In this document: piece after piece, positions 1-61,236 of the stretch
How positions within the stretch are numbered: the stretch's first letter is position 1
How the letters are laid out: every line of letters begins with the position of its first letter
Assembly (NCBI GenBank): GCA_903873945.1
Contig: CAIQQM010000191.1
Span: forward strand, 1 to 61,236
Direction of reading: 5' to 3'
DNA from: an uncultured Verrucomicrobiota bacterium
GTDB lineage: Bacteria; Verrucomicrobiota; Verrucomicrobiia; Limisphaerales; UBA8199
Length of the DNA: 61,236 nucleotides
The notes under the pieces: model-generated
What the model was told of the DNA's origin: nothing
Database searches by the model: none
The model's input: only the letters and a program-made list of their open reading frames with translations
Position numbers and translations under genes: made by a program

Positions 1-206
1 AGGAGATAAACTCCCTGCGTGGCGCGATCCAGGCAGCCGATGATGTTCATGAGCGTGGATTTGCCCGAGCCGCTGGCACCCATGATGGCGACGAACTCGC
101 CGGTCCTGATCTCCAAACTGACTCCTTGAACGGCGTGCACGTCCACTTCGCCAGTGTGGTAGATCTTGTGGATGCCTTCGAGACTGATGACGGAAGAGTT
201 TGCCAT
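1..206 (-). CDS. ABC transporter ATP-binding protein, MacB/LolD-like (runs off window start)
   Basis: Manual translation from ATG at 206: [60 protein letters not shown]; Walker A GASGSGKS; not in the ORF track. Confidence 0.9.
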
Positions 207-215
207 TGAGCAAGG

Positions 216-1526
216 TTATTCAGTTGCGCCTGATGGCCGTTTGCGCACCAGCAGCCAGACCACGAGGGCGGCAAGGGCGCAAACAATCGCGCCGGTCGCA
301 ATGGCCCAGCGGACGCCCGCATAATGCGACAGGATCCCGACCTCGAGGCCGCCCAGCGGCAACATGCCGCCGAAAATCAGCGCCCAGATGCCCATAACCC
401 GCCCGCGCATGCCGTCGGCGACACTGGTTTGGATGAGCGTGTTTGTGGTTGAAAAATAGAGGAGCATTCCCCAGCCGGCAACGGCCAGAAAAACCAATGC
501 CAGGCAGTAATTCTGCGTGAAAGCCAGCAGAAGCAACATTAGCGAGAAGAAGCCGAGACCACCGAAGATAAGTAACCGCGGATGAACGCGGCTTCCGAAA
601 GAAGCCACCGTGAGGGCTCCGCAGAGAGCCCCGAGCGCATTGGCACTGAGCAACGCGCCGTAACCCCGAGCGCCCACGTGCAGGACGTCGGTCGCAAAGG
701 CGGGCATTAGCACTGAATAGGACCAGCCAAAAATTCCGACGACAGTAAAGAGGAGCAACAAAGTGCGCACCCGGCGATGTTTCGCAACGTAGGCGAACCC
801 GTCGAGCGCGTGTTGCCAGGCGGATTCCGGTTTCGCCGGCGGGATGAAGGCGGGAAGACGCATCAGCAGCAAGCTGGCGATAACAGCAATGAAGCTCAGG
901 CCATTCAGGAAGAAACACATGCCGGTGCCCGCCTGGGCCAGCAAGAACCCCGCCACCGCCGGCCCGACCACCCGCGCGCCATTGACGATGGAGCTGTTCA
1001 ACGAGACGGCGTTCATCAGATCCTCGCGACTGGTCATTTCCACCATGAAAGCTTGTCGCGCCGGCATGTCGAAAGCCATGGCCACGCCACCAAGGGCTGC
1101 CAGAACGAGAATGTGCCATGTTTGAACCCACCGGGTCCAAACCAATACCGCGAAGGCGAACGCCAGAAGCATCATTCCAATTTGAGTGAACAACACCACT
1201 ATCCGTTTGGAATGACGATCGGCAACCGAGCCTCCCCAAGTCGAAAAGAGCAGCATCGGGGCGGAACCCACCGCAGCCACCACGCCCAGTAGAAGCTTCG
1301 AGCCGGTGAGTTGATAGACGAGCCAGCTCTGCGCGGTGTTTTGCATCCAGGTACCGGTCAGCGAGACCAACTGGCCAACAAAAAAGAGCCGGAAGTTTCG
1401 ATGCCTGAGCGCGACGAACGTCTGCCGCCAAACCAACGCTCCGCTTACCACGCGCCGCGGCTGGCCCGTGACCTCCTCGGGCACACTGGCAACAGTCGTA
1501 GGCGTATTCCCGTTGTTTGGCGGCAT
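216..1526 (-). CDS. MFS transporter (MFS_3/DUF894-like)
   Basis: ALRHRNFRLFFVGQLVSLTGTWMQ start, GSVADRHSKR motif A, about 12 hydrophobic segments. Confidence 0.9.
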   Translation of the reverse strand: MPPNNGNTPTTVASVPEEVTGQPRRVVSGALVWRQTFVALRHRNFRLFFVGQLVSLTGTWMQNTAQSWLVYQLTGSKLLLGVVAAVGSAPMLLFSTWGGSVADRHSKRIVVLFTQIGMMLLAFAFAVLVWTRWVQTWHILVLAALGGVAMAFDMPARQAFMVEMTSREDLMNAVSLNSSIVNGARVVGPAVAGFLLAQAGTGMCFFLNGLSFIAVIASLLLMRLPAFIPPAKPESAWQHALDGFAYVAKHRRVRTLLLLFTVVGIFGWSYSVLMPAFATDVLHVGARGYGALLSANALGALCGALTVASFGSRVHPRLLIFGGLGFFSLMLLLLAFTQNYCLALVFLAVAGWGMLLYFSTTNTLIQTSVADGMRGRVMGIWALIFGGMLPLGGLEVGILSHYAGVRWAIATGAIVCALAALVVWLLVRKRPSGATE

Positions 1527-1596
1527 GTTGCATCAACATTCAGGCTCGTGGCTGGTTTTCAAAGAAAATGGAGGGGATTGAAAACACAAAAGCCGA

Positions 1597-2898
1597 TTAA
1601 AACCGGCGGGGGCCGCCACCGAAAGGATTGGCCGGCTGCGAGGCGGCAGCGGCACTGGATGTGGTGAGCATGCTCGTAACGACCTGAGCGCCTTCAGCCA
1701 GGCCATCGAGCACCTCGGTCATTGAACCATCACTAATGCCGATCTTGATCTGGACCGGCTTTAATTTAGGCTCGCCAGCGAGCTTCGCCTCAGGCTGGCC
1801 CGGGGGTAAATAAACGGTGCGCATGATTTGTTTTTCGGGACGCGACCGGGTGCCAGTGCCGCCGCGGCCGCCGCTACTAGCGGAAGCGCCCTGGCCGCCG
1901 CCGGGGGCTTGTCCTTGAACCATGCGTGAGGCTGGGGCATTGGTACCGCTTTGGGGTGTCGCTGTCTCAGGTGGGCGGAAGCGCAAAGCTGCGTTGGGGA
2001 TTTTCAACACATTTTGTTGTTGCGCGATGATGATGGATACATTCGCGGTCATGCCGGGTAGCAATTTCAAGTCGGGGTTGGCAACCTCGATTACGCAGTC
2101 ATAACTGATGACGTTTTGGTTTGTCACCGCGCCATAGCGGAGTTGGCTGACTTTTCCATGGAATGTGCGATACGGATACGCATCCACGGAGAAGTTCACG
2201 TTCTGCCCGACCGCGACACCGCCGATATCCGCTTCCGAGACGAGGCCGTCAATCTGCATTTTGGCCAAATCATTGGCGATAAGAAAGAGGGTGGGCGTAT
2301 TGAAGCTGGCAGCAACGGTCTGACCGACGTCCACGCTTCGCGAGATAACAACCCCGTCCACAGGCGCGTAAATCGTGCAATATGAGAGCTGCACGTTCGA
2401 GTTTTTCAGAGTTGCTTCGCCACTTTGGACCTGTGCTTCAGCCTGTTGCATTTGAGCAATGGCGGTATCATGGTCGGACGCGGAGATTAAGTTATTGGTA
2501 AAAAGCGAGTTTGCGCGTCGGGCCTGGACTTGGGCGAGAGCAAGATTGGCTTTGGCGTTGGCCACGTCGGCTTTGGCCTTGAGCACGTTGACTTCAAGGG
2601 TGGAAGGGTCAATCTCCGCGATAACCTGGTTGGACTTAACGACGGAATTGTAGTCAACGTAAAGCTTCCTAATGATACCGGAAATCTGGCTGCCGACTTG
2701 CACGGTAACCACAGGGCCTAACTGTCCGGTGGCGGTAACAACCTGAGTCAAATCGCCACGGGTGACAGTTGTCGTCTGATACTCCAAGCCGACATCGCGA
2801 GTGTGTTTAAGATACCAGACCGCGCCGCCTGCCACCGCGCAGAGCGCCGCGAGAATCAATGCCCACTTAGCCCAACGGAACTTGCCATCGTTTGCCAT
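1597..2898 (-). CDS. Efflux periplasmic adaptor subunit (MacA/HlyD family)
   Basis: N-terminal TM, VQVGSQISGII, coiled-coil hairpin, TIYAPVDGVVI, GQTVAASFNTPTLF, LLPGMTANV. Confidence 0.92.
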   Translation of the reverse strand: MANDGKFRWAKWALILAALCAVAGGAVWYLKHTRDVGLEYQTTTVTRGDLTQVVTATGQLGPVVTVQVGSQISGIIRKLYVDYNSVVKSNQVIAEIDPSTLEVNVLKAKADVANAKANLALAQVQARRANSLFTNNLISASDHDTAIAQMQQAEAQVQSGEATLKNSNVQLSYCTIYAPVDGVVISRSVDVGQTVAASFNTPTLFLIANDLAKMQIDGLVSEADIGGVAVGQNVNFSVDAYPYRTFHGKVSQLRYGAVTNQNVISYDCVIEVANPDLKLLPGMTANVSIIIAQQQNVLKIPNAALRFRPPETATPQSGTNAPASRMVQGQAPGGGQGASASSGGRGGTGTRSRPEKQIMRTVYLPPGQPEAKLAGEPKLKPVQIKIGISDGSMTEVLDGLAEGAQVVTSMLTTSSAAAASQPANPFGGGPRRF

Positions 2899-3099
2899 AA
2901 TTCAGTGTGAAACAGCTACTAACACAATTAAGACGCAAACCTTAGCTAATGGGTTGCGGGATGTCCAACCCTTCCCGCAGCTCCGCAGCCGGCAGGTCGC
3001 AAGAAGAATCTGCAGGGCCAGACTGGAACCGACCCCCCCGAGTCCATCGGAGGTAACTTTGGACTTTGGGGTTTGGACCTCAAACCTTAGGATTGGTTC

Positions 3100-4152
3100 A
3101 TGCTAGAAAAACTCGGTCGCCAGCTCACCACATCAAAACCTCTGACGGAGGAACAGGTCCGCGAGGCGGTCGAGCGCCTTATTGACAAATCTGTCACAGT
3201 GCAGACAAAGGCCGATTTCCTGATTCGCCTGACGCAAAAGGGGGAGACGCCGAAAGAAATCGCTTTGTTTGCTCGCGCCTTGCGCGCCAAATCCATCCAG
3301 GTTGAGCTTGCTGCCGAGATGCGAGAGCATGAAGTGTTGGATGTGGTGGGTACGGGTGGCGATCACCTGACCACGTTTAACATCTCGACAGCCGTAGCTC
3401 TCGTGGCGGCGGCGGCGGGCGTGCTGGTAGCCAAGCATGGCAACCGGGCCAGCACCTCGCTAACGGGCAGCGCGGATGTTATGGAGGCCCTGGGCATCCC
3501 TCATGACCTTGGGCCTGAGGAAGCGGTGCGCTCGTTACGGACGCACGGGTTCGCATTTTTCTTTGCGGCCAAATATCACCCGGCGTTTCGGCACATTATC
3601 CCGGCGCGGAAGCTCTGCGCCGAGAGAGGCCACAGCACGATCTTCAATTTTCTCGGGCCGCTGCTGAATCCGGCGCAACCTAGCGCGATGCTGGTCGGCG
3701 TTCCGCGCCCAGAGCTGAGCGAACCATTCGCTCGCGTTCTCCAGTCCCTGGGAGTGAGGCGGGCCATGGTCGTAAGTGGCGCTGTGCCGGGGAATGCAGG
3801 GACTGTGCGATATCTGGATGAGATTTCCCCTCTGGGCCCGACAACGGTTGCCGAATTTTACCAGGAGCGCGGCATGTCCTGTTCGAAGCTGCAGCCAGAG
3901 CCCTTTCCGCTGCAGTTAGCCACTTTGGAAGATCTGCGCGGAGGAGATCGTGAGATGAACGCCGAGATCATCCGCCGAATCCTGCGTGGCCAGGAGCGGG
4001 GACCAAAACGCGATGCGGTTTTGCTCAATGCCGCCGCGGCGCTTTTCGTTGGCAGCAAAGCTCGATCGCTGGGCGAAGGTTGGGAGCTGGCGGTTGAAAC
4101 GATCGATAGCGGGAAAGCTTACAAGAAACTTGGCGAGCTAATTGCAGGCTGA
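3100..4152 (+). CDS. trpD: Anthranilate phosphoribosyltransferase
   Basis: DVVGTGGD, FNIST, KHGNR, GSAD, FNFLGPLLNP motifs. Confidence 0.95.
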   Translation: MLEKLGRQLTTSKPLTEEQVREAVERLIDKSVTVQTKADFLIRLTQKGETPKEIALFARALRAKSIQVELAAEMREHEVLDVVGTGGDHLTTFNISTAVALVAAAAGVLVAKHGNRASTSLTGSADVMEALGIPHDLGPEEAVRSLRTHGFAFFFAAKYHPAFRHIIPARKLCAERGHSTIFNFLGPLLNPAQPSAMLVGVPRPELSEPFARVLQSLGVRRAMVVSGAVPGNAGTVRYLDEISPLGPTTVAEFYQERGMSCSKLQPEPFPLQLATLEDLRGGDREMNAEIIRRILRGQERGPKRDAVLLNAAAALFVGSKARSLGEGWELAVETIDSGKAYKKLGELIAG

Positions 4153-4245
4153 AAAGGCATCTGCACCAGAACGCAAGTTGTTCCGAGGCAGCAAGGCATC
4201 GGTTTTTGGCTTGGCGCGCCGTTTCCGTAGGGCTAAAACCAGCGC

Positions 4246-4689
4246 ATGTATAAAATCATTGGGACAGACGGCCAGCAGTACGGTCCGGTGAATGTGGACC
4301 AACTGCGACGTTGGATTGCCGAGAATCGCGCGAACGCGCAAACTCTCGTGCAAGCGGAGGGGGCTCAGGAATGGAAACCCCTCGGGACCCTCCCCGAGTT
4401 TGCACCTGAAATAAAACCTCCGCCCATGATGCCACCCGCCACATCGCGGGCCTCGATCAAAATCCCGGCCGGCATTTTTGGGATCCTGCTGGGATCGCTT
4501 GGCATCCACAAATTCATCCTCGGCTACACTGGCGCGGGACTGATTATGTTGCTGGTCACCGTTCTGACTTGCGGCATCGGAGGGATCGTGATGCATCTTA
4601 TCGGCTTGATAGAAGGCATTATTTATCTTTGCAAGCCGGACGAAGATTTTGTCCGGGAATACGTTGATCGGCGCAAAGAGTGGTTCTAA
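4246..4689 (+). CDS. GYF_2 (DUF4339) + TM2 domain membrane protein
   Basis: MYKIIGTDGQQYGPV...W...EWKPL N-terminus; AGIFGILLGSLGIHKFILGY TM2 signature. Confidence 0.85.
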   Translation: MYKIIGTDGQQYGPVNVDQLRRWIAENRANAQTLVQAEGAQEWKPLGTLPEFAPEIKPPPMMPPATSRASIKIPAGIFGILLGSLGIHKFILGYTGAGLIMLLVTVLTCGIGGIVMHLIGLIEGIIYLCKPDEDFVREYVDRRKEWF

Positions 4690-4767
4690 ACCATTTCAGG
4701 AACCGCAAGGTGCGGCGTCGGGGAGTGACAACTTGACGCGCCTTCCGGTTTCCGTGGAGAATCAGGC

Positions 4768-5271
4768 ATGTATAAGATCATTGGAGGAGACGGCAAGGAG
4801 TATGGTCCGGTCGCTGCGGACCAGTTGCGGCAATGGATCGCGGAAGGCCGGGCGAATGCCCATACGGGAGCACGGCTCGAGGGGACGTCGGAATGGAAGC
4901 CGCTCGTCCAATTTTCAGAGTTTTCAGCCGCGTTTGGAGGTCCGCCCCCGCCTATTCTCATTCCCGGACCGATTTCAATCGCGCCGACGCCACGGGCCAA
5001 TTCAATGGCGCTTATGGGCATGGTTTTTGGCATCCTGTCCGTCACCTGCGGGATGTGCTGCTACGGGATCCCGTTTAATATCCTGGGAGTCATTTTCTCG
5101 CTAATTGCTCTCGCGCAAATTCGTGACAACCCCTTATCGCAGCAGGGTAAAGGGATGGCCATCGCCGGGTTGGTTCTCTCGCTCCTAAGTCTCGTCATAG
5201 TGGCGCTGGCTGTCGCGTTCGGCCTCACGCTGCACCACAGGGGCATCCTGGGCAGAACGCATTGGATCTAG
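4768..5271 (+). CDS. GYF_2 + DUF4190 membrane protein
   Basis: MYKIIGGDGKEYGPV N-terminus; NSMALMGMVFGILS...GKGMAIAGLVL DUF4190 pattern. Confidence 0.85.
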   Translation: MYKIIGGDGKEYGPVAADQLRQWIAEGRANAHTGARLEGTSEWKPLVQFSEFSAAFGGPPPPILIPGPISIAPTPRANSMALMGMVFGILSVTCGMCCYGIPFNILGVIFSLIALAQIRDNPLSQQGKGMAIAGLVLSLLSLVIVALAVAFGLTLHHRGILGRTHWI

Positions 5272-5272
5272 C

Positions 5273-5695
5273 ATGGTTTTCTCCCCGGAACGATTCAAAG
5301 TGGTGCGCCCGGCCGTTTGGCTGTCAGCCGCCCTGGTGGCAACGAGTTTGGGGGTTGTGCTTTTTTGCTTTGACCCGGGCCAGTTTCATTTCTATCCGGT
5401 GTGTTTTTTCCATAAGACCACCGGCCTGCTTTGCCCGGGGTGCGGCTGCCTGCGCGCCCTGCACGAGTTGCTGCACGGGCATATTGGAGCGGCCTTCCGC
5501 TTCAATCCGCTGCTAATCGTATCGCTGCCGTTCTTGGCATGGTTTGGAGCCAATTATGCCCTGCAACGTGGAGGAAGCCGAAGTGAGACCATAACCATCC
5601 GCCCGATTTGGATTTGGGTTTTTCTCATCGCGGCGATGGCGTTTGGCGTGATGCGAAACCTGCCGGGCACCCCCCTCGCTATGCTACCACAGTAG
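5273..5695 (+). CDS. DUF2752 membrane protein
   Basis: CFFHKTTGLLCPGCG..RALHELLHG...FNPL and C-terminal RNLP. Confidence 0.85.
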   Translation: MVFSPERFKVVRPAVWLSAALVATSLGVVLFCFDPGQFHFYPVCFFHKTTGLLCPGCGCLRALHELLHGHIGAAFRFNPLLIVSLPFLAWFGANYALQRGGSRSETITIRPIWIWVFLIAAMAFGVMRNLPGTPLAMLPQ

Positions 5696-5709
5696 GGCTG
5701 TGCCAGCCC

Positions 5710-5796
5710 CGGCTTGCAAGCCGTCCGTAAATCACTTACAAGGAGGCTCGTCAAGGGCCGACAAACAAAGACGCGTATGTATAAAGTAATCGGGGC
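5710..5796 (+). repeat. 87-bp direct repeat, copy 1 (leader and first 7 codons of a GYF_2 gene)
   Basis: Matches 7960-8046 with 4 mismatches; ATG at 5777 gives MYKVIGAFPNMSP*. Confidence 0.95.
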
Positions 5797-6034
5797 ATTC
5801 CCGAATATGTCACCATAAAAATAACGCGCTGCGGCTCCGTTCAGCCTAATAGTGGGAATAGCGTCCTGCAGGGCCAACGGCGGGTTGCTCATTGTATGCG
5901 AAAAGATGATTATTTTCTGCTGCCAGGCGTTTGAGCCCAAGACGCCCCCTGGACGCCAAGAAACAAGAATTCCTTGACCGAAGCTGAATTTGTAACCCCG
6001 TTGCAGAAGTGAAAAGGGTGACGAAAATGGAAAA

Positions 6035-7573
6035 ATGAAATTCAGTCTCCAAAAATTCGCGATTTATTTTGGCGCGGTATTTCTGATTGCCTCGACTGTT
6101 GAGTCAGGAGCATTTGCGTTGCTCGGCCCAGTTCAGCCGTGGATGCAAACGACTAACGATGTTATTTCCCCCGGTGACATTGGAGGGCCGATGTGCATCA
6201 GCAATGGGTATCGTTGGAACGTGCCGGTGGTGACCTATGGATTTGACCAATCTTTTTGGGGGTATTTCGGTTCAAACGGCGTCGCAGCGGTAGAAGGGGC
6301 GATTCAAATTTTGAATAATTTGCCGCCAGTTTCGCAGATTGTGCTGACGAATTATCCATTCGATTCACAAGGGGTTAATTCCGCAGCCGAATCACAATCA
6401 CTTTACGATTTGAAATCCGAAACGCTTTCGCTGTTGTTGGAGCATCTTGGTTTGGCTCAACCGGAGAGGTACGTTTTTGTGTTAAAACAGTGGACTCCGG
6501 CCTTTCTTACAACTCCGTCAGAACTCGATTGGATAAATTGGGCAATTCCTGATTTTGTCGTTCAAGGAAATTTTGATCCTCAAACATTGGCGACCAGTCC
6601 TTATGTCAATACTACGCTCTATACGGCTGACGTTTATTCCTTGTTTGGCAGTCAGAACTACATGGAAATATTCCCCGTTAATCCGTTAGCCAATGCATAT
6701 GACACCGTTGCCGATTTCTACTTGAACTCGGGAATATTTTATTCCGGATTGACCTATGACGACGTTGGGGGGCTGGCATATGTGCTGTCCACGAACAACG
6801 TGAAATACGAAACTTTGCTGTCGGGTGTTGTGGGTGTCGGCACAAACGCGAATTCCTTTGTGAACGGCGCGTGGCGTCCAGGCGTGGACAAAATTACGTT
6901 CATCCCGCAGCCGGTGGATTCACAGTCCGGCGCGTTCTTGCCAACTACCAATTGTTTTACGGACAGCTACATCACCAATAGCATTCTGATACAACAGCAA
7001 ATGGCGCGGATCATTTCGCAACCGGATTTTCTTTTCAGTGCGGGAGACGTAACGCTAGGCAGTATTGGACTTCCACTTTATTCGCGTACAGGAACAACTA
7101 ACTGGTTGAATAATGCCACGGCAAATGGAAACACAAACGGCGAAGGCCCTGGCGTCATCCAACCGCAGGTTCAAATCATTTTTAATAAATTGGGAGGACT
7201 GTTTTTGACCCAAGGCAGCTATTCGGACGAAGAGGTTACTGACGATTCGGAATTCTGGGCATCATTTGACGGTTCGACCAATGCGCCGGTCATTTATCCA
7301 ATCCCGCAAACCGGCACGAACCAGTTGACGGTTCGGATGTGGCTGAAACTGGGAACTCCTGCAACTCGGTCGGGACCTCCTCCAACCGTGTCAACACAAA
7401 GTTTTGAATGGAAACCCACCAGCGCAGCAGGGGAGCAATTCATGTTTGAAACTTCAACGAACCTAACCGATTGGATTACCCTTTTTACCCCGACGAACAA
7501 CGGCAGCGTTGCCACCTTCCTTGTCATTTATCCCGCTAGCGCAAGTCGGTTCTACCGGCTGACCCACCAGTAA
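6035..7573 (+). CDS. Secreted hypothetical protein with Verrucomicrobia-type C-terminal domain
   Basis: 512-aa ORF, signal peptide, Asn/Thr/aromatic-rich, FETSTNLTDW...SRFYRL tail; visibly more AT-rich than flanks. Confidence 0.75.
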   Translation: MKFSLQKFAIYFGAVFLIASTVESGAFALLGPVQPWMQTTNDVISPGDIGGPMCISNGYRWNVPVVTYGFDQSFWGYFGSNGVAAVEGAIQILNNLPPVSQIVLTNYPFDSQGVNSAAESQSLYDLKSETLSLLLEHLGLAQPERYVFVLKQWTPAFLTTPSELDWINWAIPDFVVQGNFDPQTLATSPYVNTTLYTADVYSLFGSQNYMEIFPVNPLANAYDTVADFYLNSGIFYSGLTYDDVGGLAYVLSTNNVKYETLLSGVVGVGTNANSFVNGAWRPGVDKITFIPQPVDSQSGAFLPTTNCFTDSYITNSILIQQQMARIISQPDFLFSAGDVTLGSIGLPLYSRTGTTNWLNNATANGNTNGEGPGVIQPQVQIIFNKLGGLFLTQGSYSDEEVTDDSEFWASFDGSTNAPVIYPIPQTGTNQLTVRMWLKLGTPATRSGPPPTVSTQSFEWKPTSAAGEQFMFETSTNLTDWITLFTPTNNGSVATFLVIYPASASRFYRLTHQ

Positions 7574-7738
7574 CTAGCGAGAAAATAGGGCCTTATGTTG
7601 CCAATCTCTTTGCGGCGGGGGGGCATCGCGAGCGGCGCGGTCGTATTCGTTTGGCTGTAAAATGCCGGCGATAAGCTTGAAAAACAACAAGACAGAGAAC
7701 CGCTTTTCGGAGCTGCTAGCGCAGTTGCTCACGAAGAG

Positions 7739-7965
7739 TTAACGCCCGCCCGTAACGGTGTACCCTCCTGCCGCAAATCTTCCGCCAAATTCATTTCCAT
7801 CCTCGCTGCCGCTTCATACGGCATCGGGTTCAAGTGTTCGTAAAGTTTCGGCAGCAAGCGGATGCCGTAGCGTTTCACCAGTGAGACCGCCTCGGTGCCT
7901 GCCTTGTGATTGGCAAATCGTTCTTGCGGCGTCAACCCCATTGTCCCCACATAAATGCGCGGCTT
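7739..7965 (-). pseudogene. 5'-truncated, frameshifted small GIY-YIG-like protein
   Basis: KPRIYVGTMGLTPQERFANHKAG...LYEHLNPMPYEAAARMEMNLAEDLR; the expected tail YTVTGGR* lies in a shifted frame (stop 7739-7741); 5' end replaced by the repeat. Confidence 0.65.
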
Positions 7966-8046
7966 GCAAGCCGTCCGTAAATCACTTACAAGGAGCCTCG
8001 TCAAGGGCCGACAAACACAGACACGTATGTTTAAAGTAATCGGGGC
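7960..8046 (+). repeat. 87-bp direct repeat, copy 2
   Basis: Matches 5710-5796 at an offset of 2250 bp; contains the ATG (8027) of the downstream GYF_2 gene. Confidence 0.95.
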
Positions 8047-8986
8047 GGATCAAAAGGAGTATGGGCCAGTCACTGCGGAGCAGTTGCGCCGCTGGATCGC
8101 CGAGGGGCGGGCGGGCGGGCAGACGATGGTTCAGGCTGAAGGCACAACCGAGTGGAAATTGCTTTCAACTTTTCCTGAGTTTGCGGACGACATAGCTGTG
8201 CGATCGGCCGGAGAAAATGCGGGTCAGACTGCCGGAGTGAACCCAGGGTTGCCGGAAGACATTTTCTCGCGCGATTACGGTCTGGATATTGGCAATTGCA
8301 TCGGGAGTTCCTGGGAGCTGCTGAAGAGTAATTTCGGGCTGATTTTCGGCGGCGTGGCCGTTTTTCTTCTGGTCCAGGTTGCCGTATCCCTATTGGGGCG
8401 AATTCCGCTTATCGGCATCGTGTTATCGATTGCAAGCCTTGTCGTCACCGGACCTTTGACCGGCGGCCTCTACCTGTTTCTGTTAAAAAACATCCGCCGG
8501 CAGGCCGCCGACATTGGCGACGTTTTTTCGGGATTCCGGCTCGCATTCCTTCAACTGCTCCTTGGCTATCTTGTGCCCGCCGGTTTGACCTGCCTTGCGG
8601 CACTTCCCGGCGCTGCACTCATGGCCTTCCCGATTATCCGGATGGTCCACGAACGGTCCGTCGAGCCGGGACCGTTCCTTGTGGCACTGCTGGGCGGTAT
8701 CGTCGCAATTATTCCGATGATCTACCTGGGCATCAGCTGGATGTTCACCCTGCCGCTCATCATCGACAAACAAATGGACTTCTGGCCGGCGATGAACGCG
8801 AGCCGGAAGATGGTGGGAAAGCACTGGTGGCAGGTTTTGGGGCTCGTAGTGGTGTGCGGCCTGGTTAACGTGGCGGGAATTCTCGCTTGCTGTGTGGGTC
8901 TCCTTATTAGCCTGCCCATTGTCCTGGGGGCTCTAATGTACGCCTATGAGCGGATCTTCTCCCCAACAACCTCGCAAACCCCTTGA
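8027..8986 (+). CDS. GYF_2 + multi-pass membrane protein (DUF975-like)
   Basis: MFKVIGADQKEYGPV start parallels the other two GYF_2 genes; five or six TM segments; FWPAMNASRKMV motif. Confidence 0.8.
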   Translation: MFKVIGADQKEYGPVTAEQLRRWIAEGRAGGQTMVQAEGTTEWKLLSTFPEFADDIAVRSAGENAGQTAGVNPGLPEDIFSRDYGLDIGNCIGSSWELLKSNFGLIFGGVAVFLLVQVAVSLLGRIPLIGIVLSIASLVVTGPLTGGLYLFLLKNIRRQAADIGDVFSGFRLAFLQLLLGYLVPAGLTCLAALPGAALMAFPIIRMVHERSVEPGPFLVALLGGIVAIIPMIYLGISWMFTLPLIIDKQMDFWPAMNASRKMVGKHWWQVLGLVVVCGLVNVAGILACCVGLLISLPIVLGALMYAYERIFSPTTSQTP

Positions 8987-9317
8987 CCGTTCCACCGCGC
9001 GCAACTGCGCGCTGATCAACCAACTGGCGACGCCCGGATTGGGTTCGCTCATGGCCCGACGGTTCGTGGCTGGAACAGGGCAGATCCTTCTGGCTCTTGG
9101 CGGTTTCGGAATGATGATCACCTGGTTCGTCCTGCTGGCCGTCCAGACCTACCATCAAATCACCAACGACTTGCCGCCGAGACCAGTTGGCTGGCTCGGC
9201 GGGGCGGGCGCGCTGGTATTCGCCGCCTCATGGCTGTGGTCGCTCTTTACCAGCCTCAGCATTTTGCGGGAAGCGCGCGCCAATGAACCCCAATCCCGCC
9301 CTGACCTTCCAGGCTGA
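8946..9317 (+). CDS. Small hypothetical membrane protein
   Basis: NQLATPGLGSL motif plus two TM segments; fills the gap before the mutS stop. Confidence 0.6.
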   Translation: MSGSSPQQPRKPLDRSTARNCALINQLATPGLGSLMARRFVAGTGQILLALGGFGMMITWFVLLAVQTYHQITNDLPPRPVGWLGGAGALVFAASWLWSLFTSLSILREARANEPQSRPDLPG

Positions 9318-9331
9318 AATCGCCAGCCGGC

Positions 9332-11998
9332 TTAACCGAACAAATCCATCTGCGGCGGTGGCGCGAGATGTTTAAGCTTGTCGCGGTCCTGTTGCTGGCG
9401 TGTGGAATGGCGCACATTGCCTTCCGGTGTGAGCTCTGAATCCTCCAGATTGCCGAGAATCTCTTTCGCGCGCTCCAGGATTGTCTTCGGCACGCCCGCA
9501 AGGCGGGCCACCTGGATGCCGTAACTTTTGTCCGTGCCGCCTTCCACGATCTTGCGCAGGAAGACAATCTGGTCGCGCCACTCGCGCACGGCGACATTGA
9601 AATTCTTCAGCCGCGGCAACCGCGCCGAGAGTTCGGTCAATTCATGGTAATGCGTGGCAAACAGCGTCTTGGCTCCGACCTGGTTGTGGAGGTGCTCGAC
9701 GATCGACCACGCCAGGCTTAGGCCGTCAAAGGTGCTGGTGCCGCGCCCGATTTCGTCGAGAATAACCAGGCTGCGAGGCGTGGCGTTGTTCAGGATGTTC
9801 GCCGTCTCGCACATTTCCACCATGAAGGTGGACTGTCCGCGCGCGAGGTCGTCGCTGGCCCCGATGCGAGTGAAGATGCGGTCCACCAGGTCAATGCGAG
9901 CCTCCGTTGCGGGTATGAATGAGCCGGTATGCGCCAGCAACGTCAACAAGGCCACCTGGCGGATATAAGTGCTCTTGCCCGCCATGTTCGGCCCGGTGAT
10001 AAGAGCGATCCGGGTTTCGCCATCCAGCCGAGCATCATTGGGCACGAACCGTTCCTCGGCCAGATTTTGTTCCAGAACCGGGTGCCTGCCGTCACGGATG
10101 AACAACACCCCTTCATCGCCGATTTGCGGCCGGCAATAGTTGCCAAGCCGGGCCGCCTGGGCGAAAGAGCCAAGGACATCCAGTTGCGCCAGACTCGCCG
10201 CGGTCCTCTGGATTTCCGGCAGCCGCCCGAGAACCGCTTCGCGCAAGCGTTGGAACAGTTCATACTCCAGCTTCACGCTCCGTTCCTCCGCGCCTAGGAT
10301 CTTGCCTTCCATCTCCTTCAACTCGGGCGTAATGAAACGCTCGCCATTCGCAATCGTCTGCTTGCGCGTGTAATGCGGCGGCACCTTGTCGAGGTTCGAT
10401 TTCGTGACCTCGATGTAATAGCCGAACACGGAGTTAAAGCGGACTTTGAGCGATTGAATGCCGGTGCGCGCGCTTTCGTCCTGCTGCAATTTCGCGATCC
10501 AATCCTTTCCGCCGCGCATCGCCGTGCGCAACTCATCCAGCGCCGGGTCGAAACCATCGCGAATCAACCCGCCTTCCTTCAACGCCAGCGGCGCGTCATC
10601 AACAATGGCGCGCGAAATCAGCTCCACCAGGTCGGGCAATTCGGTGACATTTCCCTCCAGCTCTTCCAACAGCCCGGAGACGCTTTGCGGGGCTTTCCCG
10701 GGACCATCCGCGGGGGAGGGAGCCAGGAGAGCCGGGTCTTCTTCCTTGAGCGCAGCTTTGTTAGCGGCAGACTCCGCGAGTTCACGCAGAATTCGCTTCA
10801 ACCCCGGGAGCTGTTCCAACGCCATGCGCAGCGCGACCAGATCCCGCGCATTGCCCGCTCCCGCGCTCAACCGCCCGAGAGTCCGCTCCAGATCCCGCAC
10901 TTGGGCGAGCTGCGTCCGCAGGTTTTCCAAGCCGGTGGAGTTTTCGAGGAAAGTCTGCACTGCGTCCTGCCGCCGCCGGATGGGCTCGGTCCTTGCGAGC
11001 GGTTGTGACAGCCATTCCCGCAACCGGCGCGCGCCCATGGGGGTGACGGTGCGGTTCAACGCGCCGTAAAGCGACGCGTTGCGGGGCGCGTCATGATGCA
11101 ACGGCTCGAGAACTTCCAGGTGCCGCAAGGTTGTGAAATCGAGCGCCAGGTAATCGTTCCTTTGGTAGAACGAAATGCGAGTGAGGTTTGCCGCGTCACG
11201 CCGCAGATGCTGCGCTAGGTAGTGCAGCACCGCTCCCGCAGCCCCAATGGCCGCCGGGCGGTCCTTCAGCCCGAAACCATCGAGCGAAGCGACCTTGAAA
11301 TGGTCGCGCACCGTGAAGAGCGCCGTTTCCGGAGCGAACACCCAATCGTCATAACGGTTGAGAATCCAGCCGTAACCCGCGATGGCCGGGATCGCTGGCC
11401 GGACGGTGGCACCGGAAAGCGGGTCGGCTTCGCCACGCGGGCGGTTGCCGAGCAGATCGCGCACGAACACGGCCTCGGACGGATAAACAACTTCCGCGGG
11501 CCGCAACCGCTGCATTTCCGTAAGCAAAGCGGTCTCGCCGACGACTTCGGTGGTGATGAAATCCCCCGTCGTTAAATCCACGAATGCCAGACCAAACGTT
11601 TTTCCGGATGGGTAAACGGCCGCCAGGAAATTATTCCGCTCCGCCGAAAGCATCCGTTCATCGAAATGAGTTCCCGGGCTTAGGATTTGCGTGACCTCGC
11701 GCTTGACCAGTTGGCCGGGCCGGGCGTCCTCCATCTGATCGCAGATGGCGACTTTGCATCCGGCCTTGAGCAAACGGCCGATGTAGGTGTTGGCGGCATG
11801 GAAGGGGATGCCGCACATCGGCACGACGCCGCGTTTGGTCAAAGCCACGTTCAACAATTGCGCGCCGGTCTGCGCATCCTCGAAGAACATCTCGTAGAAA
11901 TCCCCCAACCGGAACATCAGCAGCGCGTCCCCGGGCAGCTCGCTTTTGATCCGGCGATACTGCGCCATCATGGGAGTTAGTTGGGCGTCGCTGGCCAT
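9332..11998 (-). CDS. mutS: DNA mismatch repair protein MutS
   Basis: TPMMAQY, FRLGDFYEMF, GPNMAGKSTY, STFMVEM, DEIGRGTST, FATHYHEL, SYGIQVA. Confidence 0.98.
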   Translation of the reverse strand: MASDAQLTPMMAQYRRIKSELPGDALLMFRLGDFYEMFFEDAQTGAQLLNVALTKRGVVPMCGIPFHAANTYIGRLLKAGCKVAICDQMEDARPGQLVKREVTQILSPGTHFDERMLSAERNNFLAAVYPSGKTFGLAFVDLTTGDFITTEVVGETALLTEMQRLRPAEVVYPSEAVFVRDLLGNRPRGEADPLSGATVRPAIPAIAGYGWILNRYDDWVFAPETALFTVRDHFKVASLDGFGLKDRPAAIGAAGAVLHYLAQHLRRDAANLTRISFYQRNDYLALDFTTLRHLEVLEPLHHDAPRNASLYGALNRTVTPMGARRLREWLSQPLARTEPIRRRQDAVQTFLENSTGLENLRTQLAQVRDLERTLGRLSAGAGNARDLVALRMALEQLPGLKRILRELAESAANKAALKEEDPALLAPSPADGPGKAPQSVSGLLEELEGNVTELPDLVELISRAIVDDAPLALKEGGLIRDGFDPALDELRTAMRGGKDWIAKLQQDESARTGIQSLKVRFNSVFGYYIEVTKSNLDKVPPHYTRKQTIANGERFITPELKEMEGKILGAEERSVKLEYELFQRLREAVLGRLPEIQRTAASLAQLDVLGSFAQAARLGNYCRPQIGDEGVLFIRDGRHPVLEQNLAEERFVPNDARLDGETRIALITGPNMAGKSTYIRQVALLTLLAHTGSFIPATEARIDLVDRIFTRIGASDDLARGQSTFMVEMCETANILNNATPRSLVILDEIGRGTSTFDGLSLAWSIVEHLHNQVGAKTLFATHYHELTELSARLPRLKNFNVAVREWRDQIVFLRKIVEGGTDKSYGIQVARLAGVPKTILERAKEILGNLEDSELTPEGNVRHSTRQQQDRDKLKHLAPPPQMDLFG

Positions 11999-12365
11999 CA
12001 GGCGCAAACTTAGACGGGATTCATTTTCAGGTCGAAAAGAAAAGAGCGAGCCTACTTTGTCTCATTTAGGTTCTAAAAAGACAAATGTAACGATTGCGAT
12101 TATGATCCGGTGGAACACCCTGCAGTTGAAATCCAATTACCGTTACGCACGCCAGATGACAGAGTTCACGCCACGGCATAGCAGCAGGGTCTGAAACCTG
12201 AGTTCTGCGAGCAGGGCAAGTTTCGTTAGCCGTTCAAGGATAGTGACTTTCCCATGTTTGAACCCTGCGTCGCCCACACAGTCGACTCACCTTTGCTGCG
12301 GCAGCACCGGCCAACGTTTTGTAAAGAGTTGCCCCTACCTGCATCCTGCTGCAAAGTGATACCAC

Positions 12366-13361
12366 ATGTCTGTTACCGGTATGCCTGAGTTGTCATTGCG
12401 CCTGGAACGGGTCGAGTCGTCGCGACTGGCCTGGGCGTTTGCCATTTCTCTGGCGCTCCACCTGTTGTGTTTCGGCGGTTACCAAACCGGCAGGAAACTC
12501 GGCTTGTGGCAGAACATCCACTGGCCCGCGTGGGTGCAATCGGCCAAAATGCTCACGGAGATGTTGAAAAAGAAGGAAAGCCCGCAGCAACAGCAGCAGG
12601 AAGTTCCGCTCATGTTCGTGGATGTAAGTCCGGCCCAGGCAGTTGCCGAAGCGCCCAAAAACGCAAAGTACTACTCGGACAAGAACTCAAAGGCGGCCAA
12701 CCGGGTGGAGGACAAGGATACGGGCACTCCGCGAATCGAAGGCACACAGACGCAGGTTGTCAAAACCGAAGATATTCCGCGCGAGAAATTTATGCCGCTT
12801 CAACCCCGAAAACCGGTCCAGCAGACCCAGGAAGCGCCGGAGGAGCTCAAGGCCAAGCCCCAATACACTCCCGGGGATATGACGATGGCGAAGCCCGAAT
12901 TGAATCCGCGCAAAGACGATGGCGAGACGGAGAATACGCGACCAAAGACGATTCGGGAGGCGTTGGCTCGGCAAAAAGCCAACCCGTTGCCGTCGCAAAA
13001 AATGAGTCAGGAGGGCGGCGTGCGGCGTCATCTGGATTTCGCTTCATTGGACACCAAGTCAACGCTATTTGGCGCGTACGACCAAGCGCTCATAGACGCG
13101 ATTTCACAGCGCTGGTATGCTTTGCTCGATCAACGTGATTACGCTTCGGATGGCCGGGGAAAGGTTGTGCTGCAATTTAACTTGCTTTACGACGGACGCA
13201 TCACCGATATGACGGTGGCTGAAAACACCGTCGGGGAAGTTTTGGGTTACGTTTGTGAGAAAGCCGTGCAGGATCCATCGCCCTTCGCACGCTGGCCGAG
13301 CGACATGCGCGCCATGTTTCACGATGTCCGGCACATTCAGTTTACCTTTTATTACAACTAA
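12366..13361 (+). CDS. TonB/TolA-like energy transducer
   Basis: N-terminal TM with SLALH (SxxxH) motif, Pro/Lys/Glu linker, TonB_C-like end; directly upstream of exbB/exbD. Confidence 0.75.
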   Translation: MSVTGMPELSLRLERVESSRLAWAFAISLALHLLCFGGYQTGRKLGLWQNIHWPAWVQSAKMLTEMLKKKESPQQQQQEVPLMFVDVSPAQAVAEAPKNAKYYSDKNSKAANRVEDKDTGTPRIEGTQTQVVKTEDIPREKFMPLQPRKPVQQTQEAPEELKAKPQYTPGDMTMAKPELNPRKDDGETENTRPKTIREALARQKANPLPSQKMSQEGGVRRHLDFASLDTKSTLFGAYDQALIDAISQRWYALLDQRDYASDGRGKVVLQFNLLYDGRITDMTVAENTVGEVLGYVCEKAVQDPSPFARWPSDMRAMFHDVRHIQFTFYYN

Positions 13362-13363
13362 AT

Positions 13364-13969
13364 ATGGAACCATTAGTCTATGCCTTGTTGATTCTAACCT
13401 CGGTGGTTGGCCTGACATTTATCATTGAACGGGGGATTGCCTTGCGCTGGCACCGGGTCCTGCCACCCGAGATCGAAGCCGCTGTCCAATCCTGCCAGTC
13501 GCCGGAAGATGTGCCGATGCTCCGGCGCGTGTGCCAGCAGCACAAATCGCCCATGAGCCGGTTGCTCCTGCTTGCAGCCGACCATTTGGATTGGCCCAAA
13601 GAGGACACTCTCGGCGCCCTACAGACCCGTGCGCGGCATGAAATTGCCCGCCTGGAGCGCGGTTTGGTGGTGCTGGAGATTATCGTCGGCATCGCGCCGT
13701 TGCTTGGGTTGGTGGGCACCATCGCAGGCATGATGACCCTGTTCGGTGACATCGGACAGGCAGGGCTCACGGAGGCTGCCAAACTGGCCAAGGGCATTGC
13801 CCTGATCCTTAACGCTACGTTGATGGGGTTGCTCATTGCCATCCCGTCGCTCATCTTTTGGAGCTATTACAACAAGAAGGTCGAAACCATTGCTGTGGAA
13901 CTAGAAACCCTATGCGATGAATTCGTCCGCCGGCAATATCGCGAGGACGGGGAGACAAGAAAGAAGTAA
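13364..13969 (+). CDS. exbB: MotA/TolQ/ExbB proton channel
   Basis: IAPLLGLVGTIAGM, GIALILNATLMGLLIAIP. Confidence 0.88.
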   Translation: MEPLVYALLILTSVVGLTFIIERGIALRWHRVLPPEIEAAVQSCQSPEDVPMLRRVCQQHKSPMSRLLLLAADHLDWPKEDTLGALQTRARHEIARLERGLVVLEIIVGIAPLLGLVGTIAGMMTLFGDIGQAGLTEAAKLAKGIALILNATLMGLLIAIPSLIFWSYYNKKVETIAVELETLCDEFVRRQYREDGETRKK

Positions 13970-13972
13970 GCG

Positions 13973-14398
13973 ATGCGTTTCTACATTCGCAAACGGCGGC
14001 AGGCGCCGGCAATCATCATTGTCGCGCTGATCGACATTCTTATCGTGCTCCTGATTTTCCTGATGGTGACGACCACATTCAAGCAGCAGCCGGCTCTTAA
14101 GCTCGCTTTGCCGGAATCATCCCAGGCGCAAAGGACCGGCGCCCAGGAATCTCCGCCGCTCGTTGTCAGTATCGATCCCAAAGGCAATTTGCGTTTAGGT
14201 GCCGACGCCAGGCCGGTGACGGCTGAGCGGTTAAAGGTCGAATTGGTTTCGGCTGCCCTGAAGACCCCGGACCTCAAGCTGGCGATCAGCGCGGACAAAA
14301 TGGCGCCATTCGGTCAGATCGTCAAAGTGATGGACGCCTCAAAGGAGGCGAAAATCAAAATAGTGAACGCGTTCACTAAAGATGAGACCAAACCGTAA
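13973..14398 (+). CDS. exbD: Biopolymer transporter ExbD/TolR
   Basis: ALIDILIVLLIFLMVT, ISADKMAPFGQIVKVMD. Confidence 0.9.
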   Translation: MRFYIRKRRQAPAIIIVALIDILIVLLIFLMVTTTFKQQPALKLALPESSQAQRTGAQESPPLVVSIDPKGNLRLGADARPVTAERLKVELVSAALKTPDLKLAISADKMAPFGQIVKVMDASKEAKIKIVNAFTKDETKP

Positions 14399-14427
14399 GG
14401 CTAAAAGCGTTCACACCGCACCAACGG

Positions 14428-15432
14428 CTACTTCATCAACTCTTCTGCAATCTGAACGGCATTGAGGGCCGCGCCTTTGAGAAGCTGGTCGCCTGAGACC
14501 CAGAAACACAGCCCATTGTCGAACGCGCAATCCTTACGCAGGCGACCGACAGCGCAGTTGTACTTGCCCGATTGGTAAAGCGGCAGGGGGTACTCGCACT
14601 TTGCCGGATTGTCGATCACATCCAGACCCGGCGCCTTCTTGAGCACGGCCAAAGCGGCCTCTACGGTAACCGGTTTTTCAAACTCAGCGCTGACCGCGAT
14701 CGAATGCGCGCGATAGACCGGCACGCGCACACAGGTGACGCTCGCGTGGAACGTCGGATGGTGCATGATTTTGCGACCCTCGTTCTCCATCTTCATCTCT
14801 TCCTTCGTGTAACCGGTGGGCAGGAAGGAATCGATGTGCGGAAGCACGTTGAAAGCAATTTGGTGCGGGTAGACCTCGCGGGTTACTGGCTGGCCTTTGA
14901 CGATCTGGCCCACCTGACGTTCCAATTCGGCGATAGCTTTGGCGCCCGTACCCGAGACAGCCTGGTAACTGGAGGCAAAGATGCGCTTGCAGCTGAACGC
15001 CCGGTGCAGCGGATGAAGCGCCATCAGGGCAATGGCGGTCGTGCAGTTTGGATTGGCAATGATGCCTTTGTGCCATTTCATGTCCTCAGCGTTGATCTCG
15101 GGAATGACGAGCGGGACTTTTTCATCCATGCGGAACGCACTGGAATTGTCGATCACCACACAACCGGCTTGGGCGGCGATGGGCGCGAATTCTTTCGAAA
15201 TGCCGCCACCGGCGCTGAAAAGCGCGATGTCGATCCCTCCGAAGGAATCCTTTTTAAGTTCCCGGACCGTGATTTCTTCGCCCCTGAACTTCAGTTTCTT
15301 GCCCACAGAACGGGCGGAAGCGAGAAGGGTCAATTTCCCGACGGGGAAATTGCGCTTTTCAAGGGTTTCGATCATTTCGATGCCGACGGCGCCCGTCGCA
15401 CCGACCACAGCCACATGCGGTTTGCGGTTCAT
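14428..15432 (-). CDS. asd: Aspartate-semialdehyde dehydrogenase
   Basis: GATGAVG, DNSSAFR, ANPNCTT, YQAVSGTG, CVRVPV, DQLLKGAALNAVQ. Confidence 0.97.
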   Translation of the reverse strand: MNRKPHVAVVGATGAVGIEMIETLEKRNFPVGKLTLLASARSVGKKLKFRGEEITVRELKKDSFGGIDIALFSAGGGISKEFAPIAAQAGCVVIDNSSAFRMDEKVPLVIPEINAEDMKWHKGIIANPNCTTAIALMALHPLHRAFSCKRIFASSYQAVSGTGAKAIAELERQVGQIVKGQPVTREVYPHQIAFNVLPHIDSFLPTGYTKEEMKMENEGRKIMHHPTFHASVTCVRVPVYRAHSIAVSAEFEKPVTVEAALAVLKKAPGLDVIDNPAKCEYPLPLYQSGKYNCAVGRLRKDCAFDNGLCFWVSGDQLLKGAALNAVQIAEELMK

Positions 15433-15560
15433 ATAAAGGGGCCGGAATATACCGATCAGACCGAGGGAATGTCAACGCACGCTTGAGATCAACCCCCGGA
15501 TTGCGGCGGCACATTTCAAATCATGCCGGGGCCGCTCTTCGGCCGAGATTGTTACGAGTC

Positions 15561-16796
15561 TCATCTCCGGCGCCGCGCCGGGCCGAAGAAATATCCGCCG
15601 CGGACACGCGCGCCGCGCGCACGGCCGCCGCCACCTTGAGGATGGCCCGGTTTGCCTTCCTCAAATAGCGTCGTGTATTTGTAATCAAAGTTCTCGAGCT
15701 TCACGCGCGGGATTTTCTGGCTGATAAACCGTTCAATGGCCTGCACGTGCCGGCCGTCTTCCGCCACCATGAGTGTGAAGGCATCGCCTGTGGCTTCCAT
15801 GCGGCCGGTGCGGCCGATGCGGTGAATGTAATCCTCCGGATGTTGGGGCACGTCGTAGTTGATGACATGGCTCACATCGGCAATGTCGAGGCCGCGCGCG
15901 GCGATGTCAGTGGCGACGAGCACTTCAAAGCGGCCATCGCGAAATCCGCGCAGCGCCTGCTCGCGCTCGCGCTGGGTGCGATTTGAATGCAACACCGCGA
16001 CGGCGTGGTTGTGCCGTTTAAGGAGACCCGCGGCGCGGTCGGCGCCATATTTGGTGCGGCAGAAAACGATCACGGAGTCGTAGTTCACCCGCTTGAGCAG
16101 TTCGAGCAGCAAATCGGTCTTTTGCGAGTCCGAGACGGGATAAATCACATGCTGGACCGTGTCTTTAGGCGTGCGGCGCGCACCGATCTCAATCGTTTGC
16201 GGATTTTTCATCGCCCACTGGATGAGAGTTTCTATTTCGGGGGGGACGGTGGCGGAGAAAAGGGACGTATGCCGGTCCCGCGGACACCGGTCGAGAATGC
16301 GCCGGACATCAGGAAGAAAACCCATGTCCAGCATCCGATCGGCTTCGTCAAGGACGAGAAACCTGACCTGATCCAGTTTGCAGGTGCCTCGTTGCAAATG
16401 GTCGAGCAACCGGCCCGGCGTGGCGACAATGACATCCACGCCGTTCTTCAAGGCATCCAACTGTTTGCCGTACCCCACGCCACCGAACATAACGGCAGTG
16501 CTCAAGTTGGTGAACCGGGCAAAATCATGAATGGCGGTTTCAACCTGGGCCGCAAGCTCACGAGTCGGTTCGAGGACGAGCATACGCGTCTGCGGACTGT
16601 GCTGGGCGAGCTTCGAAAGGATGGGCAGGGCGAAGGCGGCGGTTTTGCCAGTACCGGTCTGCGCACTGCCGATGACGTCTTGTCCGGCGAGAATCAGCGG
16701 AATGGCACGGAGTTGAATTGGGGTTGGCTCGACATAGCCCATGGCCTTGACCCCGTCGAGCATTGCATTAGAAAGACCCAGTTTGGCAAATGGCAT
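15561..16796 (-). CDS. DEAD-box RNA helicase (RhlE-like)
   Basis: Q motif PTPIQ, AQTGTGKT, PTRELA, DEAD, SAT, HRIGRTGR, RGG tail. Confidence 0.95.
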   Translation of the reverse strand: MPFAKLGLSNAMLDGVKAMGYVEPTPIQLRAIPLILAGQDVIGSAQTGTGKTAAFALPILSKLAQHSPQTRMLVLEPTRELAAQVETAIHDFARFTNLSTAVMFGGVGYGKQLDALKNGVDVIVATPGRLLDHLQRGTCKLDQVRFLVLDEADRMLDMGFLPDVRRILDRCPRDRHTSLFSATVPPEIETLIQWAMKNPQTIEIGARRTPKDTVQHVIYPVSDSQKTDLLLELLKRVNYDSVIVFCRTKYGADRAAGLLKRHNHAVAVLHSNRTQREREQALRGFRDGRFEVLVATDIAARGLDIADVSHVINYDVPQHPEDYIHRIGRTGRMEATGDAFTLMVAEDGRHVQAIERFISQKIPRVKLENFDYKYTTLFEEGKPGHPQGGGGRARGARVRGGYFFGPARRRR

Positions 16797-16934
16797 AAGC
16801 AAAGAATAGCAGCAATACAGCTAAAAGGGAAACAAACTCATGGGAAATCACGCCGGAGATTTCACCCCACTCCCGACATGCGCGGGAATTGGGATTGCAA
16901 ACAAGTTGAATCGATTAACGGACCGAAGGGTGGC

Positions 16935-18554
16935 TTAAGGCTGAGATTGAACCGGCGTCACTTGAACTTCCGCAGGTTTAGAGTCTTCTGCGAGAGGAAG
17001 TTCCGGGTCAGGCTCACCACCAGCTCCCGACTCAGACGCAGTTGCTTCACCAACTACGACAGGCTCTACCGGCAGCATAGCTGATTCAGAGGGTTTCTGC
17101 TCCGGTTTGGCTTCGGGTTTAGGTGGCCTGGGTAACGGCTTCTTGGCGGTTTGGAGTATCCCGTTTGCAAACTCAATCACGTGCCCCTGATGAATCAGCC
17201 AATGCAAATCCGCAATGACAGCCGTCTGTTCCGGTGTTGGCTGAGCCGTCTCCGGTTGCGACGAGGGTTGTCCCTCAACTCCGGGCGTTGCAGCGGCTGC
17301 AGGTGCCGGCGATGGCACCAAGGCTTCGACGAGCTGACGGCGCGAGCACTTTGGAGTTGAGTTGATGTAATCAACGATGCGCTTTACGCCTTCGGAAACC
17401 GGGGTGGCGATTAAATCGAGATAGTGAGGGCGGGCAACGGAAACGTGAGTGATGGTTTTATTAACCTTGAAAAACTGAAGGCCGTGTTCAGCGAACTGCT
17501 GGCTCAGAATGGTCGCAAGCTGGAGCGGAAAACGCCGTTGATCTTCCCAAACGCTGCGGACCAACCTCAGCAGCTCAGGACTGCGCAAGGCGCGGGTGGC
17601 GGCTCCGCTCAGCGTGTGAGACTCCACCGCTTTAATGATGTTTTCCTTGTGGGTTTCACGGAAATGTTTCTCCACAGCTTCCAGGTTTCCCAGGCGCAGC
17701 GGTTCAGGCAGGTTCAGGCAGATGTACTCCGTTCTCCAGCTTTGGTCATCGACCCATTTTTTGACCACTTCTTCGTCGCGCACAATCCTGACACGCGACT
17801 TGTACACCTCAAACGGCATTCGCGAGAAGCGCTCCGTGTGCAGTTTGCGCAATTGATTCTGGTAATCGTGGTGATTGGGCGGCCCCAAGATTGCGCCGCT
17901 CATCCCACACTGTGCGACAAAAGTATATTTGCCCTTGGGCGGTTCGGTAGCCGTACGTTCCGCCTGGTAAAAGGTGGTAAAATGCTTCTTCAAAACGTGC
18001 GCAACGGCTTCGTCTTCGGAGAGCCAAAGCGTGTCGTCCAACGCACAAACAAACAGCGGCTGAATGACTTGACCTTCGGCGTTCTTCTTGACGCTGAATG
18101 CGACCGATTGGCGCTCCGGTTTTTGCAAAATCATCCGGGCGATATCGAACAGAGGATACGCACGTCCGGTCATTTTGATTTGGCGTGCGAGCGATTCGAC
18201 TCCCTTTTCGTCCGGAAAGAGACTGATGTTAAGTTCGGGCGGCGGGGGCAGCGGCGCGCGCTGCTCCCGAGGTTCGCCACGACGAAAATCAGGTCTCTCG
18301 CCACGATCAAACCCTCCACGACCACCCATGGGCCGCGAAGGACCGCGGCGGTCACTGTGGGGGCGATTCTCATCCCTCCGCCCCCCGGACGGTCCGTCCC
18401 GGCGCGGCGGCCGGGGGCCGCGACGGTCACCACGGCGCTCGGGTCTCTCGTCCCCGCCTTGGTATTTGGCGTACTTGGCAGAAGAAGGCTCCTGAGCCCA
18501 AGCGGGCAAAAAGAGTTTTTCGAGATCAAAATCGCTATCAGGTAATGTGCTCAT
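16935..18554 (-). CDS. Hypothetical protein with RG/RD-rich disordered N-terminus
   Basis: 539-aa ORF co-oriented with neighbours; no family recognised. Confidence 0.75.
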   Translation of the reverse strand: MSTLPDSDFDLEKLFLPAWAQEPSSAKYAKYQGGDERPERRGDRRGPRPPRRDGPSGGRRDENRPHSDRRGPSRPMGGRGGFDRGERPDFRRGEPREQRAPLPPPPELNISLFPDEKGVESLARQIKMTGRAYPLFDIARMILQKPERQSVAFSVKKNAEGQVIQPLFVCALDDTLWLSEDEAVAHVLKKHFTTFYQAERTATEPPKGKYTFVAQCGMSGAILGPPNHHDYQNQLRKLHTERFSRMPFEVYKSRVRIVRDEEVVKKWVDDQSWRTEYICLNLPEPLRLGNLEAVEKHFRETHKENIIKAVESHTLSGAATRALRSPELLRLVRSVWEDQRRFPLQLATILSQQFAEHGLQFFKVNKTITHVSVARPHYLDLIATPVSEGVKRIVDYINSTPKCSRRQLVEALVPSPAPAAAATPGVEGQPSSQPETAQPTPEQTAVIADLHWLIHQGHVIEFANGILQTAKKPLPRPPKPEAKPEQKPSESAMLPVEPVVVGEATASESGAGGEPDPELPLAEDSKPAEVQVTPVQSQP

Positions 18555-18723
18555 GACTTACGTCGGGCGCGAATCGCGGCGCGCTATGCAAATGCCGCTC
18601 AAACAGCATGGAGCGGCTGGTGCCGGATTGCAAGTGCCGCGTGGCCTATACAAAGCGTGATAAGAAAGCCTGGGACGCGAGATCGGCGGTGAGGCGCATG
18701 CGCGGGAAGGGCATTACAGAATT

Positions 18724-19878
18724 TTACTGGTTCACATGCACCACCTTCGCCGGTGGAAAACCATTAAACCATGTAGCCGAGGCGCTGCTGTAGGCGCCGA
18801 TGTTCTCGGAATAGACCAAGTCCTCAATCTCCAAGCCGGGCAGTTCCTCAGAGAGCGAGATCGTATCGAGCGCGTCGCAAGTCTGGCCAAACACGGCGCA
18901 AATCTCCGTTCTGCCCTTCTTAAACGCCTTCAGATGATACTGACAATGGTCGAAGATGATCCCGCTGAAAGTGTGGTAAACGCTGTCGTCGATATAATAA
19001 CAAGGTTTGCCGTCCCGGACCGCCTTCCCGATGATAGTAGCGATTGAGGTGGCGGCAGTGGCGACAAGAAAGCGGCCCGGTTCGGCCAAAATCTGGATGT
19101 CCTTCGGGAAAAGCCGGTCAATCTCTGCGTTGATTTTCTTCGCCAGTGCGCTGAAGGGTTTGACGTGTTTGTTGTATGGCGCGGGGAACCCCCCACCGAT
19201 ATCGAGGATTTTAAGTTCGTGCCCGCGTGACCCGGATTCGCGCATAACTGCTGCGGCGATATCCATAGCCTGCACAAAGTTCTGAAAGTTGGTGCATTGA
19301 CTGCCGACGTGAAAGCTCAAACCTTCCGCGACGAGACCCATGTCAAACGCGGCCTTGACGAGGTCGGCGGCTTCGCCCGGGTCGCAGCCGAACTTGGATG
19401 AGAGCTCGACCATTGAGCCGGTATTGGGTACGCGCAAGCGAAGGACCACGCCCGCGTGCGGGGCGTATTGCTTGATCTTCTGCAGCTCGGCCAGGTTGTC
19501 GTAGGTAACCAAGGGTTTGTATTGATCGAGGGTGCAAAGGGTTGCCTTCGCCTTGGTGGGGTTCGCGTAAATGATTTTGTCCCAGATGAAGTCCTGCTGC
19601 CGTTTTGGAGATAGACGTTTGATGTTTTGATAAACCAGCATGAACTCCGGCAGCGACGCCACGTCGAAGCTTGCACCCGCTTTATAGAGGGTCCGAACGA
19701 TAGCCGGTTCGGCATTCGCTTTGACGGCGTAATACGCCTGCACCCGGGGCAAATGTTTTTTGAACTCAGCGTAATTCTTCCGAATGCCATCGTGGTCAAC
19801 AATCACGACAGGCGTGCCCTTGCTGCGCGCGATAGCCTGAAGTTGTCTGGTGGTCATGACGATTCCAATCCCAATCAC
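18724..19878 (-). CDS. Type III PLP-dependent ornithine/lysine decarboxylase
   Basis: YAVKAN, FDVAS, SKFG, SFHVGSQ, LDIGGGF, EPGRF, GQTCD, GAYS...FNGF. Confidence 0.92.
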   Translation of the reverse strand: MIGIGIVMTTRQLQAIARSKGTPVVIVDHDGIRKNYAEFKKHLPRVQAYYAVKANAEPAIVRTLYKAGASFDVASLPEFMLVYQNIKRLSPKRQQDFIWDKIIYANPTKAKATLCTLDQYKPLVTYDNLAELQKIKQYAPHAGVVLRLRVPNTGSMVELSSKFGCDPGEAADLVKAAFDMGLVAEGLSFHVGSQCTNFQNFVQAMDIAAAVMRESGSRGHELKILDIGGGFPAPYNKHVKPFSALAKKINAEIDRLFPKDIQILAEPGRFLVATAATSIATIIGKAVRDGKPCYYIDDSVYHTFSGIIFDHCQYHLKAFKKGRTEICAVFGQTCDALDTISLSEELPGLEIEDLVYSENIGAYSSASATWFNGFPPAKVVHVNQ

Positions 19879-19885
19879 CCGTCTC

Positions 19886-21094
19886 TCAATCCAGAACAGG
19901 GTCGCTGCCGTCGATCATTTTAACTTTGTTGTGGGTAAAATATTCTTTGGTCAGGGCCTTGACCATTCTGCCCCGGTGGTCGTAAAGGCGCTTGAGTTTG
20001 CGCGGCTTGTGCTTTGCGAGGGCGTAGTGGGTGAGCAGCGGCATCGCAATAGTGGTGTCGGTGTAGCAAACCACAGCGTCAGGCAGACGGTCCGGATCGA
20101 CCTTGCCCCAACTCACGGCTTCACTTGGCGTGGCGCCGGAGAGACCCCCGGTGTCCGGGCGGGCGTCGGTGATCTGGAGGAAATAATCCTGGCCATATTC
20201 CTTAATGCGGAGGACTTCCTGGATTTGCGGTTCCGTCTGAAGCATGAAGTTCTTCGGGCTGCCCCCACCCCACAGGACCACGGCGCTCTTGCCGCCGGAA
20301 CGTTTGGCCGCCAGGACAATGGCCGTGCTTTCATTAACGTCAATTGAGGGGTTGACACGCAGTTTGTTGCCACGCAGTTCAACGCCGGCAAAATTCATGC
20401 CGATGGTCGAATCGCCCGGGGACGATGTGTAGCACGGCACCCCGGCGCGGTAGGCGGCGGCGAGCACGGAGACGTCTTTGATACCCGCCTTGCGTTCCCA
20501 TTCGGCGCAGTACCTGCCAATCAGGTAGTGCAGTTCGGCGGTGCCCATTTCCTTTTGAAATTCGGGCTGGATAAGGATGCTGCGCAGGATTTCATCCGTG
20601 GCCATAAGGCAATCGCTGTAGCCGAGCAGCACGTCGTAAATGCGCACGATGTCGTTGTTGCGCAGGTCGGTGTCATCGAACTTGAAGCTGCCAACCCGGA
20701 CCGGGTAGTTAAGCGCGAAGTGCATGTCGTGGTAGAGGTTCGCGCCAGTGGCGACAATCCAGTCCACAAACCCGGCCTTGATGAGCGGCACGATGCTGGA
20801 GCAACCCATACCGGCTGGAGTGAGCGCGCCAGCGAAGCTCATACCAATGGTGACATCGGATGCCAACATTTTCGCCGCAACCAACTGGCAGGCTTCCTTG
20901 AGGCGCGCACCGTTGTAGGCGAGGAAAGTCTCATCGATGAGGTCCGGAAGCTTTTCCCTGCCGGTGATGTTCCTAGGTAAAATCCGTTTTCCGGACATGT
21001 ATTTGTCGCGATGTGGACAGTGTTTCTTCTTCATCCAATCCGGCATTTCAGAGAGGTCTTTGCGATAACGGCGCTTAGCGTTGTCATTACTCAT
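19886..21094 (-). CDS. Deoxyhypusine synthase-like protein (probable homospermidine synthase)
   Basis: [48 protein letters not shown] (catalytic Lys present). Confidence 0.92.
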
Positions 21095-21255
21095 AATTCA
21101 AAATCCAGTTTCGTGCGCAGAAACAATACGCAGCTTCCCCTGCTTGCCAATCACGAAATGATTGAATTTGACGGGAATTGAAGCGGCTTCGCATCCAACT
21201 TGATGCATGAGATACCGTCAAAGGGGGCACCTAATGGTTCCGGAAGCACTGATGT

Positions 21256-21939
21256 TCAGCGTTTCTGATTGTAGTCCGGCTGAGAATATTTTTCCCGGAC
21301 CAGGGTGACAGACCGTTCGTTGAGCGGGGCATCCGGCACAAATTCCGTCCACCCAATCCCTTGCTCAGCACCGACAACCGTGCACATGGCTTTCTGCCAA
21401 TCGGCCCTGGTTGGTGAACGCGGAGGCGGCTGAACGGAGCCCTGGATAAGAAGCCCGTTGCGGGTTCTGCGCTGGGCTGCGCCGGCGATTTTTTTTCCGT
21501 GACAGAGGAGATCGGACTTCTCGCAGCCGTCGAAACACTGCCCAGGCCCGGCTTTGCGAACGCAGGGCGCAAGTTCGGTCGCCATATTGTTTTTTGCGAA
21601 CGCAGATTGAAGCCACTGGTGAACGCGCCGATAGCTTTCCACTGCCACGAGCGAATACCAGGCGTCGGTGGTCGGGAAGGCAAAGCTATAAGTCCAATCC
21701 GCATCGTGTGGAACAATTCCTCCGCCCGTTGGCCGGCGCACCAGTGGACGCAGCGTGGTCAACCGTTCGACTTCAGCGAATCTTTGGAAGTAACCAAACG
21801 AAGCGGCGGGCGCTGTCCAACTGTAGAATCGCAGCAACGGCCGCCCCAGCCGTGGCATTGCTTCCAACATCGCTTCGTCCAGAGCCATGTTGAGGGCGGG
21901 AGAGCCCGGTCCGGATTGGAGCAGGTACCACGACATCAT
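21256..21939 (-). CDS. Lipoate-protein ligase / octanoyltransferase family protein
   Basis: NMALDEA, LRFYSW, SFGYFQ, VRRPTGGG, KIAGAAQRR. Confidence 0.9.
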   Translation of the reverse strand: MMSWYLLQSGPGSPALNMALDEAMLEAMPRLGRPLLRFYSWTAPAASFGYFQRFAEVERLTTLRPLVRRPTGGGIVPHDADWTYSFAFPTTDAWYSLVAVESYRRVHQWLQSAFAKNNMATELAPCVRKAGPGQCFDGCEKSDLLCHGKKIAGAAQRRTRNGLLIQGSVQPPPRSPTRADWQKAMCTVVGAEQGIGWTEFVPDAPLNERSVTLVREKYSQPDYNQKR

Positions 21940-22607
21940 TTGTTGCGCTCACTGGACGGCACGCCAATGCGCGGGCAGAACGCTTTGATTTCGCAGGTTG
22001 GACATTCAGGATTGCGCGCAAAGCAACGGCGGCGTCCGTGCCAAATCAGCCAGTGGCTGAACATGGTCCACTGCTTCCGGGGAACGAGTTTCATCAGCAT
22101 TTGCTCGATTTTCTCCGGGGTTTTTTCCTTGGTCAGGCCCAGTCGCTGAGAAAGCCTTGTGACATGGGTGTCCACGACGACTCCGGCATTCATATCGAAA
22201 GCATTGCCTAGGACGACATTAGCCGTTTTGCGCCCCACACCACCGAGGGCGACCAATTCCTCCATTGTGCGTGGCACCTGCCCGCCGTGTTTTTCAATGA
22301 TGGCCTGGCAACAAGCTTTGATGCTTTTTGCTTTGTTGCGGAAGAAGCCGGTTGATTTGATGTCCTGCTCCAGTTCGGTGAGGCCGGCTTTGGCATAATC
22401 CGTTGCAGAGCGATGCTTCCCGAACAATTCCGCAGTGACAAGATTGACACGTTTGTCGGTGCACTGCGCCGAAAGAATGGTTGCGATGAGCAACTGGAGT
22501 GGATTGGAGAAGTTCAGTTCGCAGCGGGCGCCGGGATAGGTTTTCTTCAGGCCAGCAATGATGCTTTTCAGCCGGTTGGCTTTAGCAGCGTCCGTTTCGC
22601 GGGGCAT
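21936..22607 (-). CDS. nth: Endonuclease III
   Basis: ILSAQCTD, HhH GVGRKTANVV, VDTHV, CFARNPECPTCEIKAFC 4Fe-4S motif. Confidence 0.96.
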   Translation of the reverse strand: MPRETDAAKANRLKSIIAGLKKTYPGARCELNFSNPLQLLIATILSAQCTDKRVNLVTAELFGKHRSATDYAKAGLTELEQDIKSTGFFRNKAKSIKACCQAIIEKHGGQVPRTMEELVALGGVGRKTANVVLGNAFDMNAGVVVDTHVTRLSQRLGLTKEKTPEKIEQMLMKLVPRKQWTMFSHWLIWHGRRRCFARNPECPTCEIKAFCPRIGVPSSERNK

Positions 22608-22748
22608 AACGCTGTCCAAGCTAAGCGCATGAGCTTTGGTCAGCAAGCGCCGAGAAGCCGCCTTGCCTTTCCAGAAAGTCCGAAAGGAACCGGCTTCAAG
22701 AAAAATGCCTGAAGCTGTCGAATGGCCAGGCGGGTCCTGCTGGGAAAT

Positions 22749-24983
22749 TTATTTGGCAGGCGCTGCCGGAGCCGGAACAGCCGGGGCTGCGCTGGCGGGC
22801 GGAAGCTTGCCGCGGATTACCCATGAGCTGGTCACTTTATCCGGGAGGTAGCTGTCGAACTTGCCGACGGCCCAGCAGAGCGCCAACAAGAGGATGAGAG
22901 CAAGTGAGATGTACAGGCCCCACGGACGCCTTTTTTCCGCGAAGGGATCGACAAGGTCGCGTTGTGATCCGGGCGGCAGCGCGGCCACCTGAGTGAGCGT
23001 GGCGCCAAAGGGCACGTTGATTTTTGCCTTGGCGTTGACCGCCCAACCGTTCGCGTCAAGGATGGGGCCGAGGTTTCGTTTCCGCAGTTTAAGCCAGGCC
23101 AGGAACATGGAAGGTATTGAAATCGCCAGCAGGATGCCGACAATGGCAAGGGGCATTTTCCAGGGAGGCAGGTTGGCGATCGCAGCGAAGATTCCACCCA
23201 AAGCCGCCAGCAATGTCGTAAGCACCAATCCGATCGCCGCCAGAGTCCCGGTGTCAATTTTGGTGCTCGGCGGTGTGACCGGCAATGCCGGAGGTGGCAC
23301 CGGTTTGGTCGGGTCAACATTCACGGCAGCAGCCGCACTTTGTTCGAGCTGTTTTGTTGCAGCGGCGTCGGCGGTTGCGGCGCGCTTGGTGACCTGCTCC
23401 TCGATCATGCGCACCACTTTCTTGTACGGCGCCCAGAATGCCTGCCGGATACTGATGGGGTTTTCAATGATCCTAGTAATCGTGGCATCCCAGTCACGTC
23501 CTTTGCGGTCGTAGAAGATGCCGTTCCGTCCGACCATTAGATTGTCGGAATCTCCCGCAGTGAACGCGGCCACAATCTGCAGCTTCTCGCCGGTGGCTTT
23601 TCGCACGCAGTCGCAATAGGCGAGGTAGGTACCCGCCAGTCCGGCCATCAGCGCGTGCCGGCCCGTGTCCTCGACAATGAGGCAGAGGTCGCAGCTCCGT
23701 TGGTCGAGATAAAGCGTGCCGGCCTGGAAAATCGCCTTGTCTTTGCGCCCGTAAAATTCCCTAAAGGAAACGAAATTGTTGCACAGCTTATAGATGTCGC
23801 GGTGGTACCGGACCAGCTTCTCAACGGAGGCAATCGCTGTGAACTCCGGCTCCAATTTCTTGTCCTCGGCGATGAGCGCAGCAATTTTTTCCCTGGCCGG
23901 GCTCGAGAGAATTTCGCGGACGCGCTTAAGGCCGAGTTTCTCTACGGAAGCCCCAACCTTGCCTGCGGACCAGTACTCGAAGGGATCGAATTTAGCCAAC
24001 AGTACCGACCATTCAGTTTCCGTCAGCGACGACTTGTCTCCCAGGAGGGGTTTGACAGCAGTTTGACACATGGCGGCCAGCGCGCCGGCCCAGGCGGGAT
24101 TGGCTCCATCCTTTAGTGGCAGCGACCGGTTAGCCTCGACGCGCGCGAGGGGAAAAGCGGCAATCTCGGCGGCGGCGAAAGTGAGGTCCTTTGCCGAAAA
24201 CGCCAAGTATTCCTTTTCCTCACGGTTCAAGGCGCCTACGGCGCGCGGATCAAAAGCCGCCAGCCGGCACCGGGTGAAGTAATCGTCGACTTTGGCTTTG
24301 ACGGCTTTAACGGCGGCTACGGCAACCATCGTGCCATCGGCAAGGGGCAAAATGGCCGGGTCGGATTCCGCTTTCTTCCACCAGTCCGCATAGGCCCGGG
24401 CCTCAGAGAAGAATTGGTCCACACGGGCCTGGCGCACGCCAGGCTTGCCACTGCGGTCGGGCTCGGCGCCGAGGCAGGCGATAATGTCCTTGATGACCGA
24501 TCGAGTCGGTTCATCGGCCGCCGACTCGGCAGGCACAATGCCATCGCCATTAAACAGGGTCTCCTCAAATTTTTCCGCGACTCTTGCCGCGTCCTCGGTG
24601 CTGACAGCATCGGCAGTTTTTTTCAATGTGCTGAGGATCTGGCAGGCGGAAGCCAGCAACTGTTTGCCTTCCGGCGTGGCGTCATTGATAGAGCTCAACG
24701 GCAGCGATGGGGAAGACTTGAGAAGATCATCGGGGTTTTTCAAGAGACTAGAAATCCATTTGACAGCGGCAATCAGTTCCGGCGCCCGGATCCGACCGTC
24801 TTTGTCACCGTCGATCAGTGCCAGCGTTGTGGAGTCGAATTCCAGTCCGGTTGTGGGGCAAGCGAGAGCGACCCAAAGTTTCTGGTCAAGTTGATCCAGC
24901 GCCAGAAGGTCGGTGCCGGTGTCCAGCTTAACCTGGTCGAAGCCGCCGGCACGGAAGAATTTCCATATATGGTTCGTGTTCAT
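22749..24983 (-). CDS. Large hypothetical protein with EF-hand-like loop and C-terminal TM segments
   Basis: Starts MNTNHIWKFFRAGGFDQV; DGDKDGRIRAPEL EF-hand-like loop; three C-terminal hydrophobic helices. Confidence 0.75.
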   Translation of the reverse strand: MNTNHIWKFFRAGGFDQVKLDTGTDLLALDQLDQKLWVALACPTTGLEFDSTTLALIDGDKDGRIRAPELIAAVKWISSLLKNPDDLLKSSPSLPLSSINDATPEGKQLLASACQILSTLKKTADAVSTEDAARVAEKFEETLFNGDGIVPAESAADEPTRSVIKDIIACLGAEPDRSGKPGVRQARVDQFFSEARAYADWWKKAESDPAILPLADGTMVAVAAVKAVKAKVDDYFTRCRLAAFDPRAVGALNREEKEYLAFSAKDLTFAAAEIAAFPLARVEANRSLPLKDGANPAWAGALAAMCQTAVKPLLGDKSSLTETEWSVLLAKFDPFEYWSAGKVGASVEKLGLKRVREILSSPAREKIAALIAEDKKLEPEFTAIASVEKLVRYHRDIYKLCNNFVSFREFYGRKDKAIFQAGTLYLDQRSCDLCLIVEDTGRHALMAGLAGTYLAYCDCVRKATGEKLQIVAAFTAGDSDNLMVGRNGIFYDRKGRDWDATITRIIENPISIRQAFWAPYKKVVRMIEEQVTKRAATADAAATKQLEQSAAAAVNVDPTKPVPPPALPVTPPSTKIDTGTLAAIGLVLTTLLAALGGIFAAIANLPPWKMPLAIVGILLAISIPSMFLAWLKLRKRNLGPILDANGWAVNAKAKINVPFGATLTQVAALPPGSQRDLVDPFAEKRRPWGLYISLALILLLALCWAVGKFDSYLPDKVTSSWVIRGKLPPASAAPAVPAPAAPAK

Positions 24984-25124
24984 GACTTTTTCAGAGGTTG
25001 AGTTGCGGGGAATGACCGGGCTGCGGTGTTGCGAGTTGCGAAAGGCCGCCGCGAAAAACAAAGGTGCGGCAATTGGACCTTTGAGAAGCTGGGTTATCAG
25101 TCCGAACGCGCCCTGCGAATTCGG

Positions 25125-25276
25125 TTAGCCTCTCCGCTGCCACTCGGATTGAGCCTGACATCAATAATACGATCCGTTAAAGGCTGCACCCCATGCGTGA
25201 TAAGAGTCTATCTCATGGCGGTTCCAATTCAAGGGGCAATTCACTCCTGGAAACGGACAAATGATGGCGGGAACTT
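25125..25276 (-). ncRNA. Candidate structured RNA (6S/SsrS-like rod)
   Basis: Nested complementarity on the minus strand: TCCGTT/AACGGA, CCATG/CATGG, GATAG/TTATC, 3' ATTGA/TCAAT hairpin; judged by eye only. Confidence 0.3.
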
Positions 25277-25285
25277 CAGGCTGCG

Positions 25286-26524
25286 CTACACGAGCTCAGG
25301 TTCTTCGATCTCCTTTGGCGCGGCCACTAAAGGCGTTCCGTCGGCGGCTTCGGGATATTCGAAGACTCGACCTTCGTAGTTTCGAATCACAACGCGATCG
25401 GCATTGCGGCTGAGGACGTAATCTGGATTGACGGGCACTTTACCACCACCGCCGGGCGCGTCGATGACGTACTGGGGCACAGCATAGCCGGTGGTGTGCC
25501 CCCTTAAACTCTCCATGATCTCGAGGCCTTTGCGCACGCTGGTGCGCAAATGGGCCGAGCCGGCGATAAGATCGCACTGGTAGATATAGTAGGGTTTAAC
25601 GCGGCACATCAGCAGCTTTTGCACCTGGGCCAGCATCACCCCGGGATTATCATTGACGTTACGGAGCAGGACAGATTGGTTGCCCAAAGGAATGCCGGCG
25701 TCAGCCAAGCGCCCGAGAGCGTCGCGAACCTCGGCAGTCAGTTCCCGCGGATGGTTTGAGTGAATGCTAACAAACAGCGGATGATATCGCCGGAGCATTC
25801 CGCACAGTTGAGGAGTGATGCGCTGTGGCAGGAAGATAGGGATGCGCGTGCCAATCCGGAGGAATTCCACGTGCGGAATCGCCCGCAGCCGATCCAGAAG
25901 ATATTCGAGCTTTTCATCGCTGAACAGCAATGGATCGCCGCCGCTCAGCAGCACATCACGCACCTGCGGATGCTGGCGGACATATTCGATCTGCCGGTCG
26001 AATTCGGGATGAAAATCGTAACCGCTGGCATTGCTGACCAAGCGAGAGCGGGTGCAATAACGGCAATAAGCCGCGCATCGATCGGTCACAAGAAACAGAA
26101 CACGGTCGGGATAACGATGTACCAGGCCCGGCACGGGGGAATGCGAATCCTCGCCGCACGGGTCGCTCATTTCCCATGGTGCGGTGTGGGTTTCCTGCAC
26201 GCGTGGAATCACCTGCCAGCGAATGGGGCAATTCTCATCAGCCGGGTCGATGAGATTAAAGAAGTAGGGCGTGATGGCGAGCGCGAGCTTGTGATTGGCA
26301 AGCGCGGCGCCGGCAAATTCCTCCGGCGTGAGGGTAGGCATCAACCGCTGAAGTTGCTCGACCGTGGTAATCCTGTGCTTGAGCTGCCAATGCCAATCAT
26401 TCCAGTCCGTGTCGGAAACATCAGTCCAAAACCCCTTGCCTGCAGGGTGAAATTCCTTAAGCACCTCCCATCGCAAACACGAGGGCGGCTCCTCTTTATC
26501 CCCGGTCAAATTGACGCTATGCAT
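25286..26524 (-). CDS. KamA-family radical SAM protein (lysine 2,3-aminomutase-like)
   Basis: GLVHRYPDRVL, CAAYCRYCTR, LLSGGDPL, NQSVLL, DAPGGGGK. Confidence 0.93.
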   Translation of the reverse strand: MHSVNLTGDKEEPPSCLRWEVLKEFHPAGKGFWTDVSDTDWNDWHWQLKHRITTVEQLQRLMPTLTPEEFAGAALANHKLALAITPYFFNLIDPADENCPIRWQVIPRVQETHTAPWEMSDPCGEDSHSPVPGLVHRYPDRVLFLVTDRCAAYCRYCTRSRLVSNASGYDFHPEFDRQIEYVRQHPQVRDVLLSGGDPLLFSDEKLEYLLDRLRAIPHVEFLRIGTRIPIFLPQRITPQLCGMLRRYHPLFVSIHSNHPRELTAEVRDALGRLADAGIPLGNQSVLLRNVNDNPGVMLAQVQKLLMCRVKPYYIYQCDLIAGSAHLRTSVRKGLEIMESLRGHTTGYAVPQYVIDAPGGGGKVPVNPDYVLSRNADRVVIRNYEGRVFEYPEAADGTPLVAAPKEIEEPELV

Positions 26525-26702
26525 TTTACCTTCAGTTCTTGTAGACGGACTATAAATTCGATAAAAAACCTGTCAAGAGAAGGGGATTGATTGTTTGGCG
26601 TTTCCGATGTTAAGTCGCTAATTAGAAACTGGTTGCGCGGCAAAAATGTTGGGTGGTTTTGGACGAACACAACGCGGCCCAAGTCGCGCCGCGCGTTCTT
26701 TT

Positions 26703-28163
26703 CTAATGCCTTTGTGCCTGCCGCCGGACATCCAATTCGTCAAGGCGTTTAAGTGTTTCCTCGGCCGCCCGGCTTGAGTTTGCCACATTCCCCTGGACAG
26801 AGGTGGGCTGCAAATTGCGGTTGTTTAGCAGGTACGCTTCCAATGTCTGACAGTACTCATCCACCAACCCGGCCAAATCACGGGCAACCCGAAGGCGGAG
26901 CATTCCCAATTCGCGAAGCTTGTTTTGAAGCGCCTGATTCCGGGCGGCGGGCTCCCAGTCACGGATGATTGTTTGGAGAGTGACCTCGGTGCGGAAGGGC
27001 AGTTCGTTTGAGCTAGTGCGAACCTGGACGGACGAGTTGAGCATTTGCGCCAGCTTTTGCCGGCTTTCCTCTTCCGACCAAGTTTGGGCCAAATCGTGTC
27101 CAGAGAAATAGGCAAGATGCAAAGCCCACCATTTTTCGACGTCGAGCGGCCGCTGGAAATAGGCGCGAAAAGCATGGAGGAAAGCCAGTTGCCAGTTGTA
27201 ATACCGGGAAAGTTCAGCCAGCATTGAGCGCAAGTAAGCTCGGCCTTCTTGCAGATTCAATAGCTCGCATACGAACAGCTGGGCGCTGCTGCGGTAAACT
27301 TCGCTTCCACTGCCGGACATCCGGTCATCCGGGGGCCAGCTCAGTTGTTCGAACGTCAGCGGGGGATTGGCACGCAATTGTTGGTGTGCCTGCTCGAGCG
27401 GGTTGCCTTTGCGCGCATTAATGAAGGTGGCGGCGAGGCTCAAGCCGTTAACGTTCGCACGAGGCGGTGGTAGAATGATTTCAGCTTCGCTGGAAGCGAG
27501 CAGTTGTTTCGCAAGACCCGCGACGAGCCAAGGCGGAAGTTCTGCGGAGCGCGTTTCGGCGCTACGATTGGCGATCTCGAGCAAAACCACTTGCACAATC
27601 GCTTGCACATACCGAGTCCGCTCCACCACTTCAGGCAGGTCGACACGATACTGCCAGCCGTCCCGAAAACGCTCCGAAGTAATCGTGACAGGCTCGTTGC
27701 CGGAGGATGCAGGAAAGAGCACCAGGTAAATCCTTCCCTGCCAAGAAGTTCCGGCCTGAAGTTCGCGCAGCAGACTTTGTTTAATCCGCTCGCAGGAAAC
27801 TGAAAGCAACGTTGGGTCGAGGCAAACGAAGCTCAAGTTCGTTGACAGGGCCAGCGCTGCACGGGAGGAGCGCGAACTTCCGCCACCCCGGATTATAAAC
27901 TGGCCCGAGTGGCTCCGGGTTGCGAATGTATCCCGCGGCACGATCTGGGCTGTAGCTGGGTTCGGCAAGATGACCAACAAAAACGCCACCCAGAGCGCCG
28001 GCTGCCAGGTATTTCGGGGGAGGCTCGCAAGTTTCAAACAGTGACAATGCCCGTATTGCGCGGGAACTCGCAGGGTTTCGCGTCCCATAGCCCGCGCCCT
28101 TTTCCAGTCCTGGAGTCGCGCCGCTCCGACTTCCGTGATTGTTCGAGCAGACAAATTAGCCAT
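26703..28163 (-). CDS. Hypothetical exported protein (start uncertain)
   Basis: Long ORF with an internal signal-peptide-like stretch, so the true start is probably downstream of 28163; LPPWLVAGLA resembles a degenerate peptidase-MA motif. Confidence 0.6.
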   Translation of the reverse strand: MANLSARTITEVGAARLQDWKRARAMGRETLRVPAQYGHCHCLKLASLPRNTWQPALWVAFLLVILPNPATAQIVPRDTFATRSHSGQFIIRGGGSSRSSRAALALSTNLSFVCLDPTLLSVSCERIKQSLLRELQAGTSWQGRIYLVLFPASSGNEPVTITSERFRDGWQYRVDLPEVVERTRYVQAIVQVVLLEIANRSAETRSAELPPWLVAGLAKQLLASSEAEIILPPPRANVNGLSLAATFINARKGNPLEQAHQQLRANPPLTFEQLSWPPDDRMSGSGSEVYRSSAQLFVCELLNLQEGRAYLRSMLAELSRYYNWQLAFLHAFRAYFQRPLDVEKWWALHLAYFSGHDLAQTWSEEESRQKLAQMLNSSVQVRTSSNELPFRTEVTLQTIIRDWEPAARNQALQNKLRELGMLRLRVARDLAGLVDEYCQTLEAYLLNNRNLQPTSVQGNVANSSRAAEETLKRLDELDVRRQAQRH

Positions 28164-28493
28164 CTAGGTCCTGGCAGGAGAGGATTTCGGCGGCTTGCTG
28201 TCCGGCTTGGCAGGAGGCGTTTTCGTGTCTCCTCCAGCCGCGGAGCTGGCAGCGGCGGAATCCTTTTTTGCGGCTTCTTTATATTTCTCGCTGCGATAAT
28301 CCGTGGCGTAAAAGCCACTGCCTTTGAAAATCAGGCCGGCCCCTCCGCTAATGACTCGCTTGACGTCCCCTTTCCCCCAGCGCTTCTGCACACACAATTC
28401 CTTCGGGCAAACAGTCAGCGGCCTGGCGGACATCCCCTGAACCTTCTCAAATCGATGCCCGCATTTCGTGCAAACGTATTCGTAAGTCGGCAT
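28164..28493 (-). CDS. FmdB-family zinc ribbon protein
   Basis: MPTYEYVCTKCGHRFE...CP...FKGSGFYATDY. Confidence 0.92.
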   Translation of the reverse strand: MPTYEYVCTKCGHRFEKVQGMSARPLTVCPKELCVQKRWGKGDVKRVISGGAGLIFKGSGFYATDYRSEKYKEAAKKDSAAASSAAGGDTKTPPAKPDSKPPKSSPART

Positions 28494-28625
28494 AGTCGGT
28501 AACTTAATAATCGGCCCCAGAAGTTGGGTCAAGGGTGGGGAATTAAGCTCATATCAGTCATTCGTCGTGTTCGGGGGGACAAGCTGCCTTTTGTCAACGC
28601 AATCCCGCAAGGCTAAACGGCCGGG

Positions 28626-29684
28626 TTATCCCCCAATGCAGCTCATCGAGCGGGTTGGCGGCACGAAATCGGGTTCGCCGATATGATGCCGCTCTTCTTT
28701 TTGCCAGACGACCTCCTTGAGCCATTGGCCAAGCGCCTCATCGCCGGCACCGCCGCGAAGATGCGAGCGCAAATCATGTTCGGTCACACTGAACAAACAG
28801 GTCCGAATTTTGCCGTCAGCCGTCAGCCGGATGCGATTGCAGTGGCCGCAAAACGGCTCGCTTACAGGGGCAATGATTCCAATTTCGCCACGCCCATCGG
28901 GAAAAGCCCAACGCTTCGCCGTGGCGGAGGGGTTGTCGGAAGCAACAGGCCGGAGGTCGAAACGGGTTTGCAGGCGCTGGATCACCTCACGGCCGGGCAC
29001 CACCATTTCCTTAAGCCATGCGCGAGCGGCATCGAGCGGCATGAATTCGATGAAGCGGAGACTGAGGTTGTGCTGGCGCGCAAAATCGGTCAGCGCTTCA
29101 AGCTCATGGTCATTAAGTCCACGAATAACCACAACGTTGATCTTCACCGGATGAAAACCGAGCTGCTGTGCAAGTTGAATGCCGTCCAAAACCTCGGCCA
29201 GTCCGTCCCGGCCGGTGATTTTCCTGAAATTCTCGCGATCAAGCGAATCCAGGCTGAAACTAATGCGAGAAAGCCCCGCCTGCCGGAGCGCTTGAGCCTT
29301 CTGCAGGAACAGAAAACCATTCGAAGTCATCGCCAGGTCTGTGATCCCTGGAATCCCGGCTATGCGCGCAACCAGATCTTCCACGCCGTGACGAAGCAAA
29401 GGTTCCCCGCCGGTGAGCCGGATTTTTTGAATTCCCCACCGGACCGCCAGAAGCACAACGCGTTCGATCTCTTCAAAGGTCAGGAGATTCGATTTGGGCA
29501 CCCACTGCTGCACGAGAGGCGCTGAATCCGGCATGTGGGCCCAGTGACCACGATAGAAGTTTTGCGCGGCCTCGGTTTCCGGCAGGCAATATAAACACCG
29601 GAAATTGCAACGATCCGTCAAGCTTACCCGCAGGTCGCGCAGGACACGGCCCTGAGAGTCGATGAGAACATTCGCCTGCGTCAT
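28626..29684 (-). CDS. moaA: GTP 3',8-cyclase MoaA
   Basis: LRVSLTDRCNFRCLYC, RLTGGEP, RFIEFMP, FCGHCNRIR...CL, C-terminal IGG. Confidence 0.96.
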   Translation of the reverse strand: MTQANVLIDSQGRVLRDLRVSLTDRCNFRCLYCLPETEAAQNFYRGHWAHMPDSAPLVQQWVPKSNLLTFEEIERVVLLAVRWGIQKIRLTGGEPLLRHGVEDLVARIAGIPGITDLAMTSNGFLFLQKAQALRQAGLSRISFSLDSLDRENFRKITGRDGLAEVLDGIQLAQQLGFHPVKINVVVIRGLNDHELEALTDFARQHNLSLRFIEFMPLDAARAWLKEMVVPGREVIQRLQTRFDLRPVASDNPSATAKRWAFPDGRGEIGIIAPVSEPFCGHCNRIRLTADGKIRTCLFSVTEHDLRSHLRGGAGDEALGQWLKEVVWQKEERHHIGEPDFVPPTRSMSCIGG

Positions 29685-30484
29685 TTAGCCGGCGGGTTCG
29701 TCACCACCGGACTATTGGTAAGTGGCGGGATGACCCGAACGCTGCCGTCGGCGCCAACTTCCACATTGAGGTCATAATAAATGGGTTTTGGCGTTTTAGC
29801 CTGCGGCTGAGGCGCGCTGAAACCCTGCATCAGTTTCTGGGCACCTTTCTGGTCGGCGCCGGCAAAAATACCCTGCCGAATCCACTCGATTCGCCGTGCG
29901 ATGGAGAGTTCCTCCTTCAACTTGCTGACCTGCGCGCGCAGAACGGCCAAATCATTGAACTGCCGTTCCAACTCGGCCTTGTCGGCCATCAACCGTGTGA
30001 GCTCTTTTTGAAGAAAAGCTTTGTCTCCTTCGGACGCAGCCAATCTCTTTTGCGTATCGGCAATTTGCACAGTGAGGTTCGTGATCGAGGTGCTGAGATC
30101 GAGGGCCTGTTTATCGAGGGCCTGGTTCTGGGTTTCCAACTCGGCGATCTTAGCTTCGTTTTTGGCCGCTTCCTCCCGGCTGGCCTTGAGGGCTGCCTCG
30201 GTTTTGATGAGATTGGAGGTAACCTGAGTGAAGTTATTGGTCAAATCATCGAGGGACTTATTGAACGACTTCTTTTGGTTTTCGAGGTCCTTCTCCAACA
30301 TGGTGGCAACCTGTTTTTGCTCGTCGAGTTTACTGCTCGTATCGACCCACTTGTTGGACAGGGTAAGAATGGTATCAGTGTCGTTCACTTTCTGCTTTAT
30401 CGCTTCTCGCCGAACGCCAATTAACGCAATCCCAAACCCAAGGCAAAGGACAGCCAAAATAACAATACCAGTCCGATTTTTCAT
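29681..30484 (-). CDS. Membrane-anchored coiled-coil protein
   Basis: N-terminal TM followed by a long heptad-rich region; 4-bp overlap with moaA start. Confidence 0.7.
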   Translation of the reverse strand: MKNRTGIVILAVLCLGFGIALIGVRREAIKQKVNDTDTILTLSNKWVDTSSKLDEQKQVATMLEKDLENQKKSFNKSLDDLTNNFTQVTSNLIKTEAALKASREEAAKNEAKIAELETQNQALDKQALDLSTSITNLTVQIADTQKRLAASEGDKAFLQKELTRLMADKAELERQFNDLAVLRAQVSKLKEELSIARRIEWIRQGIFAGADQKGAQKLMQGFSAPQPQAKTPKPIYYDLNVEVGADGSVRVIPPLTNSPVVTNPPAK

Positions 30485-30795
30485 AATGTCTTTTAGAATG
30501 CCGATAATGGGCATTTTTGGCAAGCACACTTCTTTACTTTGAATAACCCACCGCTGCTCCTCCATTGCCGGGGTAAAGATGCCGCGCGAGATCGCAATAA
30601 TGACGCTGCCTCTTTCGGCAAATAAAATCTTATTTTACCCGGGTTTCATTGCTGATCCTGAATAAGCGGTTGACCCAGTTTCCGGCGTAATGTTCCCAAG
30701 GGCGGCTGAGCAGCGGGAAATTCTGGAAACCGCAGACTGCGTCAGCTTCTTCATTTTTTGCTCGCGGAAATCCGCAAGAAGCGCAAAAATAATTT

Positions 30796-31233
30796 GTGAT
30801 GACCGACTCCCATATCTCAGAGGGAAAACTACCCGACTTAAGCCGTGAAGAGGTGCTATCCGCACTTTTTGCTCAACTCGTGATGCAGCAATCCAACATG
30901 GCCATGATGCTCCTGGGCAAGGTCGCGCACCCGGAAACAGGGAAAGTTGTCAAGGACATCGAGGCGGCAAAATTCTTCATCGACCAACTGGAAATGCTGG
31001 GGGTAAAGACCAGAGGAAATCTGAGCAAGGAAGAAGGCGCTCTACTCAAGCAAAGCCTGATGAGTTTGCGCCTGGCGTTCGTGGGGGTGGTAGATAAACC
31101 CGAGCCTCGAAGCACTGCCCCGCCAGCAGACGCGGCAGTGCCTACGTCACAGCCAGATCAGCCTATCGAGCGGGGAAGGACCGAGCCGGCAACGGACGAG
31201 GAAAGCCGCAAGAAGTTCAGCAAGAAATACTGA
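30796..31233 (+). CDS. DUF1844 family protein
   Basis: AMMLLGKVAHP...AKFFIDQLEMLGVKTRGNLSKEE. Confidence 0.88.
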   Translation: MMTDSHISEGKLPDLSREEVLSALFAQLVMQQSNMAMMLLGKVAHPETGKVVKDIEAAKFFIDQLEMLGVKTRGNLSKEEGALLKQSLMSLRLAFVGVVDKPEPRSTAPPADAAVPTSQPDQPIERGRTEPATDEESRKKFSKKY

Positions 31234-31300
31234 AGTCCATTCCGGGTCTGTCGGACGTTCCTTGTAGTCAAGACCGCCGTTTTCTTGTGTGCTCAAGAAA

Positions 31301-31323
31301 ACGGCCCGGCATTACCCGGGCCG
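31301..31323. terminator. Hairpin between convergent genes (probable terminator)
   Basis: CGGCCCGG-cattac-CCGGGCCG perfect 8-bp stem; A-rich left flank gives a minus-strand U tract. Confidence 0.6.
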
Positions 31324-31357
31324 CCCTCACTTATAAGCGCAAAGGAAGCAGTAGTCT

Positions 31358-32476
31358 TTATGGTTTTTTTGTGTCCGGCTTCACTGCAGGGCCTGCTGCG
31401 GGCAACACTATCGCATCGGAATTTTCCTTGGGCTTCAGCTTTTCGTCCAGAACTTCCACGCCAGCTTCGGTCCGGAGCTTGATTATGTAGGCGGGCACGC
31501 CTGCTTTCTGAAGCGCCTGTCGAGTCAGGTATTCTTTGATGTCGGGAGAGACCCTTTCCAGATCCATTTTCCTGGCCGGGATCTTTTCGCTCAGTTTGAT
31601 GATATGATAGCCGTAGGGCGTGGTAACAATTTCGCTGATCTGGTTGGTGTTGAGCGAAAAGGCGGCGGCTTCAAACTGGGGATCCATTTGGCCGCGAGGG
31701 AACGTGTACTCGCCGCCTTTATCTTTCGAGCCCGGGTCTTCGGAGAATTCCCTAGCCAGCTTGGCGAAATCTTCACCCCCGCGAGCGCGCTTCAAGAGGT
31801 CCTCCATCTGTTTTCGCTTTGCCGCCTTCTTGTCATCCGGCAGGTCGGTCTGGGTCGTCAAATCGCGAGTGACGAGCAAAATGTGGCTGGCCCGCACCAT
31901 TTCCGGCAGTTCAAACTTGGCCGGATTGTCGTCGTAAAACTTTTTGACCTCGGCGTCGGTAACATTGATGCTGAGTTCACGTTCCAAGGTCATTTCAGCC
32001 GTCGCTTCCTCGGTGATTTTCTTAAGAAGTTCCTCCTGCGTCATTCCGACCGCTTTTAGTTGGCGGTTAAGGGTCTCTTCGGAGATGGCATTGGTCTTGA
32101 TCTGGTCAAAACGGATCAGGCCCTGTTTCTTGCCTTTGTCCTTGTCGGTTTCACTTGCCTTGGCGAGAAGCAATTGCATTTGGATCAGGCGGTCCAGCAC
32201 GCCTTGTTCGAGCAGCATCATGCGTTCAGCGGGCAGTGGTTGGCCTCTTGCGGCCAAGGAGGCCTTGACACTGATGACTGCCTCGTCCAATTGGCTGCGC
32301 CTGATCTCCAATCCCTTGCCTTTCGCCACGACGGTGTCGCCGAACAGTTGCGACATTTTATCGGCCGGTTTCGCGGGGGCAGCCGCGTTGGTTTGTGCCG
32401 AGTCCGCCGCAGTGGCCCAGGCGGAGAGGGCTGCGGCCGAAAGAAGCAGGGCGACTGATTTCGTTATTGTTCTCAT
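31358..32476 (-). CDS. Parvulin-type peptidyl-prolyl isomerase (PrsA/SurA-like)
   Basis: Signal peptide, VRASHIL, FAKLAREFSEDPGSKDKGGE, GYHIIK. Confidence 0.92.
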   Translation of the reverse strand: MRTITKSVALLLSAAALSAWATAADSAQTNAAAPAKPADKMSQLFGDTVVAKGKGLEIRRSQLDEAVISVKASLAARGQPLPAERMMLLEQGVLDRLIQMQLLLAKASETDKDKGKKQGLIRFDQIKTNAISEETLNRQLKAVGMTQEELLKKITEEATAEMTLERELSINVTDAEVKKFYDDNPAKFELPEMVRASHILLVTRDLTTQTDLPDDKKAAKRKQMEDLLKRARGGEDFAKLAREFSEDPGSKDKGGEYTFPRGQMDPQFEAAAFSLNTNQISEIVTTPYGYHIIKLSEKIPARKMDLERVSPDIKEYLTRQALQKAGVPAYIIKLRTEAGVEVLDEKLKPKENSDAIVLPAAGPAVKPDTKKP

Positions 32477-32504
32477 AAATGTGTCTTTTGATTTTAGCAT
32501 CGAC

Positions 32505-34103
32505 TTATAGTTTGACCACCTTGACATTGCTGATGTCCGGGTCTCTTTGAATTTCGTCCAACACTTCGGGCGGAGGCACGCTATCCAAATTTAAAACCGT
32601 TAAGGCCTGGCCGCCGACAGTATCGCGACTCAGGCTCATGCTGGCAATATTAACGTTGTACTTGCTCATCAACGTGCCCAAATAACCAACGATGCCGGGC
32701 CGATCCTTGTTCTTCAACAGCAAAACAACGCCCGAAGGCACGATCTCGGTCGGCTGGCTGAAGACGCGTACAATGCGCGGATTGTCCGGCGAACCGAAAA
32801 AGGTGCCGCCGGCGGAAACAACCTTCCGCCCGCTCTGAAAAACCTGCACATGCAACCATTCATTGAACGTGACCGGTTCGCTGGAACGTTTTTCCTCAAC
32901 CGTGAGTCCCAGCGTGGAGGCGATGCTGCGCACGTTGACATTGTTAAGGTCCTTTACCGAAACACGGGACAGGAAGCCAAGCAGAATCGCCCGCGTAATC
33001 GGGTCGATGTTGGGCAATTCCCGGGCTTTTCCCCCGTAAGTAATATGCAGGCGGTCCACTTGGGTAGGGGCAAGCTGCGCCAGCAATCTGCCAAGCTTCT
33101 CACCCAGCACCAGATAAGGCCGCACCAACTCGTAAGTCTTGGCATCCAAATAGGGCAGGTTCACGGCATTGCGCACTTCGCCGGTAAACAGATAGCCCGT
33201 GATGACTTCGGCCACTTCAATGCCACATTTCTCCTGGGCCTCGTGTGTGCTGGCACCCAGGTGCGGCGTTAAAATAATGCCCGGATGCCTGCGAAACGGA
33301 TGTTCCGAAGGCAACGGCTCGGTCGCATAGACGTCGAGCGCGGCAGCGGCAATCTTTCCGGAATCCAACGCCGCCAGCAGGTCAGCTTCGACAATGATTT
33401 CGCCGCGCGCGCAATTCACCAGGCAAACCTTCGGCTTCATTTTGGCAAAGGCCGCCGCGTTGAGCATGCCCCGCGTTTGTTCGGTGACCGGCATGTGAAC
33501 ACTGATGAAATCCGAGTGGCGATAAACATCATCAAGGTCAGAGATCCACTCGACGCCAGGCGCTTGGGCGCGGGCATCAGTCAGGAACGGGTCATAGCCA
33601 AGCACGGTCATGCCAAAGGCCACCGCGCGCTTGGCCACCTCGCTCCCAATGCGGCCAAGGCCGAGCACGCCAAGCTTTTTTCCTGAAAGCTCGGCTCCCT
33701 GAAACTGCTTGCGGTCCCACTTGCCGGCGCTCATCGATGCGCAGGCCTGGGGCACTTTCCGGGCAAGACTGAGAAGCATGGTAAAGGACAGCTCAGCGGT
33801 GGACACCGTGTTGCCGCCTGGCGTGTTCATAACCACGACGCCATGTTCCGTGGCGGCATCCACGTCCACGTTATCCACCCCGACGCCCGCCCGGCCGATC
33901 ACACGAAGCTTCGGCGCGGCTTCGATGACCTTGCGGGTAACTTTGGTTTCGGAGCGGACTACCAGCGCCACCGCGTCTTTCACGATCGGGATCAATTCCG
34001 CTTCTGACAGGCGTTTGGGCAGGACAACGACTTCCATTTCCGGGCGCCGTTGTAAGAGGGCAATTCCTTTTGGCGAAACAGGGTCGCAAACTAATACTTT
34101 CAT
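32505..34103 (-). CDS. serA: D-3-phosphoglycerate dehydrogenase
   Basis: GRAGVGVDNVD, GLGRIG, NCARG, TPHLGAST, C-terminal ACT domain. Confidence 0.96.
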   Translation of the reverse strand: MKVLVCDPVSPKGIALLQRRPEMEVVVLPKRLSEAELIPIVKDAVALVVRSETKVTRKVIEAAPKLRVIGRAGVGVDNVDVDAATEHGVVVMNTPGGNTVSTAELSFTMLLSLARKVPQACASMSAGKWDRKQFQGAELSGKKLGVLGLGRIGSEVAKRAVAFGMTVLGYDPFLTDARAQAPGVEWISDLDDVYRHSDFISVHMPVTEQTRGMLNAAAFAKMKPKVCLVNCARGEIIVEADLLAALDSGKIAAAALDVYATEPLPSEHPFRRHPGIILTPHLGASTHEAQEKCGIEVAEVITGYLFTGEVRNAVNLPYLDAKTYELVRPYLVLGEKLGRLLAQLAPTQVDRLHITYGGKARELPNIDPITRAILLGFLSRVSVKDLNNVNVRSIASTLGLTVEEKRSSEPVTFNEWLHVQVFQSGRKVVSAGGTFFGSPDNPRIVRVFSQPTEIVPSGVVLLLKNKDRPGIVGYLGTLMSKYNVNIASMSLSRDTVGGQALTVLNLDSVPPPEVLDEIQRDPDISNVKVVKL

Positions 34104-34204
34104 AAGAGAAAGCGGAGTCTAGGAGAGCCCTCACCTGAGGTCAAACCCTCAGGGCTGGCGCATTCATACGAACATGGACGCCGCACCCGAAGACAACGAC
34201 CCTC

Positions 34205-34870
34205 TCATTCGGGCAGACTCAGGAGCAGCGCTTCGCAGGGGCTCGTGCCCAAACGCGTCGCTCCGGCCTCAATTAGCCCCAAGGCGGCCTGCGCATCCTT
34301 GATTGGGCCCCAGGCGTTCACCTCGAATTTGGGCCCTACCGCTGCGCGCAGCCGATTCACCTCTTCGATTCCAATCGCCGTCCGCAATCCTGTGCCGATG
34401 CAAACGCCGCGGACCCCCGAATCAAGCGCCAGTTCGCAAGCGATCAGTTGTTCTTCGACAGTCGATAGGCTGGTTTCCAAAATGACGTTCACGGGGCGCT
34501 CGTCGGCGGCTTCCGCCACGTCACGCAATTCGCGCAGCACATAGCACCAGTCGCCATCTTTCAAACGCCCGATGTTCAACACAACCTGGATTTCCTGGGC
34601 ACCGTGGTCGATGGCCACCTCGGCTTCGTAGCGCTTTGCGTCCGCGTCAGACGCGCCGAGCGGGAAACCAATCAGGGCCAGGACCTTCACGCTTGTGTCT
34701 TCAAGCAACGAACACGCAAGTTCGACTCGGGAGCCATTGACGCAAACGCCGTGCAAATTACGCGTGCGGGCTTCCGAGCAAAATTGTTGAATGGCCAACC
34801 GCGTTGCTTCCGGTGGAAGGATCAGGTGATCGATGCGGTGCGCCAGATCGGCGCGTGAAAGTGTTTTCAT
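34205..34870 (-). CDS. DeoC (deoxyribose-phosphate aldolase) homologue, catalytic residues replaced
   Basis: IGFPLG, GAQEIQVVLNIG, VILET, AGATRLGTS present; canonical EIDMV, VKTSTG and VKASGG replaced. Confidence 0.8.
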   Translation of the reverse strand: MKTLSRADLAHRIDHLILPPEATRLAIQQFCSEARTRNLHGVCVNGSRVELACSLLEDTSVKVLALIGFPLGASDADAKRYEAEVAIDHGAQEIQVVLNIGRLKDGDWCYVLRELRDVAEAADERPVNVILETSLSTVEEQLIACELALDSGVRGVCIGTGLRTAIGIEEVNRLRAAVGPKFEVNAWGPIKDAQAALGLIEAGATRLGTSPCEALLLSLPE

Positions 34871-34978
34871 GGTTGCCCCGGGAAATACCCGGCTCTTCAA
34901 ACGGGGTCACCAACAAAGGGAACCCACAGCAAACAGAGTCTGATGCACGGGCAAAGGCACGTCAAAATAAGTTTGACC

Positions 34979-35968
34979 TCACTTGGACAGAAGTTCGGCG
35001 ACCACAACCTTTTCTTCTTTCAACTCGTTGACAGTGGCATCAATTTTCGCGCGACTGAACTCGTTTACGGACAACCCTTCGACGACTTCGAGCGCCTGTC
35101 CGCTGCTGTGGATCGGGAACGAGCTGATGAGACCATTCTCCACCCCGTAACTACCATCGGAGCAAACGCAGAGGCTGTGCCAGTCGCTGGCATGAGTGGG
35201 TTTTATAATCGAGCTTACGGTGTCCACAATGGCCACCGCCGCGCTGGCAGCACTGGAGGCGCCTCGCGCCTTGAGGATGGCGGCGCCGCGTTGCTGGACG
35301 GCTGTAATGAACTCGCCTTTCAGCCAGGCTTCGTCATTAATCACTTGCGTGACGGGCCGGCCTTTGATCTTCGCATTGTAGAAATCGGGGTATTGCGTCG
35401 AGGAATGGTTCCCCCAAATCACCATGTTCGTCACTGCCGTAACATCGAGACCGGCCTTTTGGGCAAGCTGTGCCTTAGCGCGATTCTCGTCCAAGCGCGT
35501 CATCGCGAAGAAACGGTCTCGGGGAATTTCGGGAGCGTTGTGCATCGTGATGAGACAATTCGTGTTGCACGGGTTGCCGACAACGAGGATGCGCACGTCC
35601 CGTGCGGCATTCTTCTGGAGCGCCCGCCCCTGCCCGACGAAGATCTTGCCATTGACGCCCAGCAAATCCTTGCGTTCCATGCCCGGCTTGCGCGGCACGC
35701 TGCCAACGAGCAACGCCCAGTCCACGCCACGAAAACCTTCATCAAGACTCGATGTCGCCACGATGCCTTTGAGCAGCGGAAAGCCGCCATCCTCAAGCTC
35801 CATTACCAACCCGGCGAGAGCAGGCATGGCTGGCTCAATTTCGATCAGGTGCAAAATCACAGGCTGGTCTGCTCCAAACATCGAGCCCGAAGCTATGCGA
35901 AACAGAAGGGCGTAACCGATTTGACCGGCAGCGCCGGTAGCCGCAACGCGAATAGGCGATATGCTCAT
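34979..35968 (-). CDS. mdh: Malate dehydrogenase
   Basis: [50 protein letters not shown]. Confidence 0.96.
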
Positions 35969-36179
35969 AGAGAACATAAGTTTCCCAGCGAGCCGCATTT
36001 TTGCAACTCAAATCAGGCAGAGAAAGAGTTGCCGAAGATTGGCGCAACGGCGAATGTGTGGCAAAGGTGCGTGAAAGGTCGGGGAATCGAGTGGCATTCA
36101 CGGCCGAGAGCCCGCAATCTAACTTCGGTTTTTACGATAGTGGCCATGCGTAGTATGATTAAGGCATGCCGTAACGAGA

Positions 36180-37049
36180 ATGAATCAGCCCGACAGAATT
36201 GCCACACGACTTGAGCCGGCAGCGATCGCCGAAGGAAACCAGTCGCCTCCCGCTGCAACCTCGCCGGCTGTCGGTTTTACGCTGATTGAACTGCTCATTG
36301 TTATCGCGATCATCGCCATTCTGGCAGCCCTCCTGCTGCCGTCTCTCTCGAAGGCTAAAAGCAGGGCTCAAACGATCGCGTGTACTAGCAACCTGAAACA
36401 GCTCCAGATCTGCTGGCAGCTTTACAACACCGACAATGATGATTTCCTCGTTCCGAACAATTCCGTGATGGGCATTTCTGGCAGCGGGGGCAGCGGCACA
36501 ATTGCGGGAGGTGCGTCGTGGTGCCTGGCGGAACCGACGATTCCGAACGTCGAGAACGGCTTGTTGTTCCAGTATAATAGTTCGCTGGGGATTTACCATT
36601 GCCCCGCGGATCATTCGACCCTGACTGACAGCAACGGAAACCCACTATCTCAACTGCGCGCGCGCAGTTACAATATGAGCCAATCCGTAAATGGCTACCC
36701 TGAGTATGATTCGTTTGTGGAGAACTACATCCCTTATTTCAAGAAAGTCACTCAGATCAAGACCCCGAACATCAGCGCGTGTCTTGTTTTCATTGATGAG
36801 AACGAGGCGACGCTGCTCGACTCGCAATTCGGGATGCCGACGGATTATTATAACGGCACCCAGACCTGGTGGGACATGCCGGCCAACCGGCATGATCAGG
36901 GCGCGAATCTTTCCTTCGCCGACGGCCACGTCGAACATTGGAAGTGGGGCGCGCCTATGATTTTCACCGGCTGGATGGGGAACGTTTCAGCCGCTGGGTT
37001 GCCGGATTGGCTCCGGGTCAAGGCCTGCATCAAGCAGACGATGGATTGA
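36180..37049 (+). CDS. Prepilin-type N-terminal cleavage/methylation protein with H-X9-DG domain
   Basis: GFTLIELLIVIAIIAILAALLLP; CTSNLKQL; HDQGANLSFADGH. Confidence 0.92.
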   Translation: MNQPDRIATRLEPAAIAEGNQSPPAATSPAVGFTLIELLIVIAIIAILAALLLPSLSKAKSRAQTIACTSNLKQLQICWQLYNTDNDDFLVPNNSVMGISGSGGSGTIAGGASWCLAEPTIPNVENGLLFQYNSSLGIYHCPADHSTLTDSNGNPLSQLRARSYNMSQSVNGYPEYDSFVENYIPYFKKVTQIKTPNISACLVFIDENEATLLDSQFGMPTDYYNGTQTWWDMPANRHDQGANLSFADGHVEHWKWGAPMIFTGWMGNVSAAGLPDWLRVKACIKQTMD

Positions 37050-37271
37050 TTTGCCCCTCGCGGATTTCTCAAACCGGGGAAGATGCCGGGAAACAGGAGT
37101 GGTTTACTATGAGCATTTGCACAAGGCGGGCCTTAATGTTCGCCAGTATTTGGTGGTTCCGGCTGCAATTCCGACGACAATAACCGGAACACCCGTCGTC
37201 CATGGCTCTGCCAGCATGGACCAGCCTCAGCAAGTTGTTTGGACGGCTGGCGCCCAAGTTAGGGTCGGCTG

Positions 37272-37649
37272 CTATTTGTCCACAATCCGCAGGGTATATT
37301 CGGGGGAACGGATACTGTCAGTCCTGGGGGCGCCCATTGCGTTGTAATCGTAAGTGACTTTATAACGATAGTTGACGGCACTGGTTCCCGGAGGCACAAA
37401 AATAAGCCCTTCCCAACGGTTCGTCATCAGCGGTGTGGGCCGCATTTTGTAGAACTCAGGACCGACAACGATTTCCGACCGGATGCTCTGCCAGCGCATA
37501 GTTTGCTGGTGGCTGGTGAAGGCGATTTCGACGGGGTAGAGGTTGTCAGCGTTGCGGACCTGCTGTTGGGGCGTGAGATTGTTCAGCGTGGCGTTGCAAC
37601 CAGCCAGCAGCAGGGGCAGAAATAAGAGCGACAGGAATTTCTTCAACAT
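37272..37649 (-). CDS. Hypothetical lipoprotein
   Basis: MLKKFLSLLFLPLLLAGC lipobox. Confidence 0.75.
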   Translation of the reverse strand: MLKKFLSLLFLPLLLAGCNATLNNLTPQQQVRNADNLYPVEIAFTSHQQTMRWQSIRSEIVVGPEFYKMRPTPLMTNRWEGLIFVPPGTSAVNYRYKVTYDYNAMGAPRTDSIRSPEYTLRIVDK

Positions 37650-37769
37650 ACAATATAAACGTGGCAAACCGGCAGCAGATTGTAAAGTTGGATTTTCGCC
37701 CTGTTTTTTGCGTTTGACCTGCCTTGGGAAAGACAGTTAGGGTGCGCGGCCTTGAAGTGAATTGAAGTT

Positions 37770-39449
37770 ATGATTGGGACTATTCGAAAACACCAAACCT
37801 GGCTGTGGGCGATCATCATTACGGTGACCATCATCAGCTTTGTTATCTTTTTCTCGCCGTACTCGAAGCTGAACGCCAGCCGCCGTGGTCCGGCCAATTA
37901 CGGGTCCATTGAAGGCGAGAAAGTGACGGAGGACCAGTTTGCACAAACCGAGCGAGAGGTTTATCTGCGCTATTTCTTCATGAACAGCTCGTGGCCGGAT
38001 GAGGAGGCCAAGAAATCCGGATTTGATCCGATGCAGGCCACGTACTGCCGGCTACTGTTGATCATGAAAGAGGACCAGCTTGGCGTTCATGTCAACAGCG
38101 AGATCTGCGCTCAGTTCGCAAGGGACATGCTGCGGTCGTATCAGCGCATGGGCATCAATTCGCCCATCATGTTCGTGCAGCAAATTCTCGAACCGCGCGG
38201 TTTCCATATGGACGACTTGGAGCGATTCATCCGGCATGAGATGGGCATTCAGGAGCTGGCTGCCATCCTGGGACTAAGCGGCCAACTCATCACGCCGGCT
38301 GAGGCGAAAGGGCTTTACGAACGCGAGCACCAGGAACTGGCCACGGAAGTGCTATTTTTCTCCGCTTCAAATTATCTTGCCAATGCGTCTGCGGCCCCGG
38401 AAGCCATTTCACAGTTCTACTCGAACAACCTGGCCAGCTATCGCATTCCGGACCGGGTACAGGTCAGCTATGTGAAGTTCCCGGTTACGAACCTCCTGGC
38501 GCAGGCGGAGGCAGAGTTGTCGAAAACGAACCTGGATGAGATTGTTGAAGCCAACCTGCAACGGCTTGGGACAAACTATGCGCGGATCGCGAAGTCCCCG
38601 GCGGAAGCCAAACTTAAGATCCATGAAGAATTGATTCGCGAGCGTGCAATGTCGCATGCCCGCAAAACAGCTGTTGAATTCGCCACACCGCTCTTTGACA
38701 TCGAGCCGATGCGCGCTGACAACCTAGACAAGCTGGCAAAGGAGAAGGGGCTGACTGTGAACGTCACCACGCCCTTTGATCGCGAGGGCGGACCGCAAGA
38801 CCTCGACGTGGGAACCGATTTCGCAAAGGCGGCGTTTCTAAGAACAGTGGATGACCCGTTTTGCCCACCGCTCGTTGGCCGGGATGGGGTATATGTGATC
38901 GCCTTCAATAAAAAGATCCCCAGCGAGGTGCCGTCACTGGCCAAAATTCAAGCGCGGGTAGTCGGAGATTACAAGTACAACCAAGCCACGATGTTGGCGC
39001 GGATTGCGGGCCAGTCGTTCTATTCCACGCTCACCAACGGGCTAACGCAGGGAAAGACTTTTTCGGCGATCTGCGCGGAGACGAAACTTCGGCCGGTTGA
39101 GCTGCCGCCATTTTCAATCAGCACCCGCGTGTTGCCGGAATTCGAAGAGCGCCTCAGTTTGAATGAACTCAAGCAGATGGCCTTCAGCACGCTGCCCGGA
39201 AAAGTAAGCAATTTCCAGCCGATCATTGGAGGCGGAGCCATTCTCTTTGTGAAAGCTCGGCTCCCGTTGGATCAGGTCAAAATGCAGGCTGACCTGCCCG
39301 CGTACGTCGGTTTGGTGCGCCAGCAAAGGCAGAACGAGGCATTCAACCAGTGGTTTAACCGGGAGCTACAAAGGACGATGCGCGACACACCTCTTAGCCA
39401 GCCCAAGCCGCCGCCCTCTTATTCTCCCCGCTCAGCCAAAAAGTCATAA
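37770..39449 (+). CDS. SurA N-terminal domain / PpiD-like periplasmic chaperone
   Basis: MIGTIRKH + TM anchor, ISQFY...YRIPDRVQVSYV PpiD-like pattern. Confidence 0.75.
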   Translation: MIGTIRKHQTWLWAIIITVTIISFVIFFSPYSKLNASRRGPANYGSIEGEKVTEDQFAQTEREVYLRYFFMNSSWPDEEAKKSGFDPMQATYCRLLLIMKEDQLGVHVNSEICAQFARDMLRSYQRMGINSPIMFVQQILEPRGFHMDDLERFIRHEMGIQELAAILGLSGQLITPAEAKGLYEREHQELATEVLFFSASNYLANASAAPEAISQFYSNNLASYRIPDRVQVSYVKFPVTNLLAQAEAELSKTNLDEIVEANLQRLGTNYARIAKSPAEAKLKIHEELIRERAMSHARKTAVEFATPLFDIEPMRADNLDKLAKEKGLTVNVTTPFDREGGPQDLDVGTDFAKAAFLRTVDDPFCPPLVGRDGVYVIAFNKKIPSEVPSLAKIQARVVGDYKYNQATMLARIAGQSFYSTLTNGLTQGKTFSAICAETKLRPVELPPFSISTRVLPEFEERLSLNELKQMAFSTLPGKVSNFQPIIGGGAILFVKARLPLDQVKMQADLPAYVGLVRQQRQNEAFNQWFNRELQRTMRDTPLSQPKPPPSYSPRSAKKS

Positions 39450-39511
39450 CGGGTCATGAGCCGGGCATGCAGCTTCTGGCCGCATGATTCCGCCCCATCC
39501 CGCCTGAACAC

Positions 39512-40339
39512 GTGAGTGCTGTCATTAAACTTTCCTGGCCGGCAACCCGCGAATTTTGGGAAATCCCGGTCTTATACGAGGACGAACATCTGCTCGCGCT
39601 TAATAAGCCTGCGTGTATGCTGGTGTCGCCAGACCGTTCCGAACCCGAGCGGCCCAACCTGATGCAATTATTGCATTCGGGGATTGAGCAAGCGAAACCC
39701 TGGGCCAGGGAGCGCGGGCTGGTGTACCTCATGAACGCGCATCGGCTTGATTTCGAGACCAGCGGCGTGTTCCTGCTAGGCAAGAACAAGCCGGCCTTCG
39801 TTGCGGTTGTGAATCTTCTCGGCGCTGGAAGAGGCCACCGGAAGTACATCGCCCTAGTGCGAGGCGTTCCGACGGAAGACCGGTTTGAAATCGAAGCGAA
39901 ACTTGCGCCAAACCCTGTGAGACCCGGGATAATGCGGATTGATTCGAAGCGGGGTAAACAATCGCACACGGTTTGCGAGGTGCTTGAGAGGTTTTCCGGG
40001 CATGCGCTTTTGAAATGCGAGGCTTTGACTGATCGGCTCGGGCAGATTCGGCTTCATCTGCGCCATGCCGCGCTCACCATCGTGGGGGATCGTCTTTATG
40101 GCGGACGCCCCCTATTGCTTTCACAATTGAAGCGGGACTATTGGTTGAAGCCGGACCAGATCGAGCGTCCGCTGATTGATTGCGCGGCGCTTCACGCGGA
40201 AGAGCTTTCTTTCCCGCACCCGATGACGGGCGAGTTACTGACCATCATGGCGCCGTGGCCAAAGGACCTGAAAGTGGCGGTGAAATATTTACAGCGATAC
40301 GGCCGCACCGTCCGGGCGAACCAATCGGCGGATGAATGA
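39512..40339 (+). CDS. RluA-family pseudouridine synthase
   Basis: LNKPA, HRLDFETSG, IVGDRLYG, ALHA. Confidence 0.88.
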   Translation: MSAVIKLSWPATREFWEIPVLYEDEHLLALNKPACMLVSPDRSEPERPNLMQLLHSGIEQAKPWARERGLVYLMNAHRLDFETSGVFLLGKNKPAFVAVVNLLGAGRGHRKYIALVRGVPTEDRFEIEAKLAPNPVRPGIMRIDSKRGKQSHTVCEVLERFSGHALLKCEALTDRLGQIRLHLRHAALTIVGDRLYGGRPLLLSQLKRDYWLKPDQIERPLIDCAALHAEELSFPHPMTGELLTIMAPWPKDLKVAVKYLQRYGRTVRANQSADE

Positions 40340-40370
40340 GAGTTTCCCGGAGGACCGGGCTTCGCTGGGT

Positions 40371-41267
40371 TCAGGAGACGATCCAGTGCAGAATTGCTTT
40401 CTGCGCGTGAAGGCGATTCTCCGCTTCATCAAAAATCGTCTCGGCGTTCGCTTCAAATGTTGCCTCGTCAATTTCCTTCCCGCGATAGGCTGGCAGACAG
40501 TGCATGACGAGGGCGTTCGGCTTGGCAAGCCGAACCAGGCTGGCGTTAATTTGATATCCCTTCAACAGTTTGATGCGCTCGGCGGATTCGGCTTCTTTGC
40601 CCATTGAGACCCACACGTCGGTATAGAGCACGTCGGCGCCGGATGCGGCGGCGCTGATATCCTCGGTGCAAACGATTTTTCCACCCGCGCGCTTCAATAA
40701 AGCAGCCGAAGGCTGGAAGGCTTTAGGAGCGGCAATCCGCAATTCGAAATCCAGCTTCGCGGCGGCAAAAATCCAGGAGTTAACAACATTGCACGCGCCA
40801 TCGCCGATGAACGTCACCACTTTGCCCCGAATTGGGCCGCGTTTTTCCTGGAAGGTAAAGATGTCAGCCATGATTTGGCAGGGATGCTCCTCATCCGTCA
40901 GTGCGTTGATCGTGGGAATCCTGGCGTAACGGGAGAATTCTTCGACATCGCTTTGGGCGAAAGTGCGAAAGACCGCGCCGTGAACGAGCCGGCCCAGCAC
41001 GCGCGCGGTATCTTTGATCGGTTCGCCGCGCCCAAGTTGAATCTCACTCGCCGGTAGAAAAATCACCTGCCCGCCAAGTTCCCGAATACCAACGTCGAAC
41101 GACACCCGCGTCCGGGTGGAGGCCTTGGAAAACAGCATGGCCCATATCTGGCCGGCCAGTGGATGTTTCAAATGCCGGCCGCGTTCTTTCTTGATGGCAA
41201 CGGTGTCGGCCAAGAGTTTTTCCATGTCCGTTCGCGCCAGGTTCTCAATGCTCAACAGATGTTTCAT
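40371..41267 (-). CDS. argF: Ornithine carbamoyltransferase
   Basis: STRTRVSF, HPCQ, TDVWVSMG, HCLP, AENRLH. Confidence 0.96.
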   Translation of the reverse strand: MKHLLSIENLARTDMEKLLADTVAIKKERGRHLKHPLAGQIWAMLFSKASTRTRVSFDVGIRELGGQVIFLPASEIQLGRGEPIKDTARVLGRLVHGAVFRTFAQSDVEEFSRYARIPTINALTDEEHPCQIMADIFTFQEKRGPIRGKVVTFIGDGACNVVNSWIFAAAKLDFELRIAAPKAFQPSAALLKRAGGKIVCTEDISAAASGADVLYTDVWVSMGKEAESAERIKLLKGYQINASLVRLAKPNALVMHCLPAYRGKEIDEATFEANAETIFDEAENRLHAQKAILHWIVS

Positions 41268-41327
41268 AATTCAAATCAACCCCAGCATCATGCCGATCAG
41301 TCTTGCGTGACTGTGAGTTGCGCTTCC

Positions 41328-42617
41328 TTAAGCCGACAGTTTCACAAGTACCGATTCAATTATTTTCAGTCCCTCTTCAGCTTCGCTCTGCCTCAGGTTC
41401 AGTGGCGGCAGGAAACGCAGAATCTGCGCACCGGCCGGGATTGTCAGCAGCCCAGCCGCGTGCAACAGGCTCGCGAACCGCGCGGCCTGTGTCTTGTTGG
41501 CGCCACCGGGAAGGTTCGGAATACCCGGCTTCAGTTCGATTCCAAGCATTAACCCCAGCCCGCGCACATCGCGGATGATACCCGGATATTTCCGCGCGAG
41601 TTCCCGGGAGCCGGCCTTGAGATAATCCCCGACCTGGCGCGCATTGTTGGCCAGTTTCTCGCGCTGGATCACATCCAGAACCTCCAGGGCGACCGCGCAA
41701 CCGAGCGGCGAGCCGCCATAAGTCGTGCCGTGGGTGCCCGCGCTAAGCAAATCCGCATAAGGCGCCCGCACCCAAAACGCCCCTATGGGGAATCCACCCC
41801 CTAGCGATTTCGCCATCGAGATGCCATCGGGCAGGAAACTGGAAGCCTGCGGCATTCCTTCCAGGATGCGTTGAAAACTTTGGAAACAACCAGTTCGAAA
41901 GTGGCCATCCTGCACGGCATCCATGAGCAGGAGGAGCTTCTTGTCATTGCACAATTGGCGCAAGCCGAGCAGATACTCCGGAGTCGCGGCCGTCACCCCG
42001 CCTTCACCCTGAACGCCCTCGACCAAGATCGCTGCGGTGCCCGGAGAAATCGCCGCGCGCATGGCTTCAAGATCGTTGTATGGGACCTGCCGGAACCCGG
42101 GCACCATGGGCTCGAACCCCTTCTTCACCTTGTCCTGGCCGGTAGCGGCGATGCCCGCCAGCGTCCGCCCGTGGAACGAGTTGAAGGTTGTGAGTATCTC
42201 GAAGCGCCCTTCGTCGTGGCCGAACTTGCGGGCGAGTTTGAACAAGCCCTCATTCGCCTCGCCACCGCTATTGCAAAAAAAACATTTGCCCGGGCCGATT
42301 AGATGCGCCAGCGCTTCCGCCAGCCGTCCCTGGGGTTCGTGATAATAGTAGTTCGAAACGTGGATGAGTTTGCGCGATTGCTCAACGAGCGCCTCGGTGA
42401 TCGCCGGGTGGGCGTGGCCGAGTGAACTGACCGCAATCCCGCCGCCAAAATCCAGATAGCGCTTGGCCGCGATATCGTACAGATAGCTGCCCGCGCCATG
42501 CGTGAACACGATTTCGAAGCGGCCGTAGCTCGGTACTACATGCTGTTGAAATAACGCCTGCACGGCAGCCATGTCGTTCCGGACCACGGGCGGTGGCGAT
42601 GGGACAATTTCTTTCAT
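41328..42617 (-). CDS. argD: Acetylornithine aminotransferase
   Basis: FCNSGGEANE, SFHGRT, VQGEGG, AKSLGGGFPIG, HGTTYGG; within the arg operon. Confidence 0.92.
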   Translation of the reverse strand: MKEIVPSPPPVVRNDMAAVQALFQQHVVPSYGRFEIVFTHGAGSYLYDIAAKRYLDFGGGIAVSSLGHAHPAITEALVEQSRKLIHVSNYYYHEPQGRLAEALAHLIGPGKCFFCNSGGEANEGLFKLARKFGHDEGRFEILTTFNSFHGRTLAGIAATGQDKVKKGFEPMVPGFRQVPYNDLEAMRAAISPGTAAILVEGVQGEGGVTAATPEYLLGLRQLCNDKKLLLLMDAVQDGHFRTGCFQSFQRILEGMPQASSFLPDGISMAKSLGGGFPIGAFWVRAPYADLLSAGTHGTTYGGSPLGCAVALEVLDVIQREKLANNARQVGDYLKAGSRELARKYPGIIRDVRGLGLMLGIELKPGIPNLPGGANKTQAARFASLLHAAGLLTIPAGAQILRFLPPLNLRQSEAEEGLKIIESVLVKLSA

Positions 42618-42691
42618 CGTTTTTCTCTCAAACGAAACCGCGGAGACATTAACGGGAAACTTGCGGGAGGAAAGCGGAATTTATGTTCGTC

Positions 42692-43567
42692 CTACAAGAC
42701 CACTTCCGTGCCTATGCCGGCATCGGTGAAGATTTCCAGGAGCAAGGAGTGGAGGACGCGGCCATCTACAAAAGAGACTTTTCCCACGCCGGCTTCGATT
42801 GCAGCGACGGCGCTGTCGGCTTTGGGAATCATGCCTTTGTCGATCACCCCGGTTCGTTTCAACCCGTCCACTTCGCTGGATTGGAGATGCGCAATGAGGG
42901 ACGCGGGATCTTTGGGGTTGCGCAACAAGCCGGGCACGTCGCTCATAAAGACGAGCCGTTGCGCCTTCAGCGCAATGGCTGTCTGGGCCGCGGCCACATC
43001 CGCATTGCAGTTGTAAATCCGGCCGTCCTCGCCGCGCGCAGTCGGGCTGATGACCGGCGTGATGCCCTTTTCAATACAGTCCAGCAGCGGCGCAGTGTTC
43101 ACTCCGGTAACTTCGCCGACATATCCCACGTCCGCTGGTTGGCCATTGGCTCCCCGCAAGTGAATTTTCCGGCACGTGAAGATATCCGGGCCGGCGAACC
43201 CACGGGCAATGCCCCCGAAGGAACTGATTGTGGCCACGATCTCGGGATTGATTTGGCGTGACAGCACTTCGTCAACGATCTTGACCATCGCCTCATCCGT
43301 GACGCGCTGGCCCTGGATGAAGTCGGCTTTGAGCCCGGCCTTTTCCATCGCGCGGGTGATGGCTTTGCCGCCGCCGTGGACAACGACGGGATTGATTTCA
43401 ACGGCCTCGAGAAAGACGATGTCGCGCGCAACTCCGTTACGGATCGTAGCGTCGGGCGAATCTATGAACGAGCCGCCATATTTGACAACGAAGGTTGCGC
43501 CGCTGAATTTCTGAAGATAGGGCAGTGCTTCCAGCAATGTCTCCGCTTTGGCAATCAAATCTTGCAC
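42692..43567 (-). CDS. argB: Acetylglutamate kinase
   Basis: VVKYGG, VVHGGG, NCNAD, GMIPK. Confidence 0.96.
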   Translation of the reverse strand: MQDLIAKAETLLEALPYLQKFSGATFVVKYGGSFIDSPDATIRNGVARDIVFLEAVEINPVVVHGGGKAITRAMEKAGLKADFIQGQRVTDEAMVKIVDEVLSRQINPEIVATISSFGGIARGFAGPDIFTCRKIHLRGANGQPADVGYVGEVTGVNTAPLLDCIEKGITPVISPTARGEDGRIYNCNADVAAAQTAIALKAQRLVFMSDVPGLLRNPKDPASLIAHLQSSEVDGLKRTGVIDKGMIPKADSAVAAIEAGVGKVSFVDGRVLHSLLLEIFTDAGIGTEVVL

Positions 43568-43658
43568 GTCACCTTTTTAACAGTTGTGCCGTCGCATGAA
43601 AAGACGCTTTCACGTTCATGGGCATGCATGAAACTCAAGCGCAAGCCGACTTGAAGCC

Positions 43659-44999
43659 TCAGCCTCCGAGCGAGGAAGGATCACTTACGTCGCCTTTGTT
43701 GAATTCCACGTATTCCTCGGTCAGGTCGGCCGCATACATCAGCGCGGATGCCTGGCCGATGTTCAACCGGATGTGAAGGTCAAATTCTCTCGAAGAGACC
43801 GCGACGCAGAGGTCCTTGAACTTTGTCCTTGTTGGCTGTCCCCGTTTGAGACTCCATAAAATCTTCCTGCTGCCGGGGGTGCTGTAGCCGATATCGACCC
43901 TTTCTTCAACAATTGTCGCCGGGCTATAACCGAGAGCGTCGATAATGCGGCCCCAATTGGGATCGCCTCCGTGCCAGCTCGTTTTTACGAGCGGGCTGTT
44001 GGCCACCGCCCGCGCCGCGGCATCCGCGTCCGCAAAGGATTTCGCGCCATTGACCCGCACAGTTACAAAGCGCGACACGCCTTCGCCATCCCGCACGATC
44101 ATCTTTGCCAGTTCGAGGCAGACGTGCTGAAGCGCGAGCCGGAACACAGCAAAGTCCCGGGACTTGCGGGTGATGATCGGCGGCTTGGACTTTTGAGCGA
44201 ATGCCCGACCGTTGGCCAGCACCAGCACCGTATCGTTTGTACTCATGTCGCCGTCCACGGTGATGCGATTAAAGCTAAGCGCGACAGCTTCTCGCAAGGC
44301 TTCCTGAAGGGCTTTGGCTTCAATAGCGGCATCAGTGGTGATGAAACAGAGCATTGTGGCATGAAGCGGCGCCGCCGCCGGTCGCTTGCCTGTAGCGCTC
44401 ATGCCCGGCTGAATCATGCCTGCGCCTTTACACATGCCGCCGATCCGCACGCGCTTGCCGCCGATCCGAAATTCCACGGCAGACTCCTTGGGGCGGGTAT
44501 CACTGGTCATGATGGCTTCGGCCGCCTGCGCGCTATGGGCAACCGTGGACCCAAGCATGACCGCGGCTTCGATAATTCCGGCGCGGACGTTGTCCATCGG
44601 CAACATGACCCCGATGCGGCCCGTGGAGCCAACCAGCGCCGATCCGACCGGCAGGTTGAGCGCCTGTTCGGTAAAGCGGGTCATTTCCAACGCATCAGCC
44701 AAACCCTGCTTTCCGGTACACGCATTTGCATTGCCGGAGTTGACGACGATGGCCTGGGCCCGGCCTTTTTTAGCGCGCGCAGCGCACACTTTCACTGGCG
44801 CGGCGCAGACCTGGTTGGTTGTAAACATGCCGGCCATGGTGGCAGGCGAATCGGAGACAATGAGCGCAAGGTCGCGCTTGCGTCCCCTATCCGATCCTTT
44901 GCCCGTGCCGAGCCGTTTGATATTGCAAAAAACGCCTGAGGCTTTGAATCCTTGAGGCGCAACCACCGAGCCCGGAATCGCTTTCAATTTTGATTTCAT
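43659..44999 (-). CDS. argJ: Glutamate N-acetyltransferase ArgJ
   Basis: NSGNANACTG, STGRIG, KGAGMI..ATML, DGDMSTND, DGEG, DPNWGR. Confidence 0.96.
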   Translation of the reverse strand: MKSKLKAIPGSVVAPQGFKASGVFCNIKRLGTGKGSDRGRKRDLALIVSDSPATMAGMFTTNQVCAAPVKVCAARAKKGRAQAIVVNSGNANACTGKQGLADALEMTRFTEQALNLPVGSALVGSTGRIGVMLPMDNVRAGIIEAAVMLGSTVAHSAQAAEAIMTSDTRPKESAVEFRIGGKRVRIGGMCKGAGMIQPGMSATGKRPAAAPLHATMLCFITTDAAIEAKALQEALREAVALSFNRITVDGDMSTNDTVLVLANGRAFAQKSKPPIITRKSRDFAVFRLALQHVCLELAKMIVRDGEGVSRFVTVRVNGAKSFADADAAARAVANSPLVKTSWHGGDPNWGRIIDALGYSPATIVEERVDIGYSTPGSRKILWSLKRGQPTRTKFKDLCVAVSSREFDLHIRLNIGQASALMYAADLTEEYVEFNKGDVSDPSSLGG

Positions 45000-45060
45000 T
45001 CCATTTGATTGCGGATTTATACAAACCTGATGCAGTGCGCTTCCTCCGCCCGGCGATGCC

Positions 45061-46110
45061 TTACACCAACCCTGAGGTCTCCGGAAAGCCGCACATGATG
45101 TTCATGCTTTGCACCGCCTGGCCGCTGGCCCCTTTAACAAGGTTATCCTCCGCGCTCATCACGATCAACCGACCCGTCCGAGAATCAAGACGCCAGGCGA
45201 TTTCAATCACATTGGTGCCAACGACGTTCTTTGTATCCGGCAGCGCCTTGCCATCGAGGAGGCGCACGAAAGCTTCCGTGCCGTATGCGGCCTGATAGCA
45301 GGCGTTCAAACGCTCGAGGGTTGAAGCTGGCGAGCCGGAAGTGGCCGGTTCGAGATACAACGTCGTGAGAATTCCGCGATTGACGGGGATCAGGTGCGGC
45401 GTGAATTGCAGCGTCACCGGCGTCCCGGCGGCAAGAGCGAGTTCCTGCTCAATCTCCGAAAGATGCCGGTGCTTCGGCACGCCATACGGCCTTGCACTTT
45501 CGTTACATTCCACGAAAAGATAATCCAGCTCAGCCTTACGGCCGGCGCCGCTGACGCCGCTAAGCGAGTCTGCGATCATGCCGGCGGATCTTACCAGGCC
45601 CGCCCTCAATAGCGGCACGGTGGGCAGCAGAATACTCGTCGGGTAACAGCCCGGTGACGCAATGAGCGAGGCTTTCCTAATTTCAGCGCGGTAGATTTCT
45701 GGCAGACCGTAAACCGCATCCTTCAGCAGTTCCGGCGCGGGATGCTCGTGCGCGTAAAATTCCTTGTACACCACGGCGCTCCGGACCCGGAAGTCCGCGC
45801 TGAGGTCAATGACGCGACAGCCCTGCTTGAGCAGCGGCACGGCGAACTCCGCCGCCACACCGTGCGGCAATGCCAGGAAAACGACCTCGGCCTCTTTGGC
45901 GAGCAACTCGGCCTTTGGCTCGCTGAAGCGAAGCGTCTTGGCGCGCGGGTGATGGGCGAATTTCGGAAAGACCTGGGCGAGGGTCTGCCCCGCGTATTGG
46001 CGCGAGGTGACTGCCGCCAGCTCTGTATACGAATGCGAGAGCAGCAATCGAACGAGTTCTTCGCCCGAGTAACCGCTGGCACCAACGATCGCAACTTTTT
46101 TCATAGTCAT
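45061..46110 (-). CDS. argC: N-acetyl-gamma-glutamyl-phosphate reductase
   Basis: GASGYSG, LALPHG, DLSADFR, PGCYPT, SGVSGAGR, DNLVKGASGQAVQ. Confidence 0.97.
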   Translation of the reverse strand: MTMKKVAIVGASGYSGEELVRLLLSHSYTELAAVTSRQYAGQTLAQVFPKFAHHPRAKTLRFSEPKAELLAKEAEVVFLALPHGVAAEFAVPLLKQGCRVIDLSADFRVRSAVVYKEFYAHEHPAPELLKDAVYGLPEIYRAEIRKASLIASPGCYPTSILLPTVPLLRAGLVRSAGMIADSLSGVSGAGRKAELDYLFVECNESARPYGVPKHRHLSEIEQELALAAGTPVTLQFTPHLIPVNRGILTTLYLEPATSGSPASTLERLNACYQAAYGTEAFVRLLDGKALPDTKNVVGTNVIEIAWRLDSRTGRLIVMSAEDNLVKGASGQAVQSMNIMCGFPETSGLV

Positions 46111-46198
46111 TCGTCCTTAATCTCTGGTCCATCATCGGTCGTCGCACCGGAACCGTATTGGCTGCCGACTGCAAATGGCCGGACACGGATACCAAAAC

Positions 46199-46230
46199 AA
46201 AAACCCCGCCGGATTTAACCAGCGGGGCTT
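46199..46230 (-). terminator. Rho-independent terminator after rpsI
   Basis: Minus strand CCCCGCTGG-ttaaat-CCGGCGGGG followed by a T tract. Confidence 0.75.
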
Positions 46231-46247
46231 GAAAATTTCCAGCACGA

Positions 46248-46658
46248 TTAACGCTTGCTGTATTGGAAACGTTTGCGTGCGCCCGGCTGGCCGTATTTCT
46301 CGCGCTCTCTCATTCGCGAATCGCGGGTGAGCAAGCCCTCGGACTTCAGCAAAGGCCGAAAATTCGCGTCCAGCGTGAGCAGCGCCCGCGCCAAGCCATG
46401 ACGCACCGCGCCAGCCTGGCCATTGGGACCGCCGCCGGTCACCGTCACTTGCACATCGTATTTACCCGTCGTGCCCGTCACGGTCAGCGGTTGCGTCGCC
46501 GCTGCCCGCAGCGTTTCAACCGGGAAATAGTTCTCAAATGGCCGACCGTTAATGACAATTTTACCTGAGCCGGAGGCCAAGCGCACTCGCGCGACAGCGG
46601 TCTTGCGGCGGCCGGTTCCGATGTATTGCGGGGATTTCGGTTCTTTGACTTTAGTCAT
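46248..46658 (-). CDS. rpsI: 30S ribosomal protein S9
   Basis: [32 protein letters not shown]. Confidence 0.98.
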
Positions 46659-46691
46659 ACTTGGAAAATTGATGGTTGAAAGACGGAGCCC

Positions 46692-47126
46692 CTACTTCGC
46701 GACCCCCAGCGTTTCAGGTTGTTGTGCGGCGTGGGGATGCTGGTTGCCCTTGTAAACTTTCAGCTTGGTCATCAGCACCCGGCCAAGGCGGTTCTTGGGG
46801 ACCATGCCCCGCACCGCATGGGTTATAAGCTTCTCGGGTGTCTTGGCGCGAACCTGCGCGACCGTTCGGTACTTCTCGCCGCCTTTCCAGCCGGAATAGC
46901 TCATGAACTCCTTGTCGGTCTCCTTCTTGCCAGTGAGCACGACCTTTTCGGCGTTGATGACCACCACAAAATCGCCCGCATCCATGTGCGGCGTGTAAAC
47001 CGGCTTATTCCGCCCCCGCAAAATGTTTGCGATTTGCACCGCCAGACGGCCCAGCACGGCGCCATTGGCGTCAACCACATGCCACTTACGTTGGTCTAAA
47101 TTCACTTTCGGCAAATGCGTTTTCAT
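46692..47126 (-). CDS. rplM: 50S ribosomal protein L13
   Basis: WHVVDA, LGRLA, YTPHMDAGDFVVVINAEK, HPHAAQQP. Confidence 0.98.
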   Translation of the reverse strand: MKTHLPKVNLDQRKWHVVDANGAVLGRLAVQIANILRGRNKPVYTPHMDAGDFVVVINAEKVVLTGKKETDKEFMSYSGWKGGEKYRTVAQVRAKTPEKLITHAVRGMVPKNRLGRVLMTKLKVYKGNQHPHAAQQPETLGVAK

Positions 47127-47260
47127 CTCAAATCCTGATCAAAAGAGGGTTGAAACTACCAAACAAACCGCCCAAGTCAACTGGCTTTTGGACATTTCGC
47201 CTGTTTTAAGCCAAAATAAATTGTTTTCTGCGGGGACAACCGGTTAAATCTGCCTCCATC

Positions 47261-47794
47261 GTGGGAATGAGACCAGCGAATTCCATCCTCCGGAGCCCAA
47301 GCCGCCGCATCGCCGCCATCGCTCTGCTCGTGATTGCGCTCGACCAGGTGACGAAACAAATCGTCCTCCGCTTCCTAGGCTATTCGGAAGAAAAAGTCGT
47401 GCTCGCGGGCTTCTTCAAATTCGTCCATTGGGGCAATACCGGCGCCGCCTGGAGCCTTTTCCGCGGCAACAACATGCCGCTCGCGGTCATTGCCCTGATC
47501 GCTCTCGTTGTCCTGTTTTTCAGCCGTCACCATTTTGACTCGCACACTTTGCTCGGTCAGGTCGCCTTTGGCCTCATCTTCGGCGGCATTGTGGGCAACC
47601 TCATCGACCGCCTGCGAGTCGGGCATGTCATTGATTTTATTTATTTCTACCTCCAGCAACGCGGCGGCGGCGAAGTTGGTTTCCCGGCTTTTAATATTGC
47701 TGACAGCGCCATCTGCATCGGCGTCGGTTTGGTCTTCCTCATAACCTGGAAAAGTGAGCGCGCACCCGAGACCCCCGTAGCGGGCGAGCCGTAG
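47261..47794 (+). CDS. lspA: Signal peptidase II
   Basis: DQVTK, NTGAAW, GNLIDR, VIDF, FNIAD. Confidence 0.96.
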
Positions 47795-48735
47795 TGATGT
47801 CCCTTCGCACCGAAGTCCTGACTATCGAAAAATCCCTCCCCTCCGGGCGGCTCGACACCTGGCTGCGCGGTAAATTCCCGGCTGTCTCCCGTGGAACCTT
47901 TCAAAGGCTCATTGAAGACGGCCACGTTCAAGTCAATGGATGCGCCGTCAAACCAACCCACACTCCCCGTGCCGGCGAACAAGTCGAGGTACGCTGGCCC
48001 GAGCCGCGTCCGGCGGTGGCCCAGCCGGAGGACATGCCGCTCGACATTTTATATGAGGATGACGCCCTACTCGTCCTGAACAAGCCTGCCGGACTCGTCG
48101 TTCATCCTGCCGGCGGTCACGAGGAACACACGCTCGTCAACGCGCTCCTGCACCATTGCGCCGGGAACCTGAGCGGCATCGGCGGCGTCGCCCGCCCGGG
48201 CATCGTGCACCGGCTCGACAAAGAAACCAGCGGCTGCCTTGTTGTCGCCAAGAACGATGACACCCACCTGGCTCTTTCCACCCAGTTCGCCAGCCGCAAG
48301 GTGAGCAAGATTTACAATGCCATCGTCTGCGGTGAACCCCAGCGGGACCACGGCGAAATTCATGCCGCCATCGCCCGCCATGCCTCCCATCGCAAACGCA
48401 TGGCGGTGGATGATGAGCGCGGGCGCGAGGCGAGGACGACCTATCGTGTCCTTGAACGGCTGCGCGGCTCCACACTCGTCGAAGCCGTCCTTCACACCGG
48501 ACGCACTCACCAGATCCGTGTCCATTTCCAGTTCCTGGGCTATCCGCTCGTGGGCGATACCACCTATGGGAACCGGCAAAACCAGCACTTGTCCGACCTG
48601 ACCCATTACACCGCCCCGCGCCAGATGCTGCACGCCTGTCAGTTGTCTTTCATCCATCCGCGAACCGGCCAACTCATGACCTTCAAAGCGCCGCATCCGG
48701 CGGATTTTCTGGAGGCCCTCTCAGCCTTGCGCTAA
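47794..48735 (+). CDS. rluD: RluD-like pseudouridine synthase with S4 domain
   Basis: RLDTWL S4 domain, RPGIVHRLDKETSG, TGRTHQIRVH; follows lspA. Confidence 0.88.
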   Translation: MMSLRTEVLTIEKSLPSGRLDTWLRGKFPAVSRGTFQRLIEDGHVQVNGCAVKPTHTPRAGEQVEVRWPEPRPAVAQPEDMPLDILYEDDALLVLNKPAGLVVHPAGGHEEHTLVNALLHHCAGNLSGIGGVARPGIVHRLDKETSGCLVVAKNDDTHLALSTQFASRKVSKIYNAIVCGEPQRDHGEIHAAIARHASHRKRMAVDDERGREARTTYRVLERLRGSTLVEAVLHTGRTHQIRVHFQFLGYPLVGDTTYGNRQNQHLSDLTHYTAPRQMLHACQLSFIHPRTGQLMTFKAPHPADFLEALSALR

Positions 48736-48748
48736 ATGAGCGAGCTTT

Positions 48749-49567
48749 TTGCCGCTATCAATTGATGCGATTGTGGAAAAGCTGTTTGAGATCGTTTACG
48801 AAGACGACGAGTTGCTGGTAATCAACAAGCCAGCCGGCCTGGTTTGTCATCCGACCAAGACGGATGGGTATTCCAGTTTGATCAGCCGGGCGCGGCTTTA
48901 CCTGGGCGCGGGCTCGCACCCGCAGTTGGTGAACCGGCTGGACCGCGAAACCAGCGGGGTGACACTTGTAGCCAAACGTGAGGATGCGGCGCGCGAACTG
49001 CGCCGGATCTGGGAAAACCGGCTGGTGGAAAAGGAATATGTGGCCGTAACGCATGGGCATGTGCGCGAGAGCCACGGCGTCATCGATGCGCCGCTGGGCA
49101 AGGACGAGCAGAGCCGGGTGGCGATCAAGGATTGTGTGCGGGCGGATGGCGCTTCGGCGCGGACCGAGTATTGGGTGATGGAAAGAATGAGCATCGAGGC
49201 CGGAAGCCGGTGGCCTGAAGCCGGGAATCAAGCCACAGCGGAGCAGCAATTGCCAATTGCCGGGCGCCGGTTGCCAACCACCATCCTCCGCGTGCAACCT
49301 CACACGGGACGGAAGCACCAGATCCGGATCCACCTGGCGCACATCGGCCATCCGATCGTCGGCGACAAAATTTACGGTGGCGATGAGACTTTGTACCTGG
49401 CGTTCGTGGAGAGCCGTCTGACAGCGGAACAACAACAATGCCTGATTCTCCCGAATCACGCTTTGCATGCCCGCGAGGTGCGGTTCCCGTGGCGCGGCGG
49501 GAGAACGGTTTTTCGCGCCGAACCCGGGGCGGGTTTTCCATGCCTTTGTCCGCAATCCGCAGCTTAG
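48749..49567 (+). CDS. RluA-family pseudouridine synthase
   Basis: INKPAG, NRLDRETSG, TGRKHQIRIH, IVGDKIYG; about 28-aa loop insertion. Confidence 0.88.
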   Translation: MPLSIDAIVEKLFEIVYEDDELLVINKPAGLVCHPTKTDGYSSLISRARLYLGAGSHPQLVNRLDRETSGVTLVAKREDAARELRRIWENRLVEKEYVAVTHGHVRESHGVIDAPLGKDEQSRVAIKDCVRADGASARTEYWVMERMSIEAGSRWPEAGNQATAEQQLPIAGRRLPTTILRVQPHTGRKHQIRIHLAHIGHPIVGDKIYGGDETLYLAFVESRLTAEQQQCLILPNHALHAREVRFPWRGGRTVFRAEPGAGFPCLCPQSAA

Positions 49568-49640
49568 CAGTCATAACCACTTAGCTTCGGCTTAGAACTG
49601 AGTGAACGGCAGACAAGAAGCAGCGGAGCGAACGGGCGCG

Positions 49641-49680
49641 GTACACCCGGGTACACTTTTGTACACCGGGGTACACCGAA
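49641..49680. repeat. 4 x GTACAC at exact 10-bp period
   Basis: gtacacccgg gtacactttt gtacaccggg gtacaccgaa. Confidence 0.9.
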
Positions 49681-49703
49681 ATTAAAATTTTGGGGGTTTG
49701 ACA

Positions 49704-51134
49704 TCAGAGGCCTCGGAGTTTCCGTTCATAGATTTGCTGGGGTCGGCTGGCGACCAGGTATCGCAGCGCATCCGCCGCGTCATCGCCGCCGATGCCGTCG
49801 TCGTCGGGATCGACTTTGAGCACGTCCTCGGGACGGGCGGGGTCATGCTGGAGGGAAGGCAAGCAATCAATGAGACGGGCGCAGCGGCGATGGAAAAATA
49901 TCCGCGGCGCGACGGAAGCGGCCGGGTCGCCGAGGCGTTTGAGGACTGCAGCCCAGCCATTGACGCGGTCCATGCAGGCCGGGCGCAGGGAAATGCCGAG
50001 GTCAGAGTAGTGTTTGGCGATGGAGGCGCCGTCGCTTTGGCGCGCGAAGACATCGGTACCGGCGACGAAACGCCTGAGCACAGCCGAGTAGCGCCCCTGA
50101 AGGGTGACGTGATGACGCTGGAGCATGGCCTTGATGGCTTTGGCGTGACGTTCCGGCACCCAGTTTCGCTGAGCATGCTCATCCACCACAAAGAGGTTGC
50201 CGTCGCTGTCGAAACAGCCGAGCAGGGCGACGGTGTAATGGTGGAAGCCATAATCGAGGGCGGCGAACCATTCGACGCCGCGCGCGTCCGAGAAGTCGTC
50301 AATGACATGCGCCTCGCGCCGGAAGTTGGTAAAGAACTGGCCGGCGGCGATGTCCCAGTCGCCATCGCGCCAGGCGCGCTTTTGCCAGCCGGTGAGGCCG
50401 TCGAGGATGTCGCGGTATTCGGCATTGGTGAAGCAATTGTCGTTGAGGGTGGCGGGGATGAAGCGGGTAGTGGATTCGGCGCGTTGCTGGAAGGGAACGA
50501 TGTATTTAGTGCGGTACCAGGCGTGGCCGACACCGCCGGGGTTGGTCGTGGAGTAAACGCGGGGTCGCCAGGGCCGGCCGTCGCGCGCGACCTTGGAAGT
50601 GCGGCAGCAAGTGACGATGTCGTGGTACTTGCGGGAGGTCAGAGTGGTGGCTTCTTCAATGCCAATGACGTCGTATTCGAGGCCGAGATAGGCATCAATA
50701 TCTTTCTCACATTGGAAGTGGCCGGTGAAGATGCGGGAACCATTGGGAAAAGTGAGGAGGCCGCGTGACGGGGTAAAGCAATGAGACAGCCGGGGGAACA
50801 AGCGGCGGCGGAGGTCTTCGAAGCTTTCGAGATTGGACTTGCCGACCTTGCGGAGCAGAAGGCATTTGATGTCCGGGAACCGCTGGCAATCATCGATGCC
50901 CATCTGAGCGAGGAGCCAAAAGGATTTGCCACCGCCGCGGGCACCGCCGAAGCCGACAGCGACGGGACCGTCGGTTTGATCGCAGAGACGGGCGGCGGCG
51001 CTGGCGGCCAGTTGTTTCGGTTGGAGGAGGACGCCAGCGCGGATGAAGTTGAGCATTTGGTCCCGAGGGCAGCCGGCGGAACAGGCGGCGGCGGCGAAGT
51101 GGTCGGGCCCGGATGAGGGATAGAGGCTGGGCAT
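49704..51134 (-). CDS. Phage terminase large subunit
   Basis: Walker A GGARGGGKS, Walker B IGIEE, STTNPGG motif, nuclease ALDYG and DDAADALRY; reading frame intact. Confidence 0.9.
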   Translation of the reverse strand: MPSLYPSSGPDHFAAAACSAGCPRDQMLNFIRAGVLLQPKQLAASAAARLCDQTDGPVAVGFGGARGGGKSFWLLAQMGIDDCQRFPDIKCLLLRKVGKSNLESFEDLRRRLFPRLSHCFTPSRGLLTFPNGSRIFTGHFQCEKDIDAYLGLEYDVIGIEEATTLTSRKYHDIVTCCRTSKVARDGRPWRPRVYSTTNPGGVGHAWYRTKYIVPFQQRAESTTRFIPATLNDNCFTNAEYRDILDGLTGWQKRAWRDGDWDIAAGQFFTNFRREAHVIDDFSDARGVEWFAALDYGFHHYTVALLGCFDSDGNLFVVDEHAQRNWVPERHAKAIKAMLQRHHVTLQGRYSAVLRRFVAGTDVFARQSDGASIAKHYSDLGISLRPACMDRVNGWAAVLKRLGDPAASVAPRIFFHRRCARLIDCLPSLQHDPARPEDVLKVDPDDDGIGGDDAADALRYLVASRPQQIYERKLRGL

Positions 51135-51141
51135 GGCGAGT

Positions 51142-51822
51142 TCAGGGGTGAGATTGAAGAGGGGCCGTGTTTGGAGCAGACGCAGCCAGAGCAACGGGCG
51201 GCTGGGCGTAGGCTTTGTTGAGAGCGGCGGCGAGTTCCATCTGGAGCGGTGCCAGGACAGGCTCCTGCGGACCGGTATCGCCGCTCAGGGCCTGGCGGGC
51301 GATCCGGGAGGAGATTTGCAACGCACGAGCAACCTGAGCCAGCGTCATTTTTTCCACATCCCGGTCGCCGAAACTTTCGAGAAAGCATTGCACGGTGGCG
51401 TGGAGTTTTTGGGCCACAGCCCATTCCTGCTCGCGATATTCGGCGGTGCGTCGAGCCCAATCCGCGGACTGTTTCGCGCGCAAGGCGGCCTCGGTTTCGG
51501 CTTGTTGCTGGAGGAGGCCGGAGTTAAAGGACTGAATTCGGTCGCGCCAATGGAACCGGCTGGACCACTTCTTGAGGGTATCGGGCTTCTCGGCGAGCTG
51601 GTCGGCAACGGCCTGAAGGGAGCGGGCGTGGCCGAGGCCAAAGAAAGCCATGAAGGCGCTGAAGGCGCGCGGAGTTTCACCGGGGAACAAGGGAAACACC
51701 GGTTGAGGGTCCGCCGGAAACGGGGCAGGCTCCGAGGAGATATCGGCGATCAGCGAGGGAGCGGGTTTGGTTTCGACCGCATGCGGGTCCGTGTTTTTTG
51801 GGGTTATGGCAAGCTGTATCAT
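51142..51822 (-). CDS. Putative terminase small subunit (HTH)
   Basis: PGETPRAFSAF...RSLQAVA...TLKKWSSRFHWRDR HTH-like N-terminus plus coiled-coil; stop 7 bp before the TerL start. Confidence 0.6.
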   Translation of the reverse strand: MIQLAITPKNTDPHAVETKPAPSLIADISSEPAPFPADPQPVFPLFPGETPRAFSAFMAFFGLGHARSLQAVADQLAEKPDTLKKWSSRFHWRDRIQSFNSGLLQQQAETEAALRAKQSADWARRTAEYREQEWAVAQKLHATVQCFLESFGDRDVEKMTLAQVARALQISSRIARQALSGDTGPQEPVLAPLQMELAAALNKAYAQPPVALAASAPNTAPLQSHP

Positions 51823-51837
51823 ATAATATTGATACAG
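51814..51837. promoter_or_regulatory. Operator-like palindrome over the small-terminase start codon
   Basis: CTGTATCA-N8-TGATACAG perfect 8-bp arms in the AT-rich divergent region. Confidence 0.6.
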
Positions 51838-51881
51838 TAAACTATTTTAGTTGCGCAAGCAAGGGGATGAATGTAATTTAC

Positions 51882-51894
51882 TTGTATGATACAA
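51882..51894. promoter_or_regulatory. Second operator-like palindrome
   Basis: TTGTAT-G-ATACAA; contains the same TGATACA half-site. Confidence 0.5.
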
Positions 51895-51971
51895 CTCGGA
51901 GGCGGTGACGGGGAGCAGGGGGCAAGCAACCCGTGAGCAGTAAACAATGAACAGTTAACAGTGACCAAGCT

Positions 51972-52649
51972 ATGAAAACGAAAGCGAACCAAGCGATCCG
52001 GGAACTCCGGAAAACCATCGGGCAAACGCAGGGCGAATTTGCGGCCATGATTGGCGCCTCGAAGGATGCCGTCGCGAGCTGGGAAACCGGGCGGAACAAG
52101 TTGTCGGACCAATTTGCGCGGCGCATGGCGTTCGCCACGGGGGTGGACGAGGATGAGCTGCTGCGCGGGCGGGGCCCGCTGACCTGCTACGTGCCATACA
52201 CCGGCCACGAGCCTTTCACCGCGGCGGCGTTCGAGCGCTACCGGGGCACCTACTGGGGGCGTTCCGATGATAAATCGGCACAGCGGCACTACAAGAATTG
52301 CGCAGACGCGCTGTGGCTTCTGTTCATGGCGGCGGCGCGTCCGGGCGGCGGCAAAATCCGGCATCGGCTGCCCGGGGTGCTCGACTCGTTCATCCAATGG
52401 TGCCAGCGGACGCGGGAGGATTTTCTACTGGAGCCACAGATCGAGGATCAGCTTCGGCAACGGAAATCCAAGCTGGTGTTGAGCCGCAGCTACGGGCAAT
52501 GGCGGGCGATGCAGAAGGAGGATCCGAAGGTGATCCGGCTGATGGGTTTCAAGGACGATCCGCGGAAAGACGACGAGGAGGAGCTGTGTCTGGAAGCAGA
52601 CACCATCCCCATATGGAGGCCGGGATATCCGATGCGTGGGCCGAAGTGA
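51972..52649 (+). CDS. XRE/Cro-CI-type HTH transcriptional regulator
   Basis: IRELRKTIGQTQGEFAAMIGASKDAVASWETGR; divergent from the terminase genes. Confidence 0.88.
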   Translation: MKTKANQAIRELRKTIGQTQGEFAAMIGASKDAVASWETGRNKLSDQFARRMAFATGVDEDELLRGRGPLTCYVPYTGHEPFTAAAFERYRGTYWGRSDDKSAQRHYKNCADALWLLFMAAARPGGGKIRHRLPGVLDSFIQWCQRTREDFLLEPQIEDQLRQRKSKLVLSRSYGQWRAMQKEDPKVIRLMGFKDDPRKDDEEELCLEADTIPIWRPGYPMRGPK

Positions 52650-52710
52650 AGCGTGGCGGGCGGGCGGCAATCAGTGAACAGTGACCGATGACCGGGCAAT
52701 GAAACCGAAA

Positions 52711-52880
52711 GCCACGGATTAAACACGGATTTTTAGCCACAGATTTCACAGAGTCGAAGTTCGACTTCCCATCACAGACGGGGAAAAGGAACTTGGGATT
52801 CAACATGGATTGAAGTCCGGTTTCTGGCCGGGCGGCAGGGATGCCGCCGGCTACGGCAGGCCGGAAGCCCGCCGCTACTC
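52711..52880. repeat. Intergenic patch of short REP-like repeats
   Basis: CCACGGATT/CACGGATT/CCACAGATT/CACAGA units and a GGCGGCA-ggga-TGCCGCC hairpin; GCCACAGATTTCACAGA recurs at 55284-55300. Confidence 0.55.
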
Positions 52881-53043
52881 ATTTGCGTCGACTGACGGGC
52901 GGCTACGAGGGGTTAAGCGGAAGCTCGCGCCGACGTCAGAGGTGATGGGGCGTGGCTGGGGCGGAGGGCTTGAAAAAGGAGTGAGTGTCCGATTCCAATT
53001 TTCGCTCGACAAGTCCACCTGGTTTTGTCATATTCGCTCCGTA

Positions 53044-53460
53044 GTGAAGGCAGGCATCCCCGAATTGGTTCAGCCAGTCAACCAGGCTTCTCTGGAATGG
53101 AGCCTGAGCTTCGAAGCCACTACGGGCATCCTCCACGTCCACACCTCGGGCACTATTACCCGTGACTCCTTGCCCGGCTTGTTCGGTGACACCGTCGAAG
53201 GTTTGCGCCGTTACCATGCCCACCGCCTGCTCGTCGATAACCGGGATGCCAGCCTTGCACTGAGCCAGGAAGACATCCTCAGGGGGGCCCAGATGGCCCG
53301 CTCCGTCACGCCCGACCCCACCACCAAGCTTGCTATTGTGTTCTCCCACCTCGGTCCCATGGAACAGCTCATTCGTCAAAGTCTTTTCCTGTTCAACCTT
53401 CGGGTCGCAATCTTTGACCGCCTGGAGATAGCCATATCCTGGCTGACCGACAAGACCTAG
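53044..53460 (+). CDS. STAS/SpoIIAA-like hypothetical protein (start uncertain)
   Basis: GILHVHTSGTI..RLLVDNR..KLAIVF..IFDRLEIAISWL pattern; the upstream part of the tracked ORF is repeat-derived. Confidence 0.6.
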   Translation: MKAGIPELVQPVNQASLEWSLSFEATTGILHVHTSGTITRDSLPGLFGDTVEGLRRYHAHRLLVDNRDASLALSQEDILRGAQMARSVTPDPTTKLAIVFSHLGPMEQLIRQSLFLFNLRVAIFDRLEIAISWLTDKT

Positions 53461-53563
53461 GCGGCTGGCGGGTGCGCCTGCCGTATGGGTTGGCGGCGGC
53501 GGGGCGTGGTTCGTGGCTTTGTGGATGCGCGGGACGAGGGCGGGGGTTGCGGCTCAGAGGCGG
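53458..53563 (+). repeat. ~100-bp G-rich direct repeat, copy 1
   Basis: 41-bp core 53503-53543 matches 55007-55047 with 2 mismatches; weaker similarity extends back to the preceding stop codon. Confidence 0.85.
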
Positions 53564-53678
53564 CTGTTCAGGTTCAACGAAGGATTGACCCGGGACAGCA
53601 TTTATGATGGTTTCAGTTGTCAGTACGAACGGCGATGGCAACAGTAGTTTTGTCCTTTTAACACAACGGAACAATCAC

Positions 53679-54965
53679 ATGAAAACTCAAGCCCGCGGCT
53701 CAGAAATACGGATGCTGTTGTCAGTGATAATTCTCTTTGCCGGCGCCTTGCTGGCGCAGGCGGCGGACAAGAAAGGCGGGCCGAGCCCGGCTTCATGCGT
53801 GGCTTGCCATGAGAAACAGACGCCGGGGATCGTGACGGACTGGCGGATCAGCCGCCACAGCCAGGTGGACGTGGGCTGTGCGGATTGCCACGGCGACGGG
53901 CATCAGTCCACCAACGATGTTGCCCGGGTGAAAATTCCCACGCCGGACACCTGCGCGGAATGTCACGAGCAACAAGTGACGCAGTTCAAGAACGGCAAGC
54001 ACGCGCTGGCCTGGGCGGCGATGAAGGCGATGCCGACGATTCACTGGCAGCCGATGGCGATGATTGACGGCATGAAAGGGTGCGGCGGCTGCCACAAGAT
54101 CGGCTTGAAGTCGGAGCAGGAGATCAAGGACTTGAAAAAGAGCGGCGGGGGTTTCGGCCTGGCCTCATGCGACGCCTGCCACACGCGGCACACGTTCTCG
54201 GTAAAGGAGGCGCGGCAACCGCAGGCCTGCGAGACCTGCCACATGGGCTTTGACCATCCGCAGTGGGAAATGTATTCCGGCTCGAAACACGGCGTGCGCA
54301 GCAACCTCAAACAGATGGGCCTAATCGCCACGAATGCCGTCGCGCCAACGTGCCAGGCCTGCCACATGAACCAAGGCCATCACGACGTGGACACGCCGTG
54401 GGGATTCCTGGCTGTGCGCCTACCGTTGCCGGAAGACAAGCAATGGGCGGCGGACCGCGTAACGATTTTACAGGCGCTCGGCGTGCTGGATCCGGAGGGC
54501 AAACCCACCGCGCGCCTCGACGTGGTGAAGGCGGCCAGGGTCGCCAAGCTCACCCAGGAGGACTGGCAGAAGGAACGCGACGCGATGCTGTCCACCTGCA
54601 ATGAGTGTCACTCGGGCAATTTCGCCAAGGAGCAACTCGCTCAGGGCGACAACATGATCAAGGAATCCGATCATCTGATGGCGGAGGCGATCCGCGTGGT
54701 GGCGGGACTTTACCAAGACGGTTCGCTGAAGAAACCGGCGAACTACGTCAGCGCGTTTCCGGATTTGCTGACGTTTCACGACGCGCCGACGGTGATCGAA
54801 CAAAAACTGTTCGTCATGTATCTCGAACACCGGATGCGGGCATTCCAAGGCACGTTCCACGCGAATCCCGATTATGCGTTGTGGTACGGCTGGAGTGAGA
54901 TGCAGCGTGACCTGACGGAAATTAAGGCGCTCGCCGCGGAGCTAAAAAACCCAGCAAAGAAATAG
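53679..54965 (+). CDS. Octaheme c-type cytochrome, hydroxylamine oxidoreductase (HAO) family
   Basis: Signal peptide; 8 CxxCH (CVACH, CADCH, CAECH, CGGCH, CDACH, CETCH, CQACH, CNECH); HTRHTFS, HMGFDHPQWEMY..SKHG. Confidence 0.88.
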   Translation: MKTQARGSEIRMLLSVIILFAGALLAQAADKKGGPSPASCVACHEKQTPGIVTDWRISRHSQVDVGCADCHGDGHQSTNDVARVKIPTPDTCAECHEQQVTQFKNGKHALAWAAMKAMPTIHWQPMAMIDGMKGCGGCHKIGLKSEQEIKDLKKSGGGFGLASCDACHTRHTFSVKEARQPQACETCHMGFDHPQWEMYSGSKHGVRSNLKQMGLIATNAVAPTCQACHMNQGHHDVDTPWGFLAVRLPLPEDKQWAADRVTILQALGVLDPEGKPTARLDVVKAARVAKLTQEDWQKERDAMLSTCNECHSGNFAKEQLAQGDNMIKESDHLMAEAIRVVAGLYQDGSLKKPANYVSAFPDLLTFHDAPTVIEQKLFVMYLEHRMRAFQGTFHANPDYALWYGWSEMQRDLTEIKALAAELKNPAKK

Positions 54966-55062
54966 GGCGGCTAACAGGTCCGCCTTCCGTGTGGTTTTGC
55001 GGCGGCGGCGTGGTCCGTGGCTTTGTGGATGCGCGGGACAAGGGCGGCGCTTCAAGAGGCGG
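54963..55062 (+). repeat. ~100-bp G-rich direct repeat, copy 2
   Basis: Begins at the cytochrome stop codon; aligns with 53458-53563. Confidence 0.85.
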
Positions 55063-55470
55063 GTTTCTGATCGTTGTTTCCGGAGTGTGGTTTTTTGGCG
55101 CCTGATTTGGCGCGGTACTTAGGGACTGAGTCGTGGAGGGCAACCGCGGCAAGCTGGGTTGCAGTGGGAGTTTGGGTGTGGAGCTGGATTTGAAGGTCGG
55201 CTTCGCATAAGCATGGAATCTTCCATTTCGGATTGCGGATTGAAGCCAGAAGGTCTGGCCACAGATTGGGAAAAGGAATTTTGGCCACAGATTTCACAGA
55301 TTTCCGGGGCAGGAATTTAACGTAAAGACGGTCCGGGCCGGACCCGCCAAGAGACACGAAGGCTCTGCAAAACCAGAATAAAAGGGGACCCCATTAACGG
55401 TCAATCAATGAACCGGGGCTTGCGGGGGAATGGGTTACAAGCTGGCAAGTTGGCGTTTTCAATTTTTCGC

Positions 55471-55498
55471 TTGTCAATTGTTGCTGATATCCTAGTCT
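55471..55498 (+). promoter_or_regulatory. Possible sigma70 promoter of the GNAT-thiolase operon
   Basis: TTGTCA-N16-TAGTCT; GGAGAGGAG RBS before ATG 55587. Confidence 0.3.
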
Positions 55499-55586
55499 CG
55501 CCGACTCATGAAAAATGAAATGAAGAGAAAATTCGAGCGCAGGGCCGGCGCAGGTTCAAACCAGGCCAACCCGGAGAGGAGAATAT

Positions 55587-56336
55587 ATGTCAATTGATGT
55601 AGAGAAAATTCTAAGGCCGACCGATAACCCCTTCCCCCCATTCCAACCCAAGTACATGATGTTGGCGGGCGGCGAGGAAATGGTCATCCGCCAGGTAAGC
55701 CGGGAGGACATTCCGGACATCCTTAAGCACGTCGAACCTTTGCTGCATGTCGAGCGGGATTACTACGATGTGGTTGCAGCCCGCCTTTACAGCGAACTGC
55801 TGGCTTATTACCGGTATCGCGTCCAGGACGAATACGTGCTGGTGGCGCAGATCAACGGCGAACTGGTGGCGGTCGTCAACGGCCGGTCGCTGAGCAAGGA
55901 TGTCGGCATGTCATACCACACGGTCGCACTGCGGCGCGGGTTGCGCGTCGGGGCGCACGCCTTTGCCTCGAAGATGGAGTACCACTTTGACATCCTCGGC
56001 CAGAAAGAAGTGCTCATTGTGGCCGAATCACCCATTGGATTCCGCCGCTGGATGATTGAGTATGAACTGGAAAAACGGTTTCACATGGCGCACGAGCTGG
56101 GTGGCGTGCCCTCATGGTCCTTGACGAAGGAGCTGTTCAACAAGGCGCGGGCGACCCTCGTGGTCGGCCGCCGGCCGGTGCCGAAACATCTGCTGGAGAA
56201 GGCGAAAGCCGCCATTCTGCCGCCGACCGATCCGCCGAAGGCGCCCGCCGATCTGCTGGCCGCCACACGTTCGATGTATGACTCAACCGGCACTGCGCTC
56301 ATGTCGCAACGCTGGCAACAGGAAGGGAATGCTTAA
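55587..56336 (+). CDS. Hypothetical protein, probable GNAT acyltransferase fold
   Basis: MVIRQVSREDIPDI, VLVAQINGELVAV, RRGLRVGAHAF (motif-A-like); strong RBS. Confidence 0.6.
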   Translation: MSIDVEKILRPTDNPFPPFQPKYMMLAGGEEMVIRQVSREDIPDILKHVEPLLHVERDYYDVVAARLYSELLAYYRYRVQDEYVLVAQINGELVAVVNGRSLSKDVGMSYHTVALRRGLRVGAHAFASKMEYHFDILGQKEVLIVAESPIGFRRWMIEYELEKRFHMAHELGGVPSWSLTKELFNKARATLVVGRRPVPKHLLEKAKAAILPPTDPPKAPADLLAATRSMYDSTGTALMSQRWQQEGNA

Positions 56337-56339
56337 GCT

Positions 56340-57515
56340 ATGCGCGAAGTATATGCTGTTGGTGTTGGAATCACGAGCTTCACCAGGCTCGAATACCCGC
56401 TGAGCGAAATCGCCGCCTACCCGGCGATGATGGCGCTCAAGGATGCCGGACTCTCGAAGGTGGACCACGTTTATGTCGCCAATATGGCTGCGGCAAGACT
56501 CAACCACCAAAGCGGCCTGGCCAGCGCGGTTGTGGACACTCTTAGTTTGACTCCTGCCGGCGCAGAAGTGATCGAGAATGGCCCGGCCTCGGGCGCCTCG
56601 GCGCTCAAACAGGGCTACATGGCTATCGCCTCCGGGCTGCATGACGTCGTCCTCGTAACGGGGGCCGAGCGGCTACGCGAGGTCAACAACCTCGAGGCAA
56701 CGGACGCTGTTGCCACGCTCAGCCATCCGCTGGCCGAGTATATCTATGGCGTGACCCTGCCGTCCCTGGCCGCCATGTTCACCCGCCTTTACATGCAGAA
56801 GTACGGCGTCACCGAGCGGCATCTGGCCATGGTTGCGGTAAAGAACCATGACAATGCGCTGCTCAACTTCTACGCGCACCTGCATGAAAAGGTCACGCTC
56901 GAAGGCATCCTCGATTCACCCGAGGCGATGACAAACAATCCGTATGTCGCCGAGCCATTGCGGTTCTTCGACTGCTGCCCCGTTTCGGACGGGGGCGCTT
57001 GCGTCATCCTGGCCTCCGCCGAGGTCGCCAAGAAACTCAAGAAGCCGCTGGTCCGGCTGGCCGGTGTTGGCCAGGCCACGGATTCACACTGCGTGCACGA
57101 GCGCGCCGAACCGACGGACCTGCTCGCGGTGCGCGGCGCCGCGGCCCAGGCATTCAAGATGGCGGGCGTAACTCCGAGCGACGTGAATGTGGCCGAGCTT
57201 CACGACGCGTTTACAATTCTGGAAATCGCCGAGAGTGAAGAGGTTGGCTTCTTCAAGAAGGGCCAAGGGCACCTTGCGCTTGAGCGCGGCGAGACGCGCA
57301 TCGGCGGCAAGCTACCCATCAACACTTCCGGCGGTCTGAAGGCAAAAGGTCACCCCGTCGGGGCGACCGGTGTCGGGCAGGCCCACGAAATCATCCTGCA
57401 GCTCCGCGGCGAAGCCGAGAAGCGGCAGGTCAAGGATGCCAAAATCGGCTTTACATGCAACTTCGGCGGCTTCGGCAACAACGTTGTCTGCCTGGTCTTT
57501 AAGAGGGAGAACTAA
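56340..57515 (+). CDS. SCP2/archaeal-type thiolase-superfamily protein lacking the nucleophilic Cys
   Basis: ENGPASG in place of E-x-ACASG, VAVKNH, DCCPVSDG, ELHDAF, INTSGGLKAKGHPVGATG. Confidence 0.9.
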   Translation: MREVYAVGVGITSFTRLEYPLSEIAAYPAMMALKDAGLSKVDHVYVANMAAARLNHQSGLASAVVDTLSLTPAGAEVIENGPASGASALKQGYMAIASGLHDVVLVTGAERLREVNNLEATDAVATLSHPLAEYIYGVTLPSLAAMFTRLYMQKYGVTERHLAMVAVKNHDNALLNFYAHLHEKVTLEGILDSPEAMTNNPYVAEPLRFFDCCPVSDGGACVILASAEVAKKLKKPLVRLAGVGQATDSHCVHERAEPTDLLAVRGAAAQAFKMAGVTPSDVNVAELHDAFTILEIAESEEVGFFKKGQGHLALERGETRIGGKLPINTSGGLKAKGHPVGATGVGQAHEIILQLRGEAEKRQVKDAKIGFTCNFGGFGNNVVCLVFKREN

Positions 57516-57516
57516 T

Positions 57517-57864
57517 ATGGCCCTAGAAATCTATGCTTATAAGTGCAGAAAATGCGGACAGCTCCATTACCCGTACCGCATGGTTTGCAAGAAATGCGGC
57601 AAGAACGATGTATTCGAATTCGACACCGTTCCGCTGCCCAAGAACGGTAAACTGCTGACTTTTACGACGGTCCACAACCTGCCACCGGACTTCAACGTAG
57701 CCAAGCTCACGCTCGGCATCGTTGAATTGGAGAACGGGATGCGCGTCACCGGCCAACTGAAGGCCCCGAGCCCGAAGATGGGCATGCGCGTCACCGGGAA
57801 AGTGGAGATCGTGCGGGAAGCGGAGTACAGCAAGAACTTCGGGTTCGTGTTCTATCCGGGATGA
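57517..57864 (+). CDS. DUF35 Zn-ribbon/OB-fold protein
   Basis: CRKCGQLHYPYRMVCKKCG, GKLLTFTTV, GIVELENG, GMRV; starts 1 bp after the thiolase stop. Confidence 0.92.
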   Translation: MALEIYAYKCRKCGQLHYPYRMVCKKCGKNDVFEFDTVPLPKNGKLLTFTTVHNLPPDFNVAKLTLGIVELENGMRVTGQLKAPSPKMGMRVTGKVEIVREAEYSKNFGFVFYPG

Positions 57865-58832
57865 TGCTCGTCAGCATCGGCGACCAGGTTGAGGCAGGCA
57901 CATACTGCTTTCATTCCTGGTTCGCCCGGGCTGTAAATTTCGAGCGCAACGGCCGCCTGGTCTCGGTGGTTGATGAAGACATCGGCCCCGGTCCGCTGAG
58001 CATTGTCCTTCGCGGACGAAAGCTGAGAACGGGCCAGGCTGTGGCGCATCCGCTGGAAATCGGCAATCACACGGTGGTCTTTGAAGGCCACCGTTTTTCT
58101 TTTGAGCGCCGCCATCGTTATCATTCCGCGCTGGAGTGGGAAGCGGGCGGCCTCAAACCGATTAACTGCCGGTCCATTCCCAAGCCGTCCCCCCGATCTT
58201 CCGCCCGCCAGAAGGGGAGACGGGAGAACCTTAACCGTTTCCAGCAGAACCTGCCGGTTTTTGAGGAATTATTGAAGAGCACCGCCCCTCCCGGAAGCCT
58301 CGCTTTCCTTTTGGACAAACGGCGCCTAGTCAACTTCCGGGCAGGTTTCGAGCGCGCTTTCGCCAGGCAGGCAATGGGGGGAGTGCGCTGCATCTTTCAT
58401 GGCAGTCTTCTGAAGGGCATCGGCTCTTTGAAAGGCTGTGGCGTGGGTTTGACCCCCAGCGGCGATGATTTCATCGCCGGATTGCTTATCGGCCTCAACC
58501 TTCTGCAAGAGATGCACGGCCGGGATTACCAGCCCATTGCGGATGCAATCTTCAACGCCGCCCAAGGGAACAACATCTTTTCAAACACCTTTCTCGACCT
58601 GGCGCGCCAGGGCCGGCTCTTCGGCCGCATGAAAGACCTGATTTTGTCGCTAAGGGGCGGCAGCAGGAACGCCGTGGAAAAATCGGCAAAGAAGCTGTTT
58701 GCCATCGGTGAAAGTTCCGGAGCCGACCTGGGCACAGGATTCTGGATGACCGTCCAGGATGGAGTCGGAACGGCGGAGCGATGGAAAGAGCAATCCTTAA
58801 CTATTCCGACCCCGGATTCGCGTTTTACGTAA
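57861..58832 (+). CDS. DUF2877 protein (YlbF/AllH-like)
   Basis: GCGVGLTPSGDDFIAG and IGESSGADLGTG motifs; ATGA overlap with DUF35 gene. Confidence 0.88.
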   Translation: MMLVSIGDQVEAGTYCFHSWFARAVNFERNGRLVSVVDEDIGPGPLSIVLRGRKLRTGQAVAHPLEIGNHTVVFEGHRFSFERRHRYHSALEWEAGGLKPINCRSIPKPSPRSSARQKGRRENLNRFQQNLPVFEELLKSTAPPGSLAFLLDKRRLVNFRAGFERAFARQAMGGVRCIFHGSLLKGIGSLKGCGVGLTPSGDDFIAGLLIGLNLLQEMHGRDYQPIADAIFNAAQGNNIFSNTFLDLARQGRLFGRMKDLILSLRGGSRNAVEKSAKKLFAIGESSGADLGTGFWMTVQDGVGTAERWKEQSLTIPTPDSRFT

Positions 58833-58948
58833 AGAGGTTTACGTTGTTAAAAACAGCCGGAATCTTTCGTTTTTTGCCAATTCGCCTTTACAATTGGGAC
58901 AGGCCCGGGGCATGGTAAACAGGTTTCTGTTGCATAAAACTCTTATAC

Positions 58949-60505
58949 GTGATGACTGTCGCCGGCCAAATTAAAAAGGGAGCTTATTTCGATTCCGTTA
59001 CTTTGATGCGTGTTGGCAAAGAGCTTGCGGGGCTTCCGGGTGTAGCTGACGCCGCAGTGGTCATGGGAACGCAATCCAACAAGGCGATCCTCAGCGCCAG
59101 CGGCTTGCTGATTTCAAAGTTCGATGAGGCGGGAGACACCGACCTGTTGGTCGCCGCAAAAGCCAGCTCTCCGGCAGCAGCGGAAAAGGCCCTGGCCGCG
59201 GTGGATGAACTGCTCAAGAAAGCCACAAAAAAGACCGCCACTGGAGCGCAGGCCAACCCGATGAGTTTGAGCGGGGCGATGAAGGTGCTACCGGGCTCAA
59301 ACCTGGCGTTGATTTCAGTAGCCGGCCGCTACGCGGGTGACCTAGCGATGCAGGCGCTTGAAAACAACCTGCATGTCATGCTGTTTTCGGACAACGTGCC
59401 GCTGGAGCAGGAAATCAAGCTCAAGAAATTCGCGCGCAACCGGGGACTGCTGGTGATGGGGCCGGATTGCGGCACGGCGATCATCAATGGCGTGCCGCTC
59501 GCCTTTGCGAACGTGGTCAAACGCGGGAACATCGGCATCGTGGCCGCAGCGGGCACGGGCCTGCAGGAAGTCAGCTGCCTCATCGCCAACGCCGGCGGCG
59601 GCGTTTCGCAAGCCATCGGCACCGGCGGGCGCGATGTGAAGGAGGAAGTGGGCGGCATCATGTTCATCGAGGGGCTCAAAGCCCTAGCCAAAGATGCGCA
59701 AACGCGAGTGATCCTGCTGGTTTCGAAACCCCCGCACCCGGCGGTGCTTCGCCGGATTGAAACTGTGGCGAAAGGAATCCGAAAACCCATTGTCACCCTG
59801 TTTATTGGCGCCAAAGCAGCGGCCGGCGGGCCCGCCACTCTCGAGGAAGCCGCGCTGCAAGCGGTAGCGCTGGCGCAGGGCCGGCAGCCGGGCACAGTGG
59901 CCCAGCAGCTTGCCGCCAGAGACGAGGAGTTCCGGAAGCTGGCCCGGCGCGAAGCCGCGAAGCGACAGAAGGGCCGGAAATACCTGCGGGGCCTCTTCAG
60001 CGGAGGCACTTTTTGCGCCGAAGCGCAGATTTTGTTGAAGGACCTGCTTGCGAATGTGCATTCGAATGCGCCGGTCAAGGGCGCGAAACAGCTCCGCAAC
60101 TCTTTGCTCAGCGAAAAGAACACCCTGATCGATCTGGGCGAGGATGAATTCACGGTAGGGCGGCCGCATCCCATGATTGACTATTCGCTCAGGAACAGCC
60201 GGATCCTCAAAGAGGCGGCGGATGCGGAAACGGCGGTCATCCTGCTCGACATCGTCCTCGGTTATGGCTCGAACCTGGACCCGGTGGGAGAGATTTCGGG
60301 AATGATCCGCCAGGCGGCGCGCAAAGTTTCAGTGGTTTGTTCAATTACGGGCACCGATGAGGATCCACAGAACCGCAGCAAGGTGGAAGCCGCGCTGCGG
60401 AAAGCAGGAGCCCTGGTGATGCCCTCGAACGCGGCAGCCTGCATTTTCGCAGGCAGGATTATTCAGTGCCTGGGCTACGGCGCGAAAAACAAAAGCTCGA
60501 AATGA
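58949..60505 (+). CDS. fdrA: FdrA (AllF)-like acyl-CoA synthetase alpha-subunit homologue
   Basis: YFDSVTLM, MLFSDNV, VMGPDCGT, GTGLQE, AIGTGGRD, GLFSGGTFCAE, DEFTVGRPHPMID. Confidence 0.92.
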   Translation: MMTVAGQIKKGAYFDSVTLMRVGKELAGLPGVADAAVVMGTQSNKAILSASGLLISKFDEAGDTDLLVAAKASSPAAAEKALAAVDELLKKATKKTATGAQANPMSLSGAMKVLPGSNLALISVAGRYAGDLAMQALENNLHVMLFSDNVPLEQEIKLKKFARNRGLLVMGPDCGTAIINGVPLAFANVVKRGNIGIVAAAGTGLQEVSCLIANAGGGVSQAIGTGGRDVKEEVGGIMFIEGLKALAKDAQTRVILLVSKPPHPAVLRRIETVAKGIRKPIVTLFIGAKAAAGGPATLEEAALQAVALAQGRQPGTVAQQLAARDEEFRKLARREAAKRQKGRKYLRGLFSGGTFCAEAQILLKDLLANVHSNAPVKGAKQLRNSLLSEKNTLIDLGEDEFTVGRPHPMIDYSLRNSRILKEAADAETAVILLDIVLGYGSNLDPVGEISGMIRQAARKVSVVCSITGTDEDPQNRSKVEAALRKAGALVMPSNAAACIFAGRIIQCLGYGAKNKSSK

Positions 60506-61236
60506 AGAAGTCCATAACCCAATTGTTCGGCAGCGAGTTAAAAGTGATTAATTTCGGGCTGTCGGCCTTCAAGCAGGCGTTGGACGAGGTCCGCGTGCCC
60601 GCCGTGCAAGTGGATTGGAAACCGCCGGTTGGCGTGGATCCGAAACTTGTGAAGCGAGTGGAGGCTGCCGGGCCGGCGATCGAGAAGGCAAACGCCCAGG
60701 TCATGAAGATCATCCTGGGCGGCATGCCGCAGCTTATCGGCCTCGAGCGAGCGATCGACGTTATTCCCGGAATGAAACGGAACCTGCTCCTGCATGCGGG
60801 GCCGCCGATCACCTGGGACAGAATGTGCGGCCCCATGCGCGGCGCGATTATTGGCGCCCTCCTTTATGAGCGCCAGGCGGAATCGGCCGAAGACGCGGAG
60901 CGGCTGGCGGCATCCGGCGAGATTGAGTATTCGCCGTGCCACGAACATGCGTCGGTCGGGCCGATGGCCGGAGTGGTATCGCCGTCGATGCCGGTTTTCG
61001 TTTTAAAGAACGAGGCGTTTGGCAACCAGGCATATTGCACGATGAACGAAGGCCTGGGCAAAGTATTGCGCTACGGCGCCTATGGCGAAGACGTGATCCA
61101 AAGGCTTCGCTGGATGGAGAACACGCTTTACCCGACATTAAAAAAAGCCCTGGCGAAGCTGGGTAAAATCAATCTTAAAAACATCATCGCCCAGGCGCTG
61201 CACATGGGCGACGAAGTCCATAACCGGAACCGCGCC
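60502..61236 (+). CDS. DUF1116 protein (YlbE/AllG-like), runs off window end
   Basis: Manual translation from ATG 60502: MKKSITQLFGSELKVINFGL..VQVDWKPP..LLHAGPPITW..PCHEHASVGPMAG..NEGLGKVLRYGA..LHMGDEVHNRN. Confidence 0.9.
   Translation, partial: MKKSITQLFGSELKVINFGLSAFKQALDEVRVPAVQVDWKPPVGVDPKLVKRVEAAGPAIEKANAQVMKIILGGMPQLIGLERAIDVIPGMKRNLLLHAGPPITWDRMCGPMRGAIIGALLYERQAESAEDAERLAASGEIEYSPCHEHASVGPMAGVVSPSMPVFVLKNEAFGNQAYCTMNEGLGKVLRYGAYGEDVIQRLRWMENTLYPTLKKALAKLGKINLKNIIAQALHMGDEVHNRNRA

Follow-up and report, generated by a model that had tools for sequence, protein, structure and literature searches.

A capsid-less terminase cassette with a divergent XRE-family regulator and a phased repeat array in Verrucomicrobiota chromosomes

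Gene transfer agents (GTAs) such as RcGTA have a host-fixed, host-regulated terminase that packages chromosomal DNA, in a manner described as random, and they carry a full set of head and tail genes. Satellites are known to take capsids from other phages in one of two ways: they contribute either a small terminase or all components except tails. TerS-encoding satellites have their own packaging-specificity gene and recognition site and rely on the capsids of another phage (PMC10690885, PMC9618062), and cf-PICIs have genes for the two terminase subunits, small and large (PMC10690885; 10.1101/2022.09.08.507074). In SPP1, the pac site extends across the promoters and the start of terS (PMC4737164). 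In the literature we found no maintained element that supplies just a complete terminase and its own site and has no means of excision or replication.

The locus described here lies in a 61-kb stretch of DNA (61,236 nucleotides, the whole of which was analysed and is called the window) from an uncultured Verrucomicrobiota bacterium, and it resembles each of these systems in part. Like SaPI-type PICIs and marine VEIMEs, the proposed cassette would be a chromosomal element with its own specificity gene and site that borrows capsids; PICIs and VEIMEs, however, encode an integrase and a replicase and depend on the large terminase of the helper, whereas the cassette has neither gene but encodes both terminase subunits. 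It shares both subunits with cf-PICIs, but these add capsid, protease, portal and connectors within an integrative island, while the cassette consists of the terminase only. With GTAs it would share the host-fixed, host-regulated terminase; it differs in its specific array and in that no head–tail set was detected in its genome. The pacL/pacR region of SPP1 likewise combines short direct repeats beside terminase genes with an AT-rich stretch (PMC4737164), but lies across the terS promoter and start, whereas the cassette array is situated 3′ of terL in a strict phase of 10–11 nt with 4–6 units.

Three genes form the core of the cassette. The terL gene (49704–51134, minus strand) encodes a large terminase of 476 aa followed by a stop codon, with intact ATPase and nuclease signature stretches. 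The terS gene (51142–51822, minus strand), listed with 226 aa, ends in a TGA 7 nt ahead of the terL ATG, and the gene of an XRE-family regulator (51972–52649, plus strand; 225 aa) is divergent from terS-terL across a gap of 149 bp (51823–51971). The longest terL open reading frame extends from 49704 to 51194 (minus strand; 496 aa) with a TTG start, but most likely terL starts with the ATG at 51132–51134, giving 476 aa. An AT-rich tract, AAATTAAAATTTT (49679–49691), separates the terL stop codon from a direct-repeat array of four units with exact 10-nt spacing (49640–49677), and an RluA-type gene (48749–49567, plus strand) is convergent on terL. These reading frames and the array, together with the family matches and the alignment given below, bear out the original prediction, which had described an intact unit of TerL, a TerS-like gene directly upstream and a divergent Cro/CI-type regulator across a 149-bp gap, had seen the TerL motifs kept without frameshift, and had noted just a repeat array and the convergent rluA instead of a portal gene after terL.

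All remaining genes of the 61-kb window are housekeeping genes (arg genes, rpsI/rplM, lspA, rluD/rluA, mutS and others). Integrase, portal and capsid genes were not found in the contig, and none was detected in the 90%-complete genome; the window holds none of the neighbouring portal, capsid, tail, lysis or integrase genes that would mark a complete or recently decayed prophage. The GC content of the cassette (0.60–0.62) is no different from that of its flanks, so that composition gives no hint of a recent arrival. Rfam searches of the cassette and of the short copies described below yielded no family. As to misassembly, which had been raised as an objection, the rluA–array–terL junction on the left is bridged without any difference by unitigs of two other runs (49512–50429 and 49096–49796) and is thus no assembly artefact, while the right junction (about 52740–52850) lies in a high-copy repeat and is bridged by none of the listed unitigs. 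This interspersed repeat (52710–52886) lies at the right edge of the cassette, is present in many tens of copies genome-wide with an approximately 10-fold depth spike, and is not cassette-specific.

TerL matched six PHROG large-terminase families (best phrog_2, E = 2.9e-25). The window protein reached no Pfam family at E ≤ 0.01 and no NCBIfam entry; its homologues reach Pfam Terminase_6N/Terminase_3. Sequence searches of the PDB gave no match for TerL, TerS or a TerL profile. With the AlphaFold model of TerL (pLDDT 83.4), the best Foldseek matches were full-length large terminases of phages D6E (E = 2e-19), Sf6, HK97 and T4 (to 6e-10), and the nuclease domains of P22, SPP1 and G20c were matched as well. 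The model predicts a two-domain fold with an N-terminal ATPase and a C-terminal RNase-H-like nuclease. In an alignment of 25 TerL sequences, the Walker-A stretch (G61..K70), DVIGIEE (D155, E161), NPGG (198–201), DYG (294–296), E319 and GGDDxxDxxRY (449–459) are invariant, and all of them are present in the window copy, which retains the predicted Walker A/B residues and the acidic nuclease columns D294, E319 and D451/D452/D455. Particular residues among the invariant ones presumably have a catalytic role. The gene contains neither a frameshift nor a premature stop. As a whole, the TerL family is abundant in Verrucomicrobiota metagenomes (3668 matches scored).

TerS matched phrog_6299 (E = 1.1e-20) and is, by this family match and its position directly upstream of terL, a putative phage small terminase; the genome contigs were scanned with a TerS profile built from four aligned sequences. 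Conservation is lacking in residues 1 to ~45, the listed ATG falls within the first operator-like element, and the true start of terS is uncertain. The regulator is of the XRE/Cro-CI type, with HTH_31 (34.1 bits, cut-off 27) and HTH_3 (29.2 bits, cut-off 23) above the Pfam cut-offs and a matching fold. It is composed of an N-terminal HTH (residues 1–65) and a C-terminal domain, ~150 aa long and conserved, to which no fold is assigned; an S24 peptidase domain was not found. Residues 1–69 of the model match C.AhdI, P22 c2 and the 434 repressor (Z 7.8–8.6); Foldseek and VIA-align matches of the whole-protein model are confined to the HTH.

Two operator-like elements are located between or at the divergent genes. 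The inverted repeat CTGTATCA-N8-TGATACAG (51814–51837) spans the listed terS start codon, and the palindrome TTGTATGATACAA (51882–51894) lies in the divergent promoter region and is kept in eight short copies elsewhere in the genome. TTGTAT..ATACAA or TTGTAG..CTACAA palindromes occur upstream of terS in seven of the nine related loci read. In L040, L042 and L144, a homologue of the XRE regulator (47–69% identical) directly neighbours the terminase genes in divergent orientation; in L143 it lies 8.5 kb away. The group of G415 and L207 has a different operator, CACTTGGAC-N7-GTCCAAGTG, and no XRE homologue; hence XRE is not the universal regulator of these cassettes.

Comparison with related genomes showed that the window locus belongs to a lineage of its own, made up of terminase cassettes that lack capsid genes and lie in Verrucomicrobiota chromosomes. 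The layout is fixed: a divergent promoter with palindromic operators separates the regulator gene (XRE in this case) from terS, and terL, the AT tract and the phased array follow. The closest homologues, with TerL 69–77% and TerS 48–71% identical to the window proteins, are capsid-less, bear arrays and lie in host contexts; TerS proteins in this range come from 12 metagenome loci, G411, G173, three loci of G415 and one further MAG. The host contexts of the cassettes are unrelated to one another and contain no head, integrase or replication genes. At the nine window-like loci whose sequence continues for 4 kb or more past terL, no Pfam portal, capsid or scaffold family was detected, and the 26 neighbouring ORFs at seven of these nine gave no structural match in PHROGs. 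A relative of TerS was not found in IMG/VR, where the best match to TerL was 53% identical. The window-type core of the TerL tree comprises nine rows (support 99/95), and one branch (83/86) separates two TerS types; the tree supports a cassette lineage that is monophyletic for TerL and congruent with TerS type.

A more distant clade (TerS ~30% identical) resides in prophages with portal and capsid genes. TerL of this sister clade, from the same bacterial order, is ~64–70% identical, with the same signatures and a common C-terminal end (...GGDDAADALRY...KLRGL), and TerS belongs to the same PHROG family. In these prophages and islands, terS-terL stands at the end of a replication module (PrimPol/PIF1/PD-(D/E)XK), in most cases with DUF4055 portal, scaffold and capsid genes within 0–15 kb; unlike the cassette, they have neither the array nor the XRE–operator module. 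Three loci of the prophage clade (L013, L017, L019) also have terL abutting host genes. The closed chromosome G415 carries two cassette terL genes and five prophage-type terL genes, each of the latter with a DUF4055 portal 4–15 kb downstream, and potential helper phages and cassettes can thus co-occur.

L210 and L207 represent one locus in two species. Their TerL proteins are 90.7% identical (dN/dS 0.11, dS 0.51), with no stop in the 464 codons compared, and dN/dS for TerS is 0.26. Between the window and other cassette copies, values of 0.17–0.22 were obtained. These ratios show purifying selection on both terL and terS, at values 2–3 times higher than those of prophage-borne pairs (0.05–0.09). 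The original prediction was open to the objections that all closest homologues might lie in complete prophages and that the copy might be strain-specific under relaxed selection. Neither applies, as the three-gene unit recurs in relatives, with XRE kept at four loci, the closest homologues are capsid-less and only the distant clade lies in prophages, and the ratios indicate constraint.

Decay does occur in the cassette family: TerL fragments were found in 5 of 40 relatives and at six places in G415. Such fragments, the portal pieces in the source genome, the lack of an integrase or replication gene, the elevated dN/dS relative to prophage copies and the position of sister-clade terS-terL at the close of a replication module in prophages and islands would all suit a functionless prophage or satellite remnant whose terminase end survived deletion and whose relatives are similar leftovers. 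Independent decay, however, would not produce the same intact terS-terL with array, often with the same regulator, at the nine window-like loci that continue for 4 kb or more past terL. The monophyly of the type, the low terL ratio and uninterrupted reading frame in the syntenic species pair, the conserved positions of array, AT tract and operators, and the failure to find the type in IMG/VR also argue against a remnant, which we regard as unlikely. Since related bacteria carry the cassette as well, uninterrupted and subject to selection, it looks like a working unit and not like phage debris.

The array consists of the units GGTACACC, GGTACACT, TGTACACC and GGTACACC and lies 26 nt past the terL stop codon. 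Sequences matching GGTACACC with at most one mismatch occur 23 times in the window versus 22.7 expected; four GGTACACC-like matches at 49640, 49650, 49660 and 49670 stand in exact 10-nt phase, and it is this phasing that makes the array real although the total count is near expectation. The AT tract is conserved as a AAAATTTCAATTTC-like sequence in related loci. Together with 4–6 phased repeats of 10–11 nt, it follows terL on the 3′ side both in the window and at 14 distinct related loci (named as L033, L034, L035, L036/L073, L037, L041, L045/L046, L054, L143, L144, L206, L207 and L210), and phased arrays were found at none of 13 distinct prophage-type loci. Most loci have a repeat word of their own; L207 and L210 have one in common, as do L036/L073 and L206. 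Judged from these sequence features, the array is a candidate pac-like protein-binding site. The repeats need not be the recognition element themselves, since the DNA-binding domain of SF6 TerS shows little preference for the repeat boxes (PMC4737164). Across loci with different repeat words, TerS keeps a highly conserved HTH-like core (PGETPRAFSAF...WSS..W), unlike what simple co-variation would predict.

Eight dispersed short copies of roughly 0.3–0.8 kb, situated between unrelated housekeeping genes of the source genome, retain the array, the AT tract, the promoter/operators and terS codons 1 to about 22. Their identity to the window is 80–95% in the array part versus 69% in the promoter/terS part, and all nine GTACAC clusters of the genome belong to the cassette and short-copy family. 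In many copies a second, GGTAAAGTTTT-like array with the same orientation follows after ~330 nt. A search of 40 relatives did not find the family, and the small TerL C-terminal fragments of G415 differ from it, as no arrays were found there. This dispersal, the different cassette contexts between genomes and the second arrays, which look as if units pile up at arrays, might be explained by an autonomous or mobilisable element with the array and the operator region as its ends; the short copies would then represent non-autonomous derivatives mobilised in trans, perhaps by the nuclease of the terminase or by a recombinase encoded elsewhere. Against such an element, terminal inverted repeats, target duplications and a recombinase were not identified, and we know of no terminase that acts as a transposase. 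No empty site came to light either: RluA orthologues in seven of seven relatives examined share no neighbour genes with the window, so that with synteny lost the insertion boundaries are not definable, and the contigs of four runs contained no joint that removes exactly the cassette, an absence that, in contigs only, proves nothing. A mobile element of this kind seems quite improbable to us.

In the source genome (90% complete, 312 contigs), the capsid family PF05065 and the portal family PF04860 gave no matches while positive controls fired; the search with PF13264, whose control was silent, is uninformative. When 173 ORFs from the loci of ten relatives were compared with the genome by tblastn, just N-terminal portal fragments of 42–53 aa were recovered. 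A helper-type prophage, portal or capsid was not detected, although at 90% completeness the absence of capsid and portal is not proven. This bears on the earlier suggestion that the locus is the packaging half of a split GTA with its head and tail genes elsewhere in the genome. A host-fixed, regulated terminase with no adjacent structural genes would be expected in that case, but neither the two families nor anything beyond the short portal fragments was recovered, and capsid, portal and tail genes of a GTA were not found in this 90%-complete genome. A split GTA is thus very improbable, and this part of the original prediction gains no support, while its view of a kept, regulated unit rather than random debris is supported by the recurrence, the array and the purifying selection. 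Integrase and replication genes of its own are likewise missing from the 61-kb window and from the neighbourhood of related cassettes, so that the cassette falls outside the usual definition of a satellite. As to a helper phage, co-occurrence with sister-clade prophages was seen in one closed genome.

Our preferred reading, to which we assign a probability of about 50%, is that the cassette is a packaging module, maintained and under the control of a repressor, which works at a pac-like array of its own and needs the capsids of another phage. The regulator would hold the operon off, with one operator covering the listed terS start. Upon a signal such as phage infection or damage, TerS would be made and assemble on the phased repeats as the cassette's own pac-like site; it would recruit TerL, which would cut nearby and dock on procapsids of a related phage. 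Cassette-linked chromosomal DNA packaged in borrowed capsids, interference with that phage, or both would be the outcome, and the eight short copies with the same repeat word may serve as further sites for TerS/TerL. Binding, cutting and packaging by the cassette proteins are inferred. Several observations speak against this reading: the 3′ position of the array in comparison with the SPP1 pac site, the weak box preference of SF6 TerS, the conserved TerS core beside varying repeat words, the failure to detect a helper-type prophage in the 90%-complete genome, the absence of an XRE homologue from the G415/L207 group, dN/dS values above those of prophage-borne pairs, the decay seen in the family and the three prophage-clade loci with terL next to host genes.

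Interference might also be the selected function itself: in an anti-phage defence, the repressor would sense infection and the terminase would abort phage production by cutting or mis-packaging DNA or by occupying the procapsids of the invader, with DNA transfer a by-product or absent. Known satellites use packaging genes to interfere with their helpers, and satellites are classed with defence elements (PMC10690885, PMC9618062). The cassette would suit such a role, being small and regulated, lying in a host context and evolving under purifying selection; its HTH resembles regulators of the CapH and C-protein type, which belong to defence and restriction systems. On the other hand, a conserved cis array beside the genes would be superfluous for a pure nuclease defence. 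Moreover, TerL and TerS had no matches among 5027 PADLOC models (library of 2023), and those of XRE were weak and confined to the HTH (E ~3e-4). Defence as the selected function appears doubtful.

If our preferred reading of a packaging module dependent on foreign capsids is true, the cassette would be smaller than any packaging parasite known to date, or else a device for transduction or defence that belongs to the host. The cassettes also form a natural series on DNA choice by terminases, in which the proteins and the position of the array are the same and the repeat words differ. Very tentatively, the locus may be a 'gene transfer agent by proxy', that is, a terminase kept by the host and gated by a repressor, which lacks its own capsid and would carry out headful packaging from its own arrays during infection by, or induction of, a related phage. 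In that event the nine sites in this genome (the cassette and the eight short copies) would be chromosome-wide packaging origins served by one terminase in trans, and the procapsids of the invader would carry segments of the host chromosome at the invader's cost.

The cassette consists of an XRE regulator gene, terS, terL and a phased repeat array, without capsid genes. The window in which it lies is an entire contig from a metagenome-assembled genome that comprises 312 contigs and is 90.5% complete. The large terminase gene terL (49704-51134, minus strand) matched phrog_2 in PHROG (E 2.9e-25) and the small terminase gene terS (51142-51822, minus strand) phrog_6299 (E 1.1e-20). A 149-bp gap separates terS from the XRE-type regulator gene (51972-52649, plus strand), which scored above the cut-off for Pfam HTH_31/HTH_3 and belongs to a family whose 187 members share a conserved domain at the C-terminus. 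The terL open reading frame extends to a TTG at 51194; its likely start is rather the ATG at 51132-51134, 7 nt past the terS stop. The predicted TerL structure (pLDDT 83.4) resembles the full-length large terminases of D6E, Sf6, HK97 and T4 (E 2e-19 to 6e-10), and all ATPase and nuclease signature columns invariant in 25 TerL homologues are kept in the window copy, the only terL of its genome. The three reading frames are uninterrupted, as the original prediction of an intact module had it.

An AT tract (49679-49691), 26 nt from the terL stop, lies between this stop and the array, whose four GGTACACC-like units start at 49640, 49650, 49660 and 49670. Because the GGTACACC word is not over-represented across the window (23 observed versus 22.7 expected), the signal resides in the exact 10-nt phase. 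The divergent promoter region carries two palindromes, CTGTATCA-N8-TGATACAG (51814-51837), within which the listed terS start codon falls, and TTGTATGATACAA (51882-51894). CAGTGAA-like repeats of heptamer period flank xre (51938-51966 and 52672-52693) and are probably of a generic type, since similar heptamer repeats are present in other loci of the group.

The module had been described as lacking portal, capsid and integrase, and this holds for the window: neither integrase, transposase nor phage structural families were found in the scanned 61 kb, the remainder of which is housekeeping genes, among them an arginine-synthesis cluster (amino-acid kinase, class-III aminotransferase, OTCase), rpsI/rplM, lspA, pseudouridine synthases, mutS and a multihaem cytochrome gene. 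Three RluA/RluD-family pseudouridine synthase paralogues lie within 10 kb (39512-40336, 47794-48735 and 48749-49567); the latter two are in tandem and have a 66-nt stretch in common (73% identity). Misassembly, a concern raised with the original prediction, can be dismissed at the left junction, where, in two further runs of the same study, unitigs lead from rluA through the array into terL without difference. Identical pieces inside the cassette are present in one run of another study, and a peat run yielded pieces approximately 97-98% identical, including part of terL. The right edge (~52740-52850) is a repeat and was bridged by none of the listed unitigs. Positions 52710-52886 form an interspersed repeat with many tens of genome copies, composed of GCCACAGATTTCACAGA-like and GC-rich hairpin parts, at which the unitigs of all four runs break. 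The multihaem cytochrome gene (53604-54965) lies between direct repeats of ~90 nt (53460-53548 and 54966-55052), which are 81-91% identical. In two runs, contigs connect ~52781-52789 with ~55215-55295, which may stem from the joining of two repeats elsewhere or from a variant without the 52.8-55.2 kb stretch.

Homologues of TerL are abundant in Verrucomicrobiota metagenomes: of 8000 candidates scored, 3668 matched at E<=1e-3, the best 120 being 64-100% identical. Full-length copies occur in seven of 40 relatives' genomes (two copies in three of these) and fragments only in a further five. Two types can be told apart, the window type, whose TerS proteins are 48-71% identical to that of the window, and a second type, a sister clade with approximately 30% TerS identity. 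The TerL tree agrees with this split, one branch (83/86) parting the two TerS types; the window-type core comprises nine rows (support 99/95), and L143 and L144 form a separate pair (100/100).

Directly 3' of terL, the window and 14 distinct related loci have an AT tract followed by four to six direct repeats of 10-11-nt period, and the array is absent from all 13 distinct second-type loci. Judged from these loci, the phased array is characteristic of the window type. Most loci have a word of their own and a few a common one: GGTGCC/GGTGCGC (L033), GGTGC (L034), GGTCATCT in six units (L035), GGTTCC (L036/L073 and L206), GGTGCGG (L037), GGTGTA (L041), GGTTCAC (L045/L046, counted without clade placement), GGTCTGGTT (L054), GGTCAT/AGTCAC (L143), GGTCAC (L144) and GGTAATC (L207, L210). 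L043 keeps the AT tract alone.

Several window-type contigs are just 2-5 kb long, and in the fetched loci reading frames come from a plain script that takes the longest ORF. Nine loci extend 4 kb or more past terL (window, L033, L034, L037, L054, L143, L144, L206, L210); around their terS-terL pairs Pfam detected only host genes, for example HtrA with sigma-70, nuo genes, rhamnosidase, ubiB, sucA and DUF1501, and neither portal, capsid and scaffold genes nor genes for integration or replication; 26 unnamed neighbours from seven of these loci gave no PHROG match to structural proteins. There are two exceptions. In L206, on the G415 chromosome, a collagen-repeat and Peptidase_S74 gene (7735-9294) lies 0.7 kb upstream of the cassette-type terS, and in L143 a small HNH-like ORF adjoins terS. 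Peptidase_S74 (endosialidase chaperone) is a domain as in phage tail fibres. L144, from G173, has a 250-nt repeat/hairpin insertion between terS and terL (2890-3140) and a further 140-nt insertion between terL and array, with both genes intact.

An XRE homologue is adjacent and divergent in L040, L042 and L144, and 8.5 kb off in L143. Upstream of terS, seven of nine related window-type loci read have TTGTAT..ATACAA or TTGTAG..CTACAA palindromes, including L037 and L054, whose fetched flanks hold no XRE gene; in L086 and L047 the upstream stretch is coding or of insufficient length. L033 has GTTGCAAC-like repeats there instead of these palindromes. Since L206, L207 and L210 carry a different palindrome, CACTTGGAC-N7-GTCCAAGTG, and an XRE homologue is missing from G415 at E<=1e-5, the regulator module is exchangeable.

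Second-type genes mostly sit in prophages. PD-(D/E)XK, PIF1-helicase and PrimPol/D5 genes precede terS-terL in L014, L015, L016 and L018, and an AAA_25 protein replaces the latter two in L022. A DUF4055 portal lies within reach of second-type terL, together with scaffold and capsid genes in L016 and L039. On the closed 6.03-Mb chromosome of G415, a DUF4055-type portal is found 4-15 kb downstream of all five second-type terL genes; variable genes fill this interval in the five sister-clade prophages. Six pieces of the TerL C-terminus, 20-70 aa long and lacking arrays, are also present on this chromosome. Three second-type loci have terL adjoining host genes (L013, L019 and the integrase island L017).

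The cleanest pair for estimating selection is L210 and L207, one locus (terL then DUF1501) in two species. Their TerL proteins are 90.7% identical (dN 0.056, dS 0.51, dN/dS 0.11), with dN/dS of 0.26 for TerS and 0.024 for the neighbouring gene (dS 0.98). The lower dS of terL may indicate later exchange of the cassette between lineages. For terL of the window against other window-type copies, dN/dS was 0.17-0.22 (dS 0.8-1.0, near saturation), compared with 0.05-0.09 for second-type pairs; TerS gave 0.21-0.38 and XRE 0.32-0.58, many dS values being near 1. These values show purifying selection on the cassette, weaker than in prophages.

Portal or capsid genes unlinked to the cassette were sought in its own genome and did not turn up: PF05065 and PF04860 gave no match in this 90.5% of the genome, with positive controls, and tblastn of 173 ORFs from ten relatives' loci recovered only portal N-terminal fragments and one TerS-like gene. 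The portal fragments (C157:129-263 and C276:24462-24608; 42-53 aa, 51-60% identical to the sister-clade DUF4055-type portal) each lie within ~1.3 kb of a short array copy. The solitary TerS-like gene (C205:2080-3822, L023; 279 aa, phrog_6299 at 2.8e-13) stands between rpsA and an MFS transporter/tyrS, with a 221-aa ORF divergent from it and no terL beside it. In IMG/VR, a pattern scan gave no TerS relatives, and the best TerL match was 53% identical.

The nine GTACAC clusters of the genome are all members of a single repeat family, made up of the window copy and eight short copies of ~0.3-0.8 kb between unrelated housekeeping genes (C124:34483-35201, C152:43776-44174, C157:1240-1558, the shortest at ~310 nt, C170:29007-29574, C204:6399-7199, C214:27557-28202, C276:23859-24446 and C310:906-1446). 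The short copies retain the array with its AT tract, ~130 nt of sequence without assignment, both operator-like palindromes, some 30 nt beyond and the first ~22 terS codons (MIQ...VET.P), and have neither full terS-terL nor xre; indels disrupt the terS-start ORF in two. Over the array part they are 80-95% identical to the window, over the promoter/terS part 69%. Many contain a second, GGTAAAGTTTT-like array ~330 nt further in the same orientation, and the left part of the family (~300 nt, with a second phased array) also stands alone on C268, C118, C212 and C156. The genomes of 40 relatives yielded a 30-nt generic repeat and otherwise no trace of the family. These copies may reflect mobility or serve in trans as additional sites; a mechanism of spread was not found.

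The fixed layout, monophyly, conserved cis elements, purifying selection and absence of head genes argue against random prophage debris, in line with the original prediction. Two points speak against reading the array as a pac site: its unusual position 3' of terL, and SF6/SPP1, where repeat boxes did not determine TerS binding (PMC4737164). According to PMC10690885, known satellites integrate and carry replicases, some SaPIs encode TerS, and cf-PICIs have capsid genes in addition to both terminase subunits; for VEIMEs, PMC9618062 reports small-subunit homologues as the only terminase genes. A literature search on orphan or stand-alone terminases found no paper. On sequence grounds, the most economical reading of the cassette is a predicted terminase whose expression would be gated by the repressor and which would act at its own phased-repeat site, needing the procapsids of another phage. 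The TerL C-terminus, which would contact the portal, is common to the cassette and the sister-clade phages, and both co-occur in G415. The selected outcome would be transfer of linked DNA, interference with phage, or both.

Follow-up and report, generated by a model that had tools for sequence, protein, structure and literature searches.

A ten-gene operon proposed to break down pyrimidines through barbiturate, with a thiolase fold lacking its nucleophilic cysteine, in an uncultured Verrucomicrobiota bacterium

Which pathway would bring together a GNAT-fold protein, a thiolase fold without its nucleophilic cysteine, a DUF35 protein and homologues of AllH, FdrA and AllG? The question is raised by one end of a stretch of 61,236 nucleotides (hereafter the window) from an uncultured Verrucomicrobiota bacterium, where an earlier note had described six tightly packed genes on the same strand, at positions 55587-61236. 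ORF coordinates agree with the layout given there (gaps of 1-3 bp, ATGA overlaps and a single 116-bp gap):

55587-56336, + strand: GNAT-fold gene, 249 aa (fold-level match, without a Pfam hit)
56340-57515, + strand: thiolase-fold gene, 391 aa, Pro82 replacing the acyl-accepting Cys (Pfam and NCBIfam)
57517-57864, + strand: DUF35 gene, 115 aa, zinc ribbon and OB fold (PF01796, PF12172)
57861-58832, + strand: AllH/DUF2877 homologue, 323 aa (PF11392)
58833-58948, no strand: AllH-FdrA spacer, 116 bp (ORF gap)
58949-60505, + strand: FdrA/AllF homologue, 517-518 aa (NCBIfam PRK06091)
60502-61236, + strand: AllG/DUF1116 homologue, residues 1-245 of 471, with the remainder on contig C106 (PF06545)

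The sequence GGAGAGGAG precedes the GNAT-fold gene. The thiolase-like gene follows after 3 bp and the DUF35 gene after 1 bp more, the AllH start overlaps the DUF35 stop (ATGA), and the FdrA/AllG junction is an ATGA overlap as well, with the AllG reading frame still open at the window end. FdrA may start at GTG 58949, which is 116 bp past AllH, or at ATG 58952 (119 bp). The AllH-FdrA spacer has no terminator-like or promoter-like consensus site and no Rfam match, and it is peculiar to the window genome, since AllH and FdrA abut or overlap without any spacer in close relatives. Family-model searches found no allantoin genes in the annotated 6 kb upstream, as had been claimed before.

The window is a whole contig, and its last 141 bases are 100% identical to the end of contig C106. 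The latter supplies the rest of AllG (PF06545 is matched over positions 1-105 in the window and 59-215 on C106) and then four further co-oriented genes, which encode a cyclase-family amidohydrolase (Cyclase PF04199, 114.9 bits) and the three subunits (FAD, 2Fe-2S and Mo) of a hydroxylase of the xanthine dehydrogenase family (FAD_binding_5, Fer2_2, MoCoBD_1 and MoCoBD_2). The six window genes are the front part of a ten-gene operon running onto C106. The six genes of the earlier note are real, but it saw six of the ten; the pathway is defined by two components outside its view, namely the Mo hydroxylase and the hydrolase of the cyclase family. It had suggested a search for carbamate kinase, amidase or transporter genes downstream: the cyclase-family amidohydrolase is there, together with the Mo hydroxylase, but carbamate kinase is not adjacent in the window.

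Our best explanation, to which we give a probability of about 0.55, is that this is an operon for pyrimidine breakdown by a barbiturate route, with the GNAT, thiolase-fold and DUF35 trio taking part in it. Considered apart from the trio, degradation of uracil or thymine through barbiturate is probable, and it most likely runs without an oxygen requirement: the Mo hydroxylase would convert uracil or thymine into barbiturate or 5-methylbarbiturate with oxygen drawn from water, and the cyclase-family hydrolase would then open the ring to give ureidomalonate, standing in for the AtzD-type barbiturase of the Actinomycetota form. Somewhat less surely, though we still favor it, the AllH-AllF-AllG homologue would turn ureidomalonate into carbamoyl phosphate and malonamate, as E. 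coli AllFGH does with oxalurate, and a stand-alone carbamate kinase encoded elsewhere in the genome would use carbamoyl phosphate to make ATP, with release of ammonia and CO2. The C3 fragment would be handled by the trio, working together as a single unit. That this unit loads CoA and decarboxylates is a tentative proposal, in which the GNAT would most likely load the malonyl group onto CoA and the thiolase fold decarboxylate it to acetyl-CoA (propionyl-CoA from thymine). The pathway assignment is fairly firm, while the chemistry of the trio is inference. Several of these enzymes had never been assigned to the barbiturate route. A literature search found no description of such a pathway, in line with the term "uncharacterised" used before, but that term was too vague, as a substrate can now be proposed.

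The gene grouping was then followed in 80 loci found using the GNAT protein. The thiolase-like gene is present in 79 of the 80 loci and DUF35 in 74, adjoining it, while FdrA and/or AllG occur in 53/80, Mo-hydroxylase subunits in 51/80 and the Cyclase in 25/80; none of the partner genes among these hits is on the opposite strand. In genomes with the trio alone, AllG is located elsewhere in the genome with FdrA beside it (5/5). Since dozens of genomes have these genes in the same order, the grouping is more than chance, and the ten-gene operon is common to uncultured bacteria of many phyla. The proposed association of the thiolase/DUF35 half with the AllH-FdrA-AllG half thus holds across phyla, and its claimed novelty is supported by a literature search for the gene combination, which found no description.

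What might the trio do? The thiolase-like protein matches Thiolase_C_1 (149 bits) and Thiolase_N (73 bits), and its best PDB match is an archaeal thiolase (7yvy_A, 271 bits), in which the motif EAACASG corresponds to ENGPASG in the window protein. Proline stands in place of the nucleophilic cysteine in 77/77 cassette homologues, so that the description "Cys-less" was exact, and ENGPASG, His288 (ELHDAF), His338 (GHP) and Cys213 are invariant in the same 77. Of the 391 positions, 122 do not vary at all, the two oxyanion-hole histidines among them. The fold has lost its nucleophile and retained both of these histidines, and we propose that it is most likely an enolate-stabilising enzyme, a malonyl- or methylmalonyl-CoA decarboxylase. 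DUF35 proteins are customary partners of SCP2-type thiolase folds; the one found here matches OB_ChsH2_C (PF01796, 36.8 bits) and zf-ChsH2 (PF12172, 28.1 bits), with C10, C13, C24 and C27 invariant in 20/20 sequences.

The GNAT label proved correct only at the level of the fold; the protein has no Pfam match at E <= 0.01. Its AlphaFold model (pLDDT 87.6, pTM 0.83) has 1yre_A as top structural match in VIA-align (Z 12.9, rmsd 2.9 Å, 159 residues), where all 50 matches listed are GNATs, and Foldseek, with 220 matches in the PDB at E <= 0.001, lists no named match that is not a GNAT acetyltransferase. It has 2544 homologues, the best 120 of which are 73-91% identical and spread over phyla, and a comparison with 1.84 billion representatives gave just 174 clusters at E <= 0.001. 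Residues D61, R66, E70, R78, R100, S109, H111, T112 and K129 are each conserved in 90% or more of the rows, a distant clade included. The protein belongs to a compact family without a name (the "GNAT1" clade), and we propose it as the malonyl-transferring partner of the thiolase-like protein. A complex prediction of the GNAT with thiolase plus DUF35 scored 0.57 (runs of 0.57, 0.57 and 0.29), which falls in a band described as more often wrong than right; the best of three controls scored 0.00, the runs share at least 65% of contacts, with a partner pLDDT of 76 or more. In the calibration of the tool, 58/80 solved complexes and 2/110 mismatched pairs reached the mark, just 7 of the 80 solved complexes lay at or below 0.60, together with both mismatches that passed, and the tool warns that this band is unreliable unless the pairing is already likely beforehand. 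The prediction lends weak support to a physical complex of the three proteins.

A sister GNAT clade of about 35% identity, split from the first with 100% support in a quick tree, occupies the same cassette without a thiolase: a thiolase gene adjoins the GNAT gene in 59/61 rows of one clade and 0/59 of the other. Twelve of 60 sister-clade loci adjoin the genes of a sodium-pumping methylmalonyl-CoA decarboxylase, namely mmdA (885 bits), oadG, one for a biotin carrier and one for the beta subunit of the Na+ pump (521 bits against a cut-off of 190.6), which is suggestive of thiolase and Na+ decarboxylase being interchangeable partners of the GNAT. The argument is just suggestive because the other 48 loci lack both a thiolase and a Na+ decarboxylase within the sequence examined, and because one relative (L157) carries both GNATs. 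The window genome has no Na+ decarboxylase; exclusivity of trio and decarboxylase is nevertheless weakened, since the beta subunit occurs in 2/10 trio genomes and is uncommon anyway (2/14 control genomes). Direct thiolysis of a primary amide such as malonamate by CoA is uphill by ~17-22 kJ/mol, so that little energy would be left for a sodium pump.

The pathway could also be as proposed with a trio that does something else, which we consider unlikely. GNAT-fold decarboxylases include malonyl-CoA decarboxylase and the CurA loading domain, and the GNAT alone might similarly decarboxylate ureidomalonate or malonamate, with the thiolase fold as a silent scaffold. The lack of a thiolase in 59/59 sister-clade rows indicates that the GNAT may carry essential chemistry, but a mere scaffold is disfavored by the 122 invariant thiolase positions, both oxyanion-hole histidines among them. 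Alternatively, the thiolase fold might act as a lyase of the retro-aldol or retro-Claisen type. The steroid aldolases Ltp2 and Sal are such enzymes, characterised thiolase folds that likewise lack the nucleophile and are complexed with DUF35 (PMC12329534); 6ok1_A ("Lipid-transfer protein") does match the window protein at 112 bits. However, no hydroxyacyl-CoA that would call for an aldolase occurs along the proposed route, and the closest matches are archaeal-type true thiolases rather than aldolases.

The route might instead be directed at another N-heterocycle or cyclic imide, such as a triazine, a hydantoin-like ring or a hydroxylated analogue of pyridine or pyrimidine. The AllFGH-like enzyme would then receive a different N-acylurea from the hydroxylase and the ring-opening hydrolase. 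This is improbable, even if the Mo subunit falls outside characterised subfamilies (best PDB matches 4-hydroxybenzoyl-CoA reductase alpha 323.6 bits, CoxL 247 and xanthine dehydrogenases 227), the cyclase family takes in isatin hydrolase and kynurenine formamidase, and the window holds no permease or regulator naming a substrate. Likeness of the cyclase-family protein to known family members is weak (kynurenine formamidase 44 bits, isatin hydrolase 24 bits), so that barbiturate hydrolysis is assigned to it from its position; the window genome has no barbiturase. What speaks for a pyrimidine are the Actinomycetota cassettes, which in 16 loci contain an AtzD/TrzD-family gene (PF09663, 479 bits) whose product has barbiturase 5hwe_A as its best solved relative (534.6 bits), with no cyanuric acid hydrolase scoring above 312 bits. 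It is a true barbiturase orthologue, taking the place of the cyclase in the cassette described here. A permease, present in 17 loci of this cassette form, scores higher as uracil permease (348.6 bits) than as RutG (282) or pbuX (223), a second cassette variant has a uracil-type permease of 397.6 bits, PucR-type regulators are present, and one cassette (L180) holds a cytosine-deaminase-like gene. A methylmalonyl/malonyl-CoA-type decarboxylase also suits a C3 malonyl product. Counting against the pyrimidine route, the permease of trio-less Actinomycetota barbiturase clusters scores better as xanthine permease (261 bits) than as uracil permease (102).

Could AllH-FdrA-AllG be a genuine oxamate carbamoyltransferase in a pathway for purine- or allantoin-derived oxalurate, with a xanthine dehydrogenase as Mo enzyme? 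The three proteins do pass AllF/AllG/AllH-named family models (AllH, PF11392, 77.7 bits over residues 192-297; FdrA, PRK06091, 481.5 bits with a cut-off of 433; AllG, PF06545, 167.5 bits), FdrA aligns with the E. coli FdrA structure 3dmy_A at 291 bits (residues 99-511), XdhA, XdhB and XdhC are among the top NCBIfam matches of the three hydroxylase subunits, and PucR-type regulators are present in cassette variants. AllH is the fastest-evolving member, with 44-57% identity to relatives whose thiolase-like protein is 90-96% identical. We find this reading very improbable: uricase, allantoinase, allantoate amidohydrolase and ureidoglycolate dehydrogenase families are absent among the annotated genes of the window, C106 and related loci, the barbiturase of the Actinomycetota form acts on a pyrimidine-type ring, and the equivalog scores of the hydroxylase subunits are all far under cut-offs (492 versus 780 for xanthine dehydrogenase).

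Carbamate kinase genes bear on the product of AllH-FdrA-AllG. An Actinomycetota sample supplied 10 further barbiturase loci, all without the trio, and in six of them AllH/FdrA/AllG are close by; in the two closely examined (L116 and L120), a carbamate kinase gene lies between permease and AllH (PRK12352, 297 and 303 bits, cut-off 266). Variant cassettes contain one too (435.6 bits, cut-off 358). The window genome has a single carbamate kinase (389 bits) away from the operon, with no arginine-deiminase genes among its annotated neighbors, and matches of at least 346 bits occur in 4/5 other cassette genomes, three of them above the 358-bit cut-off, which 2/14 control genomes exceed. The pairing of carbamate kinase with AllHFG in barbiturase clusters and variant cassettes would make no sense if the product were anything other than carbamoyl phosphate. 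The earlier proposal that FdrA is a succinyl-CoA-synthetase-type enzyme supplying or using the acyl-CoA of the thiolase-like enzyme and GNAT, which here could mean converting ureidomalonate into malonyl-CoA and urea, could find support in its CoA_binding (25.6 bits) and CoA-ligase (115.1 bits) domains, in the urea reportedly released in the classical pathway (PMC3758960) and in the need of the methylmalonyl-CoA-type decarboxylase of variant cassettes for a CoA-ester supplier, but it is the least probable reading and was not borne out, given these thiolase-less clusters with carbamate kinase and the carbamoyltransferase reaction of purified E. coli AllFGH (PMC11326118).

In comparison with known systems, the window FdrA/AllF is related to succinyl-CoA synthetase alpha. 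E. coli AllFGH has been characterised as a carbamoyltransferase, which interconverts oxamate plus carbamoyl phosphate and oxalurate plus phosphate (PMC11326118); ureidomalonate is the malonyl homologue of its substrate oxalurate. The Rhodococcus pathway is reported to yield urea and malonate via "ureidomalonase" (PMC3758960), which counts against the release of carbamoyl phosphate proposed here.

The earlier note had placed six co-oriented genes at 55587-61236, and the open reading frames and family assignments bore this out, with the following layout.

Genes of the operon and its upstream neighbour in the window
53604-54965, + strand: multihaem c-type cytochrome (453 aa; Multi-haem_cyto 106 bits), just upstream of the operon
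55587-56336, + strand: protein without Pfam match (249 aa), after a 620-bp non-coding stretch, with ribosome-binding site GGAGAGGAG
56340-57515, + strand: thiolase-like protein, 3-bp gap to preceding gene
57517-57864, + strand: DUF35 protein, 1-bp gap to preceding gene
57861-58832, + strand: AllH/DUF2877 protein, ATGA overlap with preceding gene
58949 (GTG) or 58952 (ATG) to 60505, + strand: FdrA, 116-119-bp gap to preceding gene
from 60502, + strand: AllG/DUF1116 protein, ATGA overlap with preceding gene

The window is a complete contig, and its final 141 bases are identical to one end of C106, another contig of the same genome, whose minus strand completes AllG and carries, after it, genes for a cyclase-family hydrolase and for a xanthine-dehydrogenase-family enzyme with FAD, 2Fe-2S and Mo subunits. 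Since the ten-gene order (GNAT, thiolase, DUF35, AllH, FdrA, AllG, cyclase, FAD, FeS, Mo) is identical in three close relatives (L004, L008 and L015; protein identity 72-96%, AllH 44-57%), the join between the window and C106 is confirmed. A 171-residue stretch encoded on a further contig (C259:1974-2486) is 99.4% identical to the C-terminus of the C106 Mo subunit and is probably an assembly redundancy or a strain variant. Concerning regulation, there was no Rfam match at E <= 1 in 54800-61236, consensus scans gave no site in the 116-bp AllH-FdrA spacer, and terminator-like sites overall were not above shuffles (13 vs a mean of 8.6, sd 3.0). The upstream cytochrome, whose best NCBIfam match is hydrazine dehydrogenase at 108 bits, far under the cut-off of 900, is unrelated to the gene cluster. 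Before it, 51972-53460 (+) encodes an XRE-type helix-turn-helix protein (225 aa) and then a 216-aa protein whose sole match, to a SpoIIAA-like family at 17 bits, is weak and falls short of the cut-off; these genes showed no link to the operon in relatives, where other genes lie upstream.

Using the 249-aa protein as query, with one genome per species, 107 relatives were found and 80 loci kept; genes in high-GC loci were called with a codon-usage-trained caller, the longest-ORF caller having lost many true genes there. The thiolase-like gene was found in 79/80 loci, DUF35 in 74/80, FdrA and/or AllG in 53/80, Mo-hydroxylase subunits in 51/80, AllH (window-type query) in 37/80 and the cyclase in 25/80, every partner match being on the strand of the GNAT gene. 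Most of the 27 loci without FdrA or AllG stop at a contig edge, while about ten have long flanks on both sides; in five of these long-flank genomes, AllG was always encoded elsewhere, with FdrA (5/5), in part also the cyclase (3/5) and the hydroxylase (1/5), beside it. Because of this co-location in 53 of 80 loci and the result in all five genomes checked, the trio (GNAT-fold protein, thiolase-like protein and DUF35) and the AllH-FdrA-AllG module (AllHFG) can be said to be linked in other genomes too, and the objection by which the earlier note would have been refuted, a lack of adjacency elsewhere, does not hold. In the window's own phylum the cassette is scattered, with a GNAT-family match in 12/401 evenly sampled genomes and 6/185 genera (own genome counted); overall it is found in uncultured Verrucomicrobiota, Acidobacteriota, Lentisphaerota, Planctomycetota, Elusimicrobiota, Riflebacteria, Ignavibacteriota and Actinomycetota. 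Sequencing runs holding at least half of the stretch's sampled words were labelled lake water, freshwater or freshwater sediment, and peat-labelled runs held about a quarter to a third; RNA runs were absent from the listing for the stretch, and a plasmid collection gave no match to the GNAT protein.

Judged by family models, the three proteins of the second half are members of the AllF, AllG and AllH families: FdrA scores 481.5 bits on PRK06091 (cut-off 433) and 291 bits against E. coli FdrA (3dmy_A), AllG scores 167.5 bits (window part) and 220.2 bits (C106 part) on PF06545, and AllH scores 77.7 bits on PF11392 (cut-off 25) with its C-terminal 106 residues only. Of the cassette proteins, AllH is conserved least by a wide margin (44-57% identity vs 90-96% for the thiolase-like protein); it has 323 aa here (57861-58832) vs 272-294 aa in several close relatives, and up to 382 aa in relatives by longest-ORF calls. 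The context of an allantoin enzyme, namely an allK operon and an allECD neighbourhood, is missing: the operon and the annotated 6 kb upstream yielded neither a carbamate kinase nor an allantoin gene, in keeping with the previous statement that no allantoin genes precede the module, and the sole carbamate kinase of the genome lies on contig C34 (389 bits) among unrelated neighbours.

The thiolase-like protein has both thiolase domains (N-terminal PF00108, 73.3 bits; C-terminal PF22691, 149.1 bits), reaches 409.4 bits on PRK06064, just below the cut-off of 420, and aligns end to end with archaeal thiolases. Its Pro82, however, lies opposite the Cys of CASG in 7yvy_A, and a proline replaces the acyl-accepting cysteine, the residue that defines a thiolase, in 77/77 cassette homologues. 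Since ENGPASG, His288, His338 and Cys213 are invariant in the same 77 sequences, the loss of the nucleophile is a family trait rather than decay; His288 and His338 stand in the HDxF and GHP motifs, which we take to hold the oxyanion-hole and catalytic histidines of thiolases. The 'putative acyl-CoA acyltransferase' 4yzo_A (238.8 bits to the window protein) also lacks the thiolase cysteine, reading TSGSG there, and therefore a solved structure of a cysteine-less relative already exists. The DUF35 protein matches PF12172 (zinc ribbon, 28.1 bits) and PF01796 (OB fold, 36.8 bits), and its zinc-ribbon residues C10, C13, C24 and C27 are invariant in 20/20 sequences.

The 249-aa protein is a GNAT by predicted fold only: it matched no Pfam family, Acetyltransf families included, at E <= 0.01, and no PDB sequence better than E 0.16. 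Its model (pLDDT 87.6, pTM 0.83) gave 220 Foldseek matches at E <= 0.001, the named rows among the matches listed being GNATs, and 185 chains at Z >= 8 with VIA-align, the best 50 listed all being GNATs (Z 12.9 and rmsd 2.9 A over 159 residues for 1yre_A). Malonyl-CoA decarboxylase and the CurA GNAT were absent from the top rows of both fold searches, and may nevertheless be related. The pyrophosphate-binding loop of GNATs has the motif Q/R-x-x-G-x-G/A; the corresponding stretch here reads RRGLRVGA, with a spacing that does not fit exactly, and its R117, G118, R120, G122 and A123 are invariant in 25/25 sequences. The family is compact and very conserved: the best 120 listed of 2544 homologues are 73-91% identical across phyla, none named beyond 'hypothetical', and only 174 clusters among 1.84 billion representatives reach E <= 0.001. 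Only two longer homologues were found (P0273 and P0274); an apparent GNAT-thiolase fusion (P0274, 536 aa) was rejected when comparison with the window thiolase-like protein showed that its reading frame runs on, garbled, into the thiolase gene.

FdrA lies downstream of the GNAT gene in 29 loci (window order) and upstream in 21 loci, which follow an order seen in Actinomycetota: AtzD/TrzD-family gene, AllH, FdrA, AllG, FAD, FeS, Mo, GNAT, thiolase, DUF35 and permease, often with a PucR-type regulator upstream. The nearest solved relative of the AtzD-family protein is barbiturase 5hwe_A (534.6 bits), cyanuric acid hydrolases scoring at most 312 bits, and the permease scores higher on uracil permease (348.6 bits; equivalog cut-off 477) than on RutG (282) or xanthine permease (223). 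Since the cyclase-family gene is absent from this order, cyclase-type and AtzD-type amidohydrolases look like alternative ring-openers; in the window genome no barbiturase was found with the query used, and the cyclase-family hydrolase occupies its place.

Among 401 evenly sampled Actinomycetota genomes, 17 (including the query genome and the unpublished G278) encode a barbiturase-like protein of at least 519 bits and four more a weaker one, and the GNAT was found in the query genome only. At ten of these barbiturase loci, an NCS2 permease (8/10), AllH, FdrA or AllG (6/10, once only at the locus edge) or a distant Mo hydroxylase (3/10) lay nearby, two loci had none of the queried genes, and none had the trio. 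Both loci examined gene by gene (L116 and L120) carry PucR, barbiturase, permease, carbamate kinase (297 and 303 bits on PRK12352, cut-off 266), AllH, FdrA, AllG and FAD-FeS-Mo. These trio-less clusters span L116:7618-19900 and L120:1-12300, with an NCS2-type permease and a distant FAD/FeS/Mo hydroxylase. They show the allFGHK arrangement of E. coli (PMC11326118) attached to a barbiturase, and it is mainly because of this arrangement that we propose an AllFGH-like split of ureidomalonate. Two points tell against the proposal: the permease of these clusters scores 261 bits on xanthine permease vs 102 on uracil permease, and the classical barbiturate pathway is reported to yield urea and malonate (PMC3758960). 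Such a cluster may supply the genes of that classical pathway.

Starting from distant GNAT homologues (~35% identity to the window protein), a metagenome scan found 489 relatives; 80 loci were kept, and 60 of them, each at least 5 kb long, were analysed. Beside this sister GNAT we found the cyclase in 36/60 loci, FdrA and/or AllG in 26/60, hydroxylase subunits in 24/60, AllH in 20/60, a Na+-decarboxylase gene set in 12/60, carbamate kinase in 5/60, barbiturase in 1/60 and none of these features in 8/60, whereas a thiolase gene was present only in L157, which bears both GNATs. A quick maximum-likelihood tree, built from GNAT ORFs of 225-300 aa (first set) and 200-300 aa (second set), separates the two clades with 100% SH-aLRT support on each side, the thiolase being next door in 59/61 window-clade rows vs 0/59 sister-clade rows. 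Four proteins make up the decarboxylase set: the alpha subunit of methylmalonyl-CoA decarboxylase (TIGR01117 885 bits, cut-off 998.8), a member of the OadG family, a biotin carrier and the beta subunit that translocates Na+ (TIGR01109 521 bits, cut-off 190.6). The fullest variant (L184, L197 and L200) reads uracil-type permease (397.6 bits), PucR, AllH, four decarboxylase genes, GNAT, FdrA, AllG, cyclase, carbamate kinase (435.6 bits, cut-off 358), FAD, FeS and Mo. In the window genome we found no sister GNAT, Mmd-type decarboxylase or barbiturase, and the Na+-decarboxylase beta subunit occurred in 2/10 other trio genomes.

Several sister-clade loci have further neighbours. Two sister-clade GNAT genes stand back to back as a divergent pair heading the cassette in L131, L133, L136 and L140; in L133 and L140, this pair is separated from the Mo subunit by genes for a DUF5714 protein and a lipoate/biotin-protein-ligase-like protein. 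In L123 and L124, the sister GNAT comes after a nucleoside ABC transporter of Bmp/PnrA type and a zinc alcohol dehydrogenase, and in L124 Na+-decarboxylase genes follow it. In L158, L171 and L174, the gene immediately before the sister GNAT encodes a carbon-nitrogen hydrolase (nitrilase-superfamily amidase, PF00795), with a DUF900 alpha/beta hydrolase following in the first two; this amidase hints that an amide such as malonamate is the business of the GNAT.

What was observed directly is which genes are present, how widely they are conserved, which folds their products have and that the thiolase nucleophile is gone. The substrate assignments are inferred throughout, and their most economical reading is a four-part route of hydroxylation, ring opening, carbamoyl phosphate formation, and CoA loading with decarboxylation. 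The Mo/FAD/Fe-S enzyme, proposed here as a candidate uracil/thymine dehydrogenase, would make barbiturate, and the cyclase-type hydrolase would open its ring. Context argues for ureidomalonate, the homologue of oxalurate that is one carbon longer, as a candidate substrate of the AllHFG homologue, which would split it into malonamate and carbamoyl phosphate, the latter being used by the stand-alone carbamate kinase on C34. The malonyl fragment would then be loaded on CoA and decarboxylated.

For this last part, the GNAT is the only other component whose fold normally binds acyl-CoA. Cysteine-less ketosynthase-type decarboxylases stabilise an acyl-CoA enolate. The DUF35-bound, thiolase-fold aldolases Ltp2 and Sal do the same (PMC12329534). 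By analogy, a cysteine-less thiolase fold that keeps both histidines appears suited to such stabilisation, and complex prediction of the GNAT with thiolase and DUF35 (score 0.57; best of three controls 0.00) weakly supports an association of the three. This reading has weak points: thiolysis of malonamate by CoA is uphill, and most sister-clade cassettes have no decarboxylase within the stretch analysed. Alternatively, the GNAT might take the malonyl group directly from ureidomalonate, or might itself be the decarboxylase.

The four-part route can be carried further, to a reading that we consider tentative and rather unlikely: the AllFGH family would be a general N-acylurea phosphorylase which, together with the trio, a GNAT running 'backwards' and a cysteine-less decarboxylase, would convert pyrimidines into ATP and acetyl-CoA without oxygen. 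ATP would come via carbamoyl phosphate, the GNAT would move malonyl from nitrogen to CoA, and the thiolase fold with proline for its nucleophile would be a soluble, cofactor-free malonyl-CoA decarboxylase, pulling the uphill N-to-CoA step inside a DUF35-scaffolded complex. To our knowledge, neither a reversed malonyl-moving GNAT nor a decarboxylating cysteine-less thiolase fold has been described in such a combination.

Biochemically, pyrimidine breakdown through barbiturate has been known since the 1950s, and as far as we know barbiturase alone has an assigned gene, those for uracil/thymine dehydrogenase and ureidomalonase being unassigned. Our literature search found no gene assignment for either enzyme, and no description of the cassette in work on FdrA/DUF1116/DUF2877, oxamate carbamoyltransferase, barbiturase/ureidomalonase or DUF35-thiolase pairs. 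The cassette supplies specific gene candidates for uracil/thymine dehydrogenase and for what becomes of ureidomalonate, proposed here as a second substrate for the recently discovered AllFGH family, and two candidate new activities, a thioester-forming GNAT and a decarboxylating cysteine-less thiolase. It may be an important, overlooked recycling route for nucleobase nitrogen and carbon where oxygen is scarce.

Among known systems, E. coli AllFGH shares with the window three homologous subunits that pass the family models and, by analogy, the proposed phosphorolysis of an N-acylurea to carbamoyl phosphate coupled to a carbamate kinase. Kim and Kim (2024, PMC11326118) give the E. coli operon order as allFGHK, with AllFGH as oxamic transcarbamylase, which interconverts oxalurate plus phosphate and oxamate plus carbamoyl phosphate, and AllK as carbamate kinase; in the window the order is H-F-G, no allantoin genes surround it, the carbamate kinase is unlinked, the proposed substrate is ureidomalonate instead of oxalurate, and AllHFG shares its operon with a Mo hydroxylase, a ring-opening hydrolase and the trio. 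With the oxidative pyrimidine route of Rhodococcus and other actinomycetes (uracil/thymine dehydrogenase, barbiturase 5HWE, ureidomalonase), the cassette would share the first two reactions, as proposed, and its Actinomycetota form has a close barbiturase relative (534.6 bits). It differs from that route in having, in the window, a cyclase-family hydrolase in barbiturase's stead, and in a third step proposed to be phosphorolytic with ATP yield rather than hydrolytic to urea and malonate.

The archaeal acetoacetyl-CoA thiolase/HMG-CoA synthase/DUF35 complex (6ESQ, 6ET9) has the closest type of thiolase (7yvy_A 271 bits, 6esq_A 223.7 bits), accompanied, as here, by a separate DUF35 and a third protein. 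That complex channels an unfavourable step into a favourable one, a logic that the trio may share by analogy; the trio differs in the proline at the nucleophile position in 77/77 homologues, in a third partner of GNAT rather than HMG-CoA synthase fold, and in its catabolic context. Ltp2 and Sal (PMC12329534) likewise keep a thiolase fold with thiolase chemistry lost, bind DUF35 and stabilise an acyl-CoA enolate, but they catalyse retro-aldol cleavage of steroid CoA esters, use Tyr/Tyr or Tyr/Cys catalytic pairs and have a DUF35 fused to a hydratase, and their similarity to the window protein is distant (112 bits to 6ok1_A). Finally, because a Na+-translocating methylmalonyl-CoA decarboxylase of the MmdABCD type adjoins the sister GNAT in variant cassettes (12/60 loci), we propose that the thiolase/DUF35 pair does the same net reaction, although the MmdABCD-type enzyme is biotin-dependent, membrane-bound and ion-pumping, unrelated in sequence to thiolase/DUF35 and absent from the window genome.
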